Origin: Lama glama
Taxonomy: Eukaryota
Assembly: GCA_028534125.1 (NCBI GenBank)
Contig: CM052816.1
Location: 39,248,001-39,312,000 of the forward strand
Length of the DNA: 64,000 nt
Direction of reading: 5' to 3'
Shown here: positions 1 to 64,000 of the stretch, piece after piece
Layout: each line of letters opens with the position of its first letter
How positions within the stretch are numbered: the stretch's first letter is position 1
Notes under the pieces: model-generated
What the model saw: the letters and a program-made list of their open reading frames with translations, nothing else
Database searches by the model: none
What the model was told of the DNA's origin: nothing
Made by a program: the position numbers and the translations under genes

Positions 1-368
1 TTTTCTCCTTAGTCTGAAAACCCTTCTCCCCTGGCACCATTTGATTCAATTGTGTCTACATTAATTTACCTGAAAATTTGTTAATTTTGCTTCTTAAAGT
101 AATGTTTCTCAGTTTTGTTCTATGTTTTCTAAATTTTGGTGTGGTTAATATTTCATAAATTTTCTTTAATAAAATATATTTTAATGTATTTATACATATA
201 GTATATATATATTTTTAATAATGTATTTAATTAGTATAGTTTAAGTATAGTCAAAATGAAGTGATTGGAAGAAATAAGGAAGGTTATGTTAGGCAAGTGT
301 AATTTATAAGATATTTAAATTATTAGCTAAATTTTGATAAATTCACAATTTAATTTTTTTCCACAAAG

Positions 369-551
369 ATACTTGCGTAACACCAAAGAATAGAACCAGT
401 TGTACCACTTCAAGTTCTTCACTTTTCAACTACTTGTATGTCTTTATTTTGGGACAACTGTTGCTGGGAGTAGGAGGAACTCCTCTGTATACTCTGGGAA
501 CAGCCTTCATTGATGATTCTGTGCCCACACACAAATCTTCTCTCTATATAG
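369..551 (+). CDS. SLCO4C1: SLCO4C1 exon (~exon 3), 183 nt
   Basis: ttttccacaaag|AT..ATAG|gtaagt; [53 protein letters not shown]. Confidence 0.95.
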
Positions 552-3500
552 GTAAGTTTGCTCTCCAGTGTAAATGTCTCAGTATCATTTCATCTTGTTG
601 CATGTTTAATTCATAAGTAAAGCATAACATATGCTTATTAAAAAGTTAGTTGTGATTTCATAGGTATTTACATTAGATAAATACAATATTACTTTTTTGC
701 TTAATTATATACTGATGTATCATGATAAATCCAGTTATGATTTTTATTGACATCCTGCTTTATTTCCTGGGCTGGAAATGCCAGCCTTCCTGGAGGTGCC
801 ATCCAAGCAGTAGGCTGTCTAGATTGCTTGAATGAAGGCGGGCTACTTTATACAGGTGTGGAGATAAGAGCTCTGCCATCCTGCATGACTTACTTCATCC
901 TCCATGGGCTTGACTAGAGTCAACAAAAGAAACCACAAAATAGTACTCAGAAGCTCCTGTGCAGTTTTCCATTTCAGATTAATGCTTTTTATTTGTGACT
1001 CGATTTTTTTCCTTTGTGATCTAATTTTTAGCAGCACAAGTTTCTCTTAAATTCCATCCCTGAGGTTCCTGGAAGGGAGTGCTGACTAGACAATGCATGA
1101 CCCTACATCCAATTGATGCATAATTTATTTGCACATGAGTTTTCACTTTATCAGTCTATTATTCTAATGTAGGGGACTGTCTTAGTCCATTTGGACTGCT
1201 ATAACAGATTATCAAACACAGATTGGCTAATAAACAAGAGAAATTTATTTCTCACAATCCTGGAGGCTGGGAAGGGGAAGATGAGGGTGCCCACAGACTC
1301 ATTATCTGGTGAGGTCCCACTTCCTCGTTCACAGATAGCTGTCTTTTTGCTGTGACAGAAGGGACAAGGGAGCTCTCTGAGGCCTCCTCGTTAAGGGCAT
1401 TAATCCCATTTATGAGGGCTCCATTTTTATGACCTAATCCCTTCCCAAAGGCCACACCTCCAAATAGCATCACATTGGGGGTTAGATTTCAGCATATGAA
1501 TTTTGGGGTGACACAACATTCAGTCTCTATAGTCACTGGAAGTCAAGTGTGTTCAGTGCAGCCCTGATAGAACTAACTCTCCTTAGGCTCATCCCCAGTA
1601 AGGAAACCACTATATGTCAACCTGTTTTCTCTCCGTACTTTGCTTTGGTCTCTCCACAAGATCTGATGCTCTCTCTCTACAAGTTCTGGCTAATCTGTAC
1701 AACTTCTGCATTTACTCATTTAACAATGCTTTTATTTCAGTTAGCTAATAGTGGTGTTTTTCACTCTTCTGATTCACAGATATTCTTCCTGAGGTCCTCT
1801 CCTGATCAATATTTCTCATATGACAGTTTCAATCTTTATATTTTAGTAACACACAAAAATAGGAAGTTTTTCAAAAACTAAGCATGGCAGGGGGGTTGCA
1901 GACCCATGAGACCATCCCAGATTTGATATTCTCTAGGACTGACAGTTCTCAGGGCTATGGTTTATTACAGCAAAAGGATACAAAGAAAAATCAGCAAAGG
2001 GGAACGTTGCATGAGGTGAAGTACAGACAGAACCAAGTGCAAGCTTCCAAGGGTCCACTCCCTCCCAGTGGACCATACAGGTAGAATTGATTCCTCCAGT
2101 CAGGACTTCCGACAACATGTATGAAATGTTTTCTACCAGCTAAATTCATTAGAGAGTCAATGCTCAGGGATTTTATTGGGAGTTGATCATATAGGAACCC
2201 TCTGCCTTAACATTTGCAAAGCTGTAGACTCTCAGAAGGAATACAGGTGTTCAACAAAACCACACTGTTTTTATGAACAGCTTCAGCACAATGAGCCACC
2301 TCTATTAGTTAGGGAATGGTGGCATCCCTCTGGACATTTAAGATCCCAGATGCCAAACAAGGGCCAGCCTTTCATAAGTCTTTCTAAAGATGGAAGCCAC
2401 AAGCCTGCTGTGTTAACGTTTTCTTGTATTTTAAAAATTCATCAAATGGTAATTTTTGAGAGTAAAGGAAAAAACAAAAGTAACAAAACTGGGAAACTTA
2501 CTTTTTTTCAATTTCAGAAAACTGATACCTTTCATTGGATAACTATGTTTTGTTGAATGAGATCTTTCCTTTCTTATGCTGTTTATATTTGAACATTTCC
2601 CCATTTCCAAGACCTTCTTCCATTCTTTCTTTTAAAATAGTATCTATTACTGTTGGCAGACTTTCTTCTGTGTGAAACGCATTTTATGCATAGCAAGACA
2701 AAAATGGGCAAAATAGAAACAGTCAAAATTTGCTCCCTATTGGAATGAAGGAAAAAAAGTGTTTAACACAGCGTCTCGAGCCTCACAACCTTCCCTGTGC
2801 CATTCACTCTTCATGTCTTTGTCTTTAATGCTTTTCTTGGATTTACAATCTTTGCCCTTAAATTGAACTTTTAAATTCGTTTAATGTTATTTTTTTCTTT
2901 AAATTTTTCATCTTAATATGTGCTTCTTATTTGCCCTTTGTTCTTCTTTCTTGCCCTTTTATTCTTTTTGATAATTTAATATTTATTTTTCATTTTTCCC
3001 CTCTATTAACTTCCTAGGTGTATGCTCTTTTACTGTTCCTCTACTAATTACCTTACATGCAAACTTGATTTTATGAAATTCTAGTGTTAATTGATACTTT
3101 TACCACGTTCCTGATCATCACAAAGGTTTTAGAACCATTTAACTTTATTTATTCCTTTCCCAACATTTATTCAATTATTTCTGTGTACTGTAATACCTTA
3201 TATATGCATATTCCTGAAATAAAGTATTATTAATGTTTTGCTTAAAAATAATGATCCATTTTTGTCAACATGTTTATCTTTTTTATTGCTCTTCTTTCTT
3301 TGGCAACTCTTGAGTTTCAATCTGGGATCGTTTTCCTTTAACTTGAAGAGCAGTCTTGAGTTAATTTACTGGAACAGTCTGCTCATGATGAATTCTCTTA
3401 GTATTTTTGTCTAAAAATGATTTTTTTTTTACCCTCTCCCCTAATGAATATTCTCATTGGGAATAGATGACTATTTGGCCATTAATTTCCTTTCAGTACT

Positions 3501-6500
3501 TTAAAAGTACTGTTCCACTGCCTTTACTTCCACTGTTTCTTATGTGTGTTTGCGATTTTTAATATTCTTTTCTTCTTGCGTTTGACTTTCATTAGTTTTA
3601 TTCATTACGGGTGTATAGGTGCAAAGTTCCTTTTATCTAATTTTGGATTTAAATGACTTCATGAGTATGTTGCTTAATATTTTTCACTAGTTTGGAGATA
3701 TTTCCTATGATTATTAACATAACTCCTGCCCTATTATGTCCTCTCCTGGGACTCTAATTATTCCACTTACATGCATTCTAGGTCTTTTTAAAAAATAAAA
3801 AAAGTATTCTTTGCCTCTTATTCTTTTTTCTGTATTTTATATCTTTTTTTCTGTGCTCCTTCATAAATATTTACTGATTTAATAATGTATTTTCCAGTTT
3901 AGTAATACTCAGTTCAGTTTTGAATAATCTTGTGTGGATCTATTTCATTTTAGTTTTAACAAATATATTTTATAGTTCTAGAATTTTTTTTTCACTCTAT
4001 GTGTCTTTAAACTTTCCAGTCTTCATCCTACTTGGGGACACTGCAACCTGAGATGCCTTTTATTTAATTTCAGGGATTGAGTTTATTTGAAGCTAAGCTG
4101 TACGTACTCTGTGACTCAGTCTACTTCTAACCCAAACTTACTTTTAGAGTAGAGTCTCCTAGGCCAGGAAGCGTTTACAAGATACACTCCCTGAACTTTT
4201 GTTTCTCTTCTTGAGACAAAGAGTACAGGACAGTTTGCCCCCTCATTGCCTCTTGTAGAATCAGTCAGTGTACTCAGGAAAAAAGTCAGGCCCAGTATTT
4301 GTTGAATATCTCTCTTCTACAGAATCTTAACTCAGTGATACTTCATTATTTTTATCTTGTTGCCTTCGAGCATATATTTTAAAGTAATTTTTATAGTTTT
4401 TAAAAGTTTTTCTCAGTGGGCAGTTTGGTTGGAAACACTAGTCTACCATAGTCCATCCACTGTTGCCAGAATTTTAGATTTTGGTGTCATATCAAATTCA
4501 CCTTTCATCAATTGAAAACTTTAAGTTTTTTGCTTGCTGGATATATTTCTTTCATGAACTTATTTGTGAACATATGCAAAGCAGTCTCTGTTGCTAACTG
4601 TGGAATAATTGCTGAGCACTGGAGAAAGCAGGTGATCTAGACAGTGCTACTCAGTGTGTATCCCACATATCCACGACAGTATGCAAGAAGTCAAAACATA
4701 AAAATAAACTTAGAAACTTTTATAGCAGTTTTATACTTCCACAGAACTTTTAAGGTATCCTTACAAATGTATCAGTTCAAACCCAGTTGGAAGTAATTTA
4801 AAAAAAATTTGGAAATCACTGACTTTCAGCATGTTTAATTGTGTACTTTAACCCATGAAAATTTTTGAGCATGAATTGTGTATATATATATATACACACA
4901 CATGTATATATAGTTATTTATGATATGTGTGTATATATATATATATACTTTAACATTTTCTATTAATACAGTTTTTATACTTTAAAATATAGATCTAATA
5001 TAAATTAGGGTAGTTGATAGATAAGTAAAAGTTCTTATATGTTTTCAGATCATCTTGTGTGACCTCTGCTTTGGAGACTTGGTCTAGTACATAAGTCATT
5101 TTGCCATTGATATATGCTTGGCCCTATGTATGATATGCTCCTTTTCTTTCTTGTATGAGAGTGAGAATCTCAGTAGTTAATAAAAAAAATTCAGAAGGTG
5201 GTAATATACAAGGATACTGATGTGTGCATAATTTTTTTACAAAAATTAAAAAGTTATATATGGCAACATTTTAAATATCTGAGAGAAATAAGGTCAGTTT
5301 AATTCTGCTGCAAATAAAAATGGGAGATTCACTAAGGGCAAGAGTTTACATTAATGGTTTGCTTTGAAGAAACAGACTTTGTCCAGATCCAGGTTTTAAA
5401 TCAGCTGCCATAGTCCAAAATAAAGTATGCCTTTGGAGTGTGCACAGAGTGGAAAAGGCTTCTCATTTCACATTGTTTCTTCCATAAGAATTGTAGCTAA
5501 CAATTATTATCACTATTCTCAAAGGGTAATAGTAGATGTACTAACTACCCCTACTGCCAGTTAACATGATAAAACTTTCCATGGATTTGTAATTACTGAA
5601 TTTATTGAAATCAAAGAGAGTCTAAATATAGTCTAAAATGTTCTATGTTGAATTATATATTTTAAGCTCCTTGACTTGATAAGTGATATCACTCAGATGG
5701 TTTTTTTTTTAGTGAAAATGTGTGTAATTTTGATGTAATTCTAATCATTTCATTTTTCTACCATAAAATATTTGTCTTTCTTCACTTGTCAGACTTTCAA
5801 AGCAAAGTTGCACAAATAACCATTTTCAATGTCTTTGTTCTTCTAGGAATTGGATATTCCATGTCAGTATTAGGCCCTGCTGTTGGCTATGTGTTGGGAG
5901 GACAGTTGCTAACCATGTACATTGATGTTGATTTGGGACAAAGGCAAGGAAATATCTATTTTTCTTTTGTTTAAATTTATATTATTTTAATCATGTTTGT
6001 ATCATGGAACATTTTTTATGGTATTTCCTCGGAATATCATGAGGGATTTTTCAGGAAATAAAACTGAATACACACAATTTTTATGTAATATTTTGGCTGC
6101 ATTGCTTCATGAATTAATGCCATATCATCTCTTGGTATGATACATCTATTCATCCATAAGGATGCTTGATAGTTACCTGGTGAAATTTTCCAAAAAAGCA
6201 CCTAAGAGTGCATGCATTGTGCAAAAAGAATAATGTAATTGAAATTAGTTATGTTTTCGGTAGGCTCATCTGGAGGTGGAGAGCTTGAAGAGTGTCAAGA
6301 GTCTGTGATTCTCAGACTGAGTTCTGTGATATCTCTGATAATGTCATAGAGGTCATAGTTATTCAGTTTTAACAACATTGGCAATGGGGGGTAATAATAG
6401 GTAATGTTTATCCATTCCATACCAGACAACGTAGGTTTTGTGTGTAACCTTATTTTATATGTCATCGTATTTAATCCTCTTAATAATCTTACGAAATTGT

Positions 6501-9500
6501 TGATATATGGAACTTGGTAAATAGCCAAGGCATGAATTACAGTTTTTTTGGGTTTTTTTTTTTTTTTTTACTCCAAACTGCTTCTGTCACTCACTGAATT
6601 ATCTTCTCCTTTTCCTGAATGGAGAAGTTGGTGACCTTTGGTTAGCCCATATTTTCTCATATAACTGTAATTGTACAAGCCTTTGCGTGACTGTGAACAA
6701 TGAATAAGAAAATACGATCATGATGTGTCATTTGTTCTGTAGCTGTTAGTCCCAGGTTAATCTTTTAGAGACTAGATCAATCTTTTAGAGACCATAGGGT
6801 AATAAGAAAAAATTCAGAAGGTGGTACTACACAAGGATACTTACGTAAGTAGTCCTAGGGTGATCTTTTAGGGACTGTATAAAAAGGTGTTCAGAAGAAG
6901 CTCATGAGCAGAGAGCAGGGTTTTTAAGACAAAACGTTTTAATTTCAGTGGAGAATTACATGAGTTGTAGGAGTGATGTGTTCTGGGGAAGAGCCTGTAG
7001 ATAGAAAAATATGAGAACCATTATAAGAAACTTTTCATATGTATCACTTTAAGAAGAATTTTACATTTAAATGAATGCCATAATTGAAGTACAGTGAATG
7101 CGCTTTTAGCAAAAATCAGTGATTTGCTATGAGATGTATTTCGTATAATAGAAAAGAAAAATTTAGCCAAAGTTAGATAATGAATGTTCAGAAATTCCAT
7201 GTATGCTTTCAAATAGAAACATACTTAACATTTACTATTAAATATTTAAAACTTTTTAGATAAACAAGATGGTACTGTGTAGCACAGGGAAATATATACA
7301 GGATCTTGTGGTGGCTCACAGTGAAAGAGAATGTGACAATGTATGTATGTTCATGTATAACTGAAAAATTGTGCTCTACACTGGAATTTGACACAACATT
7401 GTAGAATGACTATAACTCAATAAAAAATGTTTAAAAATAAAAAAAAGAATTATGAACCCCCCCCCAAAAAAACCCAAAAAACAAAAAACTTTTATGTCAT
7501 ACTTGCCCTTTGGAATACTCTGTAAACTCTTATTCTTAGGGCTCTCATTTATGCCTGCTCTCAGTTGTGGTTTAGCACAATGACTCCACTTAAAATTTTG
7601 GATATTATAATTATGTTTCTCTCTATATCCATTTGAATTATAAATTATATAATTAGTTTAATGACAAGATAGAGTTGACATTTACCTCTTGTTTTTCTGT
7701 CACAGCACTGATATCACTGAGGACGACCCACGATGGTTGGGGGCGTGGTGGATTGGATTTCTTATGTCTTGGTTCCTTGCTTGGTCTTTGATAATACCTT
7801 TTTCTTGCTTTCCAAAGCATTTACCAGGTAAAAATGTTTTCTTTAAAACAAGGTTTATTCCAAGTCTAGGCCAAGTGTTGCTTTCTATATGTTTAATAAG
7901 AACCCTAGAAAAGTCACTGTTTATTTTATAGAATCTCAGTTGTCTGCCTATGCAAACTTTTGAATAGCTGTCTTTATTTTAGGAAATACTGGGTAGCAAA
8001 CTTAATGTTCACGGTTTCTTTTCTTTTAACACCCAGTAAAACTGCACATATTCACCTCTTTTTTAAATACTTACTGTATTGGTATTTTATGTGTTATCTG
8101 GAACCCTGCTTTATGTTCATGAAAGATACAGTGTCTTTTAAACTATTAGTGTATATCCAGTAACTTCAAGAGCCAATCTCCTTTTATTAATGTTAATTAT
8201 TTGTTAATGATAGTACAAGTACTTTTTCTTCAGTTGTCACCAAAGTCATGCTATAGTATACTTATATTTTTTACCACATTTCAGAATGAACAATCTGTCC
8301 AAAAAGAAAAGGTTCGTAGAAAAGAATATCCATTCCTTTCTCTGTGAGATTTTACTTCCGTATACTCATGTGGTTCAAATACATATCTATAGAAATATTT
8401 TTTTCTAGGCTGAAGGCATTTAGTTATTTGTGTTGTTATACGTAACACGATAGATGATTAACTTTTGGAGGTGGGCAAAGAAAAGTAGGCAGGGTAGAGG
8501 TACGTAGACTCATTGATTTCTTTCTATCCTGGACCCTCCAATTTAGAATTCCACATATTTACTACTTTCTCAGATGTATTCACAGTACCATTATTAAACA
8601 TTAAATGACATGGTAGTAAACAGTAAACACTATTTTATCTATAAAGCATGTTAGAATTAGAGTAAAAGAAAAAAGCTTTAAACATGCTTTATTTATTACA
8701 TAAAAGATGAGAAAGAACCATTTGAAAGGAAGAAAAAATTTAGAGAGAGTGTAAATAAGGAGAACAAATAAGTGATTAGCATAAACTGTCTCAATTTTTA
8801 GACTGGTTGGAACTTCCTTAGCTAGTGGTAATAATGCTAGCTCTTAAAACAGCCAGATTACAGTCATAGATATTCATACAGATTTGTTGACAAAAAGAGG
8901 AACTGGTTTCTTGTGTTATGGAATTTATATACTTGTATAAATAAGTGTGAAATAAAGTGAGCATTTTTTAAAATGAAGAATGAAGTGATTGAGTGAGTAA
9001 ATGAAGTGTACCATTTTTTAAGGTACGGCAGAAATTCAAGATGGAAAAACTTCCCAGACTCATCAGAGTAATTCCTTACAAAATACAGATGGGAATTTTG
9101 GACAAAGTTTTAAAGATTTTCCAGCTGCTCTAAAGGTAAAATAACACTGCACACACACACCATACACACATACATATGTAGAGATATGTATATATTACAA
9201 ATAAATTAACACATACATACATACACACAAATATTATCATAATGCACTCGTATTTGCTTATTTACTATAGTTCTAGCTCTTGTAAAAATCTCTTCAGATT
9301 TAATTTTATTATGCTTTGAATAAATGAAAACTATCCCATAGTAGAATGGTTGGAAGAACCTGAGTTTCCTAATTGACAGTATCAGTTTTCAGGGGTTCCT
9401 CATTAGCACTGCAGCCCATTATCCCATGTCATTTCCCTTATGTAATGGGTTGACCAGTTATCACTGAATTGTAAATTTATTTTTGGGAATGCCAAAATAG

Positions 9501-12500
9501 TATTTGTCCCTTGTGGAAGAAGTGGTTGTTAGTGGTTGCTTGTTTTGAATTTGAGGTTAAAGAAACAAAAGTGTTATGATCTCTTTTATTGAACTCAGCA
9601 GAAAAGTATTCTATCTATTTAGCATCATGAAAGTTTTATACATAAGGGAGTTTATAATTTTACCTTTCAAGATTTGAAATCATTTACTTTTCATGACTTT
9701 TTTGCATCTCTCATGAAAGCCTTAAAGTGTTTTTATGCCATTCATCCCACCTTGTAACTCTCCTTCCTCCTTTCCCCTACAGGCACATTCTTGTGTTTTG
9801 CGAATATTGTTCATAATTTTAAATTTCAAGTATTATTATTTTCTTTTAGAGCAGTTCTGTTTCATATATTTCTATTTAATTTATTTTATAAATTCTTATA
9901 TATATGTATGTGTGTGTGTGTGTACATACAAAACCATCAAGAGTCGTTACTCACCATAGCTTTTTTTATCCTCATGTTCTCATGCTTTGAGATCTCAATT
10001 CTGATTCAGATTTCTGTGTATATAACATTTTATTGCTGGTTTTTCTCAGATAGGATGGTATCTAAGTACCCTTGAATGTCAAGATGATATCTCTGACTGG
10101 ATGAGTACTTTTAGATCATACTCCTTTAGTTCCAGTAGTCTGTGGGTGTTGTTTTGCTCTTTTCTAGTTAAATATGTTGCAATTGAGAAGTTCCATGTTA
10201 ATGTGATTCTTATTCTTTCTATCTGCAAATTTGTAAAATTTTTCAATTTATCTTTGATTTCAGGAAATTTACTAGGATATTCCTAAGTATGTATCTTTTT
10301 TCACTAATCCTTACTAGGAGTCCAATATCTTTTTCAATCTGAAAACTTAAATATTTTCTACTCATTATTTTTTTAAATTATTGCATGTTTTTGTTAACGT
10401 ATCTTTTACTTTTGTAGTATTGTTATTATGTTAGATCATCTGGCTCTGACTTCTAAATCTCTTATCTTGCCTTTTTGTGACTCTACTGTGTGTGTGTGTG
10501 TGTGTGTGTGTGCTTTGCTTGGTTTTATGAAATTTTTTTGCACTGAATATTTCAGAACTACATTTAATGGGTTTTCACTTTACGGTTAAATATAATAAAA
10601 TAACTGAATCTTTATATTTGCCCTCTGATAGGTTAATAAGATTCCGAGAACTCCAGCAATACAGACTCTTATTTAAAATTGCTGAGTTGTATACCTATCC
10701 AAGTTTCTTAACTACTGAGTCCTTTACTCATGAAACAATACTGCAAGTTTGATACTTAGAGACCATTCTTATCTTTGCTCACAGTCTGTTCTTCATTTAT
10801 TGGACACAGGAATTCAGAACACAATAAAAAAAATCAAATAAGGGGTAGATTTATTGAATGGAGATTTACAGTACGACTGGGGAAGAGAACTTTCCAGTCC
10901 AGCTTTTACCTCCTTTCCCTAGTCCCTTGCATATGATCAAGGCACATTCAGTAGATCAATCATCTGTCAATTCTCTAGGTGCTCAATGTATGAATGTTCT
11001 CAACACTGTATGCATATAAAGCTATTAATAATCAATATTTATACCTTTGTGCTAGAGGAAATGCTGAAATTTTACAGATAATTATATTGTATTTATTTAA
11101 GATTTGCTGTTTCATCATGCTACCTACCTTCTAATGGTGCATTTTGCAGTATAATCATAGTTATTCATTTGGTGAACTGTATTTTTTCTTTAGAATTTGA
11201 TGAGGAATACTGTCTTTATGTGTTTAGTTCTATCAACTTGTTCAGAAGCCTTAGTTACTACTGGATTTGCTACATTTTTACCTAAATTTATAGAAAATCA
11301 ATTTGGATTGTCTTCTAGCTCTGCAGCTACCCTTGGAGGTAAACAGTTTTCTTTTTTCTAACTTAATCTAATAATTTTACTTGACCACATTGGATGTTTA
11401 TTAAAATAGTATATAATTTTTGATAGCCCACTCCTAGAAGTTTAAATTTTATACTGTGTTTGATAAAAGCTCCCAGTTTTCTGACATTAGACAATCTGTT
11501 GTGTGGACTTGAGAGGTACAGAGGCTATACATAGAGTTAAAGAGAATATATCTTAATCTTAATATTCAAGGCATTAATTGTATTAATCTCTTACTTAATA
11601 TAAGTTATTTCCTCATATGCTTCTAAATCACGTGAATGCTTTCATGCGTTAAAACCATATTGATACTTGTTTTTGATGCTTTCCAGTTGTTGGTATAAAT
11701 TACTGAGTACACTTGTGTGTTTTCTTACTGTGTCTTCTTTCTCATTAGGGGCTGTTTTAGTTCCTGGAGCTGCTCTTGGTCAGATTCTAGGTGGTGTCCT
11801 TGTTTCGAAATTCAAAATGACGTGTAAAAACATAATGAAGTTTGCTTTGCTCACATCCGTAATTGCACTTATGCTGAGTTTTGTATTTCTTTATGCCAAC
11901 TGTGAAAATGAGCCATTTGCGGGTGTGTCTGAATCATATAATAGGTAAGTATATTTTACTGCTTTTTGATATTAGTATCAGAGCAATAAACTACGTGGAT
12001 ATTTCCAAGTGTGTACTTTCTTAAATAAAATGATGAGACATTGGCTTCTTTTTTTAACTGGAAGGCTGCTTTTTCCTATATAAGACTATGTAGTTTTTAT
12101 TTTTAGTTTCAATAATTGAAATCATATTAAAAGTTGAGTATTTTTTTAGACAGCATTTAAGAAACAGCTATTCTGTATTGAGTACTATGCTCAAGGATAC
12201 AAAGATTAATATTACAGAATCTTTGTCCATAATGGATTCAATATCCTAGAAAGAATTTCACATTATATGTTTCTATTGATTTAAATTTTAAAACTCCCTA
12301 TGGTGAGTTCTTTTCTTATTGAAATTAGACTAGGAGAGAAATTAAAATGAAGCTAGTACTAGGTGATACTAATCATTGTAGTTACTTTAGAAGTTCATGT
12401 ATATTGCAGAGAAATAAATAACTTGTTGTTCTGACCTGTAGACATGTTTCCATCTATAACTGGTTTGACCATATTACCTTTCTTTGCCTTGTCTGTTTTG

Positions 12501-15500
12501 CTTTGAAACCCTAGCTACAAGCTGGGGATCAGGCAGGAGGGCGTTGCCCAGCGGTGGGTTGTTTAGCCCACAGTACTGCTTTGTTTCAATAGGTGTGTTT
12601 GAGGCTCCTGAGGGAGATGGTGCACCAGGTCAGGGACTCCATAATCAGAAGGGAAGGAAAGTGGGACAGTGTCAGTTTCAGGTGCCTGTGGTGGTTGGTC
12701 ATCAAGAAATACCAAGCTCTGTGACACAGAAATAGTGCTTAATTACATACACATTCTTAGCGATGGAAAAAAACTGAAAGTGAATATACACACATACATA
12801 CTCATATTCACACACACACGGCATGTGTGTGAGTAGATGTGTGCAGATATAAGTACAGAGGTAAATCTTAAAGTCACAGTGAAAGGCTGTGGCCCCAAAA
12901 TCTTAATTTTAGCTCTGTACTCTGCATATTTAAATGTCCATATCATGGGCAGCTTAGTCATAATAGCCTTATGCAAAACACATGTAGGAGGAAAAATTAC
13001 GTGGAAAGAACAGAATAAAGAGCTCAAGAAAAACCTCTTTAGTGAATGGGAGGAAGAAGAGGGTATGAGAATACAGGGTTTCTAGCAGAGTGGTGCAAAG
13101 TCTTTGCCCTTTGCTGTGTAATAGTAGGTGGTTAAAAAGAGTTTTTGTCACTCTGAATTAATGAGTTAGGCTTATTAATAAGTTCATTTAAAGCCCTGTT
13201 TAACAGTATATACTGAAAGTTTAAGATCAGTAATACTGATTATTTCAGAAGATATTTTTAATATAATATTTAAAATGAATTTGTCATGAAATGTTTAATA
13301 CAAGCACAACACTAAATTCGGTTGAAAGGAGATTGTCAAGTGTATTTCTAGAGCTCTATTAGTTATTAAAATTTCCCTTTGTCCTTATATTGCCTAGATA
13401 ATCTATAGGATCTCTGGTCTGTTTTGGTAATCAGTATTGGCAATGGTGATTTGTGTTTTACTTTATACTTAGTAAATACACATATTTTTTTTCCTCTGTC
13501 TGGCCTGTAGCTAGAATTTCATTGCTTACCTGAAACAGCGCCTTAAAGAGGCGTATCTATCAAAGAGTTGCAGAAGATTTAGGGAACTCTGATTATTATA
13601 GAGGCATAATTATAGAATAACAACTAATTAATTAATGTGTTAATTCTACTATCTGTGATAAACTTGTTTCTTATGTGTACATATATGTATGTATAAGCAC
13701 ATACATATATGTGTATTTTTTAATATTTAAAATACATTTTGCCTATATTCAAGTAATATATATTTAAATATATATATATTTTTAAAAATTTTTTAGAATA
13801 ACATGAGTAATTAAGAAAATTTAGTAAACTTCACAAGTTTTGGCTATTTTCTGAATAATCATTTCCCCTTTACCTCATGAAATAAATCTTTATAAAATAT
13901 ATAGACTAAAGTGACGGGCCCTTGACAGTAAAGAATCTATACTCTATTTCTTTGTTTCTACTGTAGTTTCCATCATACTGTCCTAAAGTTTCATGTTCTC
14001 AGTAATCATTTATCAGTGATAGAATTTATATGTTGGAAAATTTAATTTAAAAATTACCGTGTAGAGGCTGTTTCTAGAGTTGCTGGGGTAGATCTTCTGC
14101 CAGCTTATTTCTATGTCCTAATTGTAAACTGGTTGTGGGCGGAGAGTGTAATGCTTGCTTTTGTGAATGGGAATCATGCTTGATTAAAAAACCTAGCAGC
14201 AGCCTGTGGAATGTGTTCAAAGTAGGAAAGACTCCAGGCAGAGTGACGAATTACTTAAAATTTACTCTTTGATACCCTTTCCCTTCAAACTCCCCACTGG
14301 TTTATTTCTAGTTTGTTTTCTGTCCTTCTCTTTGATCTGTTTCCTTCATGAGCTTCTTGTTCTCCATCTACTCCTTAAGTATCATCATTTTGCAGCATAG
14401 CAATTGTTCTCTCTAATATTTAGATAAATCACTCATTTACTTTTTTTGATCCCCAGTGCAAGCGATTTAGCTTCATGGCTACTGGGAATGTTGTTCCTCC
14501 CTTCCTCTTCTCCTCCCACCCCCCCCCCAGCTCCTTCCCTTCCCCCTTCCTTCTTCCTTGCTTGCTCTTCCTTCTTCCGTTCCTCTGTCTTTATCTCTAT
14601 CGCTTTATTTATTTTAGATATATTTCCACCACTTTGAGTCCAGCACGTAACTGGAGCTCATTACGTATTCATGAAATAAATGAACTCCCAGGACCTCTCT
14701 GTCCTCTTCTCACTCTATGCTCCTTATATGGTTGAGCTTATCATTCTTATGGTTTCAGCTACATCTGTGTGCAAATGCGCATTAAGATATCAGGCTCCAG
14801 GCCAGATTCCTTCACCACATTTGAGATTCTTAATCTCAGTATGTATAAAACCATACCCATTCTCTCTTCCCCAAAACTAGTTCTTCTCTACCAAAATGCC
14901 AAGTTAGACACTAGTCAACCAAACACCAGATCATACTGATTCTACATCCAAAATATTTCTCAAGTCTATTTTCTCTCCTGAGATGCTCTCTTTTAGTTCT
15001 CCTAGACATTACCATAACCTATTGCCTGGTGTATTATAACTGGTCCCCTTTCTTCAAATTCAAACTCTGTACAACTCCTAGGATTATTTCTTTAAAATGT
15101 GCTTTGACAATGTCACTTTTCTGTCTAAAAATATTTGATTACCTTTTCAAAATAAGTTAAAGCCCATGGCTTTTAACGAAGCCCATGAGGCCCTCAATAA
15201 TCTGGTCCCTGACTCTTTTCCGATTACATTTCCTGTCTACCTCTGCCTCAGACATCATTCACATTTCTCCATATAGAATGCTCTTGCTCACCTTTATGCC
15301 TTTTTCCTGCTTCTCTGAAGTACCCTTCGCCGCCTCCATTTACCCAGCTGACTCGTACTCATCCTTTAAGTCTCATCTCAGGCAGTAGCTCCTTCAGACC
15401 CTTTTATTTAAACTTTGGCTTATTTTAAGTGTCACTCCTCAGTGCAGGTATCTAAAATACACCTCGTTGACATCTCTAACCACACTCACCATATTCCTGT

Positions 15501-18500
15501 ATAATCTTCTGTGTCCATCTCCACTCCTAGACAGTGAAGTGTTTGAGGACAGCGACTGTCTTACTCAGCTTTGTATTCCTGATACCCAGCATAGGGCCTA
15601 GCACTGCCCAAGGTATATTGGTTGAATGAATGAATAAGGAGGGAATTGAAGAAGTATCTTAGGCTAGGGTATCCCTTTATATTTTAAAAATGCTGCTTTC
15701 TATTAAGAGGCAACATGGAACAACACTGAGCCTGTGAACCAGGAGTATTATATTTGGCAAAGAAAGAAAAGTAAATTAATCTCTCTGGGCCTCAGTTTTC
15801 CTATGAAGTGAGTAAATTTAACATCATAATTTCATCATTCTAGGTTTAAAATTTTGCCCACACCCCAGGGAAATGTGGCCATGTCTGGAGCCATTTTGGT
15901 TGTCACACCTACCGGGATGCTGCTAGCATCTAGTAGGTAGAGGCCAGGGACGCTGCTAAAATCCTACAGGCCCCAGAACTGGCCCTCCCCTGTGCCCTAC
16001 CCTAAATCAATCAATCAATCAATTAATTAAATTAAAAAAATTATTTGGTACCAAATGAGAAACTGCTTTATGTGCTTATTCTGCCTATTTGTTTTTAATG
16101 ACTGACAGAATTTATGTTATGTACTATTTTTTCCACTGCCTGTCTCTTCCATAAGAAGTGAAGCTCTGTGTGAAAAGGCAGACATTCTGTTTTTTTATTT
16201 GTTCAGCAATTAAATATGTGTTGAGTGAGTGAGTGAGTAACTGGCTGAATGGCAAGACACGACAATGCTTCTGAACTGTTCATTGGAAGTGATAACATAG
16301 GTAACTTACCCGTCTTTCATTTCTCGTTGACAGGACAGGAGAACTGGGGAACCTGACCGCTCCTTGTAACGCCAATTGTCACTGCCTGCGGTCCTATTAT
16401 TACCCTCTCTGTGGAGGAGATGGAGTCCAGTATTTCTCTCCCTGCTATGCAGGTTGTACGAATTCCGTTTCCAAAAGACATCCCAAGGTGACTTTTACGG
16501 CTCCGTTACCCTAATGAGGCAGCAAGTGTGTGTATTTACGGATGCTGCTTTATCCCGCTAGTGGGGTTATGCCGCTCCTGTTCGCCCCGTCCTGGCCTGC
16601 CTCCTCTGTTCAGAAGCCAGGCGTAAAGTTTCAGTCAAGTAAAATGAGTAAGCTCTAGAGATCTGCTGCACACACTGCACCTGTGGTCAACAGTGATGCT
16701 TAAGATTTGTTGTGGTCTTACCTTAATTTTTAAAAAAAGGCCCCTGACCACCCCAACTGAAAAAGATTCTTCTTCCTTTATACCTCAGTATCAGTTGTTG
16801 TTGAAAAATCAATTTGGCGGTTCCTCACATACATCTTTATAACATCACTTCTGTTATAATAGTGAAATATTATTTACGTTTTTACATTTTTTTTCTCAAC
16901 TAGACTTTATGCCCTTCGAAGTTAAGGGACTTCTCTTACTAAGTACAGTGTGTATAATAAAAATATAATAAATATTTGTGGCTTTTATTTGATAAGCCAT
17001 AGATACATTAAAAAATATACAAATCACTAATTCATTCTCAAATACAAATTTACTTTTAGTTCTGGATTAGAATGTTTATGTTTATTAGTCTCCCTAAATA
17101 TGATTTCTTTTTAATACAATTAAATAGTTAAGAGAATTCAATAACATTTTATTGTACTATACCTACAATCTAAAGATTCTATCTTAGCTAAGTTTAAGAG
17201 CCTTGGGAAGAAATAATATTCACATTACTAGTAGTTTGTGATACTAAGTTATGTTATGCATTAATAGATAATGTGGTAAGTTTTAAAAGACCTGCAGGAA
17301 ATATATAGTATGATATAAGAGACTGTAATGAATAAAGATATAAAGAATTATACAACAGAACAGCACAGTCTTGGATATTTGAAATACGGACTAGTGGAAT
17401 CACATTCCTTTTCCTATGTAAAGTTTAAATTGCGAAGAAAAGATTTTTACATAAATAAATAGAAATAATCTGTAAAACTAGTTCAGATTTCTTTTAGAAC
17501 TAACAGGGATATCTGTATGTGTGTGTGGTTATACACATTTATATGTTCATATGTACACACATAAATATTTGTCTTTGCATATGTATACATATCTTTAATG
17601 ATGTGTGATAAATACATTAAACATTTATCTCAACAGAGATGTAGGATTTGATCTTTCTGCTAGGGGTAAACCAGAATGTGAGAAATAGTAGACTTTTTTT
17701 TCATATTATCTAGCTTATAGATTTTAAAATAGTCATCTAAGAACATTGAAAAATACGCCAGAAAAAAATGTCTGTGATGAATCATCGCAAACTTAATAGA
17801 TCTAATTGACATGTGCAGTTTTAATCCTTGGATTAAAACAGAAAATTTCTATGAAAGTTTACTAAAAGACATCAGAAGATTTTTAAGATCCCCAAACTGA
17901 AGTTTGTCATACCTTCAAACCAGTGGACATCTAGGTTTGCTTTAGTTTCAAAACATGTTGAGAAAATTAGGTGTTTCCATCAGTTATAAAGAATCAAATT
18001 CCAAAAGCGAGCATGATACACATTATTGAATCAGAACTACCTAGAAGGTAAACTACTCCTTTGAGAGGCAGATAAGCAGGTAGCATTTTTTGTGTGTATA
18101 AAATGTAATCAATAAGTGCTATTAACTAACTAATTAGAAGGTTATGACAAGGAATTAAATTATTAGAAGGGTTTTACCCACATACAAAATGTACAGACAC
18201 AAATACCATCATGTGCAAGGAAACCAAAATAAATAAATGAATAAATGCAAATCTAATTCCCAAACACACTTGAAATGGTGTTGGTTGTTTTGATATGGTT
18301 AATTTGCTACTTACGTTTGTCACCAAATACTATCATTGCCATTTTAAAGAATAAATTGTCTTCTAAGGATTGTTTAGGAAAAGCAAGTTATTTTGATTTC
18401 CAAATTTTCTCTTTGTCCTGGCTTTTTTTATGTCTAACTAGTCCATGTAACAACTCATTTTTTTCAGAGGATTTTTTTTTCTTATGGAATATTTCAGATA

Positions 18501-21500
18501 GGCAAAATGCACTGATAATAATGCAATAAACACCTACGCACACTTGTTCACAGAAATAGAATGTAGTTCATACCAGTGACCCAAACTACAAAAACAGATG
18601 TTGACTAACAGCTAGCTATATTGTAGGCAAATGTGTACTTTTTTCATGTAAGAGAGTAGTAAAATCCATCAGGATAGAAATGACTGTTTTCAGTTTTTCT
18701 TCTTAAAATTTTTAAAGGCTACCTTACTTCATTATTTGATATATCTGATTGCTGAGTATGTAATAGTTCATTTTAGGGGTGTCACCTGCATGTTTGGGTT
18801 TCCTGAGTCAGTACCAGCGTCTCTGGCCTTCAGAACAATAAAAGCACTGCTTTACTTTGACTTTTCTAGCTCTGCTATGACTTTATTGAGGCCTTAAACA
18901 TATAAAAAGATTTGCAGTAAGGATGTAATTGAGACATAAAAAGCCTTTAAAAAATGATTATGCCTAACTTTCAAATACCTGAATTCTTTTCCTACAAAAG
19001 TAATACTTGTTTTGGGGGGGGTAATAAATTAGGAGTTTGAACATATACACACTGCTATATATAAAACAGATAAACAACAAGGACCTACTGTACAGCACAG
19101 GGAACAATATTCAATATCTTATAACAACCTATAATGGAAAAGAATCTGAAAATATATATAATTGAACCAACTTGCTGTATACCTGAAACTAACACAACAT
19201 TGTAAATCAACTATACTTCAATTTAAAAAGTAATACTTGTAATTTTTAAACATGGTACTTTCCAACATTTCATATTATTAATTTATATGTATACATATAC
19301 ATATTAAATGGTTAACATATTATGTATAAAATAGCCTTCAGGATAATCTAATAACTTCTAGTTTTTGATTATCATAAATATGTCATCTTAAGAGACATAC
19401 AGTTTGCTTTTAGTAAAGCAAAAAAAAATTCAGAAAATTATAGTAAAAAGGTTTAGATTAAAGTAGTATTTTTTCCACAAAAGTTGTGTGACATAATTAG
19501 TTGATTTTACTGTGGCACTTATTAAAATTATAGTGTGTTCAAACTAGCATAGTGAAATTATTATGCATGCTTCTCTTTGTGTCCTAATAATTGAAAAGAA
19601 GAAAATTAGCAGGAAAAATCTTCGAACAGTTACGGTCTATTGAAAGCAGTCTAGAGTGTGTGAGATCATCTGATTGTTATATTCTTGTCCATTTATTTTA
19701 TAAGCCATGAGTCAATACTAGGTTACAAGTTAAAATAGTGGACACAAAGTCAAATGTAGATTATTCTACTTCTTGTTTTTGCTTGCTTAATTTCTTAAGG
19801 GTAATTACTATTTCTCATAATTATTTCTCATATATGAATTAAGACTGTGTAAGAGTGTTTGCCATGTCTAGAAATCACCTAACTTAAAATGATAGTATGT
19901 TTTCAAGATAAGCACTTTCAGTATTTTTATGTCTGACATTTCCAGGTATATCATAACTGTTCGTGTATTGAAAGGAAAATAGAAATAACACCTACTCCAT
20001 CAAGTTTTGCTTTTGAAGCTAAAGCAGGAAAATGTCCAACTCGATGTGCAAACCTGCCCATATTTCTTGTCATTTTCTTTGCTACAATTGTGTTTACCTT
20101 TATGGCTGGTACTCCTATAACTGTGTCCATCCTAAGGTATGTGTTATGTTATGAAATTTGCCATCCCTAAGGCAACATGTTGAGTGAAAAGAAAATGGAC
20201 TTAGGGATTCATTTGGGGTTTATATTGACTGTTGGCTCCAATACCAGTTCAGGCCTTATAGGATCGTTAGTTCTATGGAACAGCTGCCTTATTGAACCCG
20301 AGATGTGTGAGGCTTACACAAGATCATGTATGTGAAAGTGTCTTACCATTGCCTATTTGGTGTTAGTTTAACTCGATGGTAGTTTCTCTGCTTCTTTCGT
20401 GAGTCTTCAGCTGTAAGCTGGAGATGTGCTGAATTGTATTTGAGTATGATGCGAATGACAGTGCATTCCACACGTGTCAGAATCAGAATGACCTGCATTC
20501 TATTCTGCCTTACACAGTAGTTGCTGTGATACTAAACTTTCCTGTAAACAGTAAAACATGCTGCCTGTCACCTGGCTCTCCACAGTGTTTTGTGCTTTCA
20601 TTTGTTCTTCCTTCTCCATTGCTTCTCAAAATATCAGCCTTTCTGTAGATTTCCTAACAAACTAGCCTTTTCCCTCTTCAATTGTTGTTTTTTGATACTC
20701 TCTCACTACCTTTTCACATACTTTTTGAGAAATGGAAACTTTAGAGATTTTGTATAAAAACATTAAGCAGTCTGTTAACATTACACCTATTACATCTGTC
20801 ACCTTTTACCTACATCTCTGTTTTTAAACACTACTTGTTCTCTTTTCTCTCCCATCTGACTCTCATGTGCCAACATCACATCTCATTCATGTTTGACAGT
20901 CATCATGTAAAAAATTTTTGTTCAATCAAATTGAGCATCAGCAACTGTTTCACACTGCCTCAGATTTGTTCTCTTAACTCACAGGTATGATTTCTGCTCA
21001 AAGTTAGCAAGAGAGTAAGAATTATTTGCTTGCAACTTAAGTCATGTGACTTGTAACTTAAGGGCTAGTCAAAAAGAAGTCTTATTAATGACTTTCCTTT
21101 CTCCATTACATTTGTTAACATTCATTTGATTCCTTTTGGTGTTATTTGTAGTAGTTTAGTTCAGGTAACATTTTTATTCTCTTATAATTCCAGAAAAGTT
21201 GAACTATATGTAAGCTATTATAAATAATTTATTTCATGTGTATAATATTTACTTTAATCTGGAAGTGCTAAGCTGGTATAAAAGTGAATTTGCTCAAAGA
21301 GTAAATATACTATACAACCATTTTTTGGTCTCATATGTGTTTAATATCCCCAGGTGTGTTAATCATAAGCAACGATCTCTAGCATTAGGAATACAGTGTA
21401 TGTTGCTTCGAATATTAGGTATGCCATTTTTCTTAATTTTTTGATAACTTTTGGTTAGTTTTGTTCATTACTGTTGTTGACTTATTTACATACAGTATGT

Positions 21501-24500
21501 GCCAAGAAAACAATAAATTTGACTACAGAAGAAAACTACGTAATTGCCATTGCAGAAAGCTGTTTTTTAATATTCAAGATACAGTATTATTTATATATCA
21601 CACAGGGAAATAATAACTCTACGTATTCACCTACCTGATTGGTTAACTGTTGTTTCTAATTCTGTTGCAAATATAACCTTAAAGAGTATATCATATTTAT
21701 CTGAAATATAATCATCAAAATAATTCTAATAGAACTTAGTAAAAGATAGATTTTTTCTATCCATATAAAACCTATTACCAATATAAATTATGCTAAAATC
21801 TTATTTATAACTACTGTAATTCCTTTTTCTCTCTGCATTTAACTACATTTGGGACATTATTATGTTGCATTAGCAATGAAAAATAATGAGTTTAAATATT
21901 TCAATAAAAACTGTACTTTAGATAGTGTGTCTAGTTAAGAATTGATGGAAGAAATAATTTATGGCAGAAAATTTTGTGAGGTTTCAGATGTAGGAAAAAT
22001 AATAAGACAGAAACTTAGTTACACACATATTAAGATTATTTATAAAAACAAAAACCAAAAGCAGGAACATTAGTGATACCAGAGAACAACTTTCCCATTT
22101 TTCAGAGGAGTAAATTAAGGACCAGAGAGATTCAGAGATTTGCCCATAGTTGCACAATTAATGGTGAAAATGAGACTAGGAAAACTCTCCTTACTCTCAG
22201 TCCAGTACTCTTTTGACTCTTTCACGCTGCAGTCATGGAAGAACAGGCTGGGCGTAGCTGAAATCTAAGACATACCACTTCAGACCATGTATTTGCTTTG
22301 TAACAACTGGAAGCTCCTTAACTGTGTGGAACTTGATTGCCTTATGACCTCATCTGGGGGAGGGTGTGTGTGTGTTTGAGATAGTAGCACTTCCAGGCGT
22401 ATTAGTATAAATGTGTGTGTGCATGTACACATGTGCACTCCCACGCACAGACATGTCAGTGTGTGTATGTACATGTATATGTATACCCACATGCCCACAT
22501 TAGTTTACATGCACATGCACATTATGCATATACTATAGTTGAGCAGATTTAGTCTGCATTAGTAATTTATTTTGATTTTTTAAAGCATAATAGCTAATTT
22601 CAAAGACAAATTCATTAAATTAGAAAAGCAGTGAATTAAAATATTTACTTAACTAAATGTTAACGTAATACATGCCAGAGATTTTTATTAAAATAATTTT
22701 TGAGTTGATTAGAAATATAATGTACAATTACTTTAGATTGTTTTGTCTGTTTTTTTATATTCTTATTATTTGCATGAGCTGATTAATTTGCATATGGATA
22801 GATTAATGCCTATTCTTATTTATATAAAATATATACATAACCATGTATAAAAAAATCTGTAACTATGAACTAATTTTTACCCATGTATATTTCACATATA
22901 ATTCTTCTAGGCACAATACCTGGACCCATTATATTTGGCATCACAATAGACAGCACGTGTATTCTCTGGGATATTAACGAATGTGGAATTAAAGGAGCTT
23001 GCTGGATTTATAATAACATCAGGATGGCCCATATGCTAGTGGCCATAAGTAAGTGGTGATTTCCTGATAACTCTAGAATAAACTGATGATGTCAACAGAC
23101 AAAAAAATCTTATTGTTAACTTACTTAGGTTTTGAAACGTTCAGTCCATGCTATTGGACTGTCCTATAGTGAAGCAGAGATCAGTGATCATAGCATGTTA
23201 TGAAAGGTCTCACCTGGAGTCTGAAAGGCTCAGTCTGAAATAGAAGGGAGTAACATTTCAGCTTCCATCACATCACATATCGTATGATTTTCTTTTAACA
23301 ACTTCTCTCAAACTTTTTTTGGAAAGTGTAGCAAAAGCTAAAAGATTTCTGAGAAACTCTGGACTGATTGTCATCTAGGCACCTGGGCTTTGGAAAGCAC
23401 GTAAAGCTGAGGTAGGGAAGTATTCTTTGGCTCTAAGGCATGTTGTGAAAAACCTTTTTATGGTTCACAAGGGCTGGCCATGATGTTTAACCCTTTTTGC
23501 CCTTGGTAGTCTGTTTTGTGTAGTCTTGGTTAAGCAATCCATGAAAATTAAGATTAAGGAAGTAGAGCAATGCATCTAGTTTTTGTAGGAGTGTGATAAA
23601 GTTTAAAATTTAAAAAAAACCTAAGAAATTAGAATATTTAAAGCTGGAGAATTCTAAATAGAAACACACACACACCGAGCTGACCCTTGAACAACCTGGG
23701 TTTGAACTGTACAGGTCCACGTATATGCAGATTGTTTTCAATAAATGCATACTACAGAAGTACTACACATTCTTCGGTTGGTTGACTCTGTGAATCTGAA
23801 ACTACAGGTACAGAGGGCAGACTGTCAAGTTATATGAGGATTTTCAACTGCATGGAGTGCTGGCACCCCAAAGCCTTGCATTGTTCAGGGGTCAACGGTG
23901 TGTGTGTGCGCGCGCGCGCGCGTGTGTGTGTGTATTTAACATAATGTGTGATTTTCATTGTGATTGTGGTTGCGATCATTTTGGCACATGTATCAAAATA
24001 GCTTTTTTCTTCCTACATGTGTTTAAACCCAGAATATGTGTCTGAATTTATAATGACAGCCTAATAAATTATTCACTGAAGAAATAAATACATAAATCCA
24101 GAAAAACGAGAGAGTAAATATTGACTAGAATAGGAAAAATTAATCTTCCCACCACTTTTACCTGTTAAAATACATTTTTTATTTAGTGATTAAAAATTTA
24201 CTTAATTGGTTATGTTTGTACTTTTGTGGCCAAATATATATATATAATGAGTTGTTCCTTTACCTACTCTGTGATGAATATGAAAATTTTCCCCCAAAAC
24301 ATATATATCTTAAAATACTCCAAAAATATTGAAACTATGGTACCTATGTAATTGGTCTTATAAATTTAGAAATGCTTAGCTCAATGAGCATTCTTGGTTT
24401 TCACATACATATTTTGAGTAAAATATTAATGATTAACACACAATTTAGCTACTGTAAACACTACATTGTGAGGTCATTTAATTTATTTGACTGGCATAGA

Positions 24501-25225
24501 TTCTTGCACTGTGGCAAGGACTAGTTTTCTCTTCAAATAACTGAGCTAACTTCAAAATCAGAGTTCTTTGAAAACAAATCACATCATGTAAAGTGGATCT
24601 TAATGTTTCATATTTTTAGTTGAGGCTTAAAAGTAAACTTTATTGAGTACTGAATGTGATACATTCTCATAGAGGCTTTTATCCTAAGAACTCCAAAGCC
24701 ATTTTTATTTTTAGAATTGCTTTTCATCGTAAGGCATGAAAATGTTGCAACTTACTATTCAGGTTCAAGGATGTTATAAGCTGTTTTCCTTGGTTAAGAA
24801 GGTACAATCATAACCAAGAATAGAAGAATTATTTATATTTTTATTGTTTAGAAAAGAAAGACTGGTTCATTGAATCGTATACAAATGTTCTATTGCAGAA
24901 TATCACCTTTATCACTAAAATTTAAAAAATTCGAAACAGCTATAATTGCCTATATACTTCTTCTCTTTAAGTAGTGAGTTTCTAGTCATGAAGAATTTCT
25001 AAATGAGAATTAATTTTTGTAATAATTATTAGAGGTCCAAATGCATGATTTTTTTTTTATTTAGGTGTTACTTGTAAAGTTGTCACCATTTTCTTCATTG
25101 GGTTTGCAATCTTTTTGTATAAACCGCCACCGTCAGGCACAGATGTGCCCTTTCTAGATCAGAGTACGGTTGTGACTACAGTTCCATTAGAATGTGACCT
25201 CAAGAAAATAGGAAATGAAGACTGA
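369..25225 (+). CDS. SLCO4C1: SLCO4C1 / OATP4C1 organic anion transporter, 5'-partial, 11 exons: join(369-551,5847-5943,7706-7827,9023-9135,11194-11338,11749-11944,16334-16487,19946-20136,21354-21418,22911-23048,25065-25225)
   Basis: Exons total 1565 nt (2 nt + 521 codons incl. stop), all phases compatible, no internal stops. OATP signature [13 protein letters not shown], Kazal-like loop [28 protein letters not shown]-terminus ..FLYKPPPSG.. match recalled SLCO4C1. Upstream exons lie outside the window. Confidence 0.96.
1178..1533 (-). mobile_element. MLT1A-like MaLR solo LTR
   Basis: tgtcttagtccatttggactgctataac..aaatttatttctcacaatcctggaggctgggaag..aaggccacacctccaaatagcatcacattggggg..cattcagtc matches recalled MLT1A/B consensus. 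Confidence 0.85.
1890..2430. mobile_element. MER21-like LTR
   Basis: ggtttattacagcaaaaggataca..aatcagcaaagggga..gatcccagatgccaaacaagggccagcc..gcctgctgtgttaac typical of MER21B/C. Confidence 0.7.
2900..4440 (-). mobile_element. Old L1M/L1ME fragments
   Basis: T-rich; tctgctcatgatgaattctctta..ttcctttcagtactttaaaagtactgttccactgcc is an antisense L1M motif. Confidence 0.55.
5847..5943 (+). CDS. SLCO4C1: SLCO4C1 exon (~exon 4), 97 nt, GC donor
   Basis: ttcttctag|GA..CAAAG|gcaagg; [31 protein letters not shown]; phase matches next exon. Confidence 0.9.
7257..7483 (+). mobile_element. Young 5'-truncated cetartiodactyl-type L1 3' end
   Basis: actgtgtagcacagggaaatatatac..acacaacattgtagaatgactataactcaataaaaaa plus A-rich tail; aaaactttt on both flanks (probable TSD). 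Confidence 0.8.
7706..7827 (+). CDS. SLCO4C1: SLCO4C1 exon (~exon 5), 122 nt, OATP signature
   Basis: tgtcacag|C..CCAG|gtaaaa; [40 protein letters not shown]. Confidence 0.96.
9023..9135 (+). CDS. SLCO4C1: SLCO4C1 exon (~exon 6), 113 nt
   Basis: ttttttaag|GT..AAG|gtaaaa; [37 protein letters not shown]. Confidence 0.93.
11194..11338 (+). CDS. SLCO4C1: SLCO4C1 exon (~exon 7), 145 nt
   Basis: ttctttag|AAT..GGAG|gtaaac; [48 protein letters not shown]. Confidence 0.95.
11749..11944 (+). CDS. SLCO4C1: SLCO4C1 exon (~exon 8), 196 nt
   Basis: ctcattag|GG..AATAG|gtaagt; [41 protein letters not shown]. Confidence 0.95.
14630..15636 (+). mobile_element. L2 LINE fragment with 3' end
   Basis: ctagacagtgaagtgtttgaggacagcgactgtc..cccagcatagggcctagcac..gttgaatgaatgaa. 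Confidence 0.7.
15850..16068. mobile_element. MER20-like hAT-Charlie element
   Basis: tgtctggagccattttggttgtcaca..tgctagcatctagtaggtagaggccagggacgctgctaaaatcctaca. Confidence 0.75.
16334..16487 (+). CDS. SLCO4C1: SLCO4C1 exon (~exon 9), 154 nt, Kazal-like loop
   Basis: cgttgacag|G..CAAG|gtgact; [51 protein letters not shown]. Confidence 0.95.
19011..19225 (+). mobile_element. 5'-truncated artiodactyl-type L1 3' end with perfect 15-bp TSD
   Basis: TSD aaaagtaatacttgt at 18996-19010 and 19226-19240; cagataaacaacaaggacctactgtacagcacaggga..tgtaaatcaactatacttcaa. Confidence 0.9.
19946..20136 (+). CDS. SLCO4C1: SLCO4C1 exon (~exon 10), 191 nt
   Basis: tttccag|GTA..CTAAG|gtatgt; [51 protein letters not shown]. 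Confidence 0.95.
21354..21418 (+). CDS. SLCO4C1: SLCO4C1 exon (~exon 11), 65 nt
   Basis: tccccag|G..TTAG|gtatgc; [21 protein letters not shown]. Confidence 0.94.
22090..22220 (-). mobile_element. MIR SINE fragment
   Basis: cccatttttcagaggagtaaattaaggaccagagagattcagagatttgcccatagttgcacaattaa core-like sequence. Confidence 0.6.
22911..23048 (+). CDS. SLCO4C1: SLCO4C1 exon (~exon 12), 138 nt
   Basis: ttcttctag|GC..ATAA|gtaagt; [45 protein letters not shown]. Confidence 0.95.
23677..23898. mobile_element. Tigger2a-like Tc1/mariner MITE
   Basis: Terminal inverted repeats gagctgacccttgaacaa ... ttgttcaggggtcaacgg. Confidence 0.8.
23898..23934. repeat. (GT)5(GC)7(GT)6 alternating purine-pyrimidine tract
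   Basis: Read directly. Confidence 0.9.
25065..25225 (+). CDS. SLCO4C1: SLCO4C1 last coding exon, stop TGA 25223-25225
   Basis: tttatttag|[54 protein letters not shown]. Confidence 0.94.
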
Positions 25226-28200
25226 AACAGAAAGAGAAGACTATTCTACAGCTTGATCAAAAACTGGCCTCCATTTGTAAGAATGCACGTTGTCACTGTA
25301 GGTTTGATACCCAATATGGATAATCATATTTTTAAAATTGATATTTTCTAATTAAATATGTTTTCTGTATATGTATGGACTCTTACTTGTTTTTGTTTTA
25401 ATCTAAGAAACATACCTGTGCCTTCAAAGCCCATCAAAAACCTCAACACACACACAAACACACACATACACACACACACATCGAGGTATGAAATCTTCAA
25501 ATAAAAAACTGTACTAGAAAGAAAAAGCCAATGATTAATTAAAAGTTTAAATTTTAAAAACAAAGTGATGTTTCTATCCCTCTTACAGCTTGTTTTATTT
25601 TAATTATTATTGCCAGTATTTGGGCTTGTTTAGAAAACTTATGGTGTAAAAATTCAAATTCATCAAGTTTATGTGCTGAGTTTCAAGAACTCTTACTGAT
25701 AGACCATGAATTTAAATCTGCCTAAATAATGTTATTTGTTTTTAAATTTACATATACTAGTCTGTCCTTGATTTATCACAGAAAGTTACTAAACTATTAG
25801 AATATAGGTTAATTACCTTCTTGTATCCCAGTACATATTGAATTCTGAGATATCAGCATTGTATACAGATATTTTCACTTTAAGTCAAGAATTCCAGGAG
25901 GTGATTTGTTGATACTGCTAATTTTTAACACTTACCTTTTATTATTCTGTGATAGTATTATTCAACTGCACGTCTTCCAGAGGAAGGTACCAGCTTCAGT
26001 AAAGTGCCAATTAGACAGATTTGAAAAGATTTCTTTTTTTCCCAATGGCTCACATACATTTTATTAGTTTTCTTTGAAAAGATTTCTTAATGAACCATTG
26101 ATTAATTTTTATATACTCAGTACATTAACTTTTCTCATTTTAAAACCTGATCACCTAGAACATTACTTAAAGCACTTAAACAGTGCTTTGCTCTTAGAAG
26201 GCATGTATTATTGTTATTTGATTAAAACAAACTCTACTGTTTAACTGATCCATTTATTTAAAGGTTAAGTATTTCACATATATGATAACATTATAATTCC
26301 ATTTTTTCAGATCAGACTTGGGCCAACTTTGTCTACTTAGAACTTGGAAGAAATAGATCAGTGAACATCAACAAAAGTAAGAATTTTACTGATTAAAAAA
26401 ATGTTGAAGTTCATACCCATTTGAAATTTCATAACAATAAGGTTGCTTACTAAGTTTTATTATCAGCTTTCCCCTGGGTTTCCTTTTTACAAGCAGTGTG
26501 TTACATACACTGTGATCAGAATAACAGAGTAAAGGCCTGGGAGGAAACCTCACTCAGAAGCACCAGTAGTTCCCAGAGTTTGAGAGATTATGTTTTGTGG
26601 TAATCAGCGGCCAAGGGTGATTCAAGAAATGAGTAGCATTTATAAAGTGAAATGCAAGAAGGAATGAATTAGAGTTGGGCAAGTGAGCACACTTGACGAT
26701 TAGAGAAGTAGAGGAACAGTGGATCAGTAGTTATCAGACCAACCGACTTAGACCAGGAACATAGAAACTCCAGAGAACAAAGCCAGGTGGTCAAACACCC
26801 AGGTATCTGAGAAGCGGGAAAGTCATAGCAACCAAAGAGACAGTTCGTGATTAACAGGAGAAAAAACACACACATGATACACCGATTCAGAAGCAATCTC
26901 CCTCACAACCAGCCAGACACACTTTAAATGATTCTTCCTGTTAGAGCCAAGGCTGAAAGGAGCTTAGGCTTTCTGTGTCCTATTGGAGGAAGCACGGAAC
27001 TGAATGGAAACATTTTCTAGCTATACAACAATGGCAAATCCTCAGGAACTCACTGATACAGATGTGAAACAACAGTAAGAGAGGAAACAATAACTACAAA
27101 ACATATTAGGCTAAGGCCGCATAATTTAGAGAAAAGAAAAAAAATTACCCCACTCATAGAAAGTTTGATAATTGAGTCACTAAATAATTGGCATTCATGA
27201 TGATTTTTAGTTATCAAGGGTTTCATTGTATTCAGCTCACTCAGTTTTTATAAGATGATACATTTTTACAAAGTTTATGATGAAAATGGTTAAAGCAAAA
27301 ATAATTTTGGCAGGTGAAAGAATTGAGACTCTTATTTATAACATACATATTTACAAAGAATACCTCCTTTCATAATAAGGCAGTATAGACACTACTGTAA
27401 TTTATACACATGGTTTATATTTTTGGATTCACCTAAATGTGTTGGTACTATGCTACTTTCAGAATGTATTTTTTCATAGTATGTATTTTTCACAATTTAT
27501 AATGATTTTTAAGTAAGCTTGAATCTGTAAGTTGACCTGTGGTGATTTTTGTACATAATTGGATATATGTCTTAAAATTTAACATTTGGATTTTCTTATA
27601 TGTAGGAAATGTAAAATTTATACATAGAAAGAACTCTATACAATTGTTTAGCTATGTAAATTAGAGGAAAGTACAGATAAAATTTTAGCTCTATTTGCTT
27701 TCAAGATTTTCTTTATTGTAAATAATTATGTTAGATGTATATATATTTTTAAAAATCAAATTTTTATACTAGATTAAGTGTTTAATCTTATTAAATGACA
27801 CATATTTTGAAATATGACTTATCTCTGTTTATGAATACATGCATATTAGATGGTTGGGAGAGGGAAAATCACTGTACTTTTGAACTTGGAGAATGTAAAT
27901 TAATCCAATGACTTCTGGTATCTCAACAGATGTATTAAATTCCATATGAAGAGCATTCATTATGAAATGTATACTAAAATTCTTTCACACAACAGTTGTG
28001 ACAGATGGATATATAGGATTTGTATGAGTGGGATATATGTGTTGCAGATGGTTTGCTGTAAAATATCTGACACTGCAAGAGTAATGTGTTTGGGGAGGTT
28101 ATACTTGATTCATCTTGGGTTATTAAAATACTCAGTATGGTATTTTTAAAGAAGTCAGATTGGACATTAATTTGAGATACGATGTTCTTTTCTCCTCACT

Positions 28201-28290
28201 GCAGCACAATCAGGTTCCTTCAGCCTTTTTGTACTCAAAACAATAAACACTGACACATGTTACATACAAATGGCAATCAAAAATAAATAA
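25226..28290 (+). other. SLCO4C1: Probable SLCO4C1 3'UTR with candidate poly(A) signals
   Basis: AATAAA at 25500-25505, 28242-28247 and 28282-28287; AT-rich, mostly unique sequence; true end not determinable from sequence alone. Confidence 0.45.
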
Positions 28291-29402
28291 CCAATCCTTT
28301 TTTTAAAAACCGAGTCAGTGAATTAGATCAAAACATTTTAGTATTTTAGCTAAAATAAATGTAGCCTATAAAAATTACACATAAGAATTGACATTCTAAA
28401 TTTTTTCTTGATAGATTTAACGTGTCTGAGTTTATTTTTTAAATTTTAATTTTGTAATAATTTTAGGCTTTTAAAAAGTTGTAAAAATAATACAATTCCC
28501 CTATCAGGTTTATTCGGCTTCCCCTAATGTTGACATTTCACGTATCCATAGAACAATGATCTAAACTGGGAAATTAGCATAGGAAAAATAGTTAATACTA
28601 CATCTGTAAAATAGCGTGGCAGAACTATTTCCTATGATGGCAGTGCTGGTCCTGTCTTTGAAGTGTTGAATTGTACAATTAAAATGGTGCATTTTACTGT
28701 GTATAAATTGTGCCCCAAAAGAGTTCATTTGCAAAGAAGAAATGATGTTAGAAACAATGCTAAAAAACCAAACTGGGTGTTTCAAAGTCGAATGAGAAGG
28801 CCCTAAAAGAATCAGGTTGTTGATGAGAATGTTTGAAGAAAAGAGGCTGATATCTCCTCAGTAGTTGGATGTTTGCTGAGTTCAGTCCCTCCCATCAGAA
28901 TGGAGTATGTACCCAGCATGCTGAGGGAGCACTGGCACACAAAATTGGGTTCCTGGCTTAAGCTGACAGACCACAATACACAGAGAGGAATAGTTGTACT
29001 CATAACATCAGAAGATGAGGATTTCCCATGCCATGAGATCATGAGATGTCATAAATTGTGACATTCTCATGAGGTCCTCATGGGACTCTGCCCAGAAGAG
29101 CTGCCTGCTGTGAGGTCCTACTAGAGGCAGAAACTAAGGTGGGTAGGTCTGTAAGAAATCAGCTCAGGGAGCATCAACCTGTCTGGGAATCAGTCAGTTC
29201 AAACATCAGTCTGAACCAAAAATTGCACCGCATGGTTAAGCCAGCTTTTGGAGACCTTCCATAATGGAGGGCGTAGAGGTCAGCCAGTGCTGGTCAAGAT
29301 ACAATTATGTAGGTCCTGATGGTGTAAGATTTTTGCCTCTCTTCCTCTCTTCCTTCTACCCCCCTGCTCTGTTCACAAGAATACAGAAGATGAAAAGGAC
29401 TA

Positions 29403-29944
29403 CAGATCTTCCCCGACTTACAATGGGTTACATGCAGATAAACCCATTTTAAGTTGAAAATATCGTTAGGCAAAAATGCGTTTAATGCACCTAACCTACG
29501 GAACATCATAGCCTAGCCTAGCCTACCTTCAGGGTGCTCAGAACACTTACATTAGCCTACAATTGGGCAAAATCATCTACACAAAGCCTATTTTATAATA
29601 AAGTTAAACATATCATGTAATTCATTTAAAATTTTTTAATTGAAGTACTCATCTGAATCCTGAATATGTCAAGTGAAAAACGGCATGGTTGTAGGAATAC
29701 AAAACAGCTGTTAATACCCGTTGTTTACCTTGGAGTCACGTGGCTAACCCAGAGCTGCCAGCACTGCCAGGCCGCTGCTGCGGCTACCAGCGTAGCGGGA
29801 GAGTATCCGCCGCGGATCACGGCCCTGGGAAAAGGTCAGAATTCAAACTTCCAAGTGCAATTTCTACTGAATGTGTATGGCTTTTGCACCATCCTAAAGT
29901 CAGAAAAACGGTAAGGTGAACCATCCTCATTTAGGGACAGTCTG
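29403..29944. mobile_element. MER47/Tigger5-like DNA transposon, full-length non-autonomous
   Basis: TA|cagatcttccccgacttac ... tagggacagtctg|TA; internal aacatcatagcctagcctagcctacctt motif. Confidence 0.85.
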
Positions 29945-30882
29945 TAGGGAGGAATGTATCCAACTCCCCTTTGTAGGATCTTTTCCACAAGTCAGTTCTA
30001 ATTTGGGGGCTGAGAGAAATGGAACCTTTCTGATACCTAAAAATGGTCACATAGGAATCTATCCAAAATCTTTTCAAGGGGGTGGAGCTAGCAGTTCCTG
30101 CAGAATGAATTTGAAAGTAACAGTGAGATAAAAATGTTTTTTATGAGTTTCATCTTTTTGAATTACTTTATCATTTTTGATCCTCCTTTTATTTATTCAG
30201 AGGAAATAAACATTATGGTTTTACTATATTTCTTTCTCTCTAGCCAGTGAAAATACCTATTTCTTAACTTTCTGAAATTCATTAACTAGTGTCTGGGTAG
30301 AATTGTTGAAGAAGATGACTAAAATTGAAGTCACCTGTACAATGTTAACACTTAACAATGTTCAGGCCCCATCCAGGACCAATTAAATTTGTTAAAAATT
30401 TTCCCAGGTGATTGTTAAAGTGAAATCAGGGCTGGAAATTTCTGCATGTAAACTAACTTAATTTAAAAGGTAGGGGAAGGGCAAGAATTACATTTTGTTG
30501 TCTTTACTATTTCTAATTTTCTAATTAGATTTCCTATTTCTAATTTTGATCTCCTATTTCTAATTTTGATCTCTCAGAGAATAAAATTTGGTTTGAAAGT
30601 AAAGGAGAGAGAAGGAATAATGGGATAATGTTGAGGGTTGAGGTACTGCTGGGGCTTCTTTTGAAAATACGGGGAACTATGCTCTCTGGGATGCAGCAAG
30701 GTGAGCTGGGGTAAAAAGAGTGCTAAGTTGGAAAGGACTAGAAAGAAATTACCTGTTTTAAATTTTTCCAAGGCTCTTCCTTTCAGAAGTAAAAAATTAG
30801 AGAACAGCAATTGATAAATTTCTTCTTGTTTTACATTAGTGAGATACTTAAGTAATAATGTGGATATGAAACATACTACAGG

Positions 30883-33800
30883 CTATTTCATGGAGAGATC
30901 CCAGGGTGGTGGGGTTGAGTGCATGACATGGTGCTGTGATGTGTCTGTGAGAAATTCTAATAAATAAAATGGAGCAGATCTGACATAGCTAAGTACAGAT
31001 TCAAATTCAATGACAGACATAATACGAAGATATCCAGGCACGTGCTCCTCAACTGTATTTCTGAGATCTTTCAAAGAATATGAAAACAACTGTCCCATCT
31101 GTCTTCCCAATGACGAGATACTCTGGCTGGTCTCTACTACTTGCTGCAAAGCAAAAACCTGCCCAAGGAAAAGAAAAAATAAATCACTGTATCAAATGTA
31201 TCTGAAATTTTTCCTCCTCCTCTCTCTTTTCCTTGTCATATACATCCTGCTTTTGCCTTGGTTAGATTGTCAGTCTGTTGTTGGCTTTACTTTTCTATAA
31301 GTAAATGGTGTAATGATAATTACTATAGGTCTTTGACAGGGAATTTGAAGGTCTGAAAATTATAAGCAGTAAAACCTGTTGAGTAACAAACACTACTCAT
31401 GAAAACACTTTTAAAAACGTAGCAAAGATGAGGTAATTCTAGTGAAGAGGAGGCTGCTATTGCTTATTGAAAATATCAGTTCTTGCTTATCTATTGTGCT
31501 AGCTCACTACTGAATTTCTATACTCAGTGCAGCCCTGTCAACTGTGGGACATGTGAGACAGCGAAAGCCCAGGGAAATAAATCAAGGTCCAAAAGCTAGT
31601 AAGTGTCAGAGCTAGAACTTGAATTCAGGTGTCTTTGGCTCCAAAGCTCAGGCTTTTTCTTTTTCCTTGGAACATGCTAGGTTTACTTACACAGGTTTGG
31701 AAAAAAAAAAACATATATGAGTTATGGGGATTATCCATTGTCTTTCAATATTAAAAATTACATTTTATGAAGTTATAGTCAGTAAGCAAATTTGAGGCAG
31801 TTAGACATAAAAATGTGCTGGTCTCAAGAAAAAGTGTTAAATTTAAATCCCTTTATATTCTGTCCAGGTTTGCACTTTATGATTTTACCAGCTGGTGGTG
31901 GTGGTGCTTTTGCTACCACAGTAGAGACGCTTTGCTTTTTGAATCTTTTTCTTGATGGAGTAATTCTGACTTTGGTGAAAGTTGCATTTGCATTTTTTTC
32001 ACTTCCTGTCCTTTTAGTAAATTTGCCAGAACTCTTTTCTCATTGAAGATCATTGGAAGATTTTCAGTTAGAAGAGAAACTATACAGAAACTAATGAGCA
32101 TTATTTGGTGACTGCAGCAAAACAGTTTTCACTATTTTGATTTTTCACTTGTTTAGAAATAGAATGGTACATATGTCTGACTTCATGAATCTTCTCTCTA
32201 AATACTGTCCAGGAGTGAATTTTTCATATTATTCTATATTTTTAAAATACCAAATAGCTATTTAGATTATCTTCCATAAAAAGAATTTGATCCTTAAAAA
32301 GCACAGAAAAAAATACCAAAAAATAATAAATTTCAAAATTTTGTTTAGGCTGTCTTTCCATTAGTAAGCATGAATTCTGAACATACTAACATTTATTTTT
32401 TACTGTAATGCTGGCATTTCATCCCATCAGTTTCTATGAGATCATCTCAGAATCAGATTAAAAAGAACTGATCTGAGATGAGAACATAAATAATATGCTC
32501 TCATACTTACTTTATGCTTGCTATTCAAAGATTTCAATTGTGTTTATAGTTCTCAGATCCTTTTGGCTAGCCAAGAAATACATTATGTAGTTTTCTTACA
32601 AAACTCCCTCTCTCAAGATTTTCTTTTTAAGCCAATTGGGGCTTTAATGTGCAATTTGTGCCTCAAGTTACTCTCCTCAAAAACTTGGAATCTAATTGGC
32701 AAAATAAATCACAAATATGTGAAGCATTAACAAGTAAAACAATAAAAGATTTAAACAAAAAGTCAGAACATTCAGCTTCCAGAAACATTTATTGATCGTT
32801 TACTTAATACCAGGAACTCTTCTGAGCTCCAAAATTTGGGAAGGGGTGTGGGGTGGAAGGATGGGAAAGAGAGAGACTGAGAGAGAGAGAAGTGCTCTGT
32901 CTGTATTTATTCCTTAAGGGCTTATGGACTTCTGTACCTAGAACTATATTCAATCAATTATATTAAAATACAGTTCAATTTTATTACCAGGCATTTTTTG
33001 TAAAGGAGTTTGATGTCAAGCACAGCACTGATAACACAGAAATATAGCCCTTCCCCTCTCACCCCCCTCCCAAGCCAGTGCTTACGGTAAATCTATGGAA
33101 GAATAATAGTGTTCAAATTGTTACCAGAACACACAATGGTAGTGATTCAACAACTCATGCAGGGGAGTGACAGCTGTGTTAGTGATTTAGAAAGTGATGG
33201 ATTCACATAATGTTACAAAGCAATGTCTGATCACAAATGATTTGCACAGCTCTGTACCCAAACTAGTTTAGTTTAGAGCTCTCACCTTAGTGGAGCAGAC
33301 ATTTAGAAACCCTGATTATGCATCCTGACTTCATTTTCCACAAGTGATAGTGCTTTTTAATTTTCAGAGAAGGCAGAGGCTATCAAATAGGACTGTTCTC
33401 AGCTTTCATTTACATCTCTTTACCCCGTTTACAAATTAACATTTATCTGTCTTTCATTCTGCCTCAGTGGAAAAGAGGTCCTTTTAACTGTAATCCATCA
33501 ACCTAATCCTTTCATTTCATTCTGAATCCCCATGATCGTCTTTCTCAGGACCTTGTGCAATTTCCCTCTGTTCTGTGGAATATATTAATCTCTTTCTGTC
33601 CCATCTCTTTCACATCTAAAGAGTTATATCAGTGGTCCTGTTATAAACCCGTAAACAATTCCTATCTCAACAATTGATTATAAACTAGCCACAAACATTG
33701 CATATAATGACTATACTTTTAAGAAAAGAATAATGTATAAATATGGTTTTAAATTTCTTTGGTAAATATGTATTGTGAAAGTAGAATAAACAATATGCCA

Positions 33801-35537
33801 TGTCTACATCTAGACTAAAATTTTATTTCTTCATTATCTATGTGCACTGTCAAGAAACAATTGAATTTTAAAAAGTCAAAAATGACAAAACACTAAACTT
33901 AATTTCTTGGCTTAATTTCTATTTTCAAGCATTTATTTTGTAAATGTATGATAATTTAATAATCTGACATATGAATCACTTGCTGGTATAAACTGGAAAT
34001 TGAAATACTTATTCTCTTGAATTCTCATTTTTTGGCCCCACAATACCCAACTGATTGGCTAGAGTCAGTCCTGGGGAAAAGCTATGAAACAAAATCTATG
34101 GTTTTGAATATTTTAAAAAACAATTTTATCAGACATTAGGGTGTCAAAGCAAAAATTGCACCAGCAAAATTAAACAGGAAAGGAAGACTTTATTCAAGGC
34201 TGTTGCAATAAAGGAGAGAGAGACCGAACTCAGTCTGAACTCAGGTCTACAGAAACAGAGGTTATGGGGTCGGTTTTAAGAGGTGGGGGTAGGAGGAGAT
34301 CCTAGGCCACCGATGTTTGCCCATTGTTTTTAACCAAAGGAAAAGTAAACTTCCTCTTATCTTCCTGAGGTCAGGTAGCTTTACAGCTCAGAGCAAGAAT
34401 TCTGCTGAAGTTAGGCTCCTATCCTTCCACAGAAATGGGGGAAGAGGGGAATGAATGGGGATGTTGTCTTCCTCGATAATGCATTTCAAAGAGAAGGCTC
34501 CCAAGTCCTTGAGAAGGACATTCCTATGTTGTAAAATAGGCAAGACGTTTTAAAAAAAATGTTTACATCTCAAAAGGGCAGAGAAAGAATTTACAGTGAC
34601 CAGTTTTCTTAAGATAAAGGTTCTAAGAAAAGGGAGATCAAGGCTGGCCTAGGGTCAGGAAGAAACTTTTTTCAGATCAACCAAGTTGAGGGTAATGTTG
34701 AAGCAGTCTTGGTTAAAGGGTTGAAAATTCATTCACTTCATTTCAATCTTCCTTAAATCCTCTCTAAGCACATTTTACATAACATTTTTGTTGTTGCTTG
34801 TTATTTGACTTTGGATTTAGGGACTCTGAAATAGTAGCCCTTCACAAATTTTGGTCGGACTTAACCTGTTATTTTTGATTAAATAGTACAGCTGTCAATG
34901 GATTTGTGTTTTTACTTGGAGAGTATAACAGAGCAATTAGTTGCTAGAAACTGAAAAAAATAAGCTGTAGTGTCCTCAACAGACAGACATTGATCCTATT
35001 TTGACTCTTTGAAATTCTGATGTAAGAAGAATACTTATAAAAGATTGCTGTGAACAGTGTAGGCTGAGATAATACAGGCTCAGACACACTAAAGCTAATT
35101 ACCTACAGTAAATGGTTTGAATATGGGCCAATAAGAGATTGGAGAATAAGCATATTAAAGCCACTATAAAAGAAGACATGAAATGAGACAAAAGAAATGA
35201 GGGATGGAAATGTAATGCATAGAAGAAAAGTCATACAGAAGATTAAGAAGATTACATTGCTATTGTGTTTCATTCCAGTTAAAGTGAATGACCTTCTTTG
35301 GCAATGAAGTCCGTGAATCCAGTATTTATAAGAGAACACAGACACATACGGTGGCACACAGGTTGGCTCCTTTTTGCCTTTCTCTGTTTCTTTCCTTATC
35401 CTTTTTTCTGTAATGCTTAGAAAATTAAGTACTTTGCAGATATACGGTCCGCACACATGAAACCTTAGAGAACGGGTATGCAATAGGCTATGCTTATCTT
35501 GCTGAAGACAGGACTTCCCACGTCATATCCTCTTCAT
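30883..35537 (-). pseudogene. Candidate four-exon disabled gene for a small secreted precursor (unidentified): exons 35537-35498, 35163-35103, 32079-31889, 31158-(31049 or 30883)
   Basis: Phase-compatible splice sites, signal-peptide-like N-terminus, three in-frame TGA stops, one donor reading AT instead of GT; no homolog recognised. Confidence 0.55.
34142..34715 (-). mobile_element. ERV1-class solo LTR (MER31-like)
   Basis: tgtcaaagcaaaaattgcacc..aggaagacttttattcaaggctgttgcaata..gaactcagtctgaactc; antisense AATAAA. Confidence 0.7.
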
Positions 35538-36012
35538 CAGTCACAAAACTGCTGGATTTATGCATTAATAACTGTTTCATTGATGACAGAAGGGGTTGTC
35601 AGAGCACTGTCCCACTTTTCAGTGAATTTGTAGGCCCAGGAAGTCTGGCCCTCTGTAGGGTGGATGTCTCCCTTTTGGTCAAAAGTAGCTTTTTCATTAA
35701 TTCATTCTCATGCACATATGAATGTGAATAATATACTTTATTATTATTCCTGTGACAAGATAGCAGTGGATCCTGTGATTAGGGAGGGGAAACAAAACCT
35801 AAATTTGGTGCCATTTCTGGTCTGTCCAAGATAAAATGATTGTCTTAGAATCATTTCCATTCTAGTGACTATGCACTTAACTCGCAGAGAGTGGGAGGGC
35901 ATATTTACCTTCCTTTCTATCATTTAACTTATGAGGAAAAGAGGCACAGACTGAGGTGACTTTACTGTATTCCTACATTGCAGAGTAGTTTTGCAGAGAT
36001 TAAGTACTGATC

Positions 36013-36541
36013 CAGGGGTTCCCAAACTTTCTTAGTTAATAAAAAACATAGTCTTAGTAATTTTTTTCATGGCTCATCTAGACCCAAAATGGCTAACAAT
36101 TGTGTATCTTAATGATATAGGTCCAAAATTTAATAAATATTTATTTCCTAAAAGTTTAATAGTGATTTGAAAAAAAAAACACATGTAAGTTGATGGGAGA
36201 GTTATATTTTTATTTCTTTCTTCAATAGTCACCTTTATTAATGTGTGCACCTGTTGGACACTGTGCAGCTTCTCAAATCTTGGAATTGGATTGGACACTG
36301 TCATCCTTGTTTCCTTTCTTACACTGAGTTTCACAGGTACTTGCTTTTATCATCACAGTGATTGCTGAAAACCCAGCTTTGCAAAAATACGATTTCATCT
36401 TAAGGAAGATAGTGCAATCAAATATTAAGACTTTGAATTTCTCAAGCTTGCAGTTTGTAAGATATTGACTATTGCTATGTTTCCTTAAAAACTTTAAATA
36501 TCCTATGGGGCCTGTTGAGTTTGCTATGGCATACTGGGATG
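36013..36541. mobile_element. MER119-like hAT-Charlie element, followed by an LTR fragment (~36542-36680)
   Basis: caggggttcccaaactttct..cttctcaaatcttggaattggattggacactg..gaaaacccagctttgcaaa. Confidence 0.75.
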
Positions 36542-38399
36542 TGTAAGAGCAAATATAAATTAAAAATTAGATGTTTAATTCTCCCTGTGGAAAATAAGGA
36601 AAGAAACTTCTCCCTCCATTTTCTAAGAGCATTAACTTTAGAAAACTTGTAATTGAGAATCTTTCCGTCTCCTCCTGTAGGAACGAGGTTTTGTTTTCAC
36701 TTGTATTTCTCTAAGCTTTTGGGCTGAGTATCAGAATATGATCCTAGACACAAAGTTTGTAATCTTCCATGTTTTGACCTGACTCAAATATTACAAATGT
36801 ATTATGATTATCATAGATCTACACCTGTAGACATTTTCACTTTTTTATATGTCAAAGAAATGGTTTGTATCCCATGACAGTACCACAGCCTTCTCAAAGT
36901 TAAAAGGCAGGCATCACACTCCTTTTTAAAAATTGATTTTGGAGACAAAGAACAATCTAACAAGGATTATTTACATGGGTTGCCAGAAAGATGACAAGGT
37001 TAGTACCTAGGGTAGGTATGATAACTATTTTTTTAACATTATTTTAACAAACTCAGAATATGAGATTTGCCCAAAGGTCAAATTCAGCACCTTTATTTCA
37101 GTACCTTGTCACACTTTCCATAGCTTTATGAAAGAAGGTTTTTTTTTTTAATGACTAACAAAGAAGAAATATGATTAAATTATGAGAAAAAAACTTCCTT
37201 TGTGTGAAAATTTGTAAGACATCAGAAATCATGTTTAAGTAAGGTTCTTGAATTTTTGTTTTCATTTTTTTCAGGAGATTATTGGTAATTTAACTTACAA
37301 TGTTTCTGTATGGCTGTTGAAATAAATTGTGTCATCTTCCCATCCCTTCACCATTCTTTTCTCAATCTTTCCACATGTCACAATCTTATTCCCCTAATTA
37401 GCTAGTGTTGTAGTGTGTAGGATTTCTAATTTTTTTCCTGCAGGCAGACAGACACACATGGTAACACAGAGTTTTCCTATTTGTTTGGTTATTCATTTGT
37501 TTCTTTAATTTTACAAAACTGGAAAAATCCAATTGTGTTACACAGAATTTTACACGACTTTTTCTGCTCTTCCATTTACTATATCATGGACATCATCAGT
37601 GTCTCTCTAGATAGATCTAACGTAGTTTTTAAACAACCTCATAGATTTCTAATGTATGACTATCATGATTAATTCAGTCTTTCTTTCTGTAATTTAAAAA
37701 TATCCTGCCAGGCCAGTATCTTTAAATAGGTTTGAATGCATTTCTTGCCAGACACAGGAGATGAAATTGATGAGTCTATCAGTTACGAAAAGACTAAACA
37801 GGCTTACATGGTAATATATAATGTGGTCTATCTGGTAGACTTGATACTTTAGGATACAAAGTCATTTTAGAACATAACACTGAAGGAAATTAGAGGAAGA
37901 TTAAAAAGTTCTCTTTGTCAATATTTTTGAAACCATGTCTTCCAACTTTGTAGACCTGAGATTGATATCTCAGAAAAATTTCTAAGAAATAAATTTTGAA
38001 CAGAGTATTAAGGGTTCAAGATTATACTAGAATAAAGACTAAATAGTGGCATTTAAAATCATTCAGTAGTAATTACAGAAGAACATAATAAATTTTAAAA
38101 AGCATGAAAGATGCTCTCTCACAGGAGCATTTACAAATATTGACCACAGAGCATTTTAAAAAACATACTATAGATGGAACACTAGTAAAGACACATGAGA
38201 TTAAGGCATTTAGCAAATAAAATTTACTGTCAGTAGATAAAATTTTAAAAGAAATTACATAACTTTGAGTCATATGTCTTTATAAAATTGAAAATAAATT
38301 GGTTTGAAATATCAAGTTATACCAAAATATGACATACAAAGTTCTAATTTATTTTAAAAAATCAAACAAGATTTTCAAGTCTTTTAAAATTATATGAGA

Positions 38400-39695
38400 G
38401 TTTTCTCCAGATGCTTGCCCAGGAGTAAGATTCCTGGATCATATGATAAATCTTTTCTTAGTTTTTTTGAGGAATCTCCATACTGTTTTCCATAGTGGCT
38501 ACACCAGTTTACATCCCCACCAACAGTGTCTTATGTTTAAGTCTTTAATCTATTTTGGGTTTATTTTTGTGTGTGCTGTGAGGGAGTACTCTAACTTCAT
38601 TGATTTATGTGCAGCTGTCCAGCTTTCCCAACACCACTTGCTGAAGAGACTGTCTTTTCTCCATTTATATTCTTGCCTCCTTTGTTGAAGATTAACTGAC
38701 TGTAGGTTTGTGGGTTTATTTCTGGGCTCTCTATTCTGTTCCATTGATATCCATATGTCTGTTTTTGTGCCAATACCACACTGTTTTGATTACTGTAACT
38801 TTGTAGTATTGTCTGAAGTTTAAGAGGGCTATGCCTCCAGCTTTGTTCTTTTTCCTCAGGATTGCTTGGCAATTATGGGTCTTTTATGATTTTATAAACA
38901 TTTTAGGATTATTTGTTCTAGCTTTTTGAAAAATGTCATAGGTAATTTGATAGGGATCATATTAATATGTAGATTTCTTTGAGTAGTATGGCCATTTTAA
39001 CAATTAATTCTTCCAATCCAAGATCATGGGCTGTCTTTGCATTTCTTTAAATCATTTTCATTTTCCTTTATCAGTATTTTTTAGTTCTCAGCATATAAGT
39101 CTAATTTGAGAAGATACATGTACCCCAAAATTCATAGCAGCACTATTTTGCAATAGCCAAGACATGGAAGTAACCTAAATGTTCATCAACAGATGAATGG
39201 GTAAAGAAAATGTGAGTATTATTTATAACGGAATATTACTCGTCTATAAAAAAGAATGAAATAATGCCATTTGCAGCAACATAGATGGACCTAGAGATTT
39301 TCATACAAAGTGAATTAAATCAGACAGAGAAAAACAAATATCATATGATATCACTTACTTGTGAAATCTAAAAAAATGACACAATGAACTTATTTACAAA
39401 ATAGAGACAGACGTACAGACATAGAAAACAAACTTGTGGTTTGTTACTGCAGGGGGAAGAGGGAAGGAATAAATTGAAAGTTTGAGATTAGCAGATACAA
39501 ACTACTATATATAAAATAGATAAAAACAACAAGGTTCTACTGTATAGCACAGGGAACTATATTCAATAGCTTGTAATAACCTATAATAGTAGAAAAGAAT
39601 CTGAAAAAGAAAAAAACATATATATATAAAACTAAATCACTTTGCTATACACCAGAAACTAACACAACATTGTAAATCAACTATACTTCAATTAA
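38400..39695 (+). mobile_element. L1 with 5' inversion (ORF2 fragment antisense 38401-~39099; sense 3' end ~39100-39695)
   Basis: ORF-track peptides [26 protein letters not shown] and [13 protein letters not shown] are L1 ORF2; degenerate TSD aaaattatatgaga 38386-38399 / aaaattgtatcaga 39696-39709. Confidence 0.88.
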
Positions 39696-40607
39696 AAAAT
39701 TGTATCAGAAAAAAAGAAAGTCTTTGAGTGTTTAAAGTTTGTAATACATAGGAATTCATTTGCCAGTTAGATTCTGGAATCAGGCAATATTATTTTATTA
39801 CATTTACTTTACTAAGTAAATATTGTAACAGATCCTTATATCAGAAATAACAACCAATTTCTTTCTATATTTTGTTTTTATTGAAGTATAATGTGAAACT
39901 TCAGTTATGAGCAGATATTGTGTAGATTCCAGAACACCGAAGCTAAGTTTTGTATTGAGTCACTCTTGAATTAGGCTACTCAAAAATAATTTATTTATCT
40001 CAGGTGTCTTATGTACCAATTCATAATAATGAATTAATGAAGCTTTCTTACAGGAAAAAAAACAAACAAAAAAACCAAACAAAAAAAAGAGTTTCTGCTA
40101 ACACTTTCCTCTTCACTCTTATTATTTAGATTCAAAAGGAGAATTTCCTCAGTCTAGTTCTTAACTGTGAAACAGTCGAAATTATTGGAATCATTCGTAA
40201 CAGATATAAATTCTTTGAGCCTGAAATTATTTGTCAGAAAAAAATGAGGTTTGCCTAAATGATTTCAGTTACTCCAAGATTCCATCTAGCGCTACAATTT
40301 TCTGTTATTTTTATCACATTATCTTTTCATTTCTATCATACTTTTAAGAAACAGTGTGCTTCACAGAAAGTCTGGAAGTTCTACAGAAATTCCTTGATGC
40401 CTTAATATTGACATTCAAATGATGCATTTAGGGAAAACATTGATTTATTAACCCTCAGGTTGACACATTTCACAAATGTTAGCCACACTCTTGTCATATT
40501 ATTTCGCTATTCTCCAGTGCAATTAAAAAAAAAAAGATTAACTTTCATAGTGCACAAAATAATTTCCCATGGAAATGTGCTTGAATTATTTATATATATT
40601 TATTTCC

Positions 40608-41383
40608 AGTTTTATTGAGATATAACTGACAGACAACACTGGATAAGTTTACGGTGTGCAGCAAAATGATTTGACTTCTTACATCATAAAATGACAAGTT
40701 TAGTGAACATCCATCACCTCATATAAATACAGAATTAATGACAGAAAAATATTTGTGTGTGATGAGAACTCAGGTTTACCCTTCTAATAATATTCAAATA
40801 TAATACACAGCCATGTTAATCCCATTTATCATGTTGTACGTTACATCCCTGGTACTTATTGCCTTGTAACTGGAAGTTTGTTCCTTTTGACCACCTTGTA
40901 CGCTTCTCCCTCTTCCACCCCATGCCTCTGGTAGCCACAAACTGATCTCTTTCTGTGAGTTTGTTTGTTTGCTTCTTTGTTTGTTTGTTTGTTTTGGGAG
41001 TATAATTGACCTACAACACTGTGTTAGTTTCTGTTACACACACAATGATTTGGTATTTCTGTACATTTCAAAATAACCAGCATGATAAGTCTAGTTACCA
41101 TCTGTCACCATCCAAAGATACTACATTATTATTGACTGTATTTCTCCCACTGTACATTTCTTACCTGTGACTCGTTTATTTTGCAATTAGAAGTTTGTAC
41201 CTCTTAATATCCCTTACCCATTACTCTCCTCCCACCACCTCTCTCTCCTCTGGCCACCACTTGTTTGTTCTCTGTATCTATGACTCTGTTTCTGTTTTGT
41301 TGTGTTTGTTCATTTGTTTTGTTTTTTTTAGATTCCACATATAAGTGAAATCATACAGTGTTTGTCTTCCTCTGTCTGACATG
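40608..41383 (-). mobile_element. L1 3'UTR fragment(s)
   Basis: ttttattgagatataactgac..; ..tttagattccacatataagtgaaatcatacagtgtttgtcttcctctgtctgac. Confidence 0.8.
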
Positions 41384-44300
41384 TTTCCTAGAAACTCTTG
41401 TTTTTCTTAAGTTTTCAGCACTATTTGACACTTCAAACTGTGGCTATATTACTCATATAAAAATTAAAGTTAAAAACCTCTTGATTTGTACAGGAAAACT
41501 GATTTTTTTTTAAAGCATCCACTTACAAAGAGTTTTGTGGGCTTTTCAATGGAACATCTAAAATTTTCCTTCAGTTACACTTTTCTAAACTTTGCTAGAA
41601 TTTTCATGGCGTCTCCTCTTTGCCTCTACTTTTTCCGTGAGTTTAGGAAAAGAGATACCCAGAGACAGACGGATCTCAAAGTGAAACATACAGTTTAAAA
41701 ATGTTCTGAAATTTGTGATTTGTCTGAAAATTTGGAATAGATACACTGTGTCTGCACGAGATGCCAGATTAATAAACTAAAAAGGGAAGAATTTAGTCAG
41801 TCAAGGGAATGCAAAAAGTCTTTTAACCTACTGCCAGGTTTTCTCCATCTCGTATAGATACAAATTCAGTGCTTTATAGCATTTATATAAAAGTATTTTA
41901 ATACATTTGCTATGAAATGTTTAAACAGAACTGAAAGCTTTTGCATATACACACACAAATATATTCTTTTTTTTTTCTCATAGAAGTAGCCAAATCCTGA
42001 GTTTTAAAAAAGTTTCTTGACCACAGTAATAGAAATACATGGGAACAGAAAACTTCCTTTTTATGATCAGAAGCACAACCTTACCTTTTTTTTGATTGAA
42101 AACCAAATACTGGCAGCTTATGGCATGAAAATAATCAGGAATTGGTGAGAAAGGCAAGCTCTATGATTTGTTCACATGGGATAAATTTTAGCTCGATGTG
42201 TGCCTTAAGAGTTCTGGGCTCCACAGCTTTGTTAATCAAAAATCTGTATGTAATTAATGAAACACACTGAAAATCAAAGTAATCATTTTTCTCCATTACT
42301 AATACACAGCCTTAAAAACAGTCATTTGGACCAAATGACTATGTGATTATGGGGGATGTGATAATGAATACAATAACTAAGGTGACAAAGTAGCTTTCAA
42401 CAAAGTATCTTTTCAATCACTTGGAATTAACGGAAATAAAATCTAGTTTTGACTTAAGCTTTTGACATTTGTTCTCAGGCTTTCCTGAGGTATTGTTTCT
42501 GAAAGTCGAGGAAGTGTTTATTCAGCAATATTTGAAAACTGAAGTCTCAGGGAACAATGTCTACTTTTGTAAAAATTACTCTGTATATTGCCTCTTATAG
42601 CCACCCCTACATCAGTGATGGATGAACCTTAATATTGCAGAACCAAATATTCCATAAACTTTTAGTAATCTCCAAATTAATATTAGAAGCAAATTTCCTT
42701 GCTGTTAGTTTAATGCTGATAATTCATTGAGACCTGGTTTCTCCTCAACTTTTAAGCTGATTCTTCCTGGGGGGCTGTTCTTCTCGCCTCCTAGATGCCC
42801 AGTTTTCTCCTGTTCCCAGCCTGTCTTCTTGTTTCTGCTGTAGAAGAGTCACCCAAATCAGTTCTCAAATTCTAGAGCCACACCTCTGATTGTTCGGTAA
42901 GCGTCACATACGCAGCGCTGCCAAGAACAGAGGCAGAGTCTACACACATCGCTCTTCTTTTTGACTCTACTTATTCTATTACTTGCCTTGAGTTGCACAA
43001 ATCCAAACCTCCTTAAATCTTTTGGGCTCTTTACCCTTCCTTCCTGCACCAAGATGCTGCCATTGCTAAGCCACAGCCCTCGGCCCATCCCAAGGAGCTC
43101 ACGCACAGTCAGTTGTCTTACTTGCTGGCATCCTGAGGGAATTCTCTGGTCTTGGAAGCAGGTTTGATTCAGGTATGGAGCAGGCTGGAAATGCCAGGAA
43201 GTTGATGGCTTATAATTTAAACTAATGTTTAAAATATGTCAAATATACAGAAAATATTGAACTTAGTCCCCTAAAGAAGTTTTTTTCAGTGATTTTGCAG
43301 AGACTACATAATCACAATTTTATAAACTCAGCTACTGATTTATGGAAATATTAGAGAGAAGGTTGCAGAACATTTGTCAGAAAATGAAAAGACATGTCAA
43401 AGTGTCCTCATAGTGTGAGCATGAAACATACATTTCTTTTATCGTATTGCCCATTCTTTTAAAGAAGGTGTGGAAATCCCTGCCTCAAATCATAATAATT
43501 ACATTTATTGTCGCACAAATCCAGTGAATGGGCCCCCTCTCCACCTGCTTCCCATACCAGGGCATCAGCTGCCAGTCATTCGTTCCCCGGCATATCTATG
43601 ATGGGCTTGCTAGTTTATATGTGGCTTATCCATGACCTGTTAGTGATTTTTCCCTAAGCAGTAAAGCCAGGTCATGACTAGAATGATAATGGAACACTGT
43701 GAGCGGGGAGAAGAGGGCTGTGGTGGAACCTGACGCAGGGTGCCTTACACAGACCTCGAGCCCTGTCAGTCTTCCTGTGCTACACACGGCACTGGTGTTG
43801 CTGGCCAGTCAGTGCTAACCAAGTTCTGGACTCCTGGTAGAAGAGCTCCGCATAGCCCAGGCAGGACGTGTGTAAGGGACCTCTTGTAAATCATTGTCAG
43901 GGACAGATGCTAATATGTAATAAGTTCGTTGGTCATGTTTCAAGTTCTGCTACTGAACTAGTCACGAATGTGCCTCAGAAATTTAGGGTAGAGAAGATGT
44001 CACATATATCTTTGCATACATTCAAATCACTGATCTCATGGTTGGTACTTAATTAATCAATAAAGTTCAGATACATCCAGAACCTGTTATGTTCCTAAAA
44101 TTAATCCAAGTGTCTTCACACATATTAACTTCTTTAGTCCACACAAACCTTTTAGGGTGGGGTTAATAAATGAAGAAATGGAGGTTTGAGAAGGTTAAAT
44201 GACTGTTACTCAAACCATGCACTACAGAATGAATGAATGAATACATTTTAGAGCTTGTAGGCACAGTAACATGAAGACCTCTCTTCTCTGCACACAACAC

Positions 44301-44899
44301 ACACACAATGTATCTTTTCTGAAGCAGCGTTAAATCCAGTAAATAATTGTTCTGAATAGTTCTATAACTAAGCATAGTCCAGGTAATGAGTTTCAATACT
44401 TAGAAATAATAGCACTTATTGTAAAATTTACTGCATATTAACAGAAATCCTAGGTAAGGAGAAGACCATAGGAAATCATTTAGATTATTTCACAACATTG
44501 GACATTTTTTTTCCCTGATAAACTGAAAGAAACACCAGTGTGAAATATGTCCATTGTTATCACTGTTTACTTTATAAATTTAACTTCTCTTCACAAAATT
44601 AATCCGAAATGAAGTGTTACTGCATCAGAGGTAACTAGCCCGGCACTGCCAGTCAGGGAGTTTAGAATGGAAATAGGGAGGCTGCTTCTTTCCCTGCCAG
44701 AAGCATTTTCATCCTCCCGTAATTTCCAAATGACCTTTTCCCCACCTTCTCAATCCATTCTCTAGGCTTTTATTGCTTCATAGGACCAATTTCATGAAGA
44801 GTTGGAAGATGCTGAAAATGCTTAGAGACATCCTACAGGGTTGTTGTCTTCTTATTGAGAAGAAATTTGCATTAGTTTGAATTATTTTTCCTTAGATTT

Positions 44900-45259
44900 A
44901 CTTGTCAGTATCCTGCTTCCCAATATTGAGGTCATGACCCCAATTGGCTATATTCCCCGTGTAGTACAATACATCTTTGGGCCTGTCTCACACCCCGTAG
45001 TTTGTACTCCCGCCTCTATATTGCCCCTCCCCCCACCACTGGTAACCACTAGTTTGTTGGTCTAGATCTATAAGTCTGCTTCTTTTTTGGTTTATTCACT
45101 AGTTTGTTGTATTTTTTAGATTTCACATATAAGTGATGTCATACAGTATTTGTCTTTCCCTGTCTGACTTCACTTCACTTAGCATAATGCTCTTCAGGTC
45201 CATCCATGTTGCTGCAAATGGCAGAATTTTGTTCTTTTTTATGTCTGAGCAGTATTCTA

Positions 45260-45293
<34 letters not shown>

Positions 45294-45765
45294 ATTTACA
45301 TACCACATCTTCTTTATCCAGTCATCTATTGATGGACACTTAGGTTGCTTCCATGTGTTGGTAATTATAAATAATGTTGTTATGAACACTGGGGTGCATG
45401 TATCTTTTCAAATGAATGGTTTTTGTGTTTTTTCCTTATGTGTATATATATATATGCAGGAGTGAAATTGCTGGGTCATATGGCAGTTCTATTTTTAGTT
45501 TTCTAAGGGAATTCCATACTCTTTTCCACAGTGGCTGCACCAATTTACATTCCCACCAATGGTGTACAAGGTTTCCCTTTTCTCCACATCCTCACCAGTA
45601 TTTGTTATTTGTGTCCTTTTTGATGATAGCCATTCTGACAGGTGTGAGGTGATGTCTCATTGTGGTTTTTATTCGCATTTCCCTGATGATTAGTGATGTT
45701 GAGCATCTTTTCATGTTCCTGTCGGTTGTCTACATTGCCTCTTTGGAAAAATGTCTATTTTGTTC
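44900..45765 (-). mobile_element. L1 ORF2 C-terminus/3'UTR fragment with internal (TG)n
   Basis: ORF track WKQPKCPSIDDWIKKMWY..ILPFAATWMDLKSIMLSEV = L1 ORF2 end. Confidence 0.9.
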
Positions 45766-47873
45766 TTCCTGTTCTCTTAGCAAGGAAATACTAAAGATCT
45801 TGTTATAGCCTTGAAATTAGAGAAAGACCTGTTTTTCCTTATCCCTGAGAACAAAATTGCCTGAAAACGCCAAGTTCAAAACTTTAAAAGTCTGATGATT
45901 TGTCTTTCTTCTCTCATGATTAGACACATCATATTCTGTAGAATTAGGTAGTTAAAAGGCATAAATAATTAGGAAATGGAGATCTCAATTAAGGGTACTC
46001 TTTTGTTTTTAATTAACTATGCCCTTAAATAAAATGAGCTCTTAAATGAAGTCATTATTATGTATTTAATGATGAGATTTAAAGGATTTGTTTGGAGTAA
46101 CCATAGGTCAGAACCTAGATGCTTGCATGTCACTCACCTACCCTTCAGTTAAGGTGAAATTATGAAAAAAGTTATGGGCTTATAAAAGTAAATATGGTAT
46201 TAATTATTATAACAATCTGGTACTAATTCTTTGTAATGATAATTAACATAATAACATGGTATTTATTTTTGTTTTGAATATTTGGCCCTGCTCTTTCATA
46301 TACTGTTAGTTTACTGGTAACTTTAGGGATCCAGGAATCTGTTCTTTTTATTTTACTACAATATTCTGATGGCTTAGAAAAATCAAGGTCGAATCTCTGC
46401 TTTCAGGAATGAGGCTTCTCTTCATGTAGCCTAAAAATTAAAAGTAAATATGTAGCAGGGCTCTTTGCAGTATCTTTATTGTAGTCATAAAATAATAGAG
46501 CATTATTTCTGGGAAGTTCTTGACATCATTGACTAAGCTTTTAAAGGAATATCTTAACAGAGAAGCTTTAGAATTAATGAAAAAGGAAAACAAATTTCTA
46601 GCCATAAAGTACTGCCATACTTCCAGTTTCTTGTTGCTGGTCTCTGTCATTGATATTTTATGGGTCATCTGAGAAATGGCTCTAATTTCTATCTTCATTT
46701 ATAGTATTTTAGAAATTGGCCCACGAATAAATAGTTAAAGAAAAACTGCCTTTAGAATGAATGAGATGAGTCAACTTTGTGTTTTCTTCCATACATCTCC
46801 ACAGTACAAAGATGACATGGGAGAGCCATCAGGGGCTTGGACCGGACTAGCTTCATCCAGAGCAAGGACAAAGTGTCTTCTCAGCGTGGCAGGCAGCCTG
46901 TTAGTGTAATAAAAGCAGACAAGCCTGCTGAGAATGGAAAAGCTACTTTAACCAAATCAAACTTTCTCTCTTAGTTTAACGTGTCATTTAGCTTTAATTA
47001 GAGTTGTGTGCTTAAAAAATGCGTTGTATCATTCCTGGTATTCCCAGGTTTGCATTTTATCATTTGAAATTTTGAAGTGGAGATGCTAGTTTTAAGAGAA
47101 AGTAAAGCAGATCCCCAAGCTTAAAAATCAATCAAGCTATTTGAATTCTTTTTTCTTATTCTGTGGGGGCACATTCTTTGTTCAATTTTTCTCCTCCTCT
47201 TAGAGTCTAAACCTTGTATCAATCTTTGATCTTTTAGGTGAAAATTTGTGTGGCATTAAGTAATAGCTAATCAATAATTTGATCTTTTAGGTGAAAATCT
47301 TTTTCTATCTTGATATGTAGGAAGGGTGCAGAATTGTGAGAATAGGCATTGGACTCACATCCTTTCTTTACGAAATAGATTTTCTAGGAATAAGAAATAT
47401 CCTATGTGAAATTGTGTAATGGGGTTGAATATTTATTCGTTGATACTTACCTGTTCACCTGAAAGTGTTTCTTACTTCTTATAATTTGTCTGACTTCCCT
47501 TGCAATGCCTTGACTGCAGGGTAGAACAGAGCGATCATGTCCTCCCGCTCCTCCCTTACTATGGTAACTTACAGTACAGTAAGTGCATTCAAATTCAGCA
47601 ATTTTAACAGTTTCTTTAGGTAAGTTGTTAACTTATTCTCTTTAGGATGATTCAGTATCTCAGAAATCGTTTGTCGTTTCCAGCTGTTTGCCAAGATGCC
47701 TTCTGGTACATGCGACATGGGGCTTATGTGACCTCGTAGTGATGTGAGGAGACAAGGGCTGTGAAATCAAGTCATGTTTCTCTTGATTTTCTCTGGTCTC
47801 TGCTGTAGAGTGACTAGTTCTGTATATTCCTTGTATTAATATTTACTGTGGTGTTATCCATGGATGTTTGGTC

Positions 47874-48203
47874 TATTAAAAGATAAACTGAGGCATTTAA
47901 AAATTTTTAAGAGTTGATTTGAGCAAAAATCGATTCCAATTGGGTAGCTCCAAACCAGAAGTGGTTAAGAGTACTTGACAGACAGGAGCTTGGAAGAGAT
48001 TTTTACAGAGTAAAGGTGGAAACAAAGCAAGGAAATTATTGATTAGCTATTACTTAACACCCAGTTGGCTGTTTTGTGATTAGTTGTTGTTACCTTTGCA
48101 ACCTTGCAGCACTTACAGGTGTAGATTTTGGTTTGCTTACAGAGGCTGCTGGGGCGGTCGAGCCACTTCAGTCTAACAGCCTTCTTGTTTAATTAATGTA
48201 ACA
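47874..48203 (-). mobile_element. ERV-type solo LTR
   Basis: aaagataaactgaggcatt..tgatttgagcaaaaatcgattc..ccaaaccagaagtggtt..ttaattaatgtaaca resembles laurasiatherian LTRs. Confidence 0.6.
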
Positions 48204-49751
48204 GGGCATTGCGCTGAGACTTACTTACTATTGGGGTCCACCTTTTGCCACCAGCCATGAAGTCCCTACGCTTGGCATTCTCTGGATCCCAATCCTATGT
48301 GCTTCTGATCAGCCACTGTGTCCCTTTCCTAGGGACAAACTACTGATTGAGAGGGAGAAACAAGCTTTGAAACAGGAGAGTATAGATCAGGAGATATTTA
48401 AAAAACACTGTGCTTCCACATGGCCCACTTTTGCTTTTCCCATTTGCATAAGCAAATGACAATAAACAGGCAGTTGAAAGTAGATTGTTACTTTGTTTTT
48501 CTTAGTAATACTAAAATATTCACATGAATTTTCTCTTTTCTCAAATGAAGTAAAATATTTTGATGATGAATGATCTCGATACGTGGAAAGTAAATCAGAA
48601 AGATCTCTTAAGCATAATACTGTGCTGTTAGCAACCACGTGGAGTCCTCAGACTGTGTTTCTATCACGCGTGAGTTCTGTCAGCTCTTTACATGAATGGA
48701 TATATAACTATTCTATCTTTATTTTTATTTATCAGCTCTAAATTGTATAGTTCGATGCAAATTGGGAGTGGATGTTCAACTACATTTGGGATCATTATAA
48801 AATAATATAGTGGACCTCCGTGTTTAGAGGATAGTACATACCTTTATTCATTTTTGGTTTTGACTCAGAACATTGGGAAACATCTGAATGAGGTTTTTCT
48901 GTAACCACACTACTTACTTATTTTTCACCATAATTTTATGTTACAGTGAAGATCAAAGCCACCATCCACAGACATTAGGTCTAAGTCATATTTTTAGTTG
49001 CATCTTTAGCTGAACATGGTCATATTTAACAGGAGAATTCTTAGGAATTTCGGATAGTATTTATATTTTTTAAATCCATAATTTATATTCTCCCGTCAAC
49101 ACTTACTTATATACTACTATACCTTCTACAAAAGTAGATTCACTGATGTTTTTATTGTTATTCACAGGGGTGGGGTTTGGTTATCATTTTTGCATCATAA
49201 ATTATTCATACAGCATCATTGTTTATATGCTTGAAATTGGATCTGTTACTTGGTTTCTAGACTTCCCATGAGCTGATTGAGAGCTGTTTCAGTTTGTCAG
49301 CCAAATGCTGTATCTTTGACTCCTTCATGAGAATTCAACTTAAAATGATTTAAAAATTTTAAAAGGATTGTTCATAGCAAGGGCAGGTGTGCTGCAAATA
49401 TATGAGGATTCTGGTGATCTCTGTATTCTATGTTCATCTAGTGTGTGTGCATATGCATAGATGCGGGGCACTCCAGGGACAGCAGGCAGTATTGGTGATG
49501 ATTAACTGGGAGGCCTTGAAGCAGAGGCCCATGGACGTCTTCTGCTCTTATCTTCATAATAATACTTATCTAGTCAAACACTGACCTCTGTAAATCCACA
49601 TTTCTATCTGCTCACTGCCTGTACCCGATCAGCTGAACGTATCTGGAGAGGTATAGCCAATGTATTGGTTTCATTTTTCATTTATGATCATAATCTCAAA
49701 TGAGTCCTCAGGACAGTCCAGCTGTGGGAGCCCATGACTGGGTTAACAAAT

Positions 49752-50464
49752 TGTAACAGACCCCAGCCGCTTCTGGGCTGGTGGTCTGCTTTAACATATC
49801 TATGAGAATGAATATTATTCCCCTGTCCCTATGACTTCCCTAAAGGTAAACTGTAGGCCCGCAAAGAAATGAGTCTTGGGCTGGAATGATATACAAGTTA
49901 TAAAAAGCGGCAGACTCAGAGGTGAAACGGCTGGTTAGCCAATGATGGGTAAGACCCCGAGAGGGGGGCAACCTAAGACAGGCACAGCCGCCTGAGTCCA
50001 AGGTAATAAGCTGCAAACTCAGAGGTGAGAAGGCTGGTTAGCCAATGACGGGTAAGACCCCCAGAAGGGGGCAACCTAAGACAGGCACGGTCGCCTGAGT
50101 CCAAGAAAAATGTTAAAGCAGCTACTTCTCAGACATTTTGCCCTGATAAGCTGTAAGGCTCACTGATGTCAACACAGATACGACTTGCTAAAACCTAGAG
50201 GGCCTTCTGACCTTGAGCCAGACTCTACAATCTAAATCCCACCCTGTCTTTCCCTAAATTGCTGCATTCCATCACACAATGGTCAATGATTTCCCCTTTG
50301 ATTATAGACAATAAATGTGCGAGCAGTTGAGAGGTTCGGGGAGTTGGCTCCCGATTCCCTATTGGTCTCTTGACTTTTTCCACGGAGTCTTGACTAATTC
50401 ATTCCATTTCGTTGGGACTTCTGCTGGCCAGAACCCATGACTGGTGACGAACCCACATCCAGCA
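49752..50464 (+). mobile_element. ERV1/gamma-like LTR with duplicated 89-bp U3 block
   Basis: TGTAACA start; repeats 49914-50002 and 50017-50105, each with CCAAT; AATAAA 50310-50315; 3' end uncertain. Confidence 0.75.
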
Positions 50465-51008
50465 AAGCTATTACCCTGTAGAGAAAGAGAAGCTGAAGTA
50501 ACTGAGGAGCTCTGAGGTAGTGGGAGGAGGTTCTTCATATCTGAATGGATAGGATCCATTGGCTACGTGATGGGCAAGACTTGGGCAAGAGCATGGATTT
50601 CTCAACTGTATTTCCAGAAGAGTAGGCAGAGTAATTCACTCTTACTTCCAAGAAAATGATTCCCCCATTCTCATCTCATTCCAAACCTCTGCTCACTCTC
50701 TCTGTTCCTGGTCTCAGCTAATTTTGTCTCATTTCCCTGAGAAAATAATCTGAGCAATTCAAAGAAAACTATCTTATCTTCCACCTGCCAATCTATGCAC
50801 CTACTTGCATAACTATGTTTTTACTTGGCTTTCTCTTTTGTTACTTTGGTTGGATAGTCCATGATGCTACTTAAGTCTTGCCCATGATGTGACCAGTGGA
50901 TACCCTCCACTCTCACATGAAGAACCTTCTGTAATTATCCTAATACTCTTCAGCATCTTCAATTTCTCCTTCTCTACTGGGTGAATATTTGCTACTTATT
51001 ATACAGCA

Positions 51009-51009
<1 letters not shown>

Positions 51010-51046
<37 letters not shown>
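51010..51046. repeat. (TA)n microsatellite
   Basis: Read directly. Confidence 0.9.
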
Positions 51047-51049
<3 letters not shown>

Positions 51050-52429
51050 TGTATATATGTAATATATTATTTCCTATTAAAAATAATCCTAGATCCACAT
51101 GGCCCTCTAGCTGTTGTTGCTTTCTCCTTTTTATAACAAAATTCCTCCAAAGACTTATATATTCTCCTTCTCTCCCTTTTCTCCCTTCCTACTCCTTCCT
51201 CAACCCACCCGAGTTTCACTTCCACGGCTCCACTCAAATTGCTATTGTACAAATGCTTTGTGACCTTCATGTTTGAAACCCAATGAAGATAAACACATTT
51301 ATCCAGGATGATCTGTCTCTCCACTGGACCAGTCAAGATAAGGAGAAATACAAAGCTCTTTTTACTAGCTCTCTGATGAGGTTTCAGATGGTTGAGGTGA
51401 GTCACTCTGTTGTCCGGCTCCAGGCAGTGGTGGGGACATCAATGAAGGAGAACTTCTGAGAATACCCTGGGGACTCTCAGATCCTTCCAGGTATCTGGTC
51501 TGCTCTGAGGGCACTGAGTGAACAACTCTTTTTAACTTTATTACCTTCTATAATCTTAAATGATGTGTCTCATTCAAAGCTATTTCACTTCTCATATATT
51601 TCTCCTTGACTTCCTTAGACTAGAAAGTGAGAGGCAAGTAGCCATGAAAGAAATAAAACTGAAAAAACAAAGTATGTGATAAGAACTGAATTGCAGGTAA
51701 CAAAATAGTATGTCTAACATTATGAAAAATGAGGACATATTTGGCTTTAAAAACTAAAGAGGAGGAAATTTCATTATTGAAACAGCTCATCCTTGTGGCT
51801 ATTACCATGCATCCTTTAAAGAGTAACTACCTTAACCTCCTATCTTAATATTATTTCCAATTAAAAAACTGCTTATAATCATCCTCTGTGTGGCAAAGTA
51901 CTGTACTCTTCATTTGTCCGTTGTACTTACTTATAAGTTATTTTATTTCACTTTAATATTTTGTTTTACATCATTCAATGCACAAGAAAATTTCACTGTT
52001 AAAGTAATTCAGTTACAATCTATTATGGAAAGTGAATAAGTCTTTAGGAAAATGTAATTAAGCCTGTTTGGTGAATTCAGATTTTGTTAGTCAGAATATA
52101 AAACAGTGGTAAAGGCCATACAAGCCTGCCTCAGAGCTCTGTGCCTTGGCAAAAACTTACATGTCCCTAGAACTTTTGACTCCACCTTGGAAAAGATGGG
52201 TTTAGATGAAAGGCATTGCTTATTTGGAGGAATAGGGATGAGATTTTTATTAAAATCATTTTTGAAAATTGCTGCCAGACAGGGTATAATTGAAAATGGT
52301 TGTTCTCCTGTAAGTGGTTTATAATGTGTACTGAAATGTGCCCTGAGCTCAACCCCTCCAGCAGTCTCTGCTTCTCTTAGCTGTGAGAAGTAAAGCACCG
52401 GGTACATTGCATACCGTTGGTTTGATATC

Positions 52430-52990
52430 CAGAGAAAAATGTAATTTAAAAAGACACACGCATCCCAATGTTCACAGCAGCACTATTTACAATAGCCAAG
52501 ACATGGAAATGACCTAAATGTCCATTGGCAGATGACTGGATAAAGAAGATGTAGAATATTTATACAATGGAATACTACTCAGCCACAAAAAGGATAAAAT
52601 AATGTCATTTGTAGCAACATGGATGGACCTGGAGATCATCATTCTAAGTGAAGTAAGCCAGAAAGAGAAAGAAAAATTCCTTATGATATTGCTTATATGC
52701 GGAATTAAAAAAAAAAAAAGAAGAAGAACATAAGTGAACTTACCTACAAAACAGAAACAGACTCACAGACATAGAGAACAAACTTAGGGTTATCCAGGGG
52801 GTAAATGGGGTGGGAAGGGATAAATTGGGAATTCAAAAATTGCACCTCTTGGGGAGAAATGGAAATGTTAGCTATCTTGATTGTGGTGGTGGTTTCATGG
52901 GTGTATTCATCTATCAAAATTCATCAAATTGTACATCTGAAATATGTGTTGTTTACTGTACAGGAACCATACCACTATAAAGGTGTTTAA
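52430..52990 (+). mobile_element. L1 3' end (ORF2 C-terminus + 3'UTR) adjoining an older L1M 3' fragment
   Basis: aatgttcacagcagcactatttacaatagccaagacatgga..ggatggacctggagatcatcattctaagtgaagtaagccag. Confidence 0.85.
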
Positions 52991-53599
52991 AAAACACACA
53001 CACACACAAAGAAAAAGGAAGAAGTGGCCTGCAAATCTGAATTCTTTGCCTGAGGCCACATAGAAACAAGACAACATCTAAAAAGTTATCTCCTCAAATT
53101 TAAAGCAGTTATAAAATCAACAAAACCATTCAAAGGGGTTGAGATCAGGTATCACTTAACTGACTTCATTTCACCTGTAAGTGGGTTCCTTAAGAAGCTA
53201 GTGGACACATCCTTATTTGGTGGTCAATGTGAACTCAGTCTTGATAACTATGAACATGTTGCCTCATAGAAGAGAGAGTGGGAGTTGTGTGGCATTTGGC
53301 TTAACTGATGTATTGACAACGAAATATTGTGCACAAACATACTTTGAAACATACTACAGTAAGATTTTTGGCAGGGTGTTCCTCTTTGAACATCAGGCTT
53401 AATCTTACAATAAGGTTTGCATCACCATACTCTGCAGTAAGACATGAGCACTATTTCCTTATACCTGACTCTGACTCCTAAATCTGACCACCTGTGTCAT
53501 TTTTGGTAGTCCTGATGGTGTTGTCTTTCTCCACAGTGACTGTGCATTCCTTGAAGGCAGGGAGAGTATTTTTATTTTATCGTTTGTGAACTTAAAAAA

Positions 53600-54105
53600 A
53601 ATGAAGTATAGTTGATTTACAATGTTATATTAGTTTCAGGTATATAATACAGTGATTCAATATTTTTTACAGATTATACTCCATTTAAAATTATAAAGTA
53701 ATGTCTACATTTCCCTGTGCTATACAGCATATCCTTGTAGCTTATTTATTTTATATATCATAGTGTGTACGTCTTCATCTCTTACCCTGTCTTGCTCCTC
53801 TCTCTCTTGTTCCCTTCCCTCTCCTCACTGGTAACCACTAGTTTGGTGCTTTATATCTGCGAGTCTATTTCTGTTTTGTTATATGTGTTCATTTGTTTCA
53901 TTTTTTAGAATCCACAATACGGGATAACACAGAGTATTTGTCTTTCTCTGTCTGATTTATTTCACTAAACATAATACTCTCTAGGTCAATCCACATTGTT
54001 GCAGACGGGAGAATTTCATTCTTTTTATGGCTGAATAATATTCCATTGTATTATACACCACATCTTCTTTATCCATTCATCTGTTGATGGAGACTTAGAT
54101 TGTTT
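53600..54105 (-). mobile_element. L1 3' end
   Basis: tgaagtatagttgatttacaatgtt..ttccctgtgctatacag..ccattcatctgttgatgga. Confidence 0.85.
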
Positions 54106-55619
54106 ATCTCTTATACACTTTAAAAAATGTTTAGCACAGACCTAAGCATAAGATGTATGCTTAATTCATAATTTTGACTTGATGTGGTTTATCTGACCTT
54201 AAAATGGCTGTCTGCAAGATGGTGTGGGTCAACTTACAAAGTGATTTCTTTTCAGAGTCTCCTCTGTCCTTACAATTCCTTTGAAACTATCCAGGATACT
54301 GTCCCCTGACTCTATCTGGGCCTTGAGGAGGACATACAAATAAGTGGGTCACTGTCTGTCCTTTTTCCTCCTATCTTCTTTTAGAATCTGTAGGGCCATA
54401 TTTTGTAGCTTTTTCTTCCTTTTTTGTTTTCCTTTGCTGAATCACTAAGACTTTTCATTGTATTTTTGGAAAGATGGTTTTATGCTTTCTACTTCCTCTT
54501 TATTGTATCCTTATTGCTGACTCCAGGCTCACAACTCACCGTCATATTTTCACATCCAACTGCCAAAGCAAGTCCAATACCTGGGCCCCCAGAATCAGAA
54601 TAGGTACTGTTACAGAATTATTATATGTATAATTATATATGTAATTATATGTGTATATTTTACATATTATATTTTTATATGTGTATATATTTTTATGTAT
54701 AATATTAATAGCAGGTATGTTGTTACGTGTAATATTGTATCACTCCTCTTCCATTAATTAGTCCTAACTTTTTTCTCTTTTTTCATGTAAAATACTGTGT
54801 AAAGACAGGTGTACCAAAAACGTTTGTAAAATACTATTTGCCCTGTGTGACTGAGAATAGTTGTTTCAGTTAATGAATGTGTCATCACACTGTTTGTCAT
54901 GTAATATACTTTTTTATGTATACAATTTGATGAGTTTGTAAATAAGTATACACCTGTGAGACTGTCACTTATAACCTATGCCATAAACATACCAATCACC
55001 TCCAAAAGTTTCCTGACATCCTCTTTACTTTTTATTACCTGATACCACTTATATGAGAAATATAAAACAGGATTTTTAAGGAAGAGAGAATAAGACATCA
55101 TTTCAATAGACTGTAATTTGTTTAATCTTTAATAATTTTTTTATTTTGGGACAGTTTTACATTTATAGAGTTTTTACACAAAAAATTTACAAATAAACTA
55201 GAGAGTTCCCCTTATTACATTAATGAACTAATGTTGATACATTATTATTTACTAAAATCTATATTTTACTCAGACTGCCTCAGTTTTTTCCTAATGTTTT
55301 CTTTACCAGGATCATCCAGTAGTCATGTTTCCTTAGGGTCCTCTTGATTGTGATATTTTCTCAGAATTTCCTTATTTTCTATGATTTTGATAGTTTTGAG
55401 AATTACTGGTCAAATATTTTGTAGAATGTCTCTCAAGTGGGATTTGTTTATTGCTTTTGTCAAGAGAAGACTGGGTGATGGGTTTGGGGAAGAAATATGC
55501 CCAAGGTAATGTGGCATTTTCATCACATCATATCAAGATCACATTACTGTTGATGTTACCTTAATGCTATTTGTCAGGTTTCTCTTTGTTTTTTGTTTTT
55601 GTTTTTTGTTTGTTTGTTT

Positions 55620-56150
55620 GTTTTTTGATGCTCTCTGCCAACCTCTATCTTTTATTTGGTGTATTTAAGCCATTTACATTTAAGATAATTATTGATATGT
55701 TAGGGTTTAAGTTTGCTGTTTATTTTCCTTTTGTTTCTTCTGTTACTTTTTCATTCCTTCTTGTGAGTTAATTGAACATTTTTTAGGATTCCATCTTCAT
55801 TTATTTACAGTGTTTTTGAGTGTATAGTTCACATAGTTTTCTTAGTGGTTGCTCTGAGTGTAACAGTGAACAGCATAGCCTCTCAGAGTTTGCCAGTTCT
55901 ACCATCTAGAACTTTCATTGAGGACCTTTACTCTCCATGCTTTTAAATAGCATTGTCTTGAGTGTCTGCTGGTGTTAAAATTTTTGTCTTAGTCATCACA
56001 TATGATTTAGAAAACTCATGAGAAGAAAGCCAGTGTATTGCATTTACCCATTTTTCTGTTCTTTCCATTTTTCTCTTTCTTTCCTGATGCTCCAAGATTC
56101 TTTCTTTGATCATTTTCTTTCTGTTCAAGAACTCCTTTTAGCCATTCTTT
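55620..56150 (-). mobile_element. Old L1MC/L1M fragment (left part; resumes at 58047-58145 after the retrocopy)
   Basis: ..aagaactccttttagccattcttt | aatagtcaggcttctagtgacaaactct..atctttatttctcctt..tgaaggatagtttc is collinear with the recalled antisense L1M consensus. Confidence 0.75.
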
Positions 56151-58035
56151 TTATTTTTGTGGGATTCTTGTGACTTTTAATTCTTATTTAACTCATGTTT
56201 TGCTTACATGTGGGGAGTAAAGATGAGGATGGAGTAAGTGAAAGGAAGAAGAGAACAGTATGTGCTAGGAGAAGAAAGTTCAGTAAAAGCATCACACACA
56301 TCCTCATCACCACAGAGCTCTTAATAAAGAACTGTGACAGAGATACGGCAACTCTTTAGCTCTGGGGGAAGCGACTTCAACAGAATTCATCCTACATCAA
56401 ACTTGGCACACCTGGAACACTGGGCAATGCAGCTGTTATACAGCTGGGCAGATGAAAAGTTGGCTGTCCAGAGTCTACTTCCTAGCGTGTGATCAAAAGT
56501 TGTGTCCCTTCTCTGGTGTGATTACCTCCAGCAGAAAAGGACACCCCACCAACCATGGAACAATGAGAAACTGTTGGGCAAGACTCTTACAAAAGAGAAA
56601 GATTTCTTTTTTATATTTTCTGGTGATGTTAATTGAGCAGAAGTGACATCTTTTCCTTTTGGGCAGTAGCATTGTGTCCTGGTGATAAAATAATCTACAA
56701 TTAGCACTCGTAAAAAGGGTAGGAGAATGGAAACAGGCTTCCTTAGGACCTAGTCTAGTGGGAAGGGGACTGTGTGGGTTCTAAGAGTAACGGCATGAAA
56801 AAGCGAATTCTAATGAACTGACATAGATAAATAAGAACTTGGCTTTTTCTCTTCCTACAAATACACGCCTCTTCTAGTTTATACTACTAAATCTAAGGTC
56901 AGCTTAATTACAGCCTGGGTAACTATTATTGTGCTTTTAAAGTTAAGCTGAAAATCTCCACTCTTAATAGTTTCCTCTCCTAATACTACACTAATCTGTT
57001 TATTTTCCTGAGTGTTAGAAAGGGATATATGGAAATAAGACAGGGGTGAGAGAGAAAGTGTCCATCCAACAAACACCTATCATTTGCAACTAGTTCTATC
57101 AGAAGGGCGTCAGGTGTGGACCATTGACTTATCCTTGGCAGTGAGATGATACAGCTGAGTGAGAGCTGAGTATAGTGCGTTAACAAAGGTTTTCATTTTA
57201 ATTGACAGCAAACGATGATGATGACAGATATAGCACTTTAGTTTGGGCTTCCCTCGAACCTGAAACATCCATTGCTGTGAAGTCCGAGCTTTAGGGGAGA
57301 AAGCTGTATTCTTAGCAACTGCTTTGCGATCACTCTAGGACTGCAGTTTGCTCCAATCTGGGGTGTGGTTTTCTTATTAGAGAAAGTCTAAGTATTCAAC
57401 AGTAAATGAGACTGAAACCTTGACATTTATAGTGGTAACAGGTGTTTTGGTTCAGCAACAGGCTGTTTCACAAGTCAAACGTGTAATATTCCGTTTTAAG
57501 CAGTAACTATTTCAAGCAACAGAATTATATTTTTTGACTTAGAAATGGTGCTTTCTTCTTTATTGGAATTTCTCCGGTTTCTTAGTACATATTACTGCCT
57601 CCTCCAATATGTCTTTAAAACCGTCCCGTTTCTGGGCGGTTTTCTCTGAGACCACTTTAAATGTTCCGAGTCTCCAGGTGGTGCAACTTCTTGTGGGGCG
57701 TGGGCGGCGTGGGCGGCGTGGGCGTGGGCCGCGCAGCTGCTGCGGGCTGAGGCGGGCGGTTGAGTTCCGGTTCCGGTCCGTGGGGAAGCCGCCAGGCTCA
57801 GTTCCAACTGGACGGACGCTGCGGCAGGCGAGGCCCAGTGGAGCTGCTAGGCCGAGTTGCTGACCACGGAGAAACCACGTTGCGGCGGGACAGCGACTGT
57901 GTCGGCCCTGGAGAGACGCGAGGACCGGCCTGGAGGTAGGGAAGGCGGCGCGGGCGGTGCTCTGAGCTGGGGGGAGTGGGCTCAGGGGCCGCGCGCGGTG
58001 AGGCCGAGGCGAGGAGAGCGGCGCCAGGGCAGCCC
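56151..58035 (-). pseudogene. Processed retrocopy of an unidentified polyadenylated transcript (no long AUG ORF)
   Basis: Poly(A) remnant 56151-56158; ATTAAA at 56181-56176; TSD agccattcttt 56140-56150 / agcccgtcttt 58036-58046; TTT|AA L1 endonuclease-type site; interrupts an L1. Confidence 0.8.
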
Positions 58036-58045
58036 AGCCCGTCTT
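57600..58045. promoter_or_regulatory. CpG island with promoter-type motifs
   Basis: Dense CpG; (GCGTGGGCG)x3 at 57698-57724; GGGCGG boxes; tandem TTCCGG 57765-57776. Confidence 0.75.
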
Positions 58046-58166
58046 TAATAGTCAGGCTTCTAGTGACAAACTCTTTTTCACTCTTCCTTTGTCGGAGAAC
58101 ATCTTTATTTCTCCTTTCTTGTTGAAGGATAGTTTCGGTGGACCTCAGCTTTCGTACTTTGCTTTC

Positions 58167-58709
58167 TGTCAGGATTCCGGTAGTAGCAACTGCTGGGAAA
58201 CAAACTGCTTCACAAATCAGCAGTTTAAAATAACAAGCGTATATTTAACTGTGGTTCTGTAGGTGTGCAGGTCAGGCAGGACTCTGCCGCGGACTTGGTT
58301 TGTTTCAGCGGGGTTTCCTCCTTTATGTGAAGTCAGTTACAAGTGCCTGGGTAGTTGTGCTTTGTGAGTTGGTTGGCTCTGAGCCTGGGCGCCTTCGCTG
58401 CTCGCGTGTCTAGTCTTCTGCGTGCGTCTCTCGTGCTAGACCGGGTCACGTGGCAGTGATAGGGATACAGGAGAGAAAGGAAAACTTCCCAAGTTTCTTG
58501 AGGCTCAGGCATGGAATTGGCACAGCACAGTCTTCAGTTGCATTCTATTGGCTAAAGGCAAGTTCCACATCCATCTGTGTACACAGGGGTGTGGGGCCAG
58601 ATGCCACCCTTTAAAATGGGAGGATCAACGAAGTCAGATGGCAAAGCGAGTGGGTACAAATGGGAAGAGTGAAAAGGGTGGCGAGGCACTTCTGAAATAG
58701 TCTCTCGCA
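58167..58709 (-). mobile_element. MLT1G/H-like MaLR LTR
   Basis: ..gaggctcaggcatggaattggcacagcac..tgcattctattggctaaaggcaagt..tgggaggatcaacgaagtcagatggcaaag. Confidence 0.65.
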
Positions 58710-59586
58710 AATATCTTAGAATGCCAGGCCTCGCCTGCCATGGTGGGCCTTTGATGTAAAAAATGTTTTAATCATTTTTATTTATTCTCTTTGTTCTTAC
58801 TAGGAAGGTTGATCTGATACAATTTAATCCTCTGGAGTTAGAAGCAGAAAAGTCCTCCACTGATATTTTTAAAACATGAATTTTGGAAGAGGTGGTGTCA
58901 AAAGCTCAGAAAAAATGAAAACCAATGAATTGCTGAAGTAGTAATTAGTAAAAGCTCATTTTGCACACACCAGAAGATAGTTCGTGAACCAGGAGCACTC
59001 AAACCAAAACGTGGAATGAAGCTCAGGGGTATATTGTTATAAAGCAACTTGTATAGTGAGAAGGCCATGACTTAATTTTGCTTATGATTTCCAGAGGCAC
59101 AAACAAGAAATGGCCCAGCTGAAGGTAGTCTTGCAAAATCAGCTAAATTAAGCTCTGTTCATAGCAAACTGGTTTTGTCTGCTCAGGGAATTTTCCAGGC
59201 TGGTCTTGTTTTTTTTAACAGTGGAAAGATTATTTGCACTTTTGGAAAAGGTAACTATCTCATTCATAAGACTATAAATGATACAAACTGCTTCAAAAAA
59301 AGTTCAAAGCACCTTTGATTTCCTTTGTGTAAGATGAAAACAAGAATTAAGATAATTTTGCAACAGCTGCCTAATCAAGATAGAAATAGAGACATAACAG
59401 GAACATGGCAATCATTGTTGTGAGAGAGAAATAGCATATATTCAGGGAATCAAGATGAAGCCATGGATTTGTGTCCAACTTCATGACTGAGTAAATGAAC
59501 TGAGACATCAGGAACCACGGTAAACACAAGGAGAGGGGAAAGCAGAGTTCTTTACAGTGCTAATGCTTGTGTTTTTTTACTATTGA

Positions 59587-60124
59587 TGTTGCAGAAAAAT
59601 GTGTTACAGCTCGGTGTTACAGTTCAGTTGTGACAGCAACCTGGATCAGGGCGAGAAACCAAGCAGAACTCCGAGAGCTGGAGAACTCAGGTTTATTACG
59701 TCAGCGGGCCCAGAGGAGTTAACACTTCAAGCTCTGGACCCCGTCTGTAGGTTTACACAGGCCTTTTATAGGCTGCCAGTTTTACACTTTGCAACATCAT
59801 ATGCAAATAAAGTACAACAGAAGTTGACCAACCAGGAACAAGCTTTGTAGAAATAGACCAATCAGGAGTGAGCTCCTTGCAAATGAAGTACTACAAATGG
59901 ACCAATCAGAAGTTAGGAAAGTGGACCAATCAGAAGTGAGAGTAGTAACCAATCAGGAGTGAAGGAAAGTGAGCTCAGGGAACCAATAGAATTCTAGGTG
60001 TAAGCAGCTTTAGAGGCAAAAAGTGAGATAGAGCCTCTGGGCCAGGGAACTGGAGGCTAGTGGGAGGAGAGCAGCAGCCCTGCCTAGCGGTTCTGCCAGT
60101 CTTTTTATGGGGCTTCCTGCCTCA
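59587..60124 (-). mobile_element. ERV1-class solo LTR, intact, 4-bp TSD
   Basis: TG..CA ends; TSD ttga 59583-59586 / 60125-60128; minus-strand TATAAAA 59770-59764 and AATAAA 59697-59692; five CCAAT boxes. Confidence 0.85.
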
Positions 60125-60369
60125 TTGAAATGGAATTATTTTCTTAGGCTAAAGAGCAACAGTGAGGCAGGTCACACACTCTTACATTTAGTTAGCCCAA
60201 ATTCAACACTGTATTTCTCATGACCTTTCTTTTACAATATGTAACAGGACAGTTCTTTATAGTGGTTTGTAATAAAAGTAAATTAAAAGTCATTTTTCTT
60301 ATTGTATTATCACAAATATACAACTTAAGAAAATTGTGTTTTATTTGGGACTAACAGATACACTTTATG

Positions 60370-60560
60370 ATACATGAAGTAGATAAACAGAGGCCTACTG
60401 TATAGAACAAGAAACTATATTCAGTTTCTTATTATGAGCTGCAATGGAAAAAAACCTGAAAAATTATATATGTATGTATATGTATAACCAAATCCCTTTG
60501 CTATATACCTGAAACAAACATTATAAATTGACTGCACATCAATTAAAAATAAGAATTAAA
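60370..60560 (+). mobile_element. L1 3' end fragment
   Basis: agataaacagaggcctactgtatagaacaagaaactatattcag..tttgctatatacctgaaac. Confidence 0.7.
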
Positions 60561-61639
60561 CATCATGAAAAAAACCCAAAAATTATCCCTAGTCTAGATA
60601 TCTTTCCTACCAGGAAAGATAACTAGACTATTTGCTTTGTAAATAATAAAAACAAATATAAATATATTGTAGTTCATACAGCGAGCACAATTTTTTTTCA
60701 AGTGTCAACATGGATGTGAAAAGAATTAAACAGGAAAACTGAAATCAATCCTAATAAGTATAGTAATGAGAGTAAGTGATGCAAACTTTTTCTTGATAGC
60801 AGAGAGTCTCAGGTTTGACTGTTGAAAACCACTGTAATTCAACAACATAGCATTTGCAAGCTAGAGATCTTGGAAAAACATTAGGTAACAATGAAAGATA
60901 CAGTGAATTGAATTCAATTAAAATTAAAGGAAAGCATGGATAACAAATAATAAAATACAATAACAATAATCATTATGTAATAACAAATAGAAGTCTTAAT
61001 GCTGAATAATATAAAACCAAAATGTAAAAAACAAATTTCTGTAAGCAAAAGAATTTATAAAAGTGTATTGTATTTGGAGAGTAAAAAAAAATAAATTGAA
61101 TCTGTAACTGATCAGGTAGATAAAATTTAAATGAGAACCTGCTGTATAATAAGCACCAAAATAATCTTTAGTTAAATTGATATAAATACTTCAGTAAATA
61201 AGTAGAACCAATAGATGTATGTTGTATTTTATATGGTGTAGTCAGTAGTTTTTCATATATTCATGGGATGTTTTCCACCAATGCCAAATATTACATACTA
61301 GACCACAAAAAGTTTAATAAATGTTTAAAAAATACTGATGTAAAATATAAACCAAAAAAAATCAAGAAACTCTGCTAAACACATGGGGAAAGATGATGGA
61401 GCTGATTAAAGGAATTCTGGTCCTTATTTTAATATTTCCCAAGATCGTTCCAGATGGCCAGCATGAGTTAAAATATATTTTTGATAATCATGTTAAAGTA
61501 CCACTTTCCATCAACAGTAAATTAAAAAAATACACTGCAATGAAGATTTTCACTGGAGATTTATATAAAATCTGTAATTTTTTTCATGAAACACAATAAA
61601 AAGGAAAACAAAGTTATATATATCTTATAAATCTCTTCC

Positions 61640-62870
61640 CTCCCTCCCTCACCTCGGGCATCCATCTGTTTGTTCACTGTATCCATGACTCTGTTTCAGC
61701 TTTGTTCTATTTGTTCATTTTTGTTTTTTAGATTCCCCATATAAGTGAAGTCATACAGTATTTGTCTTTCTGTCTGACTTCACCATTCATAATATCCTCT
61801 AGATCCATCCATGTTGTCACGAATGGCAAGATTTTATTCTTTTTTTTATGGCTGAGAATTGTTTCATTGTATATATAGACATCTTGTTTATTCATTCATC
61901 TGTTGACAGGCACTTTGGTTGCTTCCATATCTTGGCTATTGTAAATAACAGTGAACAGTGTGAACAGTGGGGTACATATATCATATTTTTTGGACAAATA
62001 ACCATGAGTGGAATTTCTTGATTGTATGGTATTTTTTTTACTTGGGTTGTTTGTGTGTTTAATGTTGAGTTGCATGAGTTCTTTGTATATCTTGGACAGT
62101 AACCATTATTGGCTATGTCATTTGCAAATGTCTTTTCGCATTCAATGGGCAGCCTTTTTATTTTGTTAATAGTTCCCCTTCACTGTGCAGAAGTTTTCTG
62201 GTTTGATTAGGTCCCATTTGTTTATTTTTGCTTTTGTTTTTTTTGCCTGAGGAGACAGATCCAAATAATACTACTCATATGTCAGAGAGTGTACTGCCTA
62301 TGTTTTCTTCCAGAAGCTTTGTGGCCTCAGGTCTTATATGTAAGTCTTTAATACATTTTGAATTTATTTTTGTATATGATGTGAGACACTAGTCTAGTTT
62401 GATTGTTTTGCATGGAGCTGTCCAGCTTTCCCAGTACCATGTATTGAAGAGTCTGTCTTTTCCCCATTATGTATTCTTGCCTCCTTTGTCATAGATTAAT
62501 CACTCATAAAAAGGCGGGTTCATTTCTAGGCTCTCTGTTCTGTTTCATTAATCTGTGTGTCGATTTTTGTGCCAGTACCATAATGCTTTGATGACTGTAG
62601 CTTTAGTTTGAAATTAGGGAGTGTGATATCTCCAGCTTTGTTCTTTAGATTATTTTGGCAGTTCTTGGGTCTTTTGTGTTTCCATACAAATTTTAGAATT
62701 ATTTGTTCTAGTTCTGTGAATAATACCATTGGTATTTCCATAGGGATGGCATTGAAGCTGTAGGTTGCTTTGGGTAGTGTGGTCATTTTCACAATATTAA
62801 TAAGCAACATATCTTTCTGTCTGTTTTTGTCATCTTCATTTTCTTTCATCAGTGTCCTATAGTTTTGACT
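61640..62870 (-). mobile_element. L1 ORF2/3'UTR fragment
   Basis: ORF track [45 protein letters not shown] = L1 ORF2. Confidence 0.9.
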
Positions 62871-64000
62871 TTATTCTTCATCTTATACTTGGTGCTTTTC
62901 TCACCAGCCCAATTCAGGCTTCTGCTGAGGGAAAGGCAACAAGAGAAGATAAGCAAGACACCAGGTTTAGAGGAAGACGCTCATGTACTTATAGAATTCC
63001 CTGAGCCAGCTCAAGAATAGACAGAGTGACTTTACTTTCTTTTTCAGGTCTCTGTATCTGGTGACTTAGTGTCACTTGTCGGTAATAAGACCCCGAGTGG
63101 AGCCACAATACCCGCGGCTTCACGCTCGTTGTTGTCCAGGGCAGCTGTAGACATGTACCTTTCTTTTACTCTGAGGCTTATTCAAGTGGTGTCCACATTT
63201 GACTGTTTCAGTAAAGGAACGTTAAACAATGAAAAGGTGTATGTGATGAGAGTAAAACTAGTTGAAGAAGACCCATGAAAGTAGTCAGAAAGATGAATGT
63301 TATCCAAGGGTTCTATGTTCATTAACCAATTAGGATTTTCATATCAGTTGTACTGTCAGACCAAATGGGTAAGTTTTTCAGAGCCTGCCCTGTGAGCTCA
63401 ACTGACAATCACAAAATTAGGCTGCATGCTTTTCAAATTCATACACATCACCAGCAATAAAAATTCTGAAGTCTGAATAAGTTTGCAATTACACTGGTGC
63501 ATAAGGAAGATCAGAACACAAAGGGCTAGTCTTTGCAGTACTCACTTTCTTCATCAAGGCTTCCAGGAAGTAAGGGCATTGGTACTGTTCTATACATTTA
63601 TGAGGGAGCTGGGAGGGGCTCAGCTATGACTTTGTATCAAGGTGAAAATCCAGAGGTAAAAGGCTTGTGTCTCTTTGGTTAACCTTGTGAACATCTCCCG
63701 TATTCCTCTCTGCAGAGCTGGCCCTCCCCATGATGGCTGCTGGCTGTGAAAAGCATGGGTGTGTGTCTGTCACTGTGGCTGATGCCCACCTCTACAATGC
63801 CATTGTCAGTGCCTTAACCTAGGTTCTGATAGTCACAAAGTTGGGACCCAAAGTGATGGGTGCTGTAGCCCCTACAGCTGTGCTGAGTGTTTAGGACTGG
63901 GGAGAATGTTGATTTTCTGATTCAAGCTTATATTTTCTTAAAGACTAGAACCAAACATAGTATGTCATGAATATGGCTCAAGTATATATGCTTGCAGCCC

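What the first reader, a model, noticed from the sequence alone, without database searches (positions are those of the whole stretch)
56140..58046. 1.9-kb retrocopy of an apparently non-coding RNA inserted into an old L1
Seen in sequence: the antisense L1M stops at ..tagccattcttt (56150) and resumes at aatagtcaggcttctagtgacaaac (58047). The insert has an 11-bp TSD (2 mismatches), a TTT|AA target, a short degenerate poly(A), ATTAAA about 17 nt upstream of a CA cleavage point, and a GC-rich 5' end. These are hallmarks of L1-mediated retroposition of a near full-length transcript. Unlike typical processed pseudogenes, I find no recognisable protein CDS, so the parent may be a lncRNA, a divergent/antisense promoter transcript, or a micropeptide mRNA.
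Basis: partly seen in the sequence, partly recalled or inferred. Interest (0 to 1): 0.72.

Follow-up and report, generated by a model that had tools for sequence, protein, structure and literature searches.

The report
Old alpha-internexin processed pseudogene in L1
The 1.9-kb insert is an ordinary, old reverse-transcribed copy of the messenger RNA of a neuronal filament gene (alpha-internexin) that lost most of its coding part, not a copy of a non-coding RNA.

Summary
Window 56151-58035 is a minus-strand insert in an old L1, with an 11-bp target-site duplication (9 of 11), a CTTT|AA nick site, an 8-nt A-rich tail and ATTAAA. Uninterrupted L1 copies elsewhere carry the two flanks side by side with one copy of the 11-mer.

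The parent is a protein-coding gene, alpha-internexin (INA), at C23:46517422-46529071.
- Insert nt 1-376 derive from the INA 5'UTR plus the start of exon 1 (63.7% identity, collinear).
- Insert nt 377-1885 derive from the last ~43 codons plus the 3'UTR (81%), ending at the parent's own ATTAAA and cleavage site.
- An internal deletion removed the rest of exon 1, exon 2 and the start of exon 3. Its origin is unresolved.

A second, younger, full-length INA pseudogene lies on C4. C32 holds a segmental duplicate of this locus, not a parent.

One feature is not routine. The exon-1-derived 376 nt is still a CpG island (GC 0.72, o/e 0.93) with GC-biased substitutions and a 9-mer GC-box repeat. Overall this is an ordinary processed pseudogene of low interest.

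The parts
58036..58046 (-). 5'-side copy of the target-site duplication (AAAGACGGGCT on the minus strand)
   Evidence: sequence. Uninterrupted L1 copies carry one such 11-mer between the flanks.
57660..58035 (-). Segment derived from the INA 5'UTR (about 75 nt) plus the first ~100 codons of exon 1 (head domain and start of the rod). Still a CpG island.
   Evidence: Collinear alignment to C23 exon 1: 62.9% over 248 nt, E 1.4e-14; 63.7% globally; four-way alignment. GC 0.72, 42 CpG, o/e 0.93. Two stops in the parental frame.
57697..57724 (.). Tandem 9-mer GGCGTGGGC x3.1 (GC-box-like), absent from the parent and shorter in the C32 duplicate
   Evidence: TRF, 100% matches; alignments.
57530..57659 (-). 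Segment derived from the last ~43 codons of INA exon 3 (tail domain). The junction with the exon-1 part is at about 57659/57660. The lower boundary is approximate.
   Evidence: The remnant KTAQKRDGFKDILEEAVICTKKPEK matches the INA tail at 14 of 25 positions, E 7e-7 (tail).
56159..57529 (-). INA 3'UTR-derived segment, with a 266-nt deletion (near window 56980-57000) relative to both the parent and the C4 pseudogene
   Evidence: 75-76% identity by BLAST. 81.1% over 1482 aligned sites in the global three-way alignment, with the 266-column gap.
56176..56181 (-). ATTAAA polyadenylation signal inherited from INA
   Evidence: The same ATTAAA stands at the same place in C23 and as ATTAAC in the C4 pseudogene.
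56151..56158 (-). Degenerate poly(A) remnant (AAAAATAA)
   Evidence: The C4 pseudogene has A11 at the equivalent point.
56140..56150 (-). 3'-side copy of the target-site duplication (AAAGAATGGCT)
55850..56139 (-). Host L1 (old family), part downstream of the insertion point
   Evidence: 191 candidates, 40 scored, 71-85% identity, most at 73-77%.
58047..58142 (-). Host L1, short part upstream of the insertion point
   Evidence: matches cover query 59-165 only.

Best explanation
Window 56151-58035 (minus strand) is a dead, old processed pseudogene of the neuronal intermediate-filament gene alpha-internexin (INA). An INA mRNA, running from its normal start site to its normal ATTAAA-directed poly(A) site, was reverse-transcribed by L1 machinery. 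Priming occurred at a CTTT|AA nick inside an older L1, and the event created an 11-bp target-site duplication. The copy lacks both introns. It also lacks the stretch from about codon 105 of exon 1 to about 43 codons before the stop, so only 5'UTR, head-domain start, tail end and 3'UTR remain. Whether that internal deletion arose in the RNA, during reverse transcription or later in the DNA is not resolved. It predates the segmental duplication that copied this locus to C32. What is shown: the parentage, the boundaries and the insertion hallmarks. What is inferred: the age (roughly 50-120 million years, see the For line) and the lack of function.
For: Parent. Insert nt 377-1885 match C23:46527222-46529071 at 75-76% identity. 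Insert nt 137-373 match C23 exon 1, in the same order and orientation. The C23 gene has Pfam Filament (E 2.5e-84) and Filament_head. Its exon-1 product is 96-99% identical to proteins named alpha-internexin.
Retrocopy nature. The intervals between the C23 exon matches (about 7.2 kb and 1.3 kb, exon blocks) are absent. The 3' end coincides with the parent's ATTAAA and with the tail start of an independent INA pseudogene on C4. The 5' end aligns within 2-3 nt of the C4 pseudogene's 5' end, about 75 nt upstream of the ATG and about 25 nt downstream of a TTAAAA box.
Insertion. The TSD and the empty site in other L1 copies are shown.
Age. In the three-way alignment, private changes are window 193, C4 97 and INA 57 of 1439 sites. 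K2P is 0.221 for window-INA and 0.134 for C4-INA. The 50-120 My range assumes neutral rates of 1-2.2e-9 per site per year (my assumption).
Decay. There are two stops in the parental frame, and no Pfam family matches the insert's ORFs.
Against: Identity of the exon-1-derived part to the parent is low (63.7%). No protein-level search recognises it: 0 of 119 matches fall in the window, so that part rests on a collinear DNA alignment (E 1.4e-14 under lenient scoring against 20 kb). The exon1-exon3 junction is not a normal exon junction. A plain dead pseudogene would be expected to lose GC and CpG, yet this part keeps GC 0.72 and CpG o/e 0.93, above the younger C4 pseudogene at 0.70-0.75. Complete lack of function is therefore not shown.
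Confidence: 0.93

Rival explanations
1. One reading: a retrocopy of a non-coding RNA (lncRNA, promoter-antisense transcript or micropeptide mRNA).
For: No long ORF with a Pfam family in the insert. The protein-level search does not find it.
Against: Both halves are homologous, in order, to INA mRNA, from its 5'UTR to its poly(A) site. A tail-domain remnant is still readable. An independent full-length INA pseudogene on C4 shares the same 5' and 3' ends.
Confidence: 0.01
2. A chimeric retrocopy made by L1 reverse transcriptase switching templates between two different RNAs: a GC-rich 5' RNA plus the INA 3' end.
For: The abrupt junction at insert nt 376/377. At first, the only strong match to nt 1-452 was a different contig, C32.
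Against: C32 is a segmental duplicate of this very locus, including the L1 flank and the junction. The 5' part aligns to INA's own 5'UTR and exon 1. Both parts therefore come from one mRNA species in natural order. A jump within or between INA templates remains a possible cause of the internal deletion.
Confidence: 0.02
3. The pseudogene is dead as a gene, but its exon-1-derived CpG island is alive. It stays unmethylated in the germ line and works as an orphan promoter, sense through the INA 3'UTR to the inherited ATTAAA, or antisense. It would then resemble retrocopy-borne CpG islands such as PPP1R26P1 in RB1.
For: 376 nt with GC 0.72 and CpG o/e 0.93; the C32 duplicate has 0.89. Only 15 of 42 of its CpGs are CpG at the aligned INA site, against 23 of 28 in the C4 pseudogene. 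Private substitutions are GC-biased here (W>S 38 of 84 sites, S>W 31 of 188), unlike the same copy's 3'UTR part (W>S 82 of 771, S>W 82 of 497) and unlike C4. A GC-box-like 9-mer was tripled.
Against: The two duplicates differ more in this part (88.7% identity) than in the flanks (91-94%), so there is no sign of sequence constraint. Part of the W>S excess may be an alignment artefact at 64% identity. No Pfam-bearing ORF lies within 30 kb downstream. No methylation data were available. GC-biased gene conversion would give the same pattern without any promoter.
Confidence: 0.2

Closest known systems
L1-mediated processed pseudogenes (retrocopies) of protein-coding genes
   Same: No introns, poly(A) remnant at the parent's cleavage site, inherited ATTAAA, 11-bp TSD, TTTT|AA-type nick site, parent on another chromosome-scale contig, stop codons.
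   Different: A large internal deletion joins mid-exon 1 to late exon 3, so under a third of the CDS is left. The tail is only 8 nt.
The second INA processed pseudogene in the same genome (C4:4835887-4838990, minus strand)
   Same: Same parent, same 5' start and same 3' end.
   Different: C4 is younger (K2P 0.134 against 0.221). It keeps exons 1+2+3 joined in full, has an A11 tail, and its CpG o/e has fallen to 0.70-0.75.
Retrocopy-borne CpG islands that act as promoters (PPP1R26P1 in RB1 intron 2, PMC3839921, abstract seen in a search listing; parent-inherited retrocopy promoters, about 3% of expressed retrocopies, Carelli et al. 2016, PMC4772013, passages read)
   Same: A truncated retrocopy carries CpG-island sequence from the parent's 5' end into an AT-rich region, and it persists as a CpG island.
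   Different: Here neither promoter activity nor methylation state was tested. The resemblance rests on composition only.

Membership tests
L1-mediated processed pseudogene | Derived from a spliced mRNA of a parent gene located elsewhere (introns absent) | tested here: met
   The parent's exon-1, exon-2 and exon-3 matches on C23 lie about 7.2 kb and 1.3 kb apart. The insert joins exon-1 and exon-3 sequence directly. The junction is not a canonical exon-exon junction.
L1-mediated processed pseudogene | 3' end at the parent's polyadenylation site, followed by a poly(A) tract | tested here: met
   ATTAAA and the end point are shared with C23 and the C4 pseudogene. An 8-nt AAAAATAA remnant follows.
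L1-mediated processed pseudogene | Target-site duplication flanking the insert, with an empty site shown | tested here: met
   The 11-mers match at 9 of 11. Uninterrupted paralogous L1 copies L028-L030 have the flanks contiguous with one copy of the 11-mer. An orthologous empty site in outgroup species could not be tested.
L1-mediated processed pseudogene | L1 endonuclease-type target (TTTT|AA) | tested here: met
   The + strand reads cattcttt|aatagtc once one TSD copy is removed.
L1-mediated processed pseudogene | Loss of coding capacity | tested here: met
   About 350 codons are deleted. There are two stops in the parental frame of the exon-1 part, a premature TAA in the tail remnant, and no Pfam hit.
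   The parent is alpha-internexin, with Filament and Filament_head domains.
Retrocopy-borne CpG-island promoter | Meets CpG-island criteria (length over 200 nt, GC over 0.5, o/e over 0.6) | tested here: met
   376 nt, GC 0.721, o/e 0.927.
Retrocopy-borne CpG-island promoter | Unmethylated, and transcription initiates in it | not testable with these tools
   No methylation data were available. 

The most novel reading that the evidence does not exclude
The exon-1-derived CpG island carried in by this dead INA retrocopy has been kept, and partly rebuilt, for tens of millions of years in an AT-rich L1 landscape. It shows GC-biased substitutions, new CpGs and a tripled GC-box 9-mer, and it also survives in the C32 duplicate. 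The reason would be that it is an active, unmethylated orphan promoter driving a non-coding transcript, for example a sense RNA carrying about 1.4 kb of INA 3'UTR-like sequence.
Probability: 0.15. Interest if true: 0.4.

Novelty: new member of a known kind. Interest (0 to 1): 0.15.

Why it matters
It matters little. It shows that an apparently non-coding retrocopy can be a coding-gene pseudogene hidden by an internal deletion. It also shows that DNA-level search within the same genome resolves such cases where translation-based inspection fails. The locus gives a dated marker (an insertion followed by a segmental duplication) for this chromosome region next to an OATP/SLCO gene. The persistent CpG island is a modest candidate for studying how retrocopies seed orphan CpG islands.

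Tried and rejected
1. C32 as parent. It gave the best match to nt 1-452 (84%) but is a segmental duplicate of the window locus. The duplication covers window 55153 to at least window-equivalent 80699, at 91-94% identity, with three deletions in C32.
2. Protein-level detection. A genome search with the INA exon-1 product gave 119 matches, none in the window. Pfam on 35 window ORFs gave nothing in the insert.
3. Rfam on window 54000-61000: 0 matches.
4. Expression. The look-up of sequencing runs listed two RNA runs from one study (X15, X16) with shares of 0.20-0.21, and smaller shares in X17-X20. Nothing was laid, so these shares are not evidence of expression.
5. Downstream gene search. 49 ORFs of at least 75 aa in the 30 kb beyond the window gave 0 Pfam families.
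6. Origin of the internal deletion. A GT...AG reading of the parental breakpoints is possible (C|GTGCGC ... GGAG|GC) but needs two further changes. I saw no microhomology by eye and ran no systematic test. This remains undecided.
7. Earlier findings of this scan: none for this genome.
8. Literature. 'alpha-internexin' plus 'processed pseudogene' returned one unrelated paper. The search on internal deletions and template switching was not followed up.

Full report
OBSERVATION. On the + strand an old L1 stops at ...agccattcttt (56140-56150) and resumes at aatagtcagg... (58047). The 11-mer agcccgtcttt (58036-58046) repeats the first at 9 of 11 positions. The insert is read on the minus strand. 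Its GC-rich 5' end is at 58035 (GC 0.64-0.72 over 57600-58000). Its 3' end is an 8-nt A-rich remnant (56151-56158), preceded by ATTAAA (56176-56181) about 17 nt before a CA. With one TSD copy removed, the + strand reads cattcttt|aatagtc, a CTTT|AA nick site.

I tested the empty site in paralogous L1 copies. The left flank has 191 first-look candidates in the genome and the right flank has 15 matches. I blasted both flanks against 21 fetched loci.
- Eleven loci showed both flanks.
- In L029, L030, L028 and L014 the flanks abut with about 9-13 nt of overlap at the TSD. In L018 they also abut, with about 2 nt of overlap.
- In the other six, only part of a flank aligned or the pieces lay apart.
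- Ten loci showed one flank only.
Read directly, L028-L030 carry one copy of AAAGA(A/C)TGGC(T/C) between the two flank sequences.

WHAT IT IS. A search of the window's own genome (2.35 Gb) with the insert gave three sets of matches:
- nt 377-1885 at 75-76% to C23:46527222-46529071;
- the same part at 72-74% to C4:4835887-4837688;
- nt 1-452 at 84% to C32:6091416-6091859.

The DNA just upstream of the C23 match reads as the end of an intermediate-filament rod followed by a tail domain. C23 has an ORF starting at L009:423, whose first 355 residues correspond to exon 1. They carry Pfam Filament (E 2.5e-84) and Filament_head (E 2.7e-15). They are also 96-99% identical to proteins that their sources name alpha-internexin (the best named hit is 99%). 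C23 is therefore the INA gene.

The C4 locus matches C23 exon 1, exon 2 and exon 3 contiguously, without the intervening 7.2 kb and 1.3 kb. Identities are 78-83% for exon 1, 90.7% for exon 2 and 84.5% for exon 3. It ends in A11. It is an independent, full-length INA processed pseudogene.

With sensitive settings, insert nt 137-373 align to C23 exon 1 (62.9% over 248 nt, E 1.4e-14). A four-way alignment shows the insert is collinear with INA. It runs from about 75 nt upstream of the ATG, within 2-3 nt of where the C4 pseudogene begins and about 25 nt downstream of a TTAAAA box. It continues to the codons for ...HQLETQN at the start of the rod. It then jumps to the tail codons ...KKTSQIGESFEEILEE..., the stop and the 3'UTR.

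The tail remnant still matches as protein (14 of 25 identities, pairwise E 7e-7). The exon-1 part does not:
- there are two stops in the parental frame;
- no Pfam family matches;
- a protein-level genome search with the INA exon-1 product gave 119 matches, none in the window.
The 3' end coincides with the parent's ATTAAA and with the tail start in C4. A further 266 nt of 3'UTR, present in both INA and C4, are missing from the window copy.

C32 IS NOT THE PARENT. C32 carries the same L1 flank, the same L1/insert junction and the same exon1/exon3 junction. It is collinear with the window from 55153 onward, to at least 16.7 kb beyond the window's end, at 91-94% identity. Three stretches present in the window are absent from C32. 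The largest, window 55483-57583, removes the 3' 1.4 kb of the retrocopy. C32 is thus a segmental duplicate of at least 25 kb, made after the insertion and after the internal deletion.

MECHANISM. The following are shown: an INA mRNA spanning start site to poly(A) site is the template; both introns are absent; and the TSD, nick site and tail remnant are those of L1 target-primed reverse transcription.

The age is inferred. In a three-way alignment of the 3' part, private changes are 193 (window), 97 (C4) and 57 (INA) of 1439 sites. K2P is 0.221 for window-INA and 0.134 for C4-INA. The window copy is therefore the older of the two. With assumed neutral rates of 1-2.2e-9 per site per year (my assumption) it is roughly 50-120 million years old.

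The origin of the internal deletion is unresolved. It could be a cryptic splice of the template, a jump of the reverse transcriptase, or a later genomic deletion. A GT...AG reading of the parental breakpoints is possible but not compelling at this divergence.

THE ONE NON-ROUTINE FEATURE. The exon-1-derived 376 nt keep GC 0.72 and CpG o/e 0.93 (42 CpG). The C32 duplicate has o/e 0.89 and the parent's exon 1 has 0.97-1.0. The younger C4 pseudogene has already fallen to 0.70-0.75.

Only 15 of the 42 CpGs are CpG at the aligned INA position, against 23 of 28 in C4. Private substitutions here run W>S at 38 of 84 sites and S>W at 31 of 188. The same copy's 3'UTR part shows the usual pattern (S>W 82 of 497, W>S 82 of 771), and C4's exon-1 part shows S>W 20 of 164 and W>S 8 of 51. 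A GC-box-like 9-mer, GGCGTGGGC, stands in 3.1 perfect copies. It is absent from INA and shorter in C32.

This looks like a CpG island that is being maintained rather than decaying, whether through germ-line hypomethylation, promoter activity or GC-biased gene conversion. Several points count against function:
- the duplicates differ more here (88.7% identity) than in the flanks (91-94%);
- some of the W>S excess may be an alignment artefact at 64% identity;
- no Pfam-bearing ORF lies in the 30 kb downstream.

COMPARISON WITH WHAT IS KNOWN. This is a processed pseudogene in every tested respect (see the membership table). It is unusual only in its internal deletion. Retrocopies that bring part of a parental CpG island or promoter with them are described. 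Carelli et al. 2016 (PMC4772013, passages read) report that about 3% of expressed retrocopies inherited a parental promoter and that many retrocopy promoters lie in orphan CpG islands. PPP1R26P1 in RB1 (PMC3839921, abstract seen in the listing) is a truncated retrocopy whose CpG island is a promoter. Membership in that class is untested here. One search for 'alpha-internexin' plus 'processed pseudogene' found no relevant paper. That does not show the pseudogene is undescribed in genome annotations.

VERDICT. A modest open question remains about its persistent CpG island.

Noticed in passing
window 341-613, 5687-5971, 11664-11945 (+): Three ORFs match Pfam OATP (PF03137; E 1.5e-16, 4.3e-7 and 1.2e-18) at successive profile positions. 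These are exons of an organic-anion transporter (SLCO-type) gene on the + strand. The retrocopy lies more than 40 kb downstream of these exons.
   Followed up: partly
window 55153-64000 and beyond (to C1:39328699); C32:6091087-6111223: A segmental duplication of at least 25 kb between C1 and C32 at 91-94% identity, in the same orientation. Window 55483-57583, 58128-58822 and 59096-60788 are absent from C32. Its right end was not reached.
   Followed up: partly
L011/L012 = C4:4835887-4838990 (-): A second, younger, full-length INA processed pseudogene. Exons 1+2+3 are joined, it has an A11 tail, there are stops in frame, and it is 78-91% identical to the parent.
   Followed up: partly
window 58143-58830: A stretch of about 690 nt between the L1 remnant and the next duplicated block. 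It is unique in the genome (self-match only), absent from the C32 duplicate, and moderately GC- and CpG-rich (GC 0.43-0.53, o/e about 0.52-0.57). Its origin is unknown.
   Followed up: partly
L038:7575-8344 (window-equivalent about 71575-72344): A cluster of overlapping long stop-free frames (85-169 aa) on both strands with no Pfam match. It may be another GC-rich island inside the duplicated block.
   Followed up: no
window 56151-58800: DNA runs labelled as five different coded organisms (A-E) hold 0.84-1.00 of the sampled words, so the filled site is shared by close relatives.
   Followed up: no
many short contigs of G000 (e.g. C174159, C215227, C352812): Dozens of sub-kilobase contigs carry intermediate-filament-like fragments in near-identical pairs, some with stops. 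They look like unplaced or duplicated assembly fragments of filament or keratin genes.
   Followed up: no
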